Part shown: positions 1 through 64,000 of the stretch, one piece after another
Position numbering within the stretch: position 1 is the stretch's first letter
Layout of the letters: each line of letters begins with the position of its first letter
Assembly (NCBI GenBank): GCA_028020825.1
Contig: CM051622.1
Coordinates: 17,888,261 to 17,952,260 of the forward strand
Length of the DNA: 64,000 bases
Source of the DNA: Podargus strigoides
Lineage: Eukaryota
Direction of reading: 5' to 3'
Position numbers and translations under genes: made by a program
Notes under the pieces: model-generated
Told to the model about the DNA's origin: nothing
Databases searched by the model: none
Seen by the model: only the letters and a program-made list of their open reading frames with translations

Positions 1-614
1 TGAATTAACTGACATGCCTTGGAATGCCTTTTCCATGCATTGGAAAAAAAAATCACAGCATTGTAATTCCAAGCTTTTTTGTCCCAATGTCTTGGATACT
101 TCATCACATTGAACACTAACATCTCTCTGTCTGAACAGAACCAGGTACATGGGCGTACACATCTGCTTTGAGAACTAACAGAAGATGTATGTTCTTGTAT
201 CTACAGCAACAACTTCACTATGTTGTGAATACGTGTGATGAAGTACTACCACTGTCATGGCCGGCACCCCATTTCTACAGCTTCAAGTGAAGAAACAATA
301 CAACATTGTAAAACTGTGTGCACCTTTCCAGGTAAAAGGATTTTGAGAACAAATCCTCTGCCACTGAATGCAGTTTTATTTTAAACTAGACCCTGTGCCA
401 GCTGGAAACAATGGAAATTAGACTCTCAGTAACTGCACATCGTGAGGAGGACACCAATGTTTATGCACACATAACTGTGACTTAGGACTTGCTCTTTAGG
501 TGTGCTGTGTTCTATATGTTGCAAAGAGTTTGCTTACTTCCAGGTATAACAAATCATGTGCAGGAACAAAGTATATCTTAATGGATATACATCAAGGAAT
601 TCTAGAACTTTTAC

Positions 615-992
615 CTGTTCAAGCTTTTGTAAGAGTGGATCGCTGTGATCGGATTTATTCTGACCATCCATTTCACCACAAACAAAGTCTGGTTTAGAGG
701 TTTCCATGTTTCGTGCTGCTGCTGGAAAAGATGTCTCAGTGGTATATTGCTGAAGTGTACAAGAGCTCCCAGACTCTTCACACAAGGAGTCATCACTTAC
801 AGAACAGCTGTCTGAAAGATGCAACACTTCGGCAGGGAAAGCTGGGACATTTTCAGGTCCAGATAACAAGTTTTCTTTGTTGATTTTCAAACCAGTAAAA
901 GTAGGATCTAATAAAACTCCAGCACGGGAACTATCAGACAGCCAATGTGCAATGAAGTTTTGTTCACTGTTCGGATTTTCAACAGTTGGCAT
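615..992 (-). CDS. CENPJ: CENPJ/CPAP N-terminal coding exon. Minus-strand ORF 534..1037 translates to MPTVENPNSEQNFIAHWLSDSSRAGVLLD...DPLLQKLEQ. The exon ends at the minus-strand donor CAG|GTAAAAG, whose intron starts at plus-strand 614
   Basis: Resembles the human CENPJ N-terminus as remembered ([32 protein letters not shown]...DPLFKKLEQLKE). The start codon is taken as the ATG at minus 992..990 (MPT...). In-frame Met codons further upstream (1037, 1031) may extend it. The donor reads gaacag|gtaaaag on the minus strand. Name assigned from memory only. Confidence 0.55.
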
Positions 993-2049
993 CTTGTAAA
1001 TTGTATTCCAATTTATTTGCTGACGTAGCATTAACATAACAACATTACATTACATAGTGTTAGGACAGTAAAACTTTCAAAGTTCAAGGTATTTGGTATG
1101 GATAGTTTACCTTCTTTTAGCACCTAGAAATTAAGCAGACAAACAAAAAATGAGACATCTACAATAACAGATTCCCAGTAAAAGAAAGTTTCTCTCTTAA
1201 AACCAACATAGTATATTTATAAAAATAAGTCACAATCTACTTCTCCCTTGATAACAGAAACAATTTGAACAATGACTAACAAACACCTTCTGTGCAGGTA
1301 ATCAACATAATCCAACTTCTAATCTTATTATTTATTTGAGTGCAGTTAATACTACCTCAAATATTATAAAGTTGTGTCGAATATTCTCTTCAGTAGTACA
1401 GAGAGGGATTAATAATTTTTTTTAAGTGTCTGCAACAAAAGAAGAGAGGTGACTTAAGGAATTGAAAGAGAGACTTCCCACACAGGACCTTCATATTAGT
1501 GCTAAGTTCCAAACACGTCCCTCTAAATACAAACATTTTACTGCACGTATTTCAGTGCAGCACTTGTCATTTTCGTGTCTTCCTTAGTTTCTCGTGGAAA
1601 CTCTACAACCACGCTGCCCGTTAACTTCTTCCTCCCAACCAGCTTCTTTATTTAAATCCATCCCAAAAAAGTTTGAAGACTGCAAGTGTTTCAGTGATGA
1701 CCAAATTCCTACAAGTGTAAAAAACTCGAATGAGTTCAGGTAGAGGAGACCCAAAGTGATTTCCTCACTTGGGAAGAGAAACAGACAGAACTGCTGAGGA
1801 TGATGATGCGGCAGCAAGAACCTGACCCTCAAACTAGTCCCAGGGCAATTAACTCTGCCTGGGCATATGGCGTGTCACGGAGGAAAGAAGGGGCCAGGGG
1901 ACAAAGGACAGACAACCACAGCAGCCCGGCTCACCAAACAGTCCTGCTGACCAAGAACCAACTTCTGCAAGCTCCCTACTCCCCAGGAGACCACCTCATG
2001 CCAGCTCTCGCTTAATTTTCCCACTGTAAAAGGGTTTATGCTTTCAATC

Positions 2050-3070
2050 AAAGTCTGAAACTGCGATTATTTTTCCTGTCACCTCTCGGAGACCCTTTCG
2101 AGGCAGTTTAAAGCTTCCCCTAAAGCCGAAGGGCAGCAGCGCTCCGTGCCCACCGCAAGAGCCGGCAGGGCCGAGGCTGTCCCGCCCCGGCAAGGCGAGG
2201 AGCGACTAAAGGAGCGACCAAAGGGGAGACGGGCATAGCCACGCTCCTCAGCGGAGCCGAGGGGCCAGGTGAGACCCCGTCGCCGCCGTCCGGACACGGG
2301 AACTGTCCCGGGCCGCCACACCCTCACAGAGGACACCGCAAACGCGCCGCCGGCGCCCACCGCTCCCCCAGCCCCGCGGCACCCGCACCGCCGCAGCTCT
2401 GACCCGCGGGCCCTCGCGAGTACCGGGGCGACAGCACGGGCGCCGCTTCTCAGCCGCTGCCACAGAACGCGCCGCTCTGGCCACCACTCCTCTCCTATTA
2501 CAAACCTGCCGCCATCGCACAGCCTCCCGGCGCCACAGGCCGGGCAGCGCCCCAGCGCCGAGCGTGCCGGGAGTTGTAGTCCCGAGCCACCGCCTTTCCC
2601 GCCCAGCCGCGAGGCGGTGCTTCGGTGCCCGAACTACAGGTCCCGAGAGCCTCCGCGGCGAAAAGGCCGTTGACGAGCATCAAAAGTGGAGCAGTGCGAT
2701 CGCAGACCTGCGGCCTCGGTTCTCGCCCGGGGCTGTAGGGGCGGGAAGAGGCGGCGGGGATCGAGGTGGAGGAGTTTCTCTCAGGCAGCTGGGCCGGCCC
2801 CTCGCTCCTCAGGACGGCCGGCAGGTGGAGCCGGCTTCCGGGTCCTCCCCGCTGGTGGCTCTCGGGGAGAGGCGGTTTCTCTTCGGGCAGTGCCGGTCCT
2901 GAAGAGGAGGAAGGCCGCACCCGCGCAGTGCTCCTCGGCGGCGGGCCCGGCACGGTGTGTGAGGGGATTCCTGTCCAGGGAGCTGGCCGCAGGCCTTCCG
3001 GGCTGCGGGGCTTTCTGCAGGGGTGAGGCTTTGGACTTCCAGCGTGCTTTTATTGCGGCTAGCTACACCC
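2050..3070. promoter_or_regulatory. CpG island lying between the divergently oriented CENPJ (-) and PARP4 (+) coding regions. It presumably holds the non-coding first exons and a bidirectional promoter
   Basis: Very high GC and CpG density (gccgccg, cgcg runs) compared with AT-rich flanks. There are overlapping GC-rich ORFs on both strands with no coherent protein. A candidate plus-strand donor ctgcagg|gtgagg sits near 3022. Confidence 0.6.
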
Positions 3071-6000
3071 TTTTAATCTTGAAATGTCTGCAGTGAGGGA
3101 GGAACGGAGAGAACGGAGCATTCTCCGGCTTTCTGACGCTTTGTGCTTTAGGCATGCTCTGTTTTACTGAGAGAATCAGTGTTTCCCTCTGCACTCCAGT
3201 AAGTGGCAGAGTGTCACTCTTCAGAAACTCGTGGTATGTCGCAGGCTGTCACCTGTTTGCAGCTCTTCTGGGCAGGTACAACACCGAGTTCTCAGCTGTA
3301 TAAACCCAGGGCAGCCCTTGCAGTTACCTACTACTAGTTTTAATTTCTGCTGTTACTTTCTGTAGTTCTACACGGGTGTTTCTGCTAAACTTGCCATTAT
3401 CTTCCCTGCACTGTGCTTTTGTCAGTTATAAATACACTGTCTACGTGATTGTCCTCAGACTGCATTCTGTATTAATAGTGGGAAGCAACAGTGTTAGGAA
3501 ATACAAGGATTTGTACTCGTGCTTTCTTAAAGCACAGCATCACATTTAGTCACTTTGACGTCTTCAGTGGGAAAATACAGTAGGGGTTTGTTTCCAGTTT
3601 ATCTGCACACTGAAGGCCTTACAGGACTACAGACTATTCATGGTTTGTTGTTGGATGATAAATATTTTTTCTGGCTCCCTCTTGAAGTGCTGGGGTCTGA
3701 ACCCCAAGCCCTGAATTAAGGTTGACATAGGGGTGGGCCCCATGGTCCTTTAAGAGGAGGGGATGAGTTTGCCTTTTGGCTTTCCTCCAAGGTGTGGCCG
3801 GCCTTGTAAGGAAAGCCCTTGGGTAAACAAGCCCCAGGTGCCCTGCATTGGGTAAATGAGTGCCAGGCGTCCTGCTTTGGGCATAAAAGCTGGGATGCAC
3901 CTCACCGAGTTTTCTGTTGGGGAAGGACCTCCTGCCTCCTTGTGCATCTGGATCCCAGTCAGGTCTGGCACCTACAAATGCAGGCTTTGTGGGGAGGCAA
4001 CATGGGGTTACCTCTATCGTATGTGATCACCCTATTGACTTGGTTGTCTCCCATTTTTTCTATGGGTTACCTTGTATCTTTGTTTATTCCATCCATTACA
4101 GGTCATGCTATATCATTCCTGGGGTCGCTGGGGGTGATATCTATTATTTGTTATCTGACTTGTTTGTACCCCCAGCGATCCCCTATATACTGACTCCTTT
4201 ACGTGCAATAGAATCTACTTACTGGATTGTTTTTCTGCTGCTGGCTGTGTCCTTTGTACTGGGCCTAGTAATTGGCAAAACACCTCTCCATGCTAAAAAT
4301 ATAATCCCTTGCTAACGGTGGTGTTGAATTTGTGGTTTGATCATGAAGTACAAGCTTGTGTGAAATCTCTTTGAGGCTACTAGGGCCTTACGAATCTCCA
4401 CCAGCATAAATTAAAATTGTAAGAATTAAACCAGTGATAACTGTCAGTAGTTCTACTTTGTGTAACTTCCTTCTCTGGTGCTGCAACAACACCATATTCC
4501 AGTTATAAAAGTGTTTATCAGCAGTTAATTAATTCTCAACCCACAGATTAAATACAATACTTTTCTATTGTGATTTTGAATTTTGGAAATTTTGCCATTC
4601 AAAAAGAGTAAAGCCAAACACTGCTGAAATTCCTCGAGAAGTTTGGTTCTCTAGGGAATAGGGGGAGAAAGGCTACTATTCAGTGGTAGCGTTCATCAAT
4701 AATGAAAGAGAATAAAGTCTTCACTCAAGAGAATAGAAAACTGCAGAGGACAGGCTTTGAACAGATTTTAACTCAATTTCCTACTCTCTGTCAAGTATTC
4801 CAAAGTTCACTTGTGCTTCAACAGCGGGCAGTTTCCTCTTCCTTCCAAGTGCAGTGAGGGTGAGTGTTCCTTACTGTGCAGTAGACTGCACTTTGCTTGG
4901 TTTATTTATTTGACTGGGTTGCTGTCCCTTCAGGCATTTTGCAGGGAGGTATGAGTGCGTCCTAGCCCTTCCTACCTGCAACACCCAGGCTTTCCAGTTG
5001 TACCTCCCACTGTTGGGGAAGCAGGAAGATCCTTCAGGGAGGGCAGCTGCCTGAGCAGGTGAGTGTAAACGAGCTGGCTCCCTCAAAATCTAAAGAGAGG
5101 AGTGGAATGAGGGGTCATTTAATACCTCTCATGCTGCAAACAGTGAAGGGGAAGTGTCTCTGCAGGCAGACTTGAAGCAAATAGATCACTCAAGTTTACA
5201 CATTCCTTTCTGCTTACTGGCTGACAGTTTATTTACAAATCAGTTCTCACATTTTTTTTCCTCATTTCTTAGCAGCTTGATTTTCATAAGCAAATGTAAT
5301 ATAAAATACTTTTGTGGCATTTTGCACAACATGTAGCTACCAATTTTGGTTGCTTCTGGTGTTTTCCAGGAGATCTGGATGTATAGGCAGAGTTGATGTT
5401 GCAGTTGGTTGTATGTATTTCATTGCCTTCTAATAAACTTGTTATTTTGTCTATGCAAATAGAGTTCATTATGTCCTGAGAAGGCAACTTCTGGTGATGC
5501 TTTAGCACTATCCAGAATCTTTAGATTTAGAGAATATATTGAGAAAACTAGTGCACACAGAGCCCTACTGAAGAGGGAGGCCCAGATCTATACTATGGTT
5601 ATTAAAGGAAGCCTTTGGCAGTGGCAGATTTGCCTTAAATTAATCTGTCTTGTTTGTGACAAGATTCAAAATAAAGTTGATAAAAGCAGCTTAAAGTAAG
5701 AGTTTATGCCACAGAGTAGAGCTTCTTAAAGGTACCATTTCCTGCCGAGCCAAGTTAGGACAAGGCTGCATCGTAAAAGATCTTTATCACCTCAGATAAC
5801 ATAGTATCTTGTGAAAACCTCTTAGTTAAAATATGGAGAGTTGGGTTTTTTTTGTGTGAGCAGAGGGTACTTTTATGCCAAAAGCACTGCTAGTGCCATA
5901 AAAAACAAAAACAAGAGGCACAAAATATAGGTATATGAGTGCTCTCTGCCTGACCTAAATGCATGTATTACTGTTGCAGAGTTGCCAGTTCTATCAGGTG

Positions 6001-6349
6001 TATAGTGCAGTACATGATTTGACCCCTTCCTATAGATTACCTTTCTGAGATGAAATGAGACATTGTGTCTCATAGCGCTGATTTCCCAGGTTTTCATGAA
6101 ACCTCAAATTAAAATGAGTTATGCTGCTCTCTCTCCTTGACTATTTCTTGGGGTTTAGCTCATAATTTAAGTCATTCCACGGTAGCTGGCCATCCAGTTC
6201 CTTTTTTACTGCACCAAAGAACAATTTTATGTGCAGACATACAAAATATAATAGGCCATAGAATAAGCAGATAAACACATTCCTTAATGTAGTATAGGTA
6301 ACATACTCCAAATCGTACCCCAAAATTACCTCGGGCTAGTGTGTTTTGA

Positions 6350-6369
6350 TTTTTTTTTTTTTTTTTTTT
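6350..6369. repeat. poly(T) tract
   Basis: Homopolymer run. Confidence 0.95.
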
Positions 6370-8161
6370 AATCTGAAACCTTATCTAGACTTGGGTCCTT
6401 GATAAATTAATCAAACAATAATCTTATATTAGATTGTGAAGTGCTGTTGTGGGTACCATTTAAACATTTCCTCTGCATTCGTAACATCTTTTGGTTTATT
6501 CTCGCTCCACACTACAGTGGAATCTTTCTGCAGGGTTGATACAAAGGTTTTGTTGACATTCTAAAGGCTTTGGTGCAGTTGAGCTATACTAATTTTCAAG
6601 CCAGAAGAACCTATTGGGTAATTAAATTCTTCCATTTTAATCCTAAGAAACTGGTAAAGAAACTGTTATAAGTGTTTCCTCATTTGCACATACATAGTGC
6701 AGAAAAATGTGAAGTGGTAAATGAATGCAAGTAGTTGAAACAGTGTCTGCTTTCCTTTTTGCAGTCTTTAATGGAGGTGTTGTTCATAGAGGTGGGAGGA
6801 TAGAAGCTCAATCAGAATTTGCAGTCTATGTGGGATCTCTCATTAAGTTGGAGAAAGGTCATTTTTGCTCCAAATGACCTCTCCAAAACAGAGGGCACTT
6901 AATATCAGACATTTTTGCCTAACACAAGAACTGCTTTCTGTTCACATCATCTTTACTTTCAAATGAGCTATTTCTTATTTGTCCTGCCTCATCTTGTGAG
7001 TCCAGGATGAATTTGGAGAGGCCAGGTGTTCTAGACTGTCAGTTTTGTCCAGTTATCTCGCAAATAAAATTATTTGGCCTTCAGTCACTGTGGAAAATTT
7101 AGGTCATCAAGTAGCTTTTCCAGAAATACAAATAGAGTAAAACCAAAGTCTTTCCCAGTGGCACTGACACTAACCCTCTGGATGAGGTATGTACATCTGT
7201 ACTGGGGTCCAAATTATAGTGTTCTCATTTACACTGTAATTATAATTCTCATCAGTTTTAAAAATAACTTTACACTTATAGGCATCCAGGAAAATAAATA
7301 GACATTGATGATACATTTGAATAACTTAAACCAAACACTGCCGTTATATTTTGTTATAATAAATTCTGCTCCTGGTTAAATAAAACTTTCACAGCCTCTC
7401 TTATAGTTTGTCAAAAATGACATGCAGCTGATTTCGATTCAAGTTGTTTTATAGACAATTTAGGTTGACAGTCTAGTCAGTAGCAGTGCCCCTACTTCCA
7501 TCTCTCCCCTATCTCTCCATCACTTCCATTGCTACACTATTCTTTTTTGTAAATCTTTGTCATAGGCCAGAGTGTGAATTCAGTCAGAAAACAAATCTGG
7601 ATTACAACTAGCCTCTTGGTTTTGGTTTTTATTTTGTTGTTGGGGTTGGTCAGTTTTTTGCCATGTTGGGTTTAATCTGGATCAGTTTTCCAAAGGTCCT
7701 TTTTGGTATTGTGGGATAGAGTTTTTTACATTTACAGCTTATAAATCAGTGAGTAAAAACATGAAAAACAGTTTACATTCATGGAAAAAAGTTATTTTAT
7801 AGTGGTACGGTGTGAAAGGAGAACTGAAAGAGAGGTTGTTCCCATTTAAATTAAGATAATTCCACATTACTGACAGTGAGTATTAGCAGCAAGATATCAA
7901 GACAAGAGTTTGGCAGTTAGCTCAAGCTGTCACTTTGCTGAAAATGTAAGTCATGCTAAATTTTCCACATAATTAAAAAAATGAATAAAAATGATTAAGA
8001 GATGTTCTGAGTGGATTTGATTACCATACCAATAAAATGGGATTTGTTTTGGAGCTTTTCAGCATTACAAAGAATATATTTGGTGAGAGACTATCTAGGT
8101 GGATAGTGGGAATGAAAGTTTTCTCAGCCAAAAAAAAAGTATTTATTTTCTCTTTTAACAG

Positions 8162-8294
8162 GAAGGCAATGGCAATCTTTGCAAACTGTGTATTCTTTAT
8201 TAAAGTGAAATACATACCCATTCAGGAGAAGACCAGGCTGAAAGCGTTGATAAAAGAAAATGGTGGAGAAGTTAATTTTGCGCTTAATCAAAAG
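8162..8294 (+). CDS. PARP4: PARP4 coding exon 2 (BRCT domain start). ATG at 8169, product MAIFANCVFFIKVKYIPIQEKTRLKALIKENGGEVNFALNQK
   Basis: Acceptor ttttaacag|g at 8161. Kozak context gcaATGG. Donor AAG|gtaagt at 8295. Matches the human MGIFANCIFCLKVKYLPQQQKKKLQTDIKENGG. Confidence 0.8.
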
Positions 8295-11200
8295 GTAAGT
8301 TCCAGATTTATTTCTGAGATCTCAGCAGGAAAATAGCAAGTTGTGCAAGTGTGTAGAGTGTTAATATTGCCACATGTAGAGAAATAAGAGCTGTAAAGGT
8401 TATGTCTCTGTTCAATATTTAAATGGAATTATTCCGTTTACATTTTTAATGCATCTGGGTCTGTATTGAAATGTCACCAAAAAAATCAAGAGTAATACTC
8501 TTCCTCCACAAAAGAACAAGGGAGATTTTTTCCCTGGATAAAATTGGTTTTCTTTTCTCATTGTCAGAGAGGAAAAACTCCGAATAAGGAGATGTATCAC
8601 TGAATTGAGTTTTGGTTATGTTATTGTTAGTGCAAGCATTTGATTACAAAGTGAGGAAGAGATGGTTGTAGAGTTAGAAATCTGTGATATTGCAGTTTTT
8701 TATTTAAATACTAATTTTTATTTTGAATATGTATTGAACATGCAGCATAGATAAATCAAGGAGTCTGTTTGCATGACATGCACAGCAATGAAATCAGCGG
8801 GCTGCATCTATACTGGTACATCACACACTTAGGAGTGCTCGCAAGGACTGTGGCCAGCTGGTGTGGCTTGGCCCACACCTACACTAGTGAACCCTCTTGG
8901 TCCTCAGGACTGAGGGTTCATATCCAGACTGCCTAATGGGAATGGTCATGGCGATGTTCTGTCTCCCAAACTATGCCTGGAAACTGGGAGGATGTGAGTT
9001 GGCAGAAGCTAGAAGTGTGCTGAGGAACATGCTAATGCCTTAGCAATATAAGTGTTCACATGCCAGTGACAGGGAATTATCTAACATTATCTAACTTAAC
9101 AGGCATAATACCTTGTTACTTCTGCCACTTGAAAGTGACATTTATTTCCTCCTTCCCATAGCTAGTAATTACAGCAAGCTCATAAATATTGCCATATTAG
9201 AGTGCTTCCTTCTAATCCACCTTGGGTAGAAGGTAATGCATTGCATTATGATTTCACTTTTTTTGTTTTCTGTGTATAGATTTTAATTGTGAGAAGAGTA
9301 TGATTAAGTGAGTTAATTTCTCCCTCTCACTCTTGTGTAACATTTCCTAATGTAACATTGGGTGAAGTACCTTGAAGTCTACCATTATGTATAGCTTCTA
9401 TAGGTGATTGTCATTTTACAAACAGCAAAAATTGTATACGCTGTCCTCAAGAATCTGCAGTTAAAATTGTGCATAACATAAGGTGTTGGCATTGAAGGAA
9501 AAAGAAAGGAATGTGTGAAGAACAGGAATATTGCAGGTACACTATCTTCTTACTTAGAGCCCAGCAGTTTCCTGGTGACTCTGACAATGCACATCTGTTT
9601 AGGAGAGAAAGTGAAGAATTGAAGAATAACATACTGAGGTCTAGCAAGAGTATTCCAAAGATGCGATCGATTTCTTTGTGCTGTAAATTCAGGTTCTTCC
9701 AAGATGCATTAACACATCTCTCTGTGGTGGCTGTGGTCTTGTGAAGAAGCAATGGGTAGACAATAATTAAGGCTCACCATTATTCTGTCGGAGCTGCTGA
9801 TATGACTTGCAGAAAAAGTCAAGGAAATTGCCTCATAAAACCAATAAACTTTAAAAAAAGCTTTGCTAAAAGAAAAAGTAATGATTGAAAATAGCAAGTG
9901 AACTAGGAGTTAATGCAGTACAAATATGTATTAATTGAAATATGTATTTTGAATCATCTTTATAAATACCATGGGAATAGAAAGATTTCAATACTTAAAA
10001 CTTGTGAGCTCTAGAATACTGCGAACAGCCAACAAGTAGCCAACCTGTTCAGGGTAAATCTTACCCAAGATTCAGAAGTTATATTACAATTAAAGATTAA
10101 AAAGAACCCCAATATGGATCTGGGCTCAGAGTTGTGTTAAAGGGCAAAGCAATTTGTCAGAAGATAAACCCACTTGCATTCCAGCTTGTTCTCACATGTC
10201 AGAGGGGCTGAGGGCCAGGTGTGCTTAGCTCTTGAGTGGTGCCCAAATTGACGTTAATAGTCCAATTGCACCCAATATAGATATTGGACTGTCACAGTTA
10301 CGGATACACTACTAGTGCCATACACTCTGTCTGGCAGTGTTCCATGAGCTATCATGGCCATACAGAAAGAGTTTGGCAGTGTACACTGTGAACTAACACA
10401 GCCAGATTAATGAATAGTGGAGTTTTATTAAAGCAACAGATACACAAGTTCTTTTGGATTGCTGATGATAAATCTACTGTCTGTAAAGCATATGCAAGCA
10501 CTACAGATGTTAATAATACAGCCTGGCTACAAAGGTGTTAAGTTACAAAACAACTCTAGAGAGGTTTCTAAGTTTCCTGGGGAAGCACTTGGTATAGCCG
10601 GGTGTTGAAATCCAAAGGCTTCCCTATGGCGGGGAGGAGAGGCTCAGCCCATTGATCCCAGAAGTCAGAGATAATCTGAGATGGTATGTTCCCTGATGGT
10701 GATGGTATCTTCCCTAACATCCCGCCCCCTCTCTTAAACCACTTTTATACTGTTTTTACCTGTCAGGTGGAGCTTGAGCGACTCTAGTCATACAAACTTT
10801 TGTTATGATTGGTGTAGAATTTTCTCGCTTTGCTTTCAAAGGTACAGACTAAGAAAAATTCAGTGTGCAAGCTCAAGGGCACCTCAGAGGCAGGTAGCTT
10901 TTGGAATGGAGGTGTGTCTTGGTATTATAATGAGCAAGGCTCACCCAAAGGACAGTATTTTGTCAAAAAATGACAGACCATTGGCCCAGAGTGACAAATA
11001 TGCAGCTTCAGTTCCATGGTACCTTCCACTTCCATCCATAGTCACAGAGCCTGGCTGTGGTGTCTCCACTCTGTTCCACCTTCCATACAGTTTCTCTTAG
11101 TCAGCACATCAAGCTCCCCTGATGTTACCAAAATCTAAGGCTTCCTCAGGAGCTTCGGTGGACTGAATTTCTTGCATACCAGCTGCATTCCACCCTGGAC

Positions 11201-12114
11201 TCTTCTTCCATGTTGTACCTTTCCTTAATGTGTGAACAATGCTATACCTTTTAAAATATTTCCAAGTTGTACAAGTTGACTATTTCCAAGTCACCTCCAG
11301 CAGTTATTCCACATGCTGTATCAGGGAAGAGCTCTTATTTTTTGAAGCTGTACTTTTGTCCTACGTGACAAGTGAAAGTACATGCATTTATCATCCTCTT
11401 TCCAAATAAAGTAGATCTAATTTCATTCCGATCTAATAACTTTTCATTTACCTGTGTCCATCAGTTCTTGCACACTTAGTGTTAACTGTTTGAAGTGCAA
11501 AATCCACTGCATCTTAATGAACATTTTATTTGATTTGACTTCTCTAAATGTTTTTATTTTGTCCTAACTGTGCAGAAAGTTTTAACTTTCAGCATATATA
11601 TAATTTTAGTAAAACAATGTATGACTCTTTTTAAGGCTGCCAAAGCATATTATGATTATTCAGCATTCTGCCCACGTTTTTTTGGGTTTTTTTTAACATT
11701 CTTACCCCAAATAGCTTTGGGTTTTTACCATGTTGGCCACAACAGAACTTGGCCCATTATTGGACCTCCTATGTGCTGCTAAAAGTTCTACAGAACATTA
11801 GGCAACTGATCACCTTCCTATCTTTGTAGTTACTGTAGAAAAGTGGGCACACTCTGAAGATGTCCATACTTCAGTTGAGCTTAACTGTCACCTGAAAGAG
11901 TCCTGCTCTCTCTGCTCTCTATGGATGGGAGTGCAGAGGTACCATGTTTCTAACTTAGATGTATCAATTAAAACAGGGTCCCAAAAGGTTGTCTGTTTTT
12001 AAATGTTTCCTTTGGACTCTAGGATTGTACTACTATGAACTGCAAATAAACAGTGTTTAGATTAATGCTGTAGTTATGTGTGCATAACACCTGTAATTGT
12101 AACCTGTCTTTCAG

Positions 12115-12310
12115 ATTACACATGTTCTTGTGGATGCTGGTGATGTCCTCAGCTGTCGCGATCTAAAAAACATTCAGAAGTATCAGCTCCCTGTTTTGTG
12201 TGCAGATTTCATTTGGAAATCAGTTGAAAAGGGGCAGCTTTTACAGATTGATGCATATGTGGTTAATAAATGTCAAGATGATACTTCTGATCAAAGGCTA
12301 GACGGACAGG
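12115..12310 (+). CDS. PARP4: PARP4 exon 3 (BRCT). Product ITHVLVDAGDVLSCRDLKNIQKYQLPVLCADFIWKSVEKGQLLQIDAYVVNKCQDDTSDQRLDGQ plus one carried base
   Basis: Acceptor ctgtctttcag| and donor g|gtaggt at 12311. It enters at phase 0 and leaves at phase 1. Confidence 0.85.
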
Positions 12311-12495
12311 GTAGGTATATCTGACATAGTTTATTCATCTATCAGTTACTTCGGGAGAGAATGTTTTAGAAGATGAATATTTATAATCAACTTTTAAGAA
12401 ATCAGCAACCTGGAAACTGGCAGTAAAGTTGATTAAAAAAATCAGATTTTTTTGGAAAAAAATGTGAGTTTTGTTCTGTGAGGTCTTTCCATTGA

Positions 12496-12518
12496 TTTTT
12501 TTTTTTTTTTTTTTTTTT
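12496..12518. repeat. poly(T) tract
   Basis: Homopolymer run. Confidence 0.95.
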
Positions 12519-12980
12519 CTTCTAATGAAGCTTCAAATAAGACTTCAAGTTGGAAATGTGGATCAAGTATTAAAAATAACAAAAAAGATATTCCAATGAC
12601 TGTCTTTCACCAACGTGAGCCACGGAGGAACAGTTGTCAGGCTCTGTGGTCAAGTGGCACAGTGTAGTTCTCAGCTACATGCCCTAATTATTTTTCCCCT
12701 TCCTGTCACAGAAGTCCGGGTGGCAGGAATAAGCACTGGTATGGCCCGTGGAGGTACGAATTCTAGCAGTGAGGCAGTTGTAGTCGTTGCCCTTCAATAC
12801 TTGACTCTGTATCCTGCCAGTTATACAACTGAATAAAATGTGAGCGTAGAAGCTGTTAACTTGTTTCAACGTGTAAAATAATTATAAATATTAAGTAGTA
12901 GTATTGTTTTTATTAACTATTCATAAGTTAAATTAAAGAAACCAGGTATTATACCAAGTAAATAAACATTTTGATTGCAG

Positions 12981-13101
12981 ATGTGGAAGACCCGTCATCT
13001 TTTGAAAATAAAAATGCCACAAAGAAAAATGAAAACTATTCCAACCTTACTGTTATTGAAGACAGTGAGAGCAGAATTGAGTCTGAAGTGGGGACTCCTA
13101 G
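12981..13101 (+). CDS. PARP4: PARP4 exon 4. Product DVEDPSSFENKNATKKNENYSNLTVIEDSESRIESEVGTP
   Basis: Acceptor ttgattgcag| and donor ag|gtaaaa. The reading frame is kept with the carried base and there are no stop codons. Confidence 0.75.
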
Positions 13102-14143
13102 GTAAAATAAAATAAAATTAGCGATGTGTGTTGATACATCTGTGTTGATATTTCTGTAAATTGAAATAAACCAAACCAAACCAACCAAACCCACACTTCC
13201 CAATCTTTTTCAGTGACTTCTGAAGACACCTCTCATTATTTTAACAATGTAGTAGAAGATGAAATTATTCTTTCTTCATTTTCTGTGTTCTGTTTGTAGC
13301 GTACACCTACAGTCCAGGTCCCTAACACATGCAAAGCTCCTAGCAGCTCATCAGGCATTAGTGTTGCTCAAGCTTTATGATTTTCTGATCAGAGCTCTGT
13401 TGTTCATCACAATTGTTTTTATTTCTTGGTTCACACAAGTTTTTGCAGTCCAGTTCAATTCATTGTCTTCAGAAGTGCTGAACATCTTTCTCTTGTGAAA
13501 ATTCTTAGGAGAGCTGAAAATCAAGATAACTGAGACTGCTCTTAGCAGATAGGGAAAAGGTATTGTTACAACTGTTTCTAATTTTTGAGCAAAAGGAACA
13601 AAACCAGCTCCAGCAGTCTCATATCTATTAACAAGATGTAGCTTTCACTTTTAGAGACTGTTGTTCTGTCATGAGGTAGGTATTTGTTACTCTGTAGGAA
13701 TGTAGTAGAAGTTACACTTGGTATAGAAGTCTTGATGCTGAAGGGTATGACTACATGTACATATCCTAAGGTGAAAGTAAGGAATAAGGGAGGAATTAGC
13801 CTCAGACAGCACAGGTACCTGACAAAGCTATTAATAAATTAACATGTAACCAGGCAATGAAAATACATTTATTGTGTTGCTTCCATAGCTTTTTCTAAAG
13901 AATGAAGATTGAAATCTAGTCTTCAGGTTCACACTAGACATCCTGACCTGTTAGTGCAGCAGCTTGTCTGGGTGGGATTTAATTTCTCAAAACTTTTTTT
14001 GTTGTTATTTTGCTGCTGAATAATAGATTTATCTTCTTATAGTTGTTCTTACTATAGTCGTTCTTACACAGTGTGATGTTGCAGCCTATTCCAGTACAGT
14101 ATTTACTGGGCCTATATGATTTTAATTACTCTTTCCATTCCAG

Positions 14144-14222
14144 ATTTTACAGTGAAAATGATCAAGATATTCCTTTTTTCCCCCAAGATTTTGAAGTTGC
14201 AAAATACAGTGTCCTTGAAAAA
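14144..14222 (+). CDS. PARP4: PARP4 exon 5. Product RFYSENDQDIPFFPQDFEVAKYSVLEK
   Basis: Acceptor cattccag|. An in-frame alternative acceptor ttttacag| lies 9 nt downstream at 14153. Donor AAG|gtaagc. The PQDFEVAKY motif is conserved in human PARP4. Confidence 0.7.
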
Positions 14223-14780
14223 GTAAGCCTTTCTGTTATTGTGAAAGAATGCAGGAGGATCAGTAGATGAATAAAAGTTTTACAGTTTTGTACACATCAG
14301 CAGTAACTCTTCTATATTACCACAGTGCAAAGAGGAGTATTGAAAAGTACTTTAATGTTTTCTGTCTTTCAGTGCAGCCTAATTCTACCCAGATAAAACG
14401 TTTCTATTATCACTGTAGTGTTCTCATCAAAGTTTCACAGTAGAATAATGTGTTTGTGTCTGTCAGGATGTATGTTATCATGGCTGTTTGTGTTGCATCT
14501 AATTTAAATTTTAAACTTTTTAAATTGATAATCTTGCAAAGCACAAAAATGATGGAAATGTACAAAGTCAGTACAGTGAAGCCCTGAGAGGAGCTTCTGC
14601 TTGTTACTGTGATACAAGTAATGAATAATTCTGCTTCTTTTCTTAGCCAGTCATAGTGTGTGGTTCTAAATGGGGTGATAAAATAAGTAGGACAAGGGAA
14701 AGTGCTTGGTGCAATATCATGTGGATGAAACATACTTAAGCAATACATCGGGGGTTGGGGGACTTTATCTCTCCATTTAG

Positions 14781-14894
14781 GTTAACTCCAAGGAAAGCAA
14801 AGATTTTGTAGTTGTTGAATTACAGTGTGCCCAAGAGCATTACAAGTTTCTGTTTCGACTATATGCACACTTCAGTGCATCAAATGGAAGAAAG
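14781..14894 (+). CDS. PARP4: PARP4 exon 6. Product VNSKESKDFVVVELQCAQEHYKFLFRLYAHFSASNGRK
   Basis: Acceptor ctccatttag| and donor AAG|gtatga. Both ends are at phase 0. Confidence 0.75.
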
Positions 14895-15616
14895 GTATGA
14901 ACCACTCATTGACATTACTTGTTTGTTTCTTTATGCACACTGAACGTACCAGTTCCACAGAGCTCCAGATGCTTTTCATTCTTATTTACAGGCTAATCCT
15001 TAGATATAGATAATAGGAGGTCATTCTGCTAAGTTTTATCATAAAAAGTTTGATTTATAGTTGGCTTCTCTACTCTGTGTATTCGCTTACAGCTTGGTCA
15101 AAATAACTGTTCTGGGACTTGGCAGCAGCACAGCATGGTCCTGCATGCACCTGCCTCATACTCACATATATTTTCCTGGCAATATCTAAACATGTTTACA
15201 TGCTGAAAATGCTATAGTTAGTAATATTCTGGACATACTGTTGAGAGACAGAAAAGCTTGTCTTGAAGGCAGCCTAAATGTATTTCTCAGCATACAAGTT
15301 ATGGATGCATTGTAGCAACCTTAAATTCAAGTCAAAGGAGATGTATCGGATGAATTTTGAATAGTTAATTGATGTAACAAGTTATCCCAGCGCACATTTA
15401 GATGAACCTATCTTGTCACTGTGGAATTTGTATCCGGAGCCCTGTGTTTGTTCTTCGTATCCCATGACCCCTCATGAAAGCACTGCCTTGCTGGAAGCCT
15501 GTGTAATCACAACCCAGAAGTGTGGATTGTCAGCTGTTAGAGCAGTGTCTGGTAAAATTGATTGCTTTAAGTCTGTCTATAGTTTCTTTGACTGACTTTA
15601 CTGTTTCAATTTACAG

Positions 15617-15763
15617 AATAATGAACAATTCGTAACTAATACTGCTGAAGAAGTCAGAGAAAAGTATGAGACTTTTATTGCAGACCTGAAGAGCCAGGAT
15701 TTCCTGCTCAGAGATACTTTTCCACGAGAAGTAGAATCTTTAGCTTCTACAAAATTGCAAAAG
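15617..15763 (+). CDS. PARP4: PARP4 exon 7. Product NNEQFVTNTAEEVREKYETFIADLKSQDFLLRDTFPREVESLASTKLQK. The 3' end is set by frame, so a GC donor (AAG|gcttgt) is implied
   Basis: Acceptor caatttacag|. The next exon (17109) must be entered at phase 0, and no in-frame GT donor is available before the stop codon. Confidence 0.65.
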
Positions 15764-17108
15764 GCTTGTACAACTTGCATGTTTACGTTTTTCTGTCCTT
15801 AATGATTTGTTTTAGTTTCCACTTTTCTGAATGTGGTTAACATTGTCTAGATTACAGTGATATAACCAAAGGTTAAAGGAAACTGTTTATATGTTAACGT
15901 TTTGAAATTAATTTTTTTTCCAGAATATTGAGTGAATGTTCCAAGTACTTAAACATGTTAAAAGCAAATGTAGTCATATTCATTATAGGTGATTTTTTTT
16001 TCTCTGCAGATGCATTATCAACTAATGTCATACCTAAAAAGTGATGTGCTAACATAGCAAGTAGAACTGTTGTGTGATATTTGAGTTTGTCAGAATTGTT
16101 CTGCACACTCTACAGATGTCACAGGCTCGATGTCAATCGTATTGGAATCAGTAACAGGACTCCCCTCAATGGCAATAGCAGTTGGATTCTGCTCCCTAAA
16201 ATACTCTTCAGACAGTGTTTTACTGCTGTTTAAAATGGTTGTAGTGTGACAGATTGTTTTTCGCGTTTACTTTCTCACTGTACTTCATCTGCTTCTCTTT
16301 TCCACCATGGTTAGCTTCTGTTATAGAGCACAACTGGCACATAGATTATATCCAGCAGTGCTAAAAGGCTCACACATGTCCACTGGTGATCTCAGAAGCC
16401 GTGTGGCTGATGCCATATAAACAAGTAACGTAGAATATCCAGACTTGTGTGAGAATTGTTTAATGGCATCAAGTTTAATGGCAGCTTCTGGAGTTGTAGA
16501 ACAGTGAGAAAAAGCTCTGGTAAATGCTTCAACAATGTTCCTCAGAAAATCATGAGAAAGTCTGTTTTCACAACTTCTCGATGTATGAATTGCACAGATT
16601 TTCTTGTCCTCTCTGTTCTCCTGTAGTTTTGTTGCTCCACTTTTTTATTTTCACAGAAATAATGTATTTCCCATGAGAGCTTTCTGAACTAGAGATCTAG
16701 TCTCATCGGTTAGAGATATTATAAAACATTAGCCATTTTGAACCAGCTGTGCAAAAAAAAAGAAATGGCTGAGGTCTGCAGCCTATTATGTCCGTGTACT
16801 TGATAATACAATGTACTGATAAAGATATCATGCAAATTGACTTCTGTCTTCTCCAAGACTTTATGTCTCAGTTTTCAAGAGAGGTCTTGGCCATCTGGCC
16901 TGCCATGCTCTCCACTTGAAAGAATTTATAAAAGCAAACCTTCCCTTTAGTTTGACAGGACTGAAGAAATTATCCTAAGCATGAATGAGCATTGTGCACT
17001 GTATTGTTTATGGGAATAGGAAAGTTCAATTATCTGTGTGAGAACTTCACTGCCATGACTTGCACCTTTGTCTTTTCGCTGAATTGTGAATTGTTTGGTT
17101 TACTACAG

Positions 17109-17246
17109 TTACTTCTAGAAGAAGCCATCCATTCAAGTGCTATATGTCAGGAAGTTAGTGATTTTGTGGAATTGATCTGGGCAGAAGCTATTGGCCACTT
17201 GGATAGTTTACTACTTGAATCAGTAAACAACATAAGCCTAAATGAT
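17109..17246 (+). CDS. PARP4: PARP4 exon 8. Product LLLEEAIHSSAICQEVSDFVELIWAEAIGHLDSLLLESVNNISLND
   Basis: Acceptor tttactacag| and donor GAT|gtaagt. Matches human LLLEEVMNSSTLSQEVSDLVEMIWAEALGHLEHMLL. Confidence 0.85.
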
Positions 17247-18621
17247 GTAAGTTAATTCTTGTTACTCTATGAGGATGAATACGTAAATGCTGTTAGAAGT
17301 ATTTTTTTTTCCCAGCAAACATGTATGTTGTATTTCAGATTGGGATTGTTAATTATACTTTTCATACTCCTGCACTCTAACAAATCCATGCTTCAGAAAT
17401 TTTTATCTCAAATTCTGCTTTAGAATCCTAACACTAAAAACATGCTGTACTCCCTCCTGCAGATGGCTATCTTTTCTATTTTATAGCAATTTACACAATT
17501 CTTATGGGAGGATTCCTTCCATGCGATAAGTCAAGTAAGAAGATAGTCATAGCAGACAGTGCATAGTACCAGGTTACTGCCTCCTGCCAGTATGTTTGAA
17601 CCATACTTCAGTCAGACATTCTCTTGTAATGGAAAAATAGTTTTAATTATAATGTTCAATCATTCATAGCTTTTGCAAGAGCTGAACCATAGACCTAAAA
17701 GGTTCTGTATCTCAATGTATCGATCTGTAAGAATATGGTCAAAGTGTTTTCAGTAACTCTTCCCATTTATAATTCATTTGCAAGAGAAATAGCATTTGTA
17801 CTGAAAGAAAAAAAGGTCTCTGGATTTTGGAAACACAATAATTAAGAAGTGGGTTGCTGTTCAGTTAGATTAACCCTCCATTTTTTTCCCAAAGGCACTT
17901 GTGAGACAAAGACCAGCCTTGGATCAATACTGAACTGCAGTAAGACATTGCTATGCAGCCTCTAATGTCAGCATTGTACTAGCTGTTGCCTGTGGTTCAT
18001 GTAAATTAAAAGGCATTTTGCCTTTTTACTCCTGCCTTGAGAGGACAAAATATTGTAGAGTAGTCTGTAAAAAATTTTCCAGTTGAAAAGGAATATACAG
18101 ATACAAACAAATCTATATCCTGTCTGTCTGGACAAACTGTCTAAAATTAATCATTACTTTCATTTCATCTGTAGGTTGTACTTTTAAACAGGACTTCTCT
18201 GCTTTGTGTATTTTAGGATGAACTAGTGTACTTAGACATTTAGTAAGAAATTTATTATCCTCTACGTTCTGTTATTTCATCAGTGCATTAAAGCTGACAA
18301 TATGAATCAACAAGGTGTTAAGGCACATTATCTTTCAGTCTGGTTCATATTCCATTTTATTTCAAGGAGGTTATTTTACTGTATCTTACCTCTTCTTGAG
18401 GTACTTTGCAAGTAGCCCAGTATAAGGGCAGAATAATATCTGACTCTTAAATACTGTTTTCATATCCTGGCTGCAAGAAAATACCTTATGGATATTGCAG
18501 TAACAAGAGTTAGAGTTTTATTTCAGTCTGGAATTAAATGATCCATTTTCTGTATTTATTGCTTTGTGCTTTTTCTGCAATTTTGCAATAGCTTTCAGTT
18601 TAATAATCTCTTCTTTTAAAG

Positions 18622-18792
18622 GTGAGCAAAGCAGAAGGTATTTTACTCCAAGTAAAGAACACACTGGATGAGGGAGCTGGTGAGGTGGCACTACAAGAGA
18701 TGATGGAATTCTATCAAGTTATACGTCACAAAACTGAAAGAGACTATAAAGTTTCCAAAAAGCTGTTGTCTCGAAAACAGGACCTGTGTCAG
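18622..18792 (+). CDS. PARP4: PARP4 exon 9. Product VSKAEGILLQVKNTLDEGAGEVALQEMMEFYQVIRHKTERDYKVSKKLLSRKQDLCQ
   Basis: Acceptor ttcttttaaag| and donor CAG|gtaact. The human homolog has SKAEGILLLVKAALKNGETAEQLQKMMTEFY...ADLCQ. Confidence 0.85.
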
Positions 18793-20825
18793 GTAACTTT
18801 TCCAGATTGCTAGTAAGCCTTGATCTGCACTATGCTACACCAGTTTTCAACATGCTCGCTAGATAAATTGACAGGATACTTTGCACAGCTAGTCACAGGC
18901 TGTCGGTTTAAAAAAATAATTTACTGGAATCTTATGAATAGAGTAATGCTCATGGAGGGGAATTCAGTGTTTTGAACAGGAACCAGTTGCTGTCCAGATG
19001 GTGTCAAGAGTTTCTGTTGCAATCGTTGTGATGGTGTCTTCAGCTGGATCAAATGAGAATCACAGATCTGTTGTTATCATCCAGCTCACCCTCTCAACAA
19101 CTCCAGCATATACATAATCAGTTTCTATTGATTATCTAAAACTATATACAAAATATATCTAAGCTATTTTAACTATATACAAAGACTGTTCTGTGTACCC
19201 TTTCCTTTCCTGCATATGCAGAAACAGTTTCTAGACTGCTTAAAATTACCAATTTATTTACACGTTGGTCTGTTCCTACATCTACAGCACAAACTGCTTG
19301 GGGAGTTCCCTGGACTGCCTGGATTGTTAGTGCAAGTCAGTCAGCATATCCAGACAGATTACATCTATCAGTTGGTGCAAGCACAGCTGGCCTGCCTAGA
19401 GGAATCTCCAAGGATATCCTTCATAGCTCCCCCTCAGCTTCTGTGTTAATTAGTCAGTTTTAAGCTGGCTAGGAGTTCAGTCAATTGGGAGTTCAGTTAC
19501 TCTGCTGCCAGTCAGTCCACTGTCTCATCTTTGCAGAAACTTGCTGGGAAACTCTCAGCCTGCCGGCAGGATTGCCAACAAAACGTGCTGAGTGCACACA
19601 GATGCAGCCCTTGAACCCAGCAGCAAGGGCTGGGCTGCTCCCTAAGGGTGGGCAGGTGGGGCTGGGGGTGACAGTGAGCAAGACCGCTAGCAGCAGCTCT
19701 AGTCACACGGTGCCCAAATCGGGAGAGCAGAGTAGGTGACAGTGACTGCTGGTGATTGTAGCCAGGGTCAGTTCAGATTGCCTTCTCATTATGGCTTGTC
19801 TGGCAGGTCCAAGATCAAACTGGGAACTCGAGTCCACAGGATCTAGGTCAGAACCAGGGAGGTGGGAAGCTGGATGCAGCCATATTGGCAAGATAGCTCA
19901 GCTGAGAGACCAAGGGCAAGAGCCTAAGCTCACAGGTATCTCTTGAGCAAAGCAGGAATCTGCTCAGTCTTCTCACAGCTCTGTTTCGAGGCTCCACGGC
20001 TGCACTGTCAAAACTGGCCCTGAGCCCAAGCAGCCAGGCCCTCTGGAGAGGCAAGAAGCAGTCAGGGCTCTGACAGCTACATCACTCTTGTAACTACTGA
20101 GCAAACAAATTTCCTCCTTGTATTGAGATTATAATGTAAATTCCCTAGCTTCTGACAGAGATACCTCTTTTGTTAGCAAAGAATATACAGAAGTCCATCT
20201 TCTGTAAGCTACAAAATATGCAGGGGCAAGAGGTAACAAGGCCCCTTACTGTTCTGAAAGAGCAAATGTTGATAGTGCCTTTAAACTTGGAAATCTTTTT
20301 ACAATTAAAACCTTTTTATATTTCTTATACAAAAACATTTTCTATGTCTCATAAAGCTTTCCCATGGCTTAGTGAACTGTACAATCTTTTCAAAGTTAGA
20401 TGTCCTTCTTTCTGCTGCTCTGAGAAAATTACAGGGGTGCATTGTCCTACTGCCCTAGACAAATAGTGACATCAGTGACAGATTCTAACTAGTAAGTATT
20501 GCCTTATAAGCAAAATAAAAATGGTAACCAAGCACAAACACTGGATTATGGAGGTGTTATGAGCAGACTCCATCCAGAGCTTGATTATAGTTGTATGGAA
20601 GCAGTTTAACACTATTTCTCATATACCTTTTCCTTTTGGATTGTTTTTGTGACATTCTACAGCTGTTTGCTCTTGTTCCAAACTGTATCTAACAAGTGGA
20701 AATGTTCTTTTGAGTATTCCATTTCATTGTTACTACACTACAACTTTATATAATTCAGTCTGGTTTGCATGTTTCCTTAATTAAAATGTATTGAGTATTC
20801 ATAAATTTTTCTCTGTGTTTTCTAG

Positions 20826-20986
20826 CTAATCAGAGACATGCTTAATATACGTGAAACAAATATGTCATGCCCAAACCCATCATCTTTGGCCAAATACCAG
20901 GCTCTGAGGTGCAAGATTGAAGCTGTTGACTCAACGAGTTTTGAATTTCTCAATGTTGAAAAACAACTGTTAAAAAACAATTACAA
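20826..20986 (+). CDS. PARP4: PARP4 exon 10. Product LIRDMLNIRETNMSCPNPSSLAKYQALRCKIEAVDSTSFEFLNVEKQLLKNNY(K/N)
   Basis: Acceptor tgttttctag| and donor CAA|gtgagt. It leaves at phase 2. Confidence 0.8.
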
Positions 20987-21165
20987 GTGAGTGTTTAATA
21001 GTTGTGCAATGAATGATTCCTGTAACATTCAAAGTATAATGCACAAAATACCTCTAAAGAGGACTGATTATCAGGTTCTGTTACTGCGCAGTGTTGACTG
21101 CTCTAATGGGATTGCAGAGCTGGCATATTTACCATAACCTATACTAGTAGGAAATATAGGTAAAT

Positions 21166-21188
21166 TTAATAAATAAATAAATAAATAA
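21166..21188. repeat. (AAAT)n microsatellite
   Basis: taataaataaataaataaataa. Confidence 0.9.
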
Positions 21189-23460
21189 TGTATTTTTGGG
21201 GTTTGGTAGGGATTTTTTTTTTTTTTAATTGTGAAAAGCTCTCTATTTATAGGAGCTATTAAAATAAGGTATATGAGGTCTAGGCTTGTTTGCTCTGCTT
21301 CTTATCATCTATTTCCAAGCACTTTATAAAATAACTGGAGATAAACACAGAGTAAAATTTTGAGTTCTGCTGAGTAAACCCGGTAATTTTTTTCTGTGTG
21401 AATAAACTTGATGAGGGTTGGAGGGAATACCTGGTCACCTTTTGATTATGTACAGAGCTTGCTGCCCCTTTCTAGTTAGCTTTTAGTTGTGTGAAAAAGA
21501 TGTATCTCCGGGAAGTGATTCTGCAGATTCGCCTACAATTCTGTTTAATGTTCTTGACATTGGCTTCTAACTGGGCACCCTGTCTCTTGATTATTGAAAT
21601 TTAAAATTGGGTAAATATAGAGAAATTAAAGAGAAAGTGGTTCTAGATATTGAATAATCAATGATTAGATCATTAATACAGGGAAGAACAAAGTGGGCTT
21701 CAATTACAGATATATAGTCACTCCTGAGTTTGTTTTTACTGAGTAAATACGCTGGTAAGCAGCTAAGGTCTAAACCTTAGTACCCAGCAACTACTGATTA
21801 CTACGTGGTTATACCCAAATATATATTGCTCAAGTATGGAAGGAGTAGTGTGCTTGAAACATGCAAACTTGTCTTTGTCTTCAGCAAAGATCAGTAGTTG
21901 ACTTTGACTTGATACTTTGTCTAAATTTTTAAGTAATTTAAAATTAATAGAGCAATAGTTTGTGTGAATCAGTTCCACCTTAGAGTTCTTTGTGATACAA
22001 ACAACTGAATAAAGTTTTGGACTATTTGCTGTTTCCTGAACCCACAGGACTGCTCTTTGTAGATAGCAGTTATCTATGTTAGGACCTATATACTAATTCA
22101 TAAACAAACTAATTATAAGCACAGAATTTTTCCAAAAAACTTTGACCCTACTCTTACACAATAGATAAGCATAATGACATTGCAAGAATTGGAGCATATT
22201 TAGTCCCTTTCTGTCTCTGCATTTGCAATCTTAGTTTTTAATCTAAAAGTAATTTTTAAAAACTGCAACTGCAGTAGAAGCATGCTGAAGGATCAGGGCC
22301 CAAGTAAGGTTCTTAAAAAAAACAAAACAAAACCTTCATATAAAAAAGTTCTTATAGAAGCTTCATATTTTAGCACTTAGGAACTCAAAACTTGAGTGGA
22401 ACTCATTGAATCTTGAAAGCATAAAGGTTTAACTTGTAAATAGATCTTTATGCTTTTACTTTCCAGTAAAGTAAAAGCTTTACTACCTGCTTTCAGTATC
22501 TAAATGTAAAATTGTGATCCTTAAGTCCTCTGCTTGGTTGCTTTATAAATCCAGAGGTTCCTCAGTGTGTGACAGTTAGGAATCCTAGAATCCTAAAGTT
22601 ACCTTCTGGGTATTTCATAGTGTATCACTATCTTTACACCATAAAGCAACTCAGTCCTTAGTCCGGAGTCTGTCATTTGAGGAAGTATATTCTGAGCTTG
22701 TGTACACAGCATACTGCTTAAGCAGAGGGAAGCTGATGAGCCTACTGTTCTCCACACAGACCTTTACACAACAGCTAAGTAGAGCATTCAGCTGGCAAGG
22801 ATAAATGTAAGAAGAGGTAAAGAGAGAATCTGAATCTTTTGTTTTGTGTAATCACAAGACGGGAAGGACATGAATCTTGGTGACAGCTCTGTCCAGTAAC
22901 TACTATATGTAAAATGCATAAATCTTGCTGGAGTTGTGATTGAAACCCAAGTTTTCCTCCTTTCAAGTGTATTTCTTAATTGGGAGTTACTACCTCCAGA
23001 TAGGCTGAAGTTCAGCCTGATGTTTGTAGTTCAGCCAAGATGCTGAGGTCTCTCAGTATTCTCACTAGAAGAATTTTTCGTACAAGATAAATTTGCTAGC
23101 AGTGATTTATATACTTACAGACTCTGGGCTGCATAGAGTTATATGGGGTTTTGTATGTCACATCTTTGAATTTAGATCCCAAAATGTCAAATAAGACTTT
23201 AAGCATGAAAGCGTATTTTCGATTTCTCCCTAAGTGTCTAAATAGGTCTTAAACTTAGTCATTAAGTTTTTAATATCTCTGGTGATTGTTCTCTTATGCT
23301 ATTTTTTTCTTTAATAATTGCCACCCAAATGGCTAACAAAAGAAAAAGTTCGAACGTTGCTTTGAGATTTAGAGTAAGACTTTCTCTTTTAGCAGTGTAT
23401 TGATCTTAAATGCACTTTCTAAGTCATGAGATCTCAAAGATGGTTTCAAATTTCTTGCAG

Positions 23461-23598
23461 TAACTGTCCAGTGAGAATTTTACAAGTGTATAGGGTTGGA
23501 AGAATAAGTGAAACAGCTGAATTTCTGAGCACTCTTGGAAACGTTCGGTCCTTATTCCATGCATCATCTGTGCGCAACTTCATGGGAATTCTTTCTAG
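23461..23598 (+). CDS. PARP4: PARP4 exon 11 (start of PARP catalytic fold). Product NNCPVRILQVYRVGRISETAEFLSTLGNVRSLFHASSVRNFMGILSR
   Basis: Acceptor aatttcttgcag| and donor tag|gtaaaa. It contains H-A-S where PARPs normally have H-G-S. Confidence 0.8.
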
Positions 23599-24035
23599 GT
23601 AAAAGTTTACATTCCCTTTTTTGTGACATTGACTCAGGCTTAACTGTATTCTTAACTATATTTTGACTTTTAAATTTGTTTATTTTTATGAAGCTTTTTT
23701 GCAGTATGTTTAACCTAGTTTTTACTGTTAACATTTATATGAACATCCATATACTTCTACAGACCTCTGGAAGGAAAATCAACCTTTTGTAATGATATAT
23801 TTAATTCCTCTCCAGGTATATTAGACTTGAGATGCAGGTATTTGGATATGATGGTGAGGAGTGTGGTTTAAATCCAGATGAAAGGTGACAAAATGGAGAG
23901 AGTAAGAAAGCAACAACTGTGGAAAATTTATTATGTTTTAGGAAAGAATTGCACTGACAGCGTCCTCCTTCGACTTACGTACATTATTTCCCCATGACTA
24001 CTTTATTTGGCATATTTTTAGATTATCATAATTTC

Positions 24036-35779: not shown

Positions 35780-36636
35780 GTTTGTTAAAATACAGTCTTA
35801 AAATAGCATCTTTTTCTTTTGAAGCAAAAGTTCTGCGTCTAGGGGATTGTAATTACACAAGAGGCTTCAGTAAGTTTATGATTGTTGTTCCTTTTCATTT
35901 CTTCCCTTTTGTTAGAAGATAATTGTTTGTAACCATCCTTGTCAAAGCAATGTGAATACAAACTTAGGAACACCGTGTTTGGTAGAAAGCCTCTAACTAT
36001 CACTGAGGATGTATTTGCTCTTGCAGGACTTAGAAAGTTGACTTGAGTTGGCACATGCTAGATCTCATATATTGAGTTGTCTGCTGTTTCTGTTCTGCTG
36101 TTCTTCCTTTGGCTTGCAAAGATGTTGTATTATCTCCATTACAAAACAGCAGCTGAGCGTCTGCTGAACACCCTGCTGTCATCCTTCTCTGCTTCAGGAG
36201 CAAGGTTGCCCATCTGTGTCTTTGGATGCCCTTGATGGCTCCTGAATTTTCCAGGTGGGAGAGGAAATCATCTCTGTGTGTAAACACTGACAAAGAGCCA
36301 GAGATGGTCCTTGTAGTCCTAGTCCCTGTGAGATTGTATAGCTGTATCGTATGTCTGACCGTTCAACATTCATGTCTTCTGCTTCAGAGCTGATTATACT
36401 GAGTTCTGAAGTTCACTGTGTCCTTGGGAGAGAAATATGCTCAGATTCATCTGAATTTTAGCTGCTATGATGCTCAGATAACAAAGCTATATGATTAAAT
36501 GAAGTACAGAGGGTTCCATGCAATCCCATGTAGTGATATAATAAGAGGAAGGATGTCCAGGGCGATAAGAGTGTCAGGAATGACATACAAATATTTTGTA
36601 ACTGGTGGAGTTTAAAAAATATTTTTTTCTTTGTAG

Positions 36637-36683
36637 GATACAGTAAAAAAGGTTTGTGTTAAGCAAGTAAAAACACAGAAAAA
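36637..36683 (+). CDS. PARP4: PARP4 exon 19 (short). Product DTVKKVCVKQVKTQK plus two carried bases
   Basis: Acceptor tttttttctttgtag| and donor aa|gtaagt. Human has DTVEKICIKEIGTKQ. Confidence 0.65.
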
Positions 36684-38026
36684 GTAAGTTGCTTTCATTA
36701 AAAGTTATCTCCTTTATTTTATCAATACCTTAAATGATTATGTTAAAATATTTAATTTAATGTTTTTCTATTTACATAGAATATTTAATGGTACATTACA
36801 TTATAAAGTTTAATTTCACCTTTCACTCTAATCTGTTGTTATGCTTAGATAGGCACTATCATAGGAGACTAACTTAATTATTACACTTTTTCTTCACTAA
36901 ATACTTCCTTTTTGTTTCAGAAACATTTCTATTATTGAGGATTACATATAAATTCCCAAGTGACAAAACCTAATGAGACCATGATCTTATTTTTTTTTTT
37001 TTCAATATCACTGCACTTAATATTTTAGCCTTTCTTTGCATTTGCATTTTAAATAAAAATTTACAATTATCTGAAATTGTGATGTTGCTGTTAAAGTAAG
37101 ACTTTTTGGAAACTGAATATTATAATTTTATTCCCATTATTATTATTATTTTATTTTATTTCCCTGTATGGCTGTTTTCAACAAGAATAACAAGCAATGC
37201 AGGTAGTAGTAGCAGTAATGTGTCAAAACTTAATGCTATTAGTATTTCTCTATTAAAAACCATGAAAAATGCTTTATGAAATGTCCTAGTTTCTTCTCTG
37301 TTCTGTCTTCAAAGCAGGCACAAAACCCCATCTGTTATAATTTTCTAAAGTTATATTTAGTCTTGAAATAGTGTTTCCTGTTATTAACTTGCTTTTATTC
37401 AGTACAATTACTACTGGTTAGTAGAAATATTGTACTGATTGGCTAAAGATCTGATGCTATTTCTGCCATATATCAGGAATAAACTGACAAGTTCATACAC
37501 TACACATCCAGCTGTAGAAAATGTATTTAAAATGATAATGCAATTTAATTTTTAAGGGAAAATTCAACTAGAAAATATGAATAAAAATTGGGACACAGTT
37601 AAGAATGGTTATTGTGCAAGGATGGAGATCAGGTATCTTTATCTCTTTTTTTTTTGCTTCAGGTTCTAGAGGGAGCAGCACAAAGACATCCAAGTTAGCT
37701 TCAAACTTATTAATATTATATGAATAACATAATACGTTTTTCTGGCTGCCGGGTCATTCTCTCTGCAGATACTTTGATGCTGTGCATATGTATTACATGT
37801 TTTATCCACAAGCATCTTAAGGATAATGGAGATGTGGCTGTAAATAGAAAATAATTGCTCATATGATATGCAGAGGATACAGAGATTCATGGTACATTAA
37901 TAATAATGAAGGTTAGGGTTCAGAATAGTCAAGAATATTTATTAAAATGGGCCCATGTAACAAAAAAGGTGTAAGACTGACAAATGCAAGGCTACACATA
38001 GATAAAATTATTGCAGTCCTACACAC

Positions 38027-39060
38027 AGAATTATAGAATGTTTTGGGTTGGAAGGAACCTTACAGATCACCTTGTTCCAACCCCCCTGCCATGGGCAGGG
38101 ACACCTCTCACCAGACCAGGTTGCTCAGAGTCCCATCCCACCTGGCCTTGAACATTTCCAGAGAGGGGGCAGCCAAAATTTCTCTTGGCAACCTGTGCTA
38201 GTGTCTCACCACCCTCACAGTCAAGAATTTCTTCCTAATATCTAGTCTAAATCTACCCACTGCCAGTTTAAAGCCATTATTCCTGGTCCTATCACTCCAT
38301 GCCCTTGTAAAAAAAGTCCCTCTCCAGCTTTCTTGTAGGCTCCTTCAGGTACTGGAAGGCCACTATAAGGTCTCCCCAGAGCCTTCTCCTCTGCAGTCTG
38401 AACAACCCCAACTCTCTCAGTCTGTCCCCATAGGGGAGGTGCTCCAGCCCTCTGATCATCTTTGTGGCCCTCCTCTGGACTCACTCCAACAGGTCCATGT
38501 CCTTCTTATGTTCGGGGCCCCAGAACTGGACACAGTACTCCAGGTGGGGTCTCACAAGAGCAGAGTAGAGGTGGAGAATCAGCTCCCTTGACCTGCTGGC
38601 CACACTTCTTTTGATGCAGCTCAGGATACAGTTGGCTTTCTGGGCTGCAGGTGCACATTGCCGGCTCATGTTGTTTTTTTGTCAGCCAACACCCCCAAGT
38701 CCTTCTTGTCAGAGCTGCTCTCAAGCCATTCTCTGCCCAGCCTGTACTTGTGCTTGGGATTACCTTGACCCACGTGCAGGACCTTGCACGTGGCCGTGTT
38801 GAACTTCATGAGGTTGGCATAGGCACACCTCTCCAGCCTGTTCAGGTCCCTCCGGATGGCATCCCTTCCTTGCTGTGTGGCTTGGTTGATACACTGGATG
38901 GCATCCCTTCCTTCCAGTGTGTCAACCATGCCACACAGCTTGGTGTCATATGCAAACTTGCTGAGGATACACTCAGTCCCTACTTGGGAGATTATATTCT
39001 GGAATACAGCAACTACCAACTACCCAGTCAGTCAACAACCTGGAATGAACAACCATTGTG
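38027..39060 (-). mobile_element. CR1 LINE 3' fragment, minus strand
   Basis: Reverse-complemented CR1 3' end (cacagaattatagaatgttttgggttggaaggaacc...) at 38027. Minus-strand ORFs 38481..38669 ([21 protein letters not shown]) and 38666..39019 (FAYDTKL). Confidence 0.8.
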
Positions 39061-39885
39061 ATATTGTGGCAAAAATGGCTCATGCAGTCCCAAAATATAC
39101 AAACCAAGAAGTAGTGAAGAGAGAAGATTATTTTACTTTGTCAGGCAAGACTGACTGAAATTGCCAAAATGCCAATCTGAAGACCTTAAAAAAATAAGAA
39201 GCAAACCAAAGCATTAAAAAAAAAAGAAAACCAACAACAAAAACAACAGCAGCAACAAAAATCCAGCCTCGAGGCCACAGGCTGATCTCTGTCTGCAAAC
39301 TGGGAGGTCATTCCATTACATTGTATGGTATTTTGTGTCTTTTATGTATCTTGTATTGTATGATTGCACCTACCTGTCAAATTGCTTTTTAATGTCATTA
39401 CAGAAACAAAGAAAGAAGCAAAGGCTGGAAATTAAGGCTGAATAACAAAAAAAGAGAGTCAGTTTTAGCAGTGAGGTTTGGAACAGTTAGCCAGGGAAAA
39501 TGATGAACTTGCCTTCTCTGAAATACGGTTTGACTGTGTGTTATGAAGCTTTGCTTTGGAAAATAAAACATTAGGTTAAGTGGAGAGATAATTGGCTTAA
39601 ATGTTACGTAATGTGTTATAGAGGAGATTATGTCAAATGGCCTTTTGTGCCATCCTAACCTTTTAGACTATGAATACCCACAGCGAATCAGTACAGTTAT
39701 TCTTCAGGTATCTTAGGGACAGAAACTTGTCTAAGTAGTTCAGTGTTCTCCACTTTCCTCCAAAATTTTAAAAAGGGCAGGAGACATAGCTCCTTCTCAT
39801 GGAGATGTCATGGTATGCAGATTGAACATCATCTTCCCTGGAGTGCCATTCAGGGTTTCTTTTTTTTCCTTTTCTCTTTATTTAG

Positions 39886-39967
39886 TGGATTTTCCGTGGA
39901 TATGTCTATTGAGATGCCATCTAGTATTGAACGCATACATAGTTGGACACATGAACTTAAAATAAAG
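39886..39967 (+). CDS. PARP4: PARP4 exon 20. Product NGFSVDMSIEMPSSIERIHSWTHELKIK
   Basis: Acceptor cctttctctttatttag| and donor AAG|gtaaat. Human has SFSLTMSIEMPYVIEFIFSDTHELKQK. Confidence 0.75.
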
Positions 39968-40374
39968 GTAAATTAATTTCACTATAACTATGTCTCTGCC
40001 TTGGCAGTTCTGCTGTATATTTAAAATTGAACTTTTATCCTAGAAAACGCTTGTGCTAGATCTGTCTGGCTTTGTGCACTGTTCCTTCTGCAAACAGCTT
40101 GATCTTCTGTTTTTCTCAGATGAAAATATCTGTTGTGCTTGAAGCCTTTCTGTTTTGGTTGTCTTCTTATTTAAAAATACATTCAGAAAAGTGAATGATG
40201 TTTTAAAGAATGTAATAGAACTACCTTGTAAACTTTCTATAACTTTTTTGGCAAAAAGCTTTGGGACCACCTCCATTAAATCTACTCTTGTCATTCCCTG
40301 TTCTGACAAAGTAAATATTATCCACTGTATTGTTATTAAAGGAATATTTGCATACCTATTTTTCTCCTCTTTAG

Positions 40375-40512
40375 AAAACAGACTGCAAGGCTGTAATTAA
40401 GACTGTGGAGAACAGCTCCTTGGACGTTAGTGGCTTTGTTCTAGATATCTGGATTTCTCAGGTCTACCTACCTCGAATGTGGGTAGAGAAGCATCCCAGC
40501 AAAATGAGTGAG
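40375..40512 (+). CDS. PARP4: PARP4 exon 21. Product KTDCKAVIKTVENSSLDVSGFVLDIWISQVYLPRMWVEKHPSKMSE
   Basis: Acceptor tttctcctctttag| and donor GAG|gtaatg. Human has RTDCKAVISTMEGSSLDSSGFSL...YLPRMWVEKHPEKESE. Confidence 0.85.
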
Positions 40513-41886
40513 GTAATGCATAACTTGTACTGTTCATGAGGTCATACTGAATATGCTAAAATATAATAAACAGGAACAGCTTAGTTTTGATGGGTAAAAG
40601 ATGGAGAAAAATTTCACACCATGGGCAGTGGTCAATTTGATCTGTTTTATTAAGCTAAGTATTCTTCAGAAATGGGTTTTCCTGTCAGTTGCATAGAATC
40701 TTGTTGATTTTGTTTTATCCTTTGCCTTGTAAGACAGTAAATATTTCAATATTGTATCAAATAATTTCTGTTAAAACACTTTTTTCTAACTGTTGTGCTG
40801 CTGTTTGTATTTCATAGAAATGTGGCTACAGTGTTTGATACAGATGTTGCATTTACAGCAGTGGAAGTCAACAAATAAGTCATGGCTGAGGCTGGAAATA
40901 GCTTCAGAGTCATGCAGTCGCTATACTAATTAAAAATAAGTGAAATTTTAAACCATTAAATTTGTAGGGCTGTATTTACAGCTTAAACACAAATGCTTAC
41001 AGAATCTGTCAGTGTTTTATTTTAAAGCAGCTGGCCTTCCTAGACGATTTTGCATTCTGTTGTAGTTATTACTGCTGCAGTGATTATTCTCAAAGGCATT
41101 TGAGAATTCTCAAAGGCATCTCTCTCACATGTTTTGTGAAGTCCCTGGCTCTTTTAGTTATATTCAGTTCCTTTTTTTTTTTTTTTTTCCAATCTCTCAA
41201 TCCAATGTTGAAAATTATTAAAATAAGTAAGATGAAAGATAAAAGATTGTTTTCTTTCTGACAATGATGCTGCTTTTTTTTCTTCCTTGCTTAGTTTAAA
41301 TGTATTAGTTTAGGGATTCCTTTCTGATGACTGCAATAATACTGATATTCCCCCAAGGAAAAGGGAGAGATTCCTATTTGTGTTTCCAAACTGGAAACCT
41401 TTCCTTCTCTATTGGAAACACTTTCACTCCTTCAAGCGTTTCATTGTTCCACTTTCGAAAGCCTTTGTTTTTCATAGTGTCTCTGTTCATAGCAAGCACA
41501 GTATGCACTTCTAGTTTACATATTATGGTTTTTTTTAATTCTAGTACTTCTCACAAACTGATGGTGGCAGTGATGATTGTAAAAGACGGTATCTGTGATA
41601 TTTTAAATTATTTTATGACTTGTAAAAGAAAATCCAGTGCTGTTTGCAGAAGAGTGAATCAGATAGGAACATTTTCAGTTTTCATGTGAGACCTGGAATA
41701 TAGGTAAAGGGCAGAGAAGTTGCACTTTTCAGGCATTAAGAGTAAATGGCATATATTTGTTAAAACTTTGAAATATGGCTGTATTTTACTCTCGTCCTGT
41801 AATAAGAAAAATGAAGATGCTTGTGTACTCTTCTAGTGAAATGGTATTTATCCACTGTGCTGATGATTTTGTTTCTCCCTCTATAG

Positions 41887-42082
41887 GCTTGCATGCTTGT
41901 ATTCCAACCGGAGTTTGACACAGCATTTGAAGAAGAGCAGCTGGCCAGTGAAATTATTATTTTATTAGATTGCTCGAATTCTATGGCAGGTTCAGCTCTG
42001 CACCAAGCAAAGCAGATTGCTTTACGTGTTGTGGAGCTACTGTGTTTCAGACAAAGAATGCATGTAGTCAAATTTGGCACAA
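41887..42082 (+). CDS. PARP4: PARP4 exon 22 (vWA domain with MIDAS-like DCSNS). Product ACMLVFQPEFDTAFEEEQLASEIIILLDCSNSMAGSALHQAKQIALRVVELLCFRQRMHVVKFGT
   Basis: Acceptor ctccctctatag| and donor aca a|gtgagt. Human has ACMLVFQPD...VIICLDCSSSMEGVTFLQAKQIAL. Confidence 0.85.
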
Positions 42083-42313
42083 GTGAGTTTCTGTATTTCC
42101 TTTTTACCTGAAAGCCACTTTTTCCCTTCTTGTCATGGCTTAATTTTATGTACATCATTGTTATCAAACAAGCATAATACACTGAACTACAATCAGGAAC
42201 ATGTAGCAGTATGGAATATTTCTACTCTGATATTCCAGTCATAAAACTTAAACTTGTGTTTCATATTGTTGTAACATGCTTAGTATTTTAATGCTCTTAA
42301 TCTTTATTGACAG

Positions 42314-42384
42314 ATTTCACAGAATTTTCTTCTTTTTCAATGAACATCATAAATGATTTGGCACCACTGAAAGAGTTTATTACA
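42314..42384 (+). CDS. PARP4: PARP4 exon 23 (vWA). Product NFTEFSSFSMNIINDLAPLKEFIT
   Basis: Acceptor tctttattgacag|. An in-frame alternative acceptor lies 9 nt downstream. Donor ACA|gtaagt. Confidence 0.7.
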
Positions 42385-42557
42385 GTAAGTAAACCAGTCT
42401 AGTTGTATTCTAAAGAACACTTCTTTGTGTGGCATGTTTATCATTGCAAAGCTCTGTTATGCAACTTTTACTCTTTTGTTCTTTTTCTTTAGGCCAGCTT
42501 CTAAAATCTTTCTGTAATTTAGTCTATTTAAATTCTCTTTTAACAAGCACAGCCACA

Positions 42558-43362
42558 TCTGCTGGAGAGTTGGGCGGGGAGAAATTTAATGAAATATAAC
42601 AAGGGCAAGTGTAGAGTCTTGCATCTGGGTAAGAACAACCCCATGTGCCAGTATAAGTTGGGGACTGACCTGTTGGAGAGCAGCGTAGGGGAAAGGGACC
42701 TGGGGGTCCTGGTGGACAGCAGGATGACCATGAGCCAGCAATGTGCCCTTGTGGCCAAGAAGGCCAATGGCATCCTGGGCTGTATTAGAAGGGGTATGGT
42801 TAGTAGGTCAAGAGAGGTTCTCCTCCCCCTCTACTCTGCCCTGGTGAGGCTGCATCTGGAATATTGTGTCCAGTTCTGGGCCCCCCAGTTCAAGAAGGAC
42901 AGGGAACTGCTTGGGAGAGTCCAGCACAGAGCCACAAAGATGATTAAGGGAGTGGAACATCTCCCTTAGGAGGAAAGGCTGAGGGAGCTGGGTCTCTTTA
43001 GCTTGAAGGAGACTGAGGGGTGACCTCATTAATGTCTATAAATATGTAAAGGGTGAGTGTCATGAGGATGGAGCCAGGCTCTTCTCAGTGACATCCAATG
43101 ATAGGACAAGGGGCAACAGATGCAAGCTGCAACCTAGGAGGTTCTGCATAAATATGAGGAAGAACTTCTTCACAGTGAGGGGAACAGAGCACTGGCACAG
43201 GCTGCCCAGAGAGGTTGTGGAGTCTCCTTCTCTGGAGACATTCAAAACCTGCCTGGACATGTTCCTGTGTGACCTGACCTAGGTATTCCTGTTCTGGCAG
43301 GGGGACTGGAGTAGATGATCTTTTGAGGTCCCTTCCAATCCCTAACATTCTGTGGTTATGTG
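42558..43362 (+). mobile_element. CR1 LINE 3' fragment (~0.8 kb), sense, in PARP4 intron 23
   Basis: ORFs 42589..42969 (…[19 protein letters not shown]) and 43088..43282 (…[30 protein letters not shown]). 3' tail ccaatccctaacattctgtgg. Confidence 0.85.
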
Positions 43363-44680
43363 AATATTAATTCCAGTTTGGTTGTAAGCAGTTGCTTAAG
43401 TTGTTATTTTGAAGCTGAGTAGCTATCAGTGTTAGGACATTTTTCAGTGAATTTTATCTTCTAGAGTTCATACCTCTCATTGCCTGCTCACAGCAGAAAG
43501 AGAGGAAATGACTGACTTCCTTCTGGAAATCGGCAATTTTTAAGTGAAGGCAGCACTTCGGCCAAAGAACTTTCAGTGAAAAGGAAAACGCTTTTGGCAC
43601 CAAAAGATCAGATGTAGACTATTTAGGGCAATATGTTTTGGTTAGTACCATAACTTGTCAGTGCCCTAAGTAGACTTCTCATCTGTAATTAAAGCTCCTT
43701 GACGCTAGCATAACACATAAGATACTAATATAACGGATGTCTTGAAAATGGGATGGTAAGATGCAAATGGTGATCAATGCAGAGTAACACAAAGGGGAAA
43801 ACAACACTAGCTGTACCTGTACAATGTTGGGCTTCACCCAGAAAAGAGATGCTGAATAGTCCTTTTTAAATAGTAGCCTAGTGTTAAGCAGCAGTCAGAA
43901 GGGTAAACACTTAGGTAGCTCTATAAATCTGTATTGCTGTGGCATCCTGAATACTGTATGCACTTCTGGTCACTCCATCTCGAAGAGAAGAGCTAAAGAG
44001 ACAGAAAACAAGATACCCAGATATATGGAAGACCTGCTGTACAAGGAGAGGACTTGTCCTGATTATTTTGAACCTCTGTTGAATCCTTACAGTGATCACT
44101 TTTCCAGGATAGATAGAGGAAAAGGGGAATAGGGATGGTTACTTGCTGTTTCTCACCTCTTAAGGACCACAGGACACCCAGCAAAATGAGCTATCAGCAG
44201 ATTTAAAACAAAAATCAAACAGTCCTTTTCATGCATAATAAATAGTGGAACTTCTTGTCGTGCTTGATGCTGAGGCTAAACTGTAATTCAGTTCAGAAAG
44301 TGGGTTAGGCAAATTAATATTAAGAGCTGTAAATAGCTTTCAGATGCAATAGTCTGGATGAAAACTCCAGCTCAAGAAGTCCCCAAACCACTGATTAATG
44401 GAAGCTTTGAAAACAATATAGGAGTAGAATTTACCATTTTTCGTATCTTTTTTTCCTGTGCTTTTTGCCTAAGCCAGAGAAGGTACAGGATGAGATGGAC
44501 TTTAAGCTCTATCTTTACCAGGAATTATAGAAGAGCAAGAACAAATAAAACTTAAGAATTAATTATTTATATCTGGAAACTAAGAATCGTGTATAATTAA
44601 ATAAAGACTAAATTATACATTATATGTTATTTTAAGGAAAAAATAAATTAAATTCAAACTAAAACTCTAATACTTTTCAG

Positions 44681-44868
44681 TCTGCTACTGCAACACTGGG
44701 AAACACTGATTTATGGAAGACCTTACGTTACTTAAGTCTGCTATTTCCTTCTCGAGGACACCGTAACATTCTTCTTATATCAGATGGACACATTCAGAGC
44801 GAGAGTGTGACCTTCCAGATTGTGAAAGATAATGTCCAACATACAAGGATATTTACATGTGGTGTTGG
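44681..44868 (+). CDS. PARP4: PARP4 exon 24 (vWA). Product SATATLGNTDLWKTLRYLSLLFPSRGHRNILLISDGHIQSESVTFQIVKDNVQHTRIFTCGV
   Basis: Acceptor aatacttttcag| and donor gg|gtaagt. Human has SATPTMGNTDFWKTLRYLSLLYPARGSRNILLVSDGHLQDES. Confidence 0.85.
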
Positions 44869-45177
44869 GTAAGTACAAAGTTAGCTAGCAGTTGCATTTA
44901 TTTAAAATCACTGATAATTTATTCAAAGTGAGAGGTTAATAAGCTGAGAACTGTCAGATGCCTGAATGTGCTGTCTTAAATATATATATATGTTTAGATG
45001 AAATGCAGAAATGTTTGCCTGTTTTTAATAATGTAAGGAAAATCTGTAAGGAATTTCAAAGGTAAGGTGCCTACAATAATGTTAATTCGATGTCCAGATA
45101 GTCTTACCTATTCGTATCTTTCTTTGTTATAACAACTATATTATTTAAGACTATAATTGGAAAATACAAGAGTCACA

Positions 45178-45295
45178 GAGTGGTAGGGGTTGGAAGGCAC
45201 CTCTGAAGATCATCTAGTCCAGCTCCCCTCCTAGAGCAGGATTCTAGAGCAGATCACACAGGAACACATCCAGATGGGCTGCATTTCATGTTTTG
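45178..45295 (-). mobile_element. Short CR1 3'-terminal fragment (minus)
   Basis: ggttggaaggcacctctgaagatcatctagtccag... resembles the reverse complement of the CR1 3' end. Confidence 0.5.
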
Positions 45296-46655
45296 GTATA
45301 GTCTCATTTTAATAGTGCAGTTTCAATGCAGCATTAGTAGTTGCATAATTTTATTATTTAATTTTCATTTGTTTTGTAAGGTAATTACTTAAAGACAAAA
45401 TAAGCACTAGACTTCTCAACAGAGGAAGAGGTAAAACCTCACTGAAATTCATTGCAATGTAGTTTGACTGTTTTCAATAACAACCAACTAGAAAGATATG
45501 TACATGACTGAAACGACTTTAAAAAAAAAAAATGGGTTACAGTTTCGTATTTCAGGTTGCAAGGTATAAATGGGAAATGGTCAGGGAGGTGTTAGATTAT
45601 TACCATATCCTGGGAGAGCTGGCAGGGGTACATCGAAATAAAGACCAGTGGTGAGGGTCATGTTCTTCTAGGACTGCTTTTTAATTACACCTTCACCACA
45701 GCTCCTGTAACATTCCCCAGATCTCACAGCTGTGGGCCCTCTCCCAGCACGGGGTGAGCACACCCTTCAGGCCCTGTACCAGACATCCCTGTGCTCTTCC
45801 AGAGCAATCATACATTGTGACTATAGTAGAATTTGCATCAACACACAAAAAAGAACAGATGGTATGTGTCCATTGGCAGCACACTGACACCATTCCAACA
45901 TATTTACGTTCCTGTTATGTTCATGTTCAGCATGTTTACATTCATTGATTACTGGTTATTGATATGATGGAACTAGGCCTGGCCATGGATTACCTCAATG
46001 CGGGCAGTCTGAGAGGACATGGATTTAATGGCTCCTCTGGACGACTAACAATAATGTGCTAATGTCTACTTTCAGTAGGCAGGATCTGTATTTAACATGT
46101 TACAATGGTAAAGTAATAATGGTACAGAGGTGTAAAAGAGAAACTCACTCTTGTTCACGCTCTGGTGCAAGCAGAGTGTTTTCTAGAAGGCTGAATGAAT
46201 AGAGAATACTACATCTGTTTTATCTCTGCGGATAAATGACCAAAAAAAATTTAAATAGTGCAAGATTTGTACTTTACAGAGTTATACAAGACAGCAAAAT
46301 CTGTAAAAATACTTTTTAAAAAGCAGTAAAATTTAAACATGTTATTAGCATAGATACAATTGTACTATTTAATTTTGCCTAGAGGGGTTTTGGTGAGGAT
46401 TCACTAGGTCACTAAGACAGTGGTATGGTCCTGTTGAGGAATGAACATGCTTTCTGTCTTACAAAGATTTGAGACATACTGTGCTGTTTTCTCACCCAAA
46501 ATGTCACCTGCTTAATTGCTCTCCTTTGATCCTCTACAAAGCTCTTATTTGTATATATACCTATGAAATAGCTTCACAGTAGTCAGACTGTTGGTGAGCA
46601 GAGCCTGCTGTTCCGTCAGACTAGTAAGTGTTACCATATTGGTTATATCCATATT

Positions 46656-46950
46656 CATAGAATCACAGAATGGTTTGGGTTGGAACAGGCCTCAAAGATC
46701 ATCTCGTTCCAACCCCCCTGCCATGGGCAGGGACACCTCCCACCAGACCAGGTTGCTCATAGCCCCATCCAACCTGGCCTTGAACACTGCCAGGGAGGGG
46801 GCAGCCACAACTTCTCTGAGCAACCTGTGCCAGTGTCTCACCACCCTCACAGTCAAGAATTTCTTCCTAATGTCTAATCTAATGTCTAATGTTGTTGAGA
46901 TGATAGTAACATTGCCTAGCTGATGTAAGAGAGCTGTGTCCATGCTAAAT
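46656..46950 (-). mobile_element. CR1 3' fragment (minus)
   Basis: catagaatcacagaatggtttgggttggaacagg... The minus ORF 46692..46943 encodes ...IRKKFLTVRVVRHWHRLLREVVAAPSLAVFKARLDGAMSNLV, a CR1 ORF2 C-terminus. Confidence 0.8.
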
Positions 46951-47276
46951 AGCTCTGCTGAAGATGGAGGTTCAAGATCAGGATCATTTTGATGCAGTCT
47001 TATTGGTGTTTAAACCTAAGTTAATTTCTCTGCACTGTGACATCTAAAAACACGAGTACCATGTAATTTCTTCACGTGTTGTTAGGAAATCTCTAATACA
47101 GCAGCATACTCATTGTCTCAGTTGCTTTCAGTTGGCCTGTCCCCTGAAAAGGGGACAGAATATTAAAAATGTACATTGAAAAAGCTTTTGCAGTACTAAT
47201 TAAAACCAAAATACTTAGAAATAGTATCAGATGAGCAATTTAATTCAATAAATACATAAAGATTTTTTTTTGGTAG

Positions 47277-47376
47277 TTTGGCAGCAAATCGACACATGCT
47301 GAGATCTTTGTCCCAGTATGGTGCTGGAGCATTTGAATACTTCGACCCGAAATCAAAGTATAACTGGGAGGCAAAG
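47277..47376 (+). CDS. PARP4: PARP4 exon 25. Product GLAANRHMLRSLSQYGAGAFEYFDPKSKYNWEAK
   Basis: Acceptor tttttttttggtag| and donor AAG|gtacgt. Human has GIGSTANRHVLRILSQCGAGVFEYFNAKSKHSWRKQ. Confidence 0.85.
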
Positions 47377-48636
47377 GTACGTTTATAAATCTTTAATATA
47401 TTCAGTATGTAATCATTGTCTGATACATCAATATCTGATACAGCATATCTTCAGTATCTCAAAATGGGAATTACTAATTTTCATGGGATCACGTAGCTTT
47501 GCTATTACTATAAGATGGTTCAAGAAACATTTGATAGAAGGTGGAAAGAGAGATGCTTGTCTATTAAGCCTTCTTTTATTTTAAATATAAATTGATACTA
47601 AGTGAGAAAGAGAAGTATTTTGTTTGAGTATTGCAAAGGTGCCTTATTTTCAGCAGGAACACAGGTGCTATAGGAAAGGATATTAGAGCAGCAGAGAACC
47701 CTCAGTTCTTTGATAAGGGAGGGAATTTGTCACTGTAGTTGCCTTACCTTATTCAGACTGCTCACTGAATGTGTAAAAGAAAACAAGGAAGCCATGACTT
47801 ATTTTTTCTTTTTGAGAGACCTCCTGTACTTTTCTTAGGAAGTGTAATAACACCAACCTGGAAAAAGTTTAAGAAATGTCAAGCTGTATAAATAATTGTC
47901 CCTGAATGGAAAAACATGGCTTTATTTCTGTCATAGGTCTCAGTCCATCTACAACATTATCCTTGCTATAGTGATGAGGCCTGTAGCAATTGTATTCTGT
48001 AACTTCTGACTGTTGATGCATCTAGAAGTTTCAGACAATCCAGGATCCCATGTGCAGTGCTTTTCAATTTCCATGTATAACAGTTATATGTCTACAGCAC
48101 TATCCTATGCTTTGAATCTGGTCCCTTCTGGAACAGTGACAGTAGAGAAGGTGCTGCAGCAAGGCTGTATCTGGCGTATTTTTTTCCTGGAGGAATGGAT
48201 GAAAGCATAGATGTCTCCTCTTGCTATTCTGGCAGTCATTTGAATGATATATGTAGAGCTATCCAGAGCAGGCCATGGAGATGTGCAGAACTGTTCGTAT
48301 ATCTCAGAGCTGACACGTAGGAGATGATGCAAAGTGTAGCATGCCGTATTCCCTAGCCTGTTTGGCAACCCTGATCAATAGAAAATTTACTCTCAAATTT
48401 CAACTTTTGCTTAAAAGAAGTTTCATTATTCCAGAAGCCAGTACAATAATGTCCGAGTGATTTTTCTTCTTACCTCCAAACAGTAGACTTATTTTTATCA
48501 GTAACAGTATGTGGCTGTTAAAAAAAGAAATTTGTTCCACTCATGTGGGAAATATGTTATTTTCTATTGAGAGATTAAGTTTTCCTTTGAAAGCCTACTA
48601 ACAAACAGAGCTAATTTGTTTTGCTTCTTTACACAG

Positions 48637-48807
48637 ATACAGAGCCAGGTATCAAGGATATTTTCTCCAGGGTGCAGTTCAGTTTCTATTAAATGGCAAC
48701 AGTTTAATACAGGTGCACCAGAGCCAATGCAAGCTCCCGCTCAGATACAGTCTTTATTTAACAATGAGAGGCTTCTTGTCTATGGATTCATCCCTCACTG
48801 TACTCAG
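48637..48807 (+). CDS. PARP4: PARP4 exon 26. Product IQSQVSRIFSPGCSSVSIKWQQFNTGAPEPMQAPAQIQSLFNNERLLVYGFIPHCTQ
   Basis: Acceptor ttctttacacag| and donor CAG|gtaaac. Human has ...SVSVKWQQLNPDVPEALQAPAQVPSLFLNDRLLVYGFIPHCTQ. Confidence 0.85.
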
Positions 48808-49207
48808 GTAAACACTGGAGTACACATGCACAACTGAATAGAAATTTACATGTAAACAACTGCAGAGGACATACATTATCTTGTATTATATATCCTCCAT
48901 GCAGCATGTACTTAGCTTCTTTTTCATTGCTAAATATAATTAAGTTACCATTTAACTGTTGTTACTACTCTTCCCTCTAAGGAGTAGAGAGGAAAAAGTT
49001 ACCTAATTTAATGTTCCTACCATTGTGCTTTGATAAATACAGGATTCCTTTACTTGTGACTGTCCCCTTATTGTAAGGGGAAATACTTATAAACCTAGAC
49101 ATGCAAAGACAGATTTGAGTTGTATTTGGGAGTCATGACAGCATGCATGTGTGCTGGTAACATAGCATGAGAGAGAATAAAACAGTATTATTTTTTTTTC
49201 CTTTTAG

Positions 49208-49288
49208 GCCACCTTAAGAGCAGTAATAAATGACCAAGAACTAGAGACTGTGGTGTCAACCACTGAACTACAGAAGACGACAGGAACA
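49208..49288 (+). CDS. PARP4: PARP4 exon 27. Product ATLRAVINDQELETVVSTTELQKTTGT
   Basis: Acceptor ttttttccttttag| and donor ACA|gtgagt. Confidence 0.8.
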
Positions 49289-51104
49289 GTGAGTTAGGCC
49301 AACATTATTTGTACATGCCACAGTGAGACAAGCTGCTTTAAACAACTACGTGCTGCTTCATGCTCTTTTGAAGGAATTGCACTTTTATTTTTGGTTCTGA
49401 TGTTTTAACACAGACTTTCAGTTTTCAGACTTCTGAAGGAAAACTGTTTTACATAGAAGTGTCACCTTTCCTAGTGCTTTCTAACACAAAACTTAAGCTT
49501 CTCAGAATAGGAAGTGCTGCTGCTTATTTTGGCAGCCTGTTTGGTCTCTAGCTTTGTCCTTGGTTGGCTGTTCTTCAGGTGAGCTTGGTGAAGAAGTGGC
49601 TGCAGCATTCTGTTTCATGTTGTAAATTGTCCCAATGTGGAACATCTCAGCACTAGTCTGTCATCTCTAGAAATGTATGGAAAAAGAGACAGTATAAGTG
49701 TTATTGGCCTTTTCTCTGCTTCAGTAACAATGAAGTCAGGAGTCTTTATGCAGAGGAAAACACAGCACTCATCTTGAAAAGGAAAACAAGCTAAGAACCA
49801 CTTGTTAAATCTAACAGATGCCTACACTTGAAAAATCAAAAGAATAGTCAACATTCAGAAATAATTCTGATATGACTGTCACCCCTTCCCCACTAAGGGA
49901 ACCTGATTTGTTTTCAAATAGAAATTATTTTGTTCCCTATTTAATGTAATCTACTTTGAAAGCTACTATTGTGGGTTGGTTTCCATAAGGACAGTTGGGT
50001 TCTAGGGATGTGCCCTTCTACAGGCAAATAAAATTGGCAAGCAGAACCAATGTATTTGCTTGCAATAATGAATTTTTGCTTTTATAAAAATACCCGTACT
50101 ACAAATTCTAGGTGCAGTTAAAAAAGTTTAAAAGATGTAAATTGAAATGGCAAAATACTTAAATACAGGGTCAAAATTAGAAGCAAATTACTAATTCTTG
50201 ATGCTTTAGATGAACTCTGAGAATTGGTACCTGTTTCTTTTGCCAGTTTACCTTAGCTCAAAGAGTAACTATTTGCTTAAGAGGTTTTCTTCAGAAGTGG
50301 CCCTCTTCTGCATCTATCCATTTTCTTCCAAAAATGAGCCAGTGGGAATGTCTGGGCAATTGAAACTGGAATACAGCTCGATTTCACCACATTGCCCCCA
50401 CAAAGCTCCCTCTCTTTGTTAGCTTTAACATATCAAAGAAACCAAAATTGCTTTTCTTTTCTGTGAAACACTGGTTTATTTCAAAAAAAGTAATTTCTGT
50501 TTAGTATAGTTCAGTATTTCCCTTTTCTGTGTACAACCCCTCAAGTCAAAAATTACTCGATTATGGCAGACAATGATTTTTTAAAAGTTGAACACTCTAG
50601 ACTCACTTTACTATTCCCCTAAATTGTATTTTTATGGACAGGATTAATTTACCTTACTTCATGTATATAGATATTGCTGTTTAAATCTGATATAGTTGTC
50701 CAGACTGTTTACAGTCACTGGAGAAAAATATGTACGTCCAGAAGGGGCATTTTTCCTGCCTTTTTAGTTAGCTGTTTCAAGTTGGGAGTAATTGCCTGGT
50801 GGAGTTTTCTTGTTTGTTTGCATGCTTGCTATTTTCCTAACCCTTGACTCTAGAGAGAATAAGTGCAAGAAGTAGAGCTGGGTATTTTTTAGTTTGCTGA
50901 CATTAAGTGAAATAAAAATACACCTTCGGTGCAGGTTGTGATTGCTTTTCAAATGGAAAATTAGCTTGACCCTTCTGTAAAGAATCGGATTCTGTGTAAA
51001 TATGGAATCTAATTGCCTGAAGCTGGACCTCATAAATGAAGGGAAGAATTTATTTTTTTTTAAAAGTTACTACCCTTTTATCATCAGTTTTGTTTACTTT
51101 CTAG

Positions 51105-51185
51105 GTGCTGCACAAACTCGCAGCAAGAGCTTTCATTAATGACTATGAAGATGGAATTCTTCATGAGAATGAAACAGAACATGAG
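51105..51185 (+). CDS. PARP4: PARP4 exon 28. Product VLHKLAARAFINDYEDGILHENETEHE
   Basis: Acceptor tttactttctag| and donor GAG|gtttga. Human has MIHKLAARALIRDYEDGILHENETSHE. Confidence 0.85.
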
Positions 51186-51933
51186 GTTTGATAATCTGAA
51201 ATAAAAGTTATATATTTAAAATGCTAAATAGAAAACATTTCAGTGGAATAGAGAAGATTTTCTTGTTTTGTTAAACATAACTAGAAGGTTGAAATCCAAA
51301 TATTTTAAGGTTGAAGTCACTAATATCCTCCCAGATAAGATTTTGAAAAATTTTGGGACAGTCTTTTCTTGATCCCCACTATAAGAATGTCCTCTGTTGC
51401 CATAATGTGTGCATATTTTTCCTAATCTATACCCTGTCATTGTAGGCCATTGGTGATTCTTCTTTTCCTATGACATGTAACATTTTACATTCATGAGGAT
51501 TAATACATATTAGTCCAGCAAAATTCCATAGCTTTTGTATAGGATATGACAGAAAGTAATGACCTGTGTTTTGCAGATAGACAGACCTAATGATCTGATG
51601 ATCTGTTAAAAAAAATGGCTTTTAGCTAGTTAAAAACTTACAATATTACCATCTTGACTTTAGAATAATTCTTATAAAATACAGCTTCTTACACTAGAAG
51701 AAGGATAGAAACAAGAGAAGTCTAACGAGAGGAAATGCATATCCCTGCCCAAAGCTGAGTGGGAGTAGGCAGTTAGGTAGGCCAGTATATTCACTCGAGC
51801 TCTTTCTTTCACATGTCCCTATTTAGAGTGCGTAAGTGTCTTTAGGGGTACGTGTTCAATTTTGACATCAATGTTTCTTTTAACTGATCGCATTTTTTCT
51901 GCCTGATCTATTTGTTAATACTTAACAATCTAG

Positions 51934-52029
51934 ATGAAGAAACAAATCTTGAAAAACATGATCGTTCACCTCAGCTTGGAGAACTCAATTATAAGCCAGT
52001 TTACAAGCTTCGTTGCAGTTGAGAAAAGG
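51934..52029 (+). CDS. PARP4: PARP4 exon 29. Product MKKQILKNMIVHLSLENSIISQFTSFVAVEKR
   Basis: Acceptor aacaatctag| and donor AGG|gtatgt. Human has MKKQTLKSLIIKLSKENSLITQFTSFVAVEKR. Confidence 0.85.
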
Positions 52030-52431
52030 GTATGTTTTCTATATATCTTGTTCCCACTAGCTTCTCTGTCAAAAGACTCTGAATTCTGTAACCTTATATC
52101 AAAACCAGTCTTCCTTTTGCTGAACAATGATTATTCTTTTGCAATAGAGCTAAAACTATGATTTTTGACATTATTTTGGTTTCTTTTGCAATATATGCAA
52201 ATATATACTGTCCACCTTTATATTTCATGTGAATCTAATTACTGACAATACATTATTCCTCAATGTAGTAAAAAATGTGAAGTTACATTTACTGATCTTT
52301 TGTATATACTGAGTATTTTTAATGTGTTTATTCCCTGTTTTCAACACATTTCAAACTCACAAATTAAAAAGCACTGTCTCTATAATGCCAGAGAATTTCC
52401 AGGTGCTTAATTGTGATGCATTTTAATTTAG

Positions 52432-52578
52432 GATGCTAATGAAACCTCTTTTGCTGATGCTCCAAATATCCTGGAAATTATAGCTCAAGAAGATGTAGAT
52501 TTTTTACCTTACATGGATTGGAACCAAGAGTCAATAGAATCTGGCTCACTTCCAGAGAACTTTGCCTTTGGTGCTGCG
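52432..52578 (+). CDS. PARP4: PARP4 exon 30. Product DANETSFADAPNILEIIAQEDVDFLPYMDWNQESIESGSLPENFAFGAA
   Basis: Acceptor ttttaatttag| and donor GCG|gtaact. Human has DENESPFPDIPKVSELIAKEDVDFLPYMSW. Confidence 0.8.
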
Positions 52579-54597
52579 GTAACTACATTTAATATACATT
52601 ATTATTGCTAAAGTTTTTGGTATATTATCCAGTTGTGGTGCTGTATTGTATATGTAACTATATAGTAATTATTCATGAAATCTGTTCAATTTTTAATTAT
52701 TTTGAATATAATTAATGCCACACAAGTACTGTGTGGAATTTTACTATAAACACAAAAATCTGGAGGAACCTGTCCCAAAAATAAAGTACACTTAAAAATA
52801 TGAGTGCAGCAGAAGTTTTAAGAGACAATGTGATAATACAGACTTCTCCTTTCCAGAAGAAACTAACACACCTCTTATAGGAATATGCTAGTGTAGATGA
52901 AGCCTTCAATTCAACTCTAAGAAACTGGGTGGGAGAAGGGGAAGTTTCAAGGAAAATCAAGGTATTTATCCATAACTAAGTCTCCACTTAGCAGAGAAGA
53001 ACTGCCAAAGCAGAGAAACTAATGAGAATGGGGATAAGCATGACTGGAAGAAGAGGACATACTGCTAGCATGCAATGGGACAGTCTTTGGGATGAGGAAG
53101 GAGCAATAAGAGAAACTTGAACTAGTGAAATTAGATGTTTGCTAGTTATGGTAGTGCTCTCTTAACTTTGGAAACTACAAGAGATGCCTGCATCAGTGTG
53201 AGAAACGAAGTTTTAGGCCGAAAAAGTTTGCTCAGGCAAGGATCACGGTGAAGCAGCTCCGTTTATTCGCGAGTGCAATCGCGGGCGCGCCACCCCATGG
53301 CCGAAGTAGAAACGCGCCCCGTTACAAAGAAAAGGAAGCATTTTTATAGTATTTTCTCCCGACGCGGGTTATCCTCTCCTGTTTCTCCACTGGTTGGATA
53401 CTCCAGGCTCACAGCCTATCCGACGCATTCTATTACAATAAGTTTCCGTAAGAGGTTTTTCCGGTTTCCATAATAGGTTTTTCTTTTACCAGCCGGCTGT
53501 TTATGCATAGTTGTGGAATGATGGAAGTATTTTCTCAGGTGCACCCTATCTCCTGATCCCTGTAAGACACAACATTCTAAGAAAAAGTTGTTATGCGTAG
53601 CTCTTGTCCTTCTACATTATCTGGTACCAGGATGTACTGAATAAGACAGTCTTTATCCTGGGCTCCTTTCTAGTTTGGTATTTTTGTACAAGGCCTTGGT
53701 GTTTTTCTTTCCGTAGTGCTGCACAAAAAAACATCAGTCAGTTCTTACATCCTTCCATGCTATCGAGCACTTCGATGTACAAGGCAGTGGTGTTTTTCTT
53801 GGTTCTACAAAAATATGATTCTCACAACACTGCAAAAACACAAGCTGTTTCTCACATCAGTTAGCCAGCAGGTATAATTCTGTCAGTTTGTGAAGTCTTA
53901 ACAGATTAAAGCTTTAGATCTCCAAATTGTGTAGGGGACTCAAGAAAGTCATTATTTGTCTATTAAATTATGTTGTGCGTAACCATGATGTGCATTTAAT
54001 ACAACTCAAGAGCATCATCTTGGCCTGTAGTCTGCAATGTATTACGGTGGTGAGCTATTTAGAACAATATCTGGATGTGTGTACTGTAAGTGGGTGAACT
54101 CGTATAAAGCCATTTTCCTGATCCAGGAAGAGTACCAAACGTATATGTTGGTGTATGGTAGCAGCATAGCTCAGGCTCACTAGCTTGTATGCAGCAGCCA
54201 CTGGACCTCAGCTGGTACGTGTGCCAGAATTGCAGAACAAGCAGGATCCATCCTTCACTTTGTGTAGATCTGTCTTCTGTGTATGTACAACAGGATTGTA
54301 CAGTGGAAATTCCTTGGCTCATAATCATCATTATATTAATAATTTTTGTCTTAATAATGTAAAATACCTCTCTGCTCATATTTTGTCACTGTCAAATTTT
54401 CCTCTGAATTTGCCCAGCATAAGGTAAACGAAGAATTTCTTACCTTATTCTAACTGATACATTACTTTCATTTTGAGCATATGAATGATAGTATAATGAT
54501 ACTGGAAACAATATAAGAAATACTATTTTGATTAAAAAGAGAAAAGTATTTTACTAATTCTGGAATTGTTTTGTTTCCTTGTACTTTTACTAAACAG

Positions 54598-55197
54598 GCG
54601 TGTTTCACACAACTAAACGCTTTCATAAGCAAGAAGGGTGAACCTGAAAGCTTCCATTTTCACCCTGAAGAAGTTCCTGTTGGTCAAAAGAGTGTCTCAC
54701 CAAAAATCATGGCGCAGGGCTTTGTAAATGTTTCTGAACCTGAAAGTAGTATTTGCGGTCTCCAATCAAATGTCAGTTTTGATAGAGACATCACAGAGGA
54801 GAGATCACCTGGATCAAGGTCACCTTTATCATATGACCTTCATCTGCTGGAAGCTGCTGAACCTTCCTTGTCATTTGGTTTTAAACCTGAGCCAGGAATT
54901 GATCTGACTCAACAAAAATTACTTCAGTCACCTGCACTTACAAAATCACATGCGAATGTTCCTGAACCTGCTCCTTCTCCTACCCTTCCCTATTCTTGTT
55001 CAGGATTGTTTGGTTCATCTACCCCTACAAGCAGAAATTCTGAAAAGACTAATGTTGAAAAACAAATTATTCCCCAAATTGGTTCGCGAGCTGGTACAAA
55101 AAAAGCATCGTTACGGTTCAAGTGTAAGAAAAAGATAGTACATACGCATGATGATACGGCTCCTGAAGAAGGATTTACTGAGGAGTTTAAGGTTGTG
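54598..55197 (+). CDS. PARP4: PARP4 exon 31. A 600-nt exon of 200 codons encoding the S/P/E-rich disordered region (ACFTQLNAFISKKGEPESFHF...RFKCKKKIVHTHDDTAPEEGFTEEFKVV)
   Basis: Acceptor ttttactaaacag| and donor GTG|gtaagt. It is an uninterrupted ORF (track 54571..55230) in phase 0 at both ends. The C-terminal end resembles human ...KCDTKDDSIPCFLELKEEDEIV. Confidence 0.75.
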
Positions 55198-55299
55198 GTA
55201 AGTCTTCCATCAGTAATCTGTTATATATAGGATGCTATGCGTGTCATGTTGAAATCCAGGCTGCATTCAGCCAATGAGAGCTGCCTTAAACATTTGCAT

Positions 55300-55396
55300 T
55301 TAAACACCTGCTCCAGGTGAACCTGCTTTGGCAAGGGGGTTGGACTAGAGGATCTCCAGTGGTCCCTTCCAACCCCCACCATTCTGTGACTCTGTT
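55300..55396 (+). mobile_element. Short CR1 3'-terminal fragment (plus)
   Basis: ggcaagggggttggactagaggatctccagtggtcccttccaacccccaccattctgtgactctg. Confidence 0.6.
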
Positions 55397-56784
55397 TCAA
55401 GGGTCAGGGATGTACAGCCAAAAAAGAACACGGTAAGGCTGGTAAGGGGTCTGCTTTCCAGTTCAAAAAATCTAAACCTGAAATGCAGAAAGCATTGTTT
55501 TTGTTTGGTTGTTTTTTAGTTAGTCTTTTTCAAAGTGGTAAGTCTTATACTCTGAGTTCTGCCACTTGTTCCGTACTACTCTAATAGGAGACTTTTAAAT
55601 GGAATTACTTTCTATTATAAAGTAGTAGCTATTTGGGTAATGGTGGTAGAATAAGATTTCTAATGGGTATTACTCTGCTTGTTCTGGATCAGCCTTGTTT
55701 TATGCAAACACAGAGGATTCAGCAAAGTCGTCTGCTCAGTTCAGTAAATAGAAATGAAATTCCTGAGCTCCAAAATAAGGGGCAGTACCCATTCATGCAT
55801 TACCTAAAAATAAGATAGGAGTATAAGGAAAAATTATCTTTGGCCCTGCCCTGAGATAAATATTTTGTAAATGATTTTGGTTTATTTGTTTTACAAAATG
55901 TTTTTATAAAGAGCATGTTGACATCAAAGTCATGCTATTTTTGGTTCGTTTTATGGGCAATCCATCGTGCTTAGGAAGCAGTATAAAATCACAGCCAACA
56001 AGTGGTGATCACATCTCCAGAGTCAAATTTTACTCTGGATTTGCCCAATGTAAGGTACGAGAGGGTAAGAAGTTTTTATTTTAAACAATTTTTTTTTTTC
56101 ATTTTGAACATACAAATGACAGTATAATGATAATGTGCAGAATACAAGAAGACATACAGTTTTGATTAAAAAGGGAAAAAATGTCTCACTAACTCTGGAT
56201 TTTTTAATTTTTTTTTTAATAAAAAGGAGTGTTTTTTAAACTTCTAAATGCAATTACTTTGTATCATGATGTAGTAGCTGCATGGGTAATGATGGTAAGA
56301 TTCTTAGTTAACATTATCCTCTCCAGCAACAACCAGGGTGCTTTAAAAGAACAGAAAAAGAAAGGATTCAACAGAGAATTGAGTTGACTCCTGTAAACTG
56401 GAAAGAAATTTTTGCACTCCAAAATCAGGTACAGTACCCATAGTCCATTTGTGCATTACTTAAAATATTTTTACTTTAATCCTGTCCGGAGATAAAGTAA
56501 AACACATTTATAACATGTTTATAAACAGATCTTATAAGTGTGTGATGATATCAGACATGCTATGTTTTATTTCACGGGCAACTTGGCAATGGATATTTAA
56601 GGAACAGTATAAAATCAGGGCCAACAGGTACTAATACATCTCGAGAGCCTTTTTACAGCCTCCATCACTTTGCAGCTTGGGGACGTCATGGGACAAGTAT
56701 AAAAACATATAGGGGAAGCTAAGTGGAAGAGGTGGATACACATAATGTACATTATGCAAGAAAATTAATAGTAGTTGGTTTTTA

Positions 56785-56883
56785 GAGGATTGGACTGAGA
56801 GATGTTGCAGCAGGAACTTCCCCTGGACGATCAGACCAATTGCTGGGGAAACTGAATGAAACGTACTGTCCAAGAATCCTGCA
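56785..56883 (+). CDS. PARP4: Tentative PARP4 exon 32 of 33 codons (RIGLRDVAAGTSPGRSDQLLGKLNETYCPRILQ). A small exon equivalent to human ...QDAVPWTELLSLQTE is expected between exons 31 and 33
   Basis: Acceptor ggtttttag| and a weak donor CAG|gtagca. Entry and exit are phase 0 as required. The similarity is weak (DVAAG...QLLGKLNE against DAVPWTELLSLQTE). An alternative frame contains PWT but ends in a stop codon. Confidence 0.25.
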
Positions 56884-57366
56884 GGTAGCAATCAGAGCAG
56901 GAAATGTTCAGCTTTGTTGCTTTTGGTATGTCCTTTGTGGTGGGAGAAGTCCCTGTTCTGTACACTAGATTCAGTAAGTCTTTCAGGTGCCCCAGCTTCA
57001 TGTTCCGTTGTGCACATAGTACTTGCATTCTCATGACTCTTTCTTGTTATTTTTTTTAAAGCATTGCTTCGTTCAGTGTGGAATTAACTTTTATTTTATG
57101 TATTAAGTTTGTATGTGAAAGTAGTAAACTACAGCCAACCTCAGCATTAAGAGATATATATTTTTCCTATATTTTTGACAGGACATTTTTATCAAATTAT
57201 TTCTAAACATTGAACCATTACTATATGCCACATGGATACAATGGGGATTAGAATAGTAGACTTGTGATTGACTCCTGTGGGAATGAACTCCTGAAGTGCA
57301 GTTCAAGATTTCTTTCTTTTTTCAGCAGAATTGCCAATGATTGAATTTTAAAAACAAAAGTTTCTC

Positions 57367-57388
57367 TTTTTTTTTTTTTTTTTTTTTT
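57367..57388. repeat. poly(T) tract
   Basis: Homopolymer run. Confidence 0.95.
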
Positions 57389-58215
57389 CACTAATTAAAC
57401 TTAACATTCTACAGATTTTCACTTTTTACATAATTTGGATAATTAGTATCTAAACATCCATTTAAAATCATATATTGTCTTCTACATTACCCTAAACGAA
57501 TGGTTATAAATCTGTGTCTACAGTTACAGTTTTCTAAGACATAAAGCTGCAAGGACAGGTAGAGTTTCAAAAGTATTTAATATTGAAGAATAAGTACTTC
57601 ACCATCCTGTTGAAAGCCTGTTTTCCATCTAACCTGAGGGTAGCAAACCATTTGGCAGATAATTTTAATCACGAGAATTGTCTAATTTTTGGCAGTGAAA
57701 GTCAGATAGAATAGGATTGGTTTTGTTACTACTACGTTTACCAACATATATAGTGAATGTAATAACTGTACAGAGACTTTGTATTCTCAGCAAAGGAGAG
57801 GGATCCTTTATTGTTTCTTTTGAGTAAGAAGAATGCTTATTTTTTAGCACACTTAAAAATAATTTTAGGAAAGAATTCATTTGAAATAAAGTTGGAAAGG
57901 TTACTGTTGTCATTGTGCATATTTTATATAGGAGTGATTTCCAAATGACTTTATTCTTACTGTTCAAGTGTTTTTTACAAGGTAGGCTAACTACAACATT
58001 CCAGGTCAATAACAGATGTTTGATGGTATATCAAAGGCTTTCGAAGTTTAATATTTGAACCTCCTATATTGATTATGTGGATTTCAGTTTTTGTGTTTGT
58101 GCAAGCTTTTTAAAAAATATTTATAGTAATGCTCCTGTGTCCATTTTGTTCTTGCCAAATACATTTTCAGTGTCCTGAATCTTTGGCTTTATCCATATCT
58201 TTGTTTGTTCCATAG

Positions 58216-58318
58216 GATGGCTCTTGGAATCTCAGTCCACAGTTGGGAAAAATCTTGAAATTTGATGTTGATCATTTAATTAACAATTTCCTTATTAGAA
58301 AAGGCATTCAGTCACTTG
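58216..58318 (+). CDS. PARP4: PARP4 exon 33. Product DGSWNLSPQLGKILKFDVDHLINNFLIRKGIQSL(G)
   Basis: Acceptor tttgttccatag| and donor g|gtaaat. Human has DGFWKLTPELGLILNLNTNGLHSFLKQKGIQSLG. Confidence 0.8.
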
Positions 58319-59193
58319 GTAAATACTTTTTTTGGTCATTAAAAAGCAGTACATTGTGTTATATTTCCCATCTGTATGTGTTATTACTGTGTATGTGTAG
58401 TGGAACTCTCAACAAGATATGCTCAGAATTTAAATGGATCTCTTAAATGAGTTTTCAGAAGTGCCTGATTTTAATACACTGTCTTCTTAACTTCTCTCAC
58501 AATTTAGTGTCCTGACTGCTAAGCACATTTCCTGGAGAAATGTGTGGAGGATGTGAGATAGTTGGAATAGCAATAGAGGTGCTTCTATCTCAATTATTGT
58601 ATCTGCTATATTAATATCTACTAAAGAAAATAAGGGAAGAAATGTCTCTCCTAGGAGAGAGGCAGAGGTCACTTCTGCTTTTCACATTTCAGACCATATG
58701 ATTAATATTTATATAATTCTTCCCACACACACACTGTCTGCAGCATTCAATATGCACTCCACCTATAGACACTTCGCTCTTCAGTCCTGTCAGTGCTCTT
58801 TGCTAGCAGCAGGCCAGACAGCTTGTGGGGAAAAAAGGGCAATTCCTTCTTACTAAATTACTAGAGGGCACAACGCTTCATCAAAGGTCAAAAATCTTAC
58901 AAGTTTCCCATTATTGCATGTATTAAAATCAAAGTAGATTAGAACCCAAGCAAACACAAACTGCAAAAACCCCAACAAAGCACTACCAACTTAAAGTTTG
59001 AAAGCCAGGAGCATGTTTTTCAAATCACTAATGTGAATACTCTTGATGGTGGCGATTGTATGGTGAAACAATTAAAATAGCATTAGGACAACTGATGTTT
59101 CAAGGTGAAATGGAATACTTTACAGAAAGTACCTCTTCTGTTGTCAAGAAATCATTTAAATAGTAATACTGCTTCCCTTTTCTTCTTCCTTAG

Positions 59194-59326
59194 GCCCAAA
59201 TGGAAAAGAAAAGCTACTGCAGTTGATTGCTACTCTTCTTGTGCTACAGTTCATACGCTGCACAAAGGAATTGAAAGGGATAGTTTTCAAAACACTGATG
59301 AAACTGGATGATTCATCTAATTCAAG
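59194..59326 (+). CDS. PARP4: PARP4 exon 34. Product GPNGKEKLLQLIATLLVLQFIRCTKELKGIVFKTLMKLDDSSNS
   Basis: Acceptor tcttcttccttag| and donor ag|gtgtgc. Human has GVKGRECLLDLIATMLVLQFIRTRLEKEGIVFKSLMKMDDPSIS. Confidence 0.85.
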
Positions 59327-59519
59327 GTGTGCTTTTAAATAAAATAACTTAATGTAGTAATATAAACCTTCTCAACATACAAAAGATTAATTTCATTATG
59401 GAGAGTCAATGACTATACTACAGGATGGCTGTAGAAAAGGGAAAGGAAGGTATTAATTATATTGGTGGCATGTGGTTTCTTTTAAGAGGACAGATGGAGG
59501 AAAGAATACTTTGCAAAAT

Positions 59520-59790
59520 ATGACACAAAAATTGAGAAGGACTAGATGACCCTTGAAGGTCCCTTCCAACCCAATACATTCTGTGGTTCTATGATCATTG
59601 AATAGTCCAGGTTGGATATGACCTCTGGAGGTCATCTCTTCCTTAAAGCAGGGCCAACTCAGATGTTGAGTAAGTTGTTCAGGATCTTGCCCAGCTGAGT
59701 TTTAAATATTTTTAAGAATGGAGATTCGTCAACCTCAACTTTAAGGGCAACCTTTTCCAGTGTTTAGTATCACTTACTTTAGAAATCAGG
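59520..59790. mobile_element. Two abutting CR1 3'-tail fragments in opposite orientations, plus at ~59520-59592 and minus at ~59593-59790
   Basis: ggactagatgacccttgaaggtcccttccaacccaatacattctgtggttctatga is followed by tcattgaatagtccaggttggatatgacctctggaggtcatc..., an inverted CR1 tail. Confidence 0.55.
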
Positions 59791-60723
59791 AAAAAAAATC
59801 AGTCAGACTTTTCCTTCATGTAACCTGTTGGCCTGCACCCTTTTTTAGGATTATACTTATGCCTTTGTTTTCTTCACAAGCATGCACCATGAAATATTCT
59901 GGACAAGACTTGTGAAATTATTAGAGCAGATGATTCTTTGCAGCACAGCTTCCACCCTTTCCTTTAGCTGTGCAGAATGCTGGTGCTGGCTCCTTCTGAA
60001 CCCTGCCCTCCTGACTTCTGTGTGCCCCAGTGCTCTATGAGCTTTGGAATACAGGGCCCCTGTATCTGGAAATTCCCTTTCTTTGGGGGTGAACAATTAC
60101 CAGCTGGCAAGTTTTTTTGATATAGAGGAAAGACAAAAGTCTTTTAAAAAGCATGAAGGAATATGCCTCCAGTTAATCTGAATTGCCCCAGTCACCAACA
60201 GATTCCTTGTGCCAAAATGGGAAGCTTTACACACTTCATAGCTTACAGGGCATGTAGGAACAGCGTAAAGAAAGAGTCAGGTGGGCCCTGGAAATCTTCC
60301 TCTTTTGAAATTCCTTGGTAGAGGGAAAAATTGGTTGTATAATTTTGGCTACTCTAGTCAGGAATACAAATAAAATTGCATTGACTGCTGGATGAAAGCA
60401 ATTCTAACATGTGAATGTACAAAGAAGAGTCACGTTTGATGTCATGAAACGCATAGTACTTCACTGCAGTAAGTGGAATAGTCCAAATATATGCAAGTAA
60501 CGGTTAGGAGTCTACGTACTTCCCATGTGGAAGACTCTAAAAACACAGAACAGCTCAGATGATGATGTTTTCTGCATCAAATGACATTTTATACAGGCTG
60601 GATCATCATACTATAGAAAATTTTCTCTTTCAAATAATTATCGGTAGAAGAAATTATTTTCTTCTTGCTCCTTTGGTGGATTTACAAGATTTTTTAATAA
60701 TAAAACTTCATTTCTACACACAG

Positions 60724-60874
60724 TGGTGTTCATTGGGCTTCTGAGTTGATCAAGAAAGCAGTAGAGTGGGTAAGAAGAGCTGAGAGGCGATTTCCATCTA
60801 TTTGCTATCGACTTGAACTTGGGAAAGACTGGGATTCAGCCACAAAGAAGATACTGGGTATCAAGTTTATCTAA
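60724..60874 (+). CDS. PARP4: PARP4 terminal coding exon. Product SGVHWASELIKKAVEWVRRAERRFPSICYRLELGKDWDSATKKILGIKFI* (stop TAA at 60872-60874)
   Basis: Acceptor catttctacacacag|. Human C-terminus has IPWAFEAIKQASEWVRRTEGQYPSICPRLELGNDWDSATKQLLGL. No canonical AATAAA was seen in the following ~500 nt. Confidence 0.85.
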
Positions 60875-62559
60875 CATCAGTCTCCTTCTAATTGAAATAT
60901 TTAATCACATAAATCTTTAAGATAATAGCACAGTTAGCTTTCCTTGCAGTTTTACATAAAATGTTTAAATTGAGGACACTTGATCTTATGTTATTACGGA
61001 ATAATAATACTCAATCACAGTTAAAAATACGGGGGGAAAAAGGGTCTTATAGTCTTGATTTTATATGTACTATTTTACTTGTAAGTCTGCTAAAAATACC
61101 GTATTTTTAATTTTTTTTTTCATTAATCTCTTTGGTTCATTGCACATTATAAAAGCACTTTTATAATATATTTGGGTTGATTTCTCCTAAAATCTTGTGT
61201 ACCTCTTGAATGGCATGGTAAAGAAAGCATAATGTAGTAATTCAGTTCGATATGGCAGGAGATGTTTTGACAGTGCAAGAATGTGATAAACAACTAATAA
61301 ATATCATCATAACACATCAGTGTTTTCATTTGGATGGTTTCATAATTCCTACAGAGTGCCTTGAAATACAAACAGCCAAACAGTTACTTTTCTCCTGTAC
61401 TGCTTTTCTTATGAGTCATAGGTCAATTTCTGAATACATCCCTCAGTTTTGTGGGGAGGAATGTGTTCTCCCTTTTTTTTTTTTCCTGCTGTTACTCTGT
61501 ACTCTGTTTTTATTCTGATAAAAAACTAACTGATTAGTTTTATTTTATACGGGACCAAACCCTGAAACCTAGTAACAAAACCAGACTAAAAGTGATTTAT
61601 TTTAATGTAATGGGTTTTTCACAGGCTTTTAAATGAACACATTACCTCTTCTAAATTAAGGAGCTGCACAGAATCACCCTTCGGTACTTGGTGGTCTGAG
61701 GAAATGTAGTTAGTTTGTACAGCTGCTTGCCCCGAGGCAGGACCCAGGGTGTACAGAGCACATGCTACATTTGTTTGTCCAACCACTGGAAACATTCAGA
61801 AGTGGGGGACTGCATAGCCACCACGGGTAATGTCTTACACTGCCCTTCCAAACGGAGAAGGCTCTCTAGCAGTAATAGAGAAATTACTAAGGAAGACACT
61901 GGAATCGCTTTTGTAGATGTTTCCACAAGAGCTTAAGCAAACATCTGCCAAGGATGGAGTAGATACACTTGATCTTGTAGAGGAGGTTGCTAAGAGGGAT
62001 ATCCCAAGGGCCTGCTGTGCTCCCCGTCCTTGTTTTCATGTGTGTAAGAAACCGGCTCCTGTCAGTAAATAATACAAAGGAAAGATACGTACTACGCTTC
62101 CTATTTGAAGGAGCTAGGACATGGGCTTCTTCAGAACTAGAAAGGCTCCTTGATGCAGACAATGATAAAACAGCTTATAAATCTGCCCTGAAGCCTTTGT
62201 GTGGTCAGTTGCGGCATTGCTAACAGAAAGCGAGTGCTGGAAAGACAGTGAATAAAAGGAACAGATACCTTTTTTCCCTTCACTCGAGTTAATTATTCAA
62301 AGAGTTTGGTATTTTCAGAGCTACACCACTACATCCCATACGGGTATGTACAAAAAGTATAAATTCAGGCTAAAGCCCGAGTTCCATGTGAGCAATCTCT
62401 TTTTGAGCTGTACTAACACTCTGCCTCTAGCAAAGGCAGTTAAATAAGCAACTAGGCTGTGGTTTATTTGCTGTTCTTCTAAGATTGTCTTTTTTTCTCC
62501 TGCATGTTACATAAAAAAGCTGTGCTTGCCTATAGGCAAGTAGTTTCACACGCAAAATA

Positions 62560-63700
62560 CTATGAAATCTACCAGGATTCTTTTTCCTAGTGCGACCCCC
62601 TGTCCCCCCGCAGGACCTCGCCCCGGGGTGTCCCTGAGCGTCCTTCCCGGGCCTGGCCGCAGCACCTCCCCCGGCTGGGGAGAACAGCTCCTTTGTACCG
62701 GGACATTCCCCGCGCCCGGCCTGTTCGGCGGCCAGGCCAGGCCGGCCCGGCACCCCCTGGCCCGGCAGAGCGGTCACCGGCGTGAACGTGCCTCTAGGTG
62801 CCTCCGGTCACCGCTCACCGCCTCCTTTCTCCGCAGCAGGACAGCGACCCCGACTCGGGAGCCGAGCGAGAGTTCGACCCCACTTTCGAGGAAGGGGTCC
62901 CCGGGACAACGTGCGGACAGGCAGCGCCAGCGCGGTGAACCGCGGCGCCCAGCACCGGGGTATGCGGCAGGCCGCGGACAGCCGCTGCCTTCCCAGCCTG
63001 GGCCCCGCGGGAGCCCGCGGCCTCTAGGGAAAGACCACGCCCCCAGCCCCCTGCAGGGCCTCCCGCTGCCGCGCTGAGGGCACGAAGGCCTCCGGGCTCG
63101 GGGCCCCGCCCCTGCGCGTCACGCGCTGCTGAGGCGCCGATTGGCCGCAGCCGCCGCCTCGCTCCCGCCTCGCCCAGCGGCGGATGTCGCAGCCGCCCTG
63201 CACCGTTGTCGTTTGAAATTCGGCCCAAAATGGCGGCGGCGGCGGCCGGGAGCGGGGCTGAGGCAGCGGCAGCCAGGCTGGAGGGGGCGGAGGAAGAGGA
63301 GGAGACGGCGGCCGCGGCGGAGGATGAGGAGGACGGGGAGGAAGACGGCGGCGGGGCAAGCAAGGTGCCGGACGCGGCGACGGCCGGCGGGGAGACGGGG
63401 GGCGGCGAGAGCGAGGAGGAGGAGGAGGACGTGTTCGAGGTGGAGAAGATCCTTGACGTGAAGACCGAGGGGGTGAGTGCGCGGCGCCGCCACCTGTCAC
63501 TTCGGCGCCCCCGGCCGGTCTCCGGGCGGGGCGGGTCTGGCGGTGGCCCCGGGGCCGGGCTCGCCGCTACACGAGGCGGTGCGCGGGAGCTGGGGGCGGC
63601 GGTGCCCGTGCGGCCGCGGGCCGGGGGGCGCCTGCCCGGTGGTGCGGTCCCTCGCGGGCTGCCCGGGCATATCGCTGCTCGGGGGTTCCTGCACAGGTCT
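62560..63700. promoter_or_regulatory. MPHOSPH8: CpG island and promoter of MPHOSPH8. It has an inverted CCAAT box (ccgATTGGccg, 63140-63144) and a GC box (ccccgcccc, ~63103-63115) about 90-130 bp upstream of the ATG
   Basis: Extreme GC and CpG content. The motifs were read directly from the sequence. Confidence 0.65.
63230..63472 (+). CDS. MPHOSPH8: MPHOSPH8 (MPP8) exon 1, 81 codons. Product MAAAAAGSGAEAAAARLEGAEEEEETAAAAEDEEDGEEDGGGASKVPDAATAGGETGGGESEEEEEDVFEVEKILDVKTEG. The donor GGG|gtgagt is at 63473
   Basis: Kozak context aaaATGG. The Ala-rich start, acidic tract and the beginning of the chromodomain (human has GEDVFEVEKILDMKTEG|GKVLYKVRWKGY) all match. The window ends in intron 1. Confidence 0.7.
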
Positions 63701-64000
63701 CCTGTACTTGGGGAGAACCACGCGAAAACGGTGGTTCCGTTAGAACTGCAGCTTAGAACACGTCGTGCGTAATTCTGCAAGCGAGCCGTGTTGTACCTCA
63801 CGGCTCGGACTGAGGGACTCCATCCGCAGTATCTGTACTAAGTGTTTTCTCTGCGTTGTTAGCCGCTCTTTGCCCTCGCGGCTGCACTGCAGCACTGTTT
63901 CGGTTTGAAGTGCAGAAATGGGCAGGGTTGAATATAATGGCAAACTTGGAGGTGCTCGCAGGGTGTGTTTAGTGACACTGTTTACAGGCTTACAAAATGC

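Follow-up and report, generated by a model that had tools for sequence, protein, structure and literature searches.

A two-copy relic of a probable old tandem duplication of the large PARP4 exon in Podargus strigoides

Tandem exon duplication followed by the decay of one copy into a pseudo-exon is a general phenomenon, known from surveys of duplicated animal exons, and most of the tandem duplications catalogued so far came to light because both exons were intact or alternatively spliced. The repeat described here, located in a window of 64,000 nucleotides (the whole stretch of DNA analysed) from Podargus strigoides, is an ordinary relic of this kind, that is, an evolutionary scar. An exon whose length is a multiple of three has been doubled head-to-tail together with its flanking intron, one copy has been kept, the other has been disabled by deletion and stop codons, and the homology of the flanking intronic sequences is the visible trace of the event. 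In contrast to the catalogued cases, three other species keep only a stub of ~64 nt of the second exon copy and the window keeps nothing of it, so that the duplicate is betrayed by its flanks alone. The arrangement also recalls a minisatellite or a large-period array, with which it shares head-to-tail direct repeats and a period of several hundred bases; it differs from them in having two units only, in its age and in its stable copy number in the four species.

The host gene is PARP4 (vault PARP). Its BRCT, PARP catalytic, VIT and vWA exons follow each other in this order, with Pfam matches to BRCT_2 (4.5e-10), PARP (1e-29), VIT (5e-18) and VWA_2 (7e-9), and its best match is human PARP4 (E 1.6e-73, vs about 1e-11 for PARP1/2). 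Exon 30 of human PARP4 encodes a disordered region under recurrent positive selection, and the length of the largest PARP4 exon varies greatly across vertebrates, birds included (Daugherty et al. 2014, PMC4038475); whole-exon duplication goes unmentioned in that paper ('exon duplication': 0 occurrences). The large exon of the window occupies the place of this ancestral largest exon. It is the positional equivalent of human exon 30 (residues ~1217-1583), the preceding exon aligning with human PARP4 residues 1182-1217 and the next one with residues 1583-1616, which places it between the vWA-proximal part of the protein and its C-terminal, MVP-binding part; the equivalence is one of position only, because sequence similarity to the human exon is undetectable. 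A profile of the exon translations of four species retrieved nothing at E <= 10 from the PDB sequences, full-length human PARP4 among them, and no Pfam domain was found in the segment encoded by the exon.

The comparison was based on four species, i.e., the window and the orthologous contigs of three others (L001, L002 and L003). A protein profile search for further orthologues returned the same three proteins again, and a metagenome scan yielded merely two extra contigs, belonging to the species of L003. In all four species the exon is open without stops and its length is a multiple of three (600, 693, 822 and 687 nt, i.e., 200-274 codons, vs about 360 in human); all of its indels are multiples of 3, and the donor GTG|GTAAGT is conserved. 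The pairwise dN/dS of the exon ranges from 0.98 to 2.59 (Nei-Gojobori, 141 gap-distant codons); for 3/6 species pairs, the value 1 lies outside the bootstrap 95% interval. The exon is therefore similar to human exon 30 in gene, position, dN/dS above 1 with the frame kept, and strong length variation, and dissimilar in its shorter length and in its sequence.

The features of the duplicated region, in window coordinates, are the following:

54392 to 56021, + strand: unit 1, composed of A1, exon, proximal intron and B1; 1630 nt (junction alignment, homology blocks)
54392 to 54565, + strand: block A1, intronic, 5' of the exon, a solid paralogue of A2 (nhmmer E 3e-43)
54566 to 54597, + strand: polypyrimidine tract, branch-point-like TACTAAA and true acceptor (...ttccttgtacttttactaaacag|G), read from the sequence and conserved in the four species
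54598 to 55197, + strand: coding exon, the 'largest exon' of PARP4; 600 nt = 200 codons, a single open frame
55589 to 56021, + strand: block B1, intronic, paralogue of B2 (nhmmer E 4e-126); homology begins at ACTTTTAAATGG
56022 to 56648, + strand: unit 2, composed of A2, scar and B2, exon copy lost; 627 nt (blastn, junction, nhmmer)
56022 to 56208, + strand: block A2 (nhmmer E 1e-51 for 56022-56199)
56208 to 56209, + strand: breakpoint of a window-specific deletion of 105-108 nt (best single-gap alignment, the same vs L001, L002 and L003)
56210 to 56239, + strand: A/T-rich filler between the old pseudo-exon and B2, aligning with TTTCTTTTTAAAAAGAGGAGTGG 3' of the pseudo-exon in L001-L003
56240 to 56648, + strand: block B2 (nhmmer E 4e-107; blastn vs B1 E 2e-26)

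Taken together, these features point, with a probability of roughly 85%, to a two-copy relic of an old tandem duplication of ~1.6 kb that included the large exon of PARP4 and whose second exon has decayed. The repeat is neither a four-unit array nor the place where the exon was born, and no decoy acceptors derived from it are retained in P. strigoides; all three had been proposed in an earlier note on this DNA. The significant direct repeat reported there for 54117-56650 does exist. Positions 54391-54620 (A1) match 56022-56251 (A2) with 70.6% identity at an offset of +1631 (blastn E 4e-29), and positions 55591-56033 (B1) match 56240-56656 (B2) with about 63.5% identity (E 2e-26) at an offset of +649 that shrinks to +626; the local-alignment z-scores of the two blocks vs shuffles are 31 and 41. 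The expected off-diagonal of ~650 bp is thus present in the form of the B1/B2 pair, whereas the one of ~980 bp is absent, the second offset really being 1631. The copies are adjacent, colinear and identically oriented, and the junction between unit 1 and unit 2 is clean (...CTCCAGAG|TCAAATTTT..., breakpoint ...GAG|TCAAATTTT).

The array of about four units that had been suggested for this region resolves into two. Profile HMMs (nhmmer --max, 8 copies for each block) found each block exactly twice in every one of the four species, and no further copy in the 64-kb window, where the next best match has an E of at least 0.06. Smith-Waterman alignments vs shuffles and the profile HMMs disclosed no extra degenerate unit at 53700-54390, at 56657-57400 or in the exon-bearing interval. 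TRF reported no array in 52000-59000, a result that is uninformative here, its maximum period of 500 being shorter than the 630-1630-nt unit. A true array of three or four units, in which the exon and the proximal intron would descend from B and A and have diverged strongly, might find some support in the marginal match between the first 45 nt of the exon and 56230-56274 (p about 0.02) and in the expansion of the exon by internal repeats in L002. However, the interval 54598-55577 resembles neither A nor B, whether compared pairwise (z from -0.3 to 2.0) or with the eight-sequence profiles at maximum sensitivity in four species, the signal at an offset of ~980 bp is missing, and the exon start has its true homologue in the unit-2 stub of the other species, not in B. 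The multi-unit array is thus largely refuted, and we consider it extremely unlikely.

On the evidence of the window and the orthologous contigs, it is very unlikely that the two blocks represent insertions of an interspersed repeat (a transposable element). Neither the 64-kb window nor 5-12 kb of the three orthologous contigs contains dispersed copies of either block, the copies lie side by side in the same order and orientation, neither terminal repeats nor a reverse-transcriptase signature was found inside A or B, and in the orthologues unit 2 contains a piece of a host-gene exon.

The content of unit 2 in the other species discloses what was duplicated. The arrangement is common to L001, L002 and L003, whose unit 2 keeps a copy of the acceptor (...TTCATTCCTTGTAATTTTGCTAAACAG|G) followed by a stub of the exon, roughly its first 64 nt. 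The pseudo-acceptor is intact in L001 and L002, and its AG is mutated to AA in L003. In L001, positions 2668-2926 and 4308-4570 are 79% identical, in an alignment that runs unbroken through the acceptor and on into exon sequence. Homology of the stub covers exon nt 5-64 (z of 11.4 in L001 and 5.1 in L003); the stub of L002 is not significant alone (z 0.8 vs the real exon), the start of the real exon having diverged in this species. Reading the L001 stub in frame reveals a TGA at codon 20. With the second copy so reduced, the four species do not carry a pair of mutually exclusive or alternative exons, which would both be intact, with splice sites and an open frame. Since unit 2 of three species retains the acceptor copy and ~64 nt of the exon, the exon belonged to the duplicated unit and was already present before the duplication. 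Thus, the proposal that it arose within the repeat does not hold: a pre-existing exon was itself duplicated, leaving a pseudo-exon remnant in unit 2. Its placement within a locally duplicated segment and the copying of the region upstream of its acceptor are confirmed; its origin in the repeat is not. An expansion by duplication can be observed on a smaller scale, in the in-frame tandem repeat (45-nt x 3.9) inside the exon of L002, and not on that of the array.

The opposite polarity must also be considered, i.e., that an ancestral segment made up of A, a short stub and B was duplicated, and that about 925 nt then entered unit 1, building most of the exon by means of an existing AG. Such an insertion would agree with the gap of only about 115 nt between A and B in unit 2 of L001-L003, and with the lack of detectable similarity between the exon and human PARP4. 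However, the inserted piece should have prolonged an open frame by >530 nt in phase and also supplied a consensus donor; a large, length-variable exon is reported at this place across vertebrates, birds included (PMC4038475); the neighbouring exons bracket human residues 1217-1583; and parsimony strongly favours a single deletion, in a copy that was redundant. The insertion is, in our opinion, very improbable.

The duplication followed by decay can be described by the following series of events. One head-to-tail duplication of about 1.6 kb would have occurred within PARP4 in the common ancestor of the four species, involving a segment that would have begun about 205 nt ahead of the large exon and ended about 820 nt past it, so that the whole exon and both its splice sites would have been copied. 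The upstream copy would have remained the working exon, and the downstream one would have undergone an internal loss of about 925 nt, between about exon nt 65 and the beginning of block B; unit 2 would then have consisted of A2, the pseudo-acceptor, the ~64-nt stub, an A/T-rich filler of ~50 nt and B2. A second deletion, of 105-108 nt, would later have taken the pseudo-acceptor and the stub in the lineage of the window; today A and B flank the exon in unit 1 and abut directly in unit 2. The anatomy of the units, their shared ancestry and the order of the events are established by the alignments, and the duplication itself was probably due to unequal exchange or replication slippage. The loss of the second exon copy was presumably tolerated or favoured.

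The second deletion bears on the decoy acceptors that had been suggested. According to the earlier note, the acceptor region recurs at 56012-56262. This is correct for the ~175-200 bp 5' of the exon, which recur at 56022-56199, and incorrect for its first ~30 nt: their match at 56230-56262 is the marginal one mentioned above, obtained with a hand-picked 45-nt test, and the position is not homologous. With the deletion, the window has lost the pseudo-acceptor together with the ~64-nt remnant of the pseudo-exon and some of the filler, so that unit 2 no longer contains any exon-homologous sequence. A different placement of the gap, sparing the pseudo-acceptor and removing the stub alone, gave a lower score against all three orthologues and is less likely; since the flanks are A/T-rich and of low complexity, it keeps some probability, and the endpoints of both deletions are uncertain by roughly 10-30 nt. 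The AG at 56228-56229 sits in the filler and is best aligned to an AG located 3' of the old pseudo-exon. Since the copied acceptor went with the 105-108 nt, the 'decoy' at 56227, regarded as a retained acceptor AG, is most likely not homologous to the true acceptor. The ~50-nt filler between stub and B2 is assignable to no part of unit 1, with which a forced global alignment yielded only scattered matches of 5-13 nt.

As for the weaker copy assigned to 55540-55600, neither side of the acceptor has a counterpart there: the first 45 nt of the exon vs 55578-55622 gave p = 0.72, and the 45 nt before the true acceptor vs those before 55577 gave p = 0.63. What lies at this place is the first ~14 nt of B1, and the AG at 55576-55577 is no copy of the true acceptor. 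In unit 1, the intron between the exon and B1 measures about 390 nt.

The divergence of the blocks indicates that the event is old. The units are 23-26% diverged; the p-distance between A1 and A2 copies is 0.19-0.30, and JC distances span 0.10-0.16 for orthologues and 0.27-0.31 for one copy compared with the other. Distances between paralogues are the same within and across species, and the copies cluster by copy and not by species, which argues for a single old event without gene conversion; no variation in copy number was observed among the four species. Orthologues of A and B have diverged by about 0.10-0.16, on a par with the exon at its synonymous sites (0.10-0.19), so that their rate looks neutral, and both blocks are probably neutral. 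Decoy splice sites, or intronic splicing regulators governing exon inclusion, might still be a present function of the retained copies. The A2 orthologues (orthologous identity 81-87%) are slightly less diverged than those of A1 (mean p 0.095 vs 0.148), the four species share an acceptor-like CTCTAAYAG|G at 55569-55577, and two orthologues retain an intact pseudo-acceptor. Against this stand the neutral-looking rate, the origin of the 55577 site, which does not derive from the duplication, and the fate of the pseudo-acceptor, which is dispensable, having been mutated in L003 and deleted in the window. Such a role is thus highly unlikely, and we infer no present function for the A and B blocks.

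The relic of the tandem duplication is of modest interest, because the duplicated exon is the positively selected, length-variable one of PARP4. Together with the 45-nt repeat of L002, it shows that duplication and deletion, acting at several scales, alter this segment besides substitution, which bears on the diversification of disordered host-pathogen interfaces. As the exon is a multiple of three and both splice sites would have been copied, the duplicate could have been spliced in with the frame kept. It is conceivable, even if rather unlikely, that an ancestral PARP4 harbored for a time two in-frame or alternatively spliced copies of the exon, and that complete pairs might survive in some bird or reptile lineages; two copies would have doubled or diversified the proposed pathogen-recognition surface. 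A warning for annotation also follows, since unit 2 of related species still has a good predicted acceptor leading into a dead stub.

One further element is located in the same interval, outside the duplication:

55305 to 55393, + strand: LINE 3' end fragment; six more copies in the window, absent in L001-L003

The fragment, which we take to be CR1-type, was inserted only in the lineage of the window, 55304 adjoining 55394 in L001-L003, and one of its window copies stands directly 3' of an RVT_1 ORF.

The stretch 53700-57100 of the window was read by repeat detection and self-blastn, which disclosed two colinear direct repeats in the PARP4 gene. In a sensitive self-blastn search, block A1 (54391-54620) matches A2 (56022-56251) with 70.6% identity at an offset of +1631 (E 4e-29), and block B1 (55591-56033) matches B2 (56240-56656) with about 63.5% identity at an offset moving from +649 to +626 (E 2e-26); the local-alignment z-scores against shuffles are 31 and 41 for the two pairs. 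A2 adjoins B2 directly, and about 990 nt, exon included, lie between A1 and B1. Alignment of the three boundaries gave a clean unit junction (...CTCCAGAG|TCAAATTTT...) and the following limits:

54392-56021, 1630 nt: unit 1 (boundary alignment)
56022-56648, 627 nt: unit 2 (boundary alignment)
54598-55197, plus strand: the 600-nt coding exon in unit 1, 200 codons in one uninterrupted frame

The earlier note had described an array of about four units of ~650 bp. Profile HMMs for A and for B, each built on eight copies and searched with all filters off, found exactly two copies of each per species and no further copy in the 64-kb window (next E at least 0.06); moreover, no A/B-like sequence was detected upstream, downstream or in the exon-bearing interval (z −0.4 to 2.0). 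The structure is therefore a tandem duplication of two units and not of four. TRF reported no array, but its maximum period is 500. The profile and shuffle tests, over the window and the orthologous contigs, disfavour both the birth of the exon from a multi-unit array and the reading of A and B as transposable-element copies.

The exon is bounded by ...ttccttgtacttttactaaacag|G at its 5' side and GTG|gtaagt at its 3' side. Other plus-strand exon fragments match the Pfam BRCT, vWA, VIT (5e-18) and PARP catalytic (1e-29) domains, and the gene is identified by sequence as PARP4, since the catalytic piece fits human PARP4 (E 1.6e-73) far better than PARP1/2 (~1e-11). The flanking exons, at 52432-52608 and starting at 58216, align to human PARP4 residues 1182-1217 and 1583-1616, respectively, which places the 600-nt exon at the position of the human exon-30 region; the equivalence is positional, because no sequence similarity between the bird-type exon and human PARP4 was detectable.

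Using the exon translation as a protein query, three ORF calls were retrieved on contigs L001, L002 and L003, which are orthologous genomic DNA of three other species with introns 80-88% identical to the window; a profile search and a metagenome scan added contigs only from the species of L003. The order A1-exon-B1-A2-B2 is common to all three, with about 115 nt between A2 and B2, 105-108 of which are missing from the window. In the three contigs, this missing segment opens with copies of the polypyrimidine tract and the acceptor (L001 TTCATTCCTTGTAATTTTGCTAAACAG|G; L002 CTGAACAG|G; L003 CTAAACAA|G, the AG being lost in the last), followed by a ~64-nt pseudo-exon remnant, or stub. The stub is a homologue of nt 5-64 of the exon, with a z-score of 11.4 in L001 and of 5.1 in L003; that of L002 is not significantly similar to its own real exon, because the start of the latter has diverged. 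In L001, an uninterrupted alignment of units 1 and 2 (2668-2926 and 4308-4570; 79% identity) extends from where A begins through the acceptor into the exon. The acceptor copy, the stub and this continuous alignment together show that the exon belonged to the duplicated unit, and its insertion into unit 1 is disfavoured. Copy 2 then lost everything between about nt 65 of the exon and the beginning of B (~925 nt in L001), and ~50 nt of A/T-rich filler stands in its place. The repeat is thus real, but it is the unexceptional remnant of a tandem duplication of the exon. The data are compatible with two working exon copies, during some past period or in a living lineage.

Single-gap alignment against each orthologue places a window-specific deletion after 56208/56209, with endpoints uncertain by ~10-30 nt because the flanks are of low complexity; the 105-108 nt lost take in the stub, together with the final ~21 nt of the pseudo-acceptor region before it and some of the filler after it. 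On this alignment, and within the same uncertainty, the AG at 56228-56229, previously taken for an acceptor copy, descends instead from AAAAAGAG|GAGTGG, a site that lay beyond the 3' end of the old stub. The weaker copy claimed at 55540-55600 consists of two separate things: B1 truly begins with 55589-55602, whose paralogue is 56238-56262, and 55533-55577 does not resemble the true acceptor region (p = 0.63). An acceptor-like site does exist at 55569-55577 (pyrimidine-rich tract and CTCTAAYAG|G). It is conserved in the four species, lies ~290 nt beyond the exon donor at the ancestral spacing and is followed by an in-frame stop 10 codons on; it is unrelated to the duplication. Decoy splice sites with a function are likewise disfavoured by these tests.

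The JC distance is 0.10-0.16 between orthologous copies and 0.27-0.31 between the two copies. Since paralogue distances are the same within as across species, a single duplication without later gene conversion is indicated, which on a rough neutral clock would be about twice as old as the four-species split. Neutrality of the intron blocks is argued for by their divergence, which is close to the synonymous rate of the exon (dS 0.10-0.19). In unit 1, the window differs from the other three species by p 0.17-0.20 (A1) and 0.13-0.145 (B1), these species differing mutually by 0.09-0.12; in unit 2, unlike unit 1, it is equidistant from them. This extra divergence could reflect a locally raised rate beside the selected exon, or sampling noise.

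The exon frame is open in all four species, with an identical donor and lengths (600, 693, 822 and 687 nt) that are multiples of three. The orthologous exons are:

L001, 2878-3570
L002, 618-1439
L003, 3439-4125

Nei-Gojobori dN/dS is 1.2-2.4 over all aligned codons and 0.98-2.59 on the 141 codons at least 3 positions from any gap, the bootstrap interval of the latter excluding 1 in three of six pairs. Third codon positions differ less often than first and second ones, dN (0.18-0.28) lies above synonymous sites and flanking introns, and the frame is kept despite many indels. Daugherty et al. [quoted passage not shown] The fast non-synonymous change matches this published selection; the coding behaviour reproduces known PARP4 biology and adds nothing to it, the remaining interest being that the positively selected exon is the duplicated one. 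In L002, 1091-1266 of the exon is an in-frame 45-nt (15-codon) tandem repeat (3.9 copies, 82% matches) whose units encode a SVAPMQGFVFGSATR-like motif; just one degenerate copy (SGLFGSSTP) is present in the window, at the equivalent ~55008/55009, and L001 and L003 about one more.

The intronic segment 55305-55393, 107 nt downstream of the exon donor, has six further copies in the window, one right after an RVT_1 ORF. As it is missing from all three orthologues, it is a fragment of a LINE 3' end that was inserted in the window's lineage alone; the source family of this fragment is represented in PARP4 introns by reverse-transcriptase ORFs:

24032-26074, plus strand: 681 aa, RVT_1 match at 5e-32
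~30976-33052: reverse-transcriptase ORF
~42544-43279: reverse-transcriptase ORF

Further upstream, ~640 nt at 53198-53834, holding a direct repeat with a spacing of 91 nt (53685/53776) and a tandem repeat of 22-nt units (53442-53483), are missing from L001 and L003, and L002 is without ~1040 nt equivalent to 53180-54216; the difference at 53198-53834 may be an insertion in the window or deletions in the others. Downstream of PARP4, a short GC-rich open frame at ~63230-63470 on the plus strand (MAAAAAGSG...DVFEVEKILDVKTEG), for which Pfam gave no match, looks like the first exon of a chromodomain protein, possibly the neighbouring gene MPHOSPH8.
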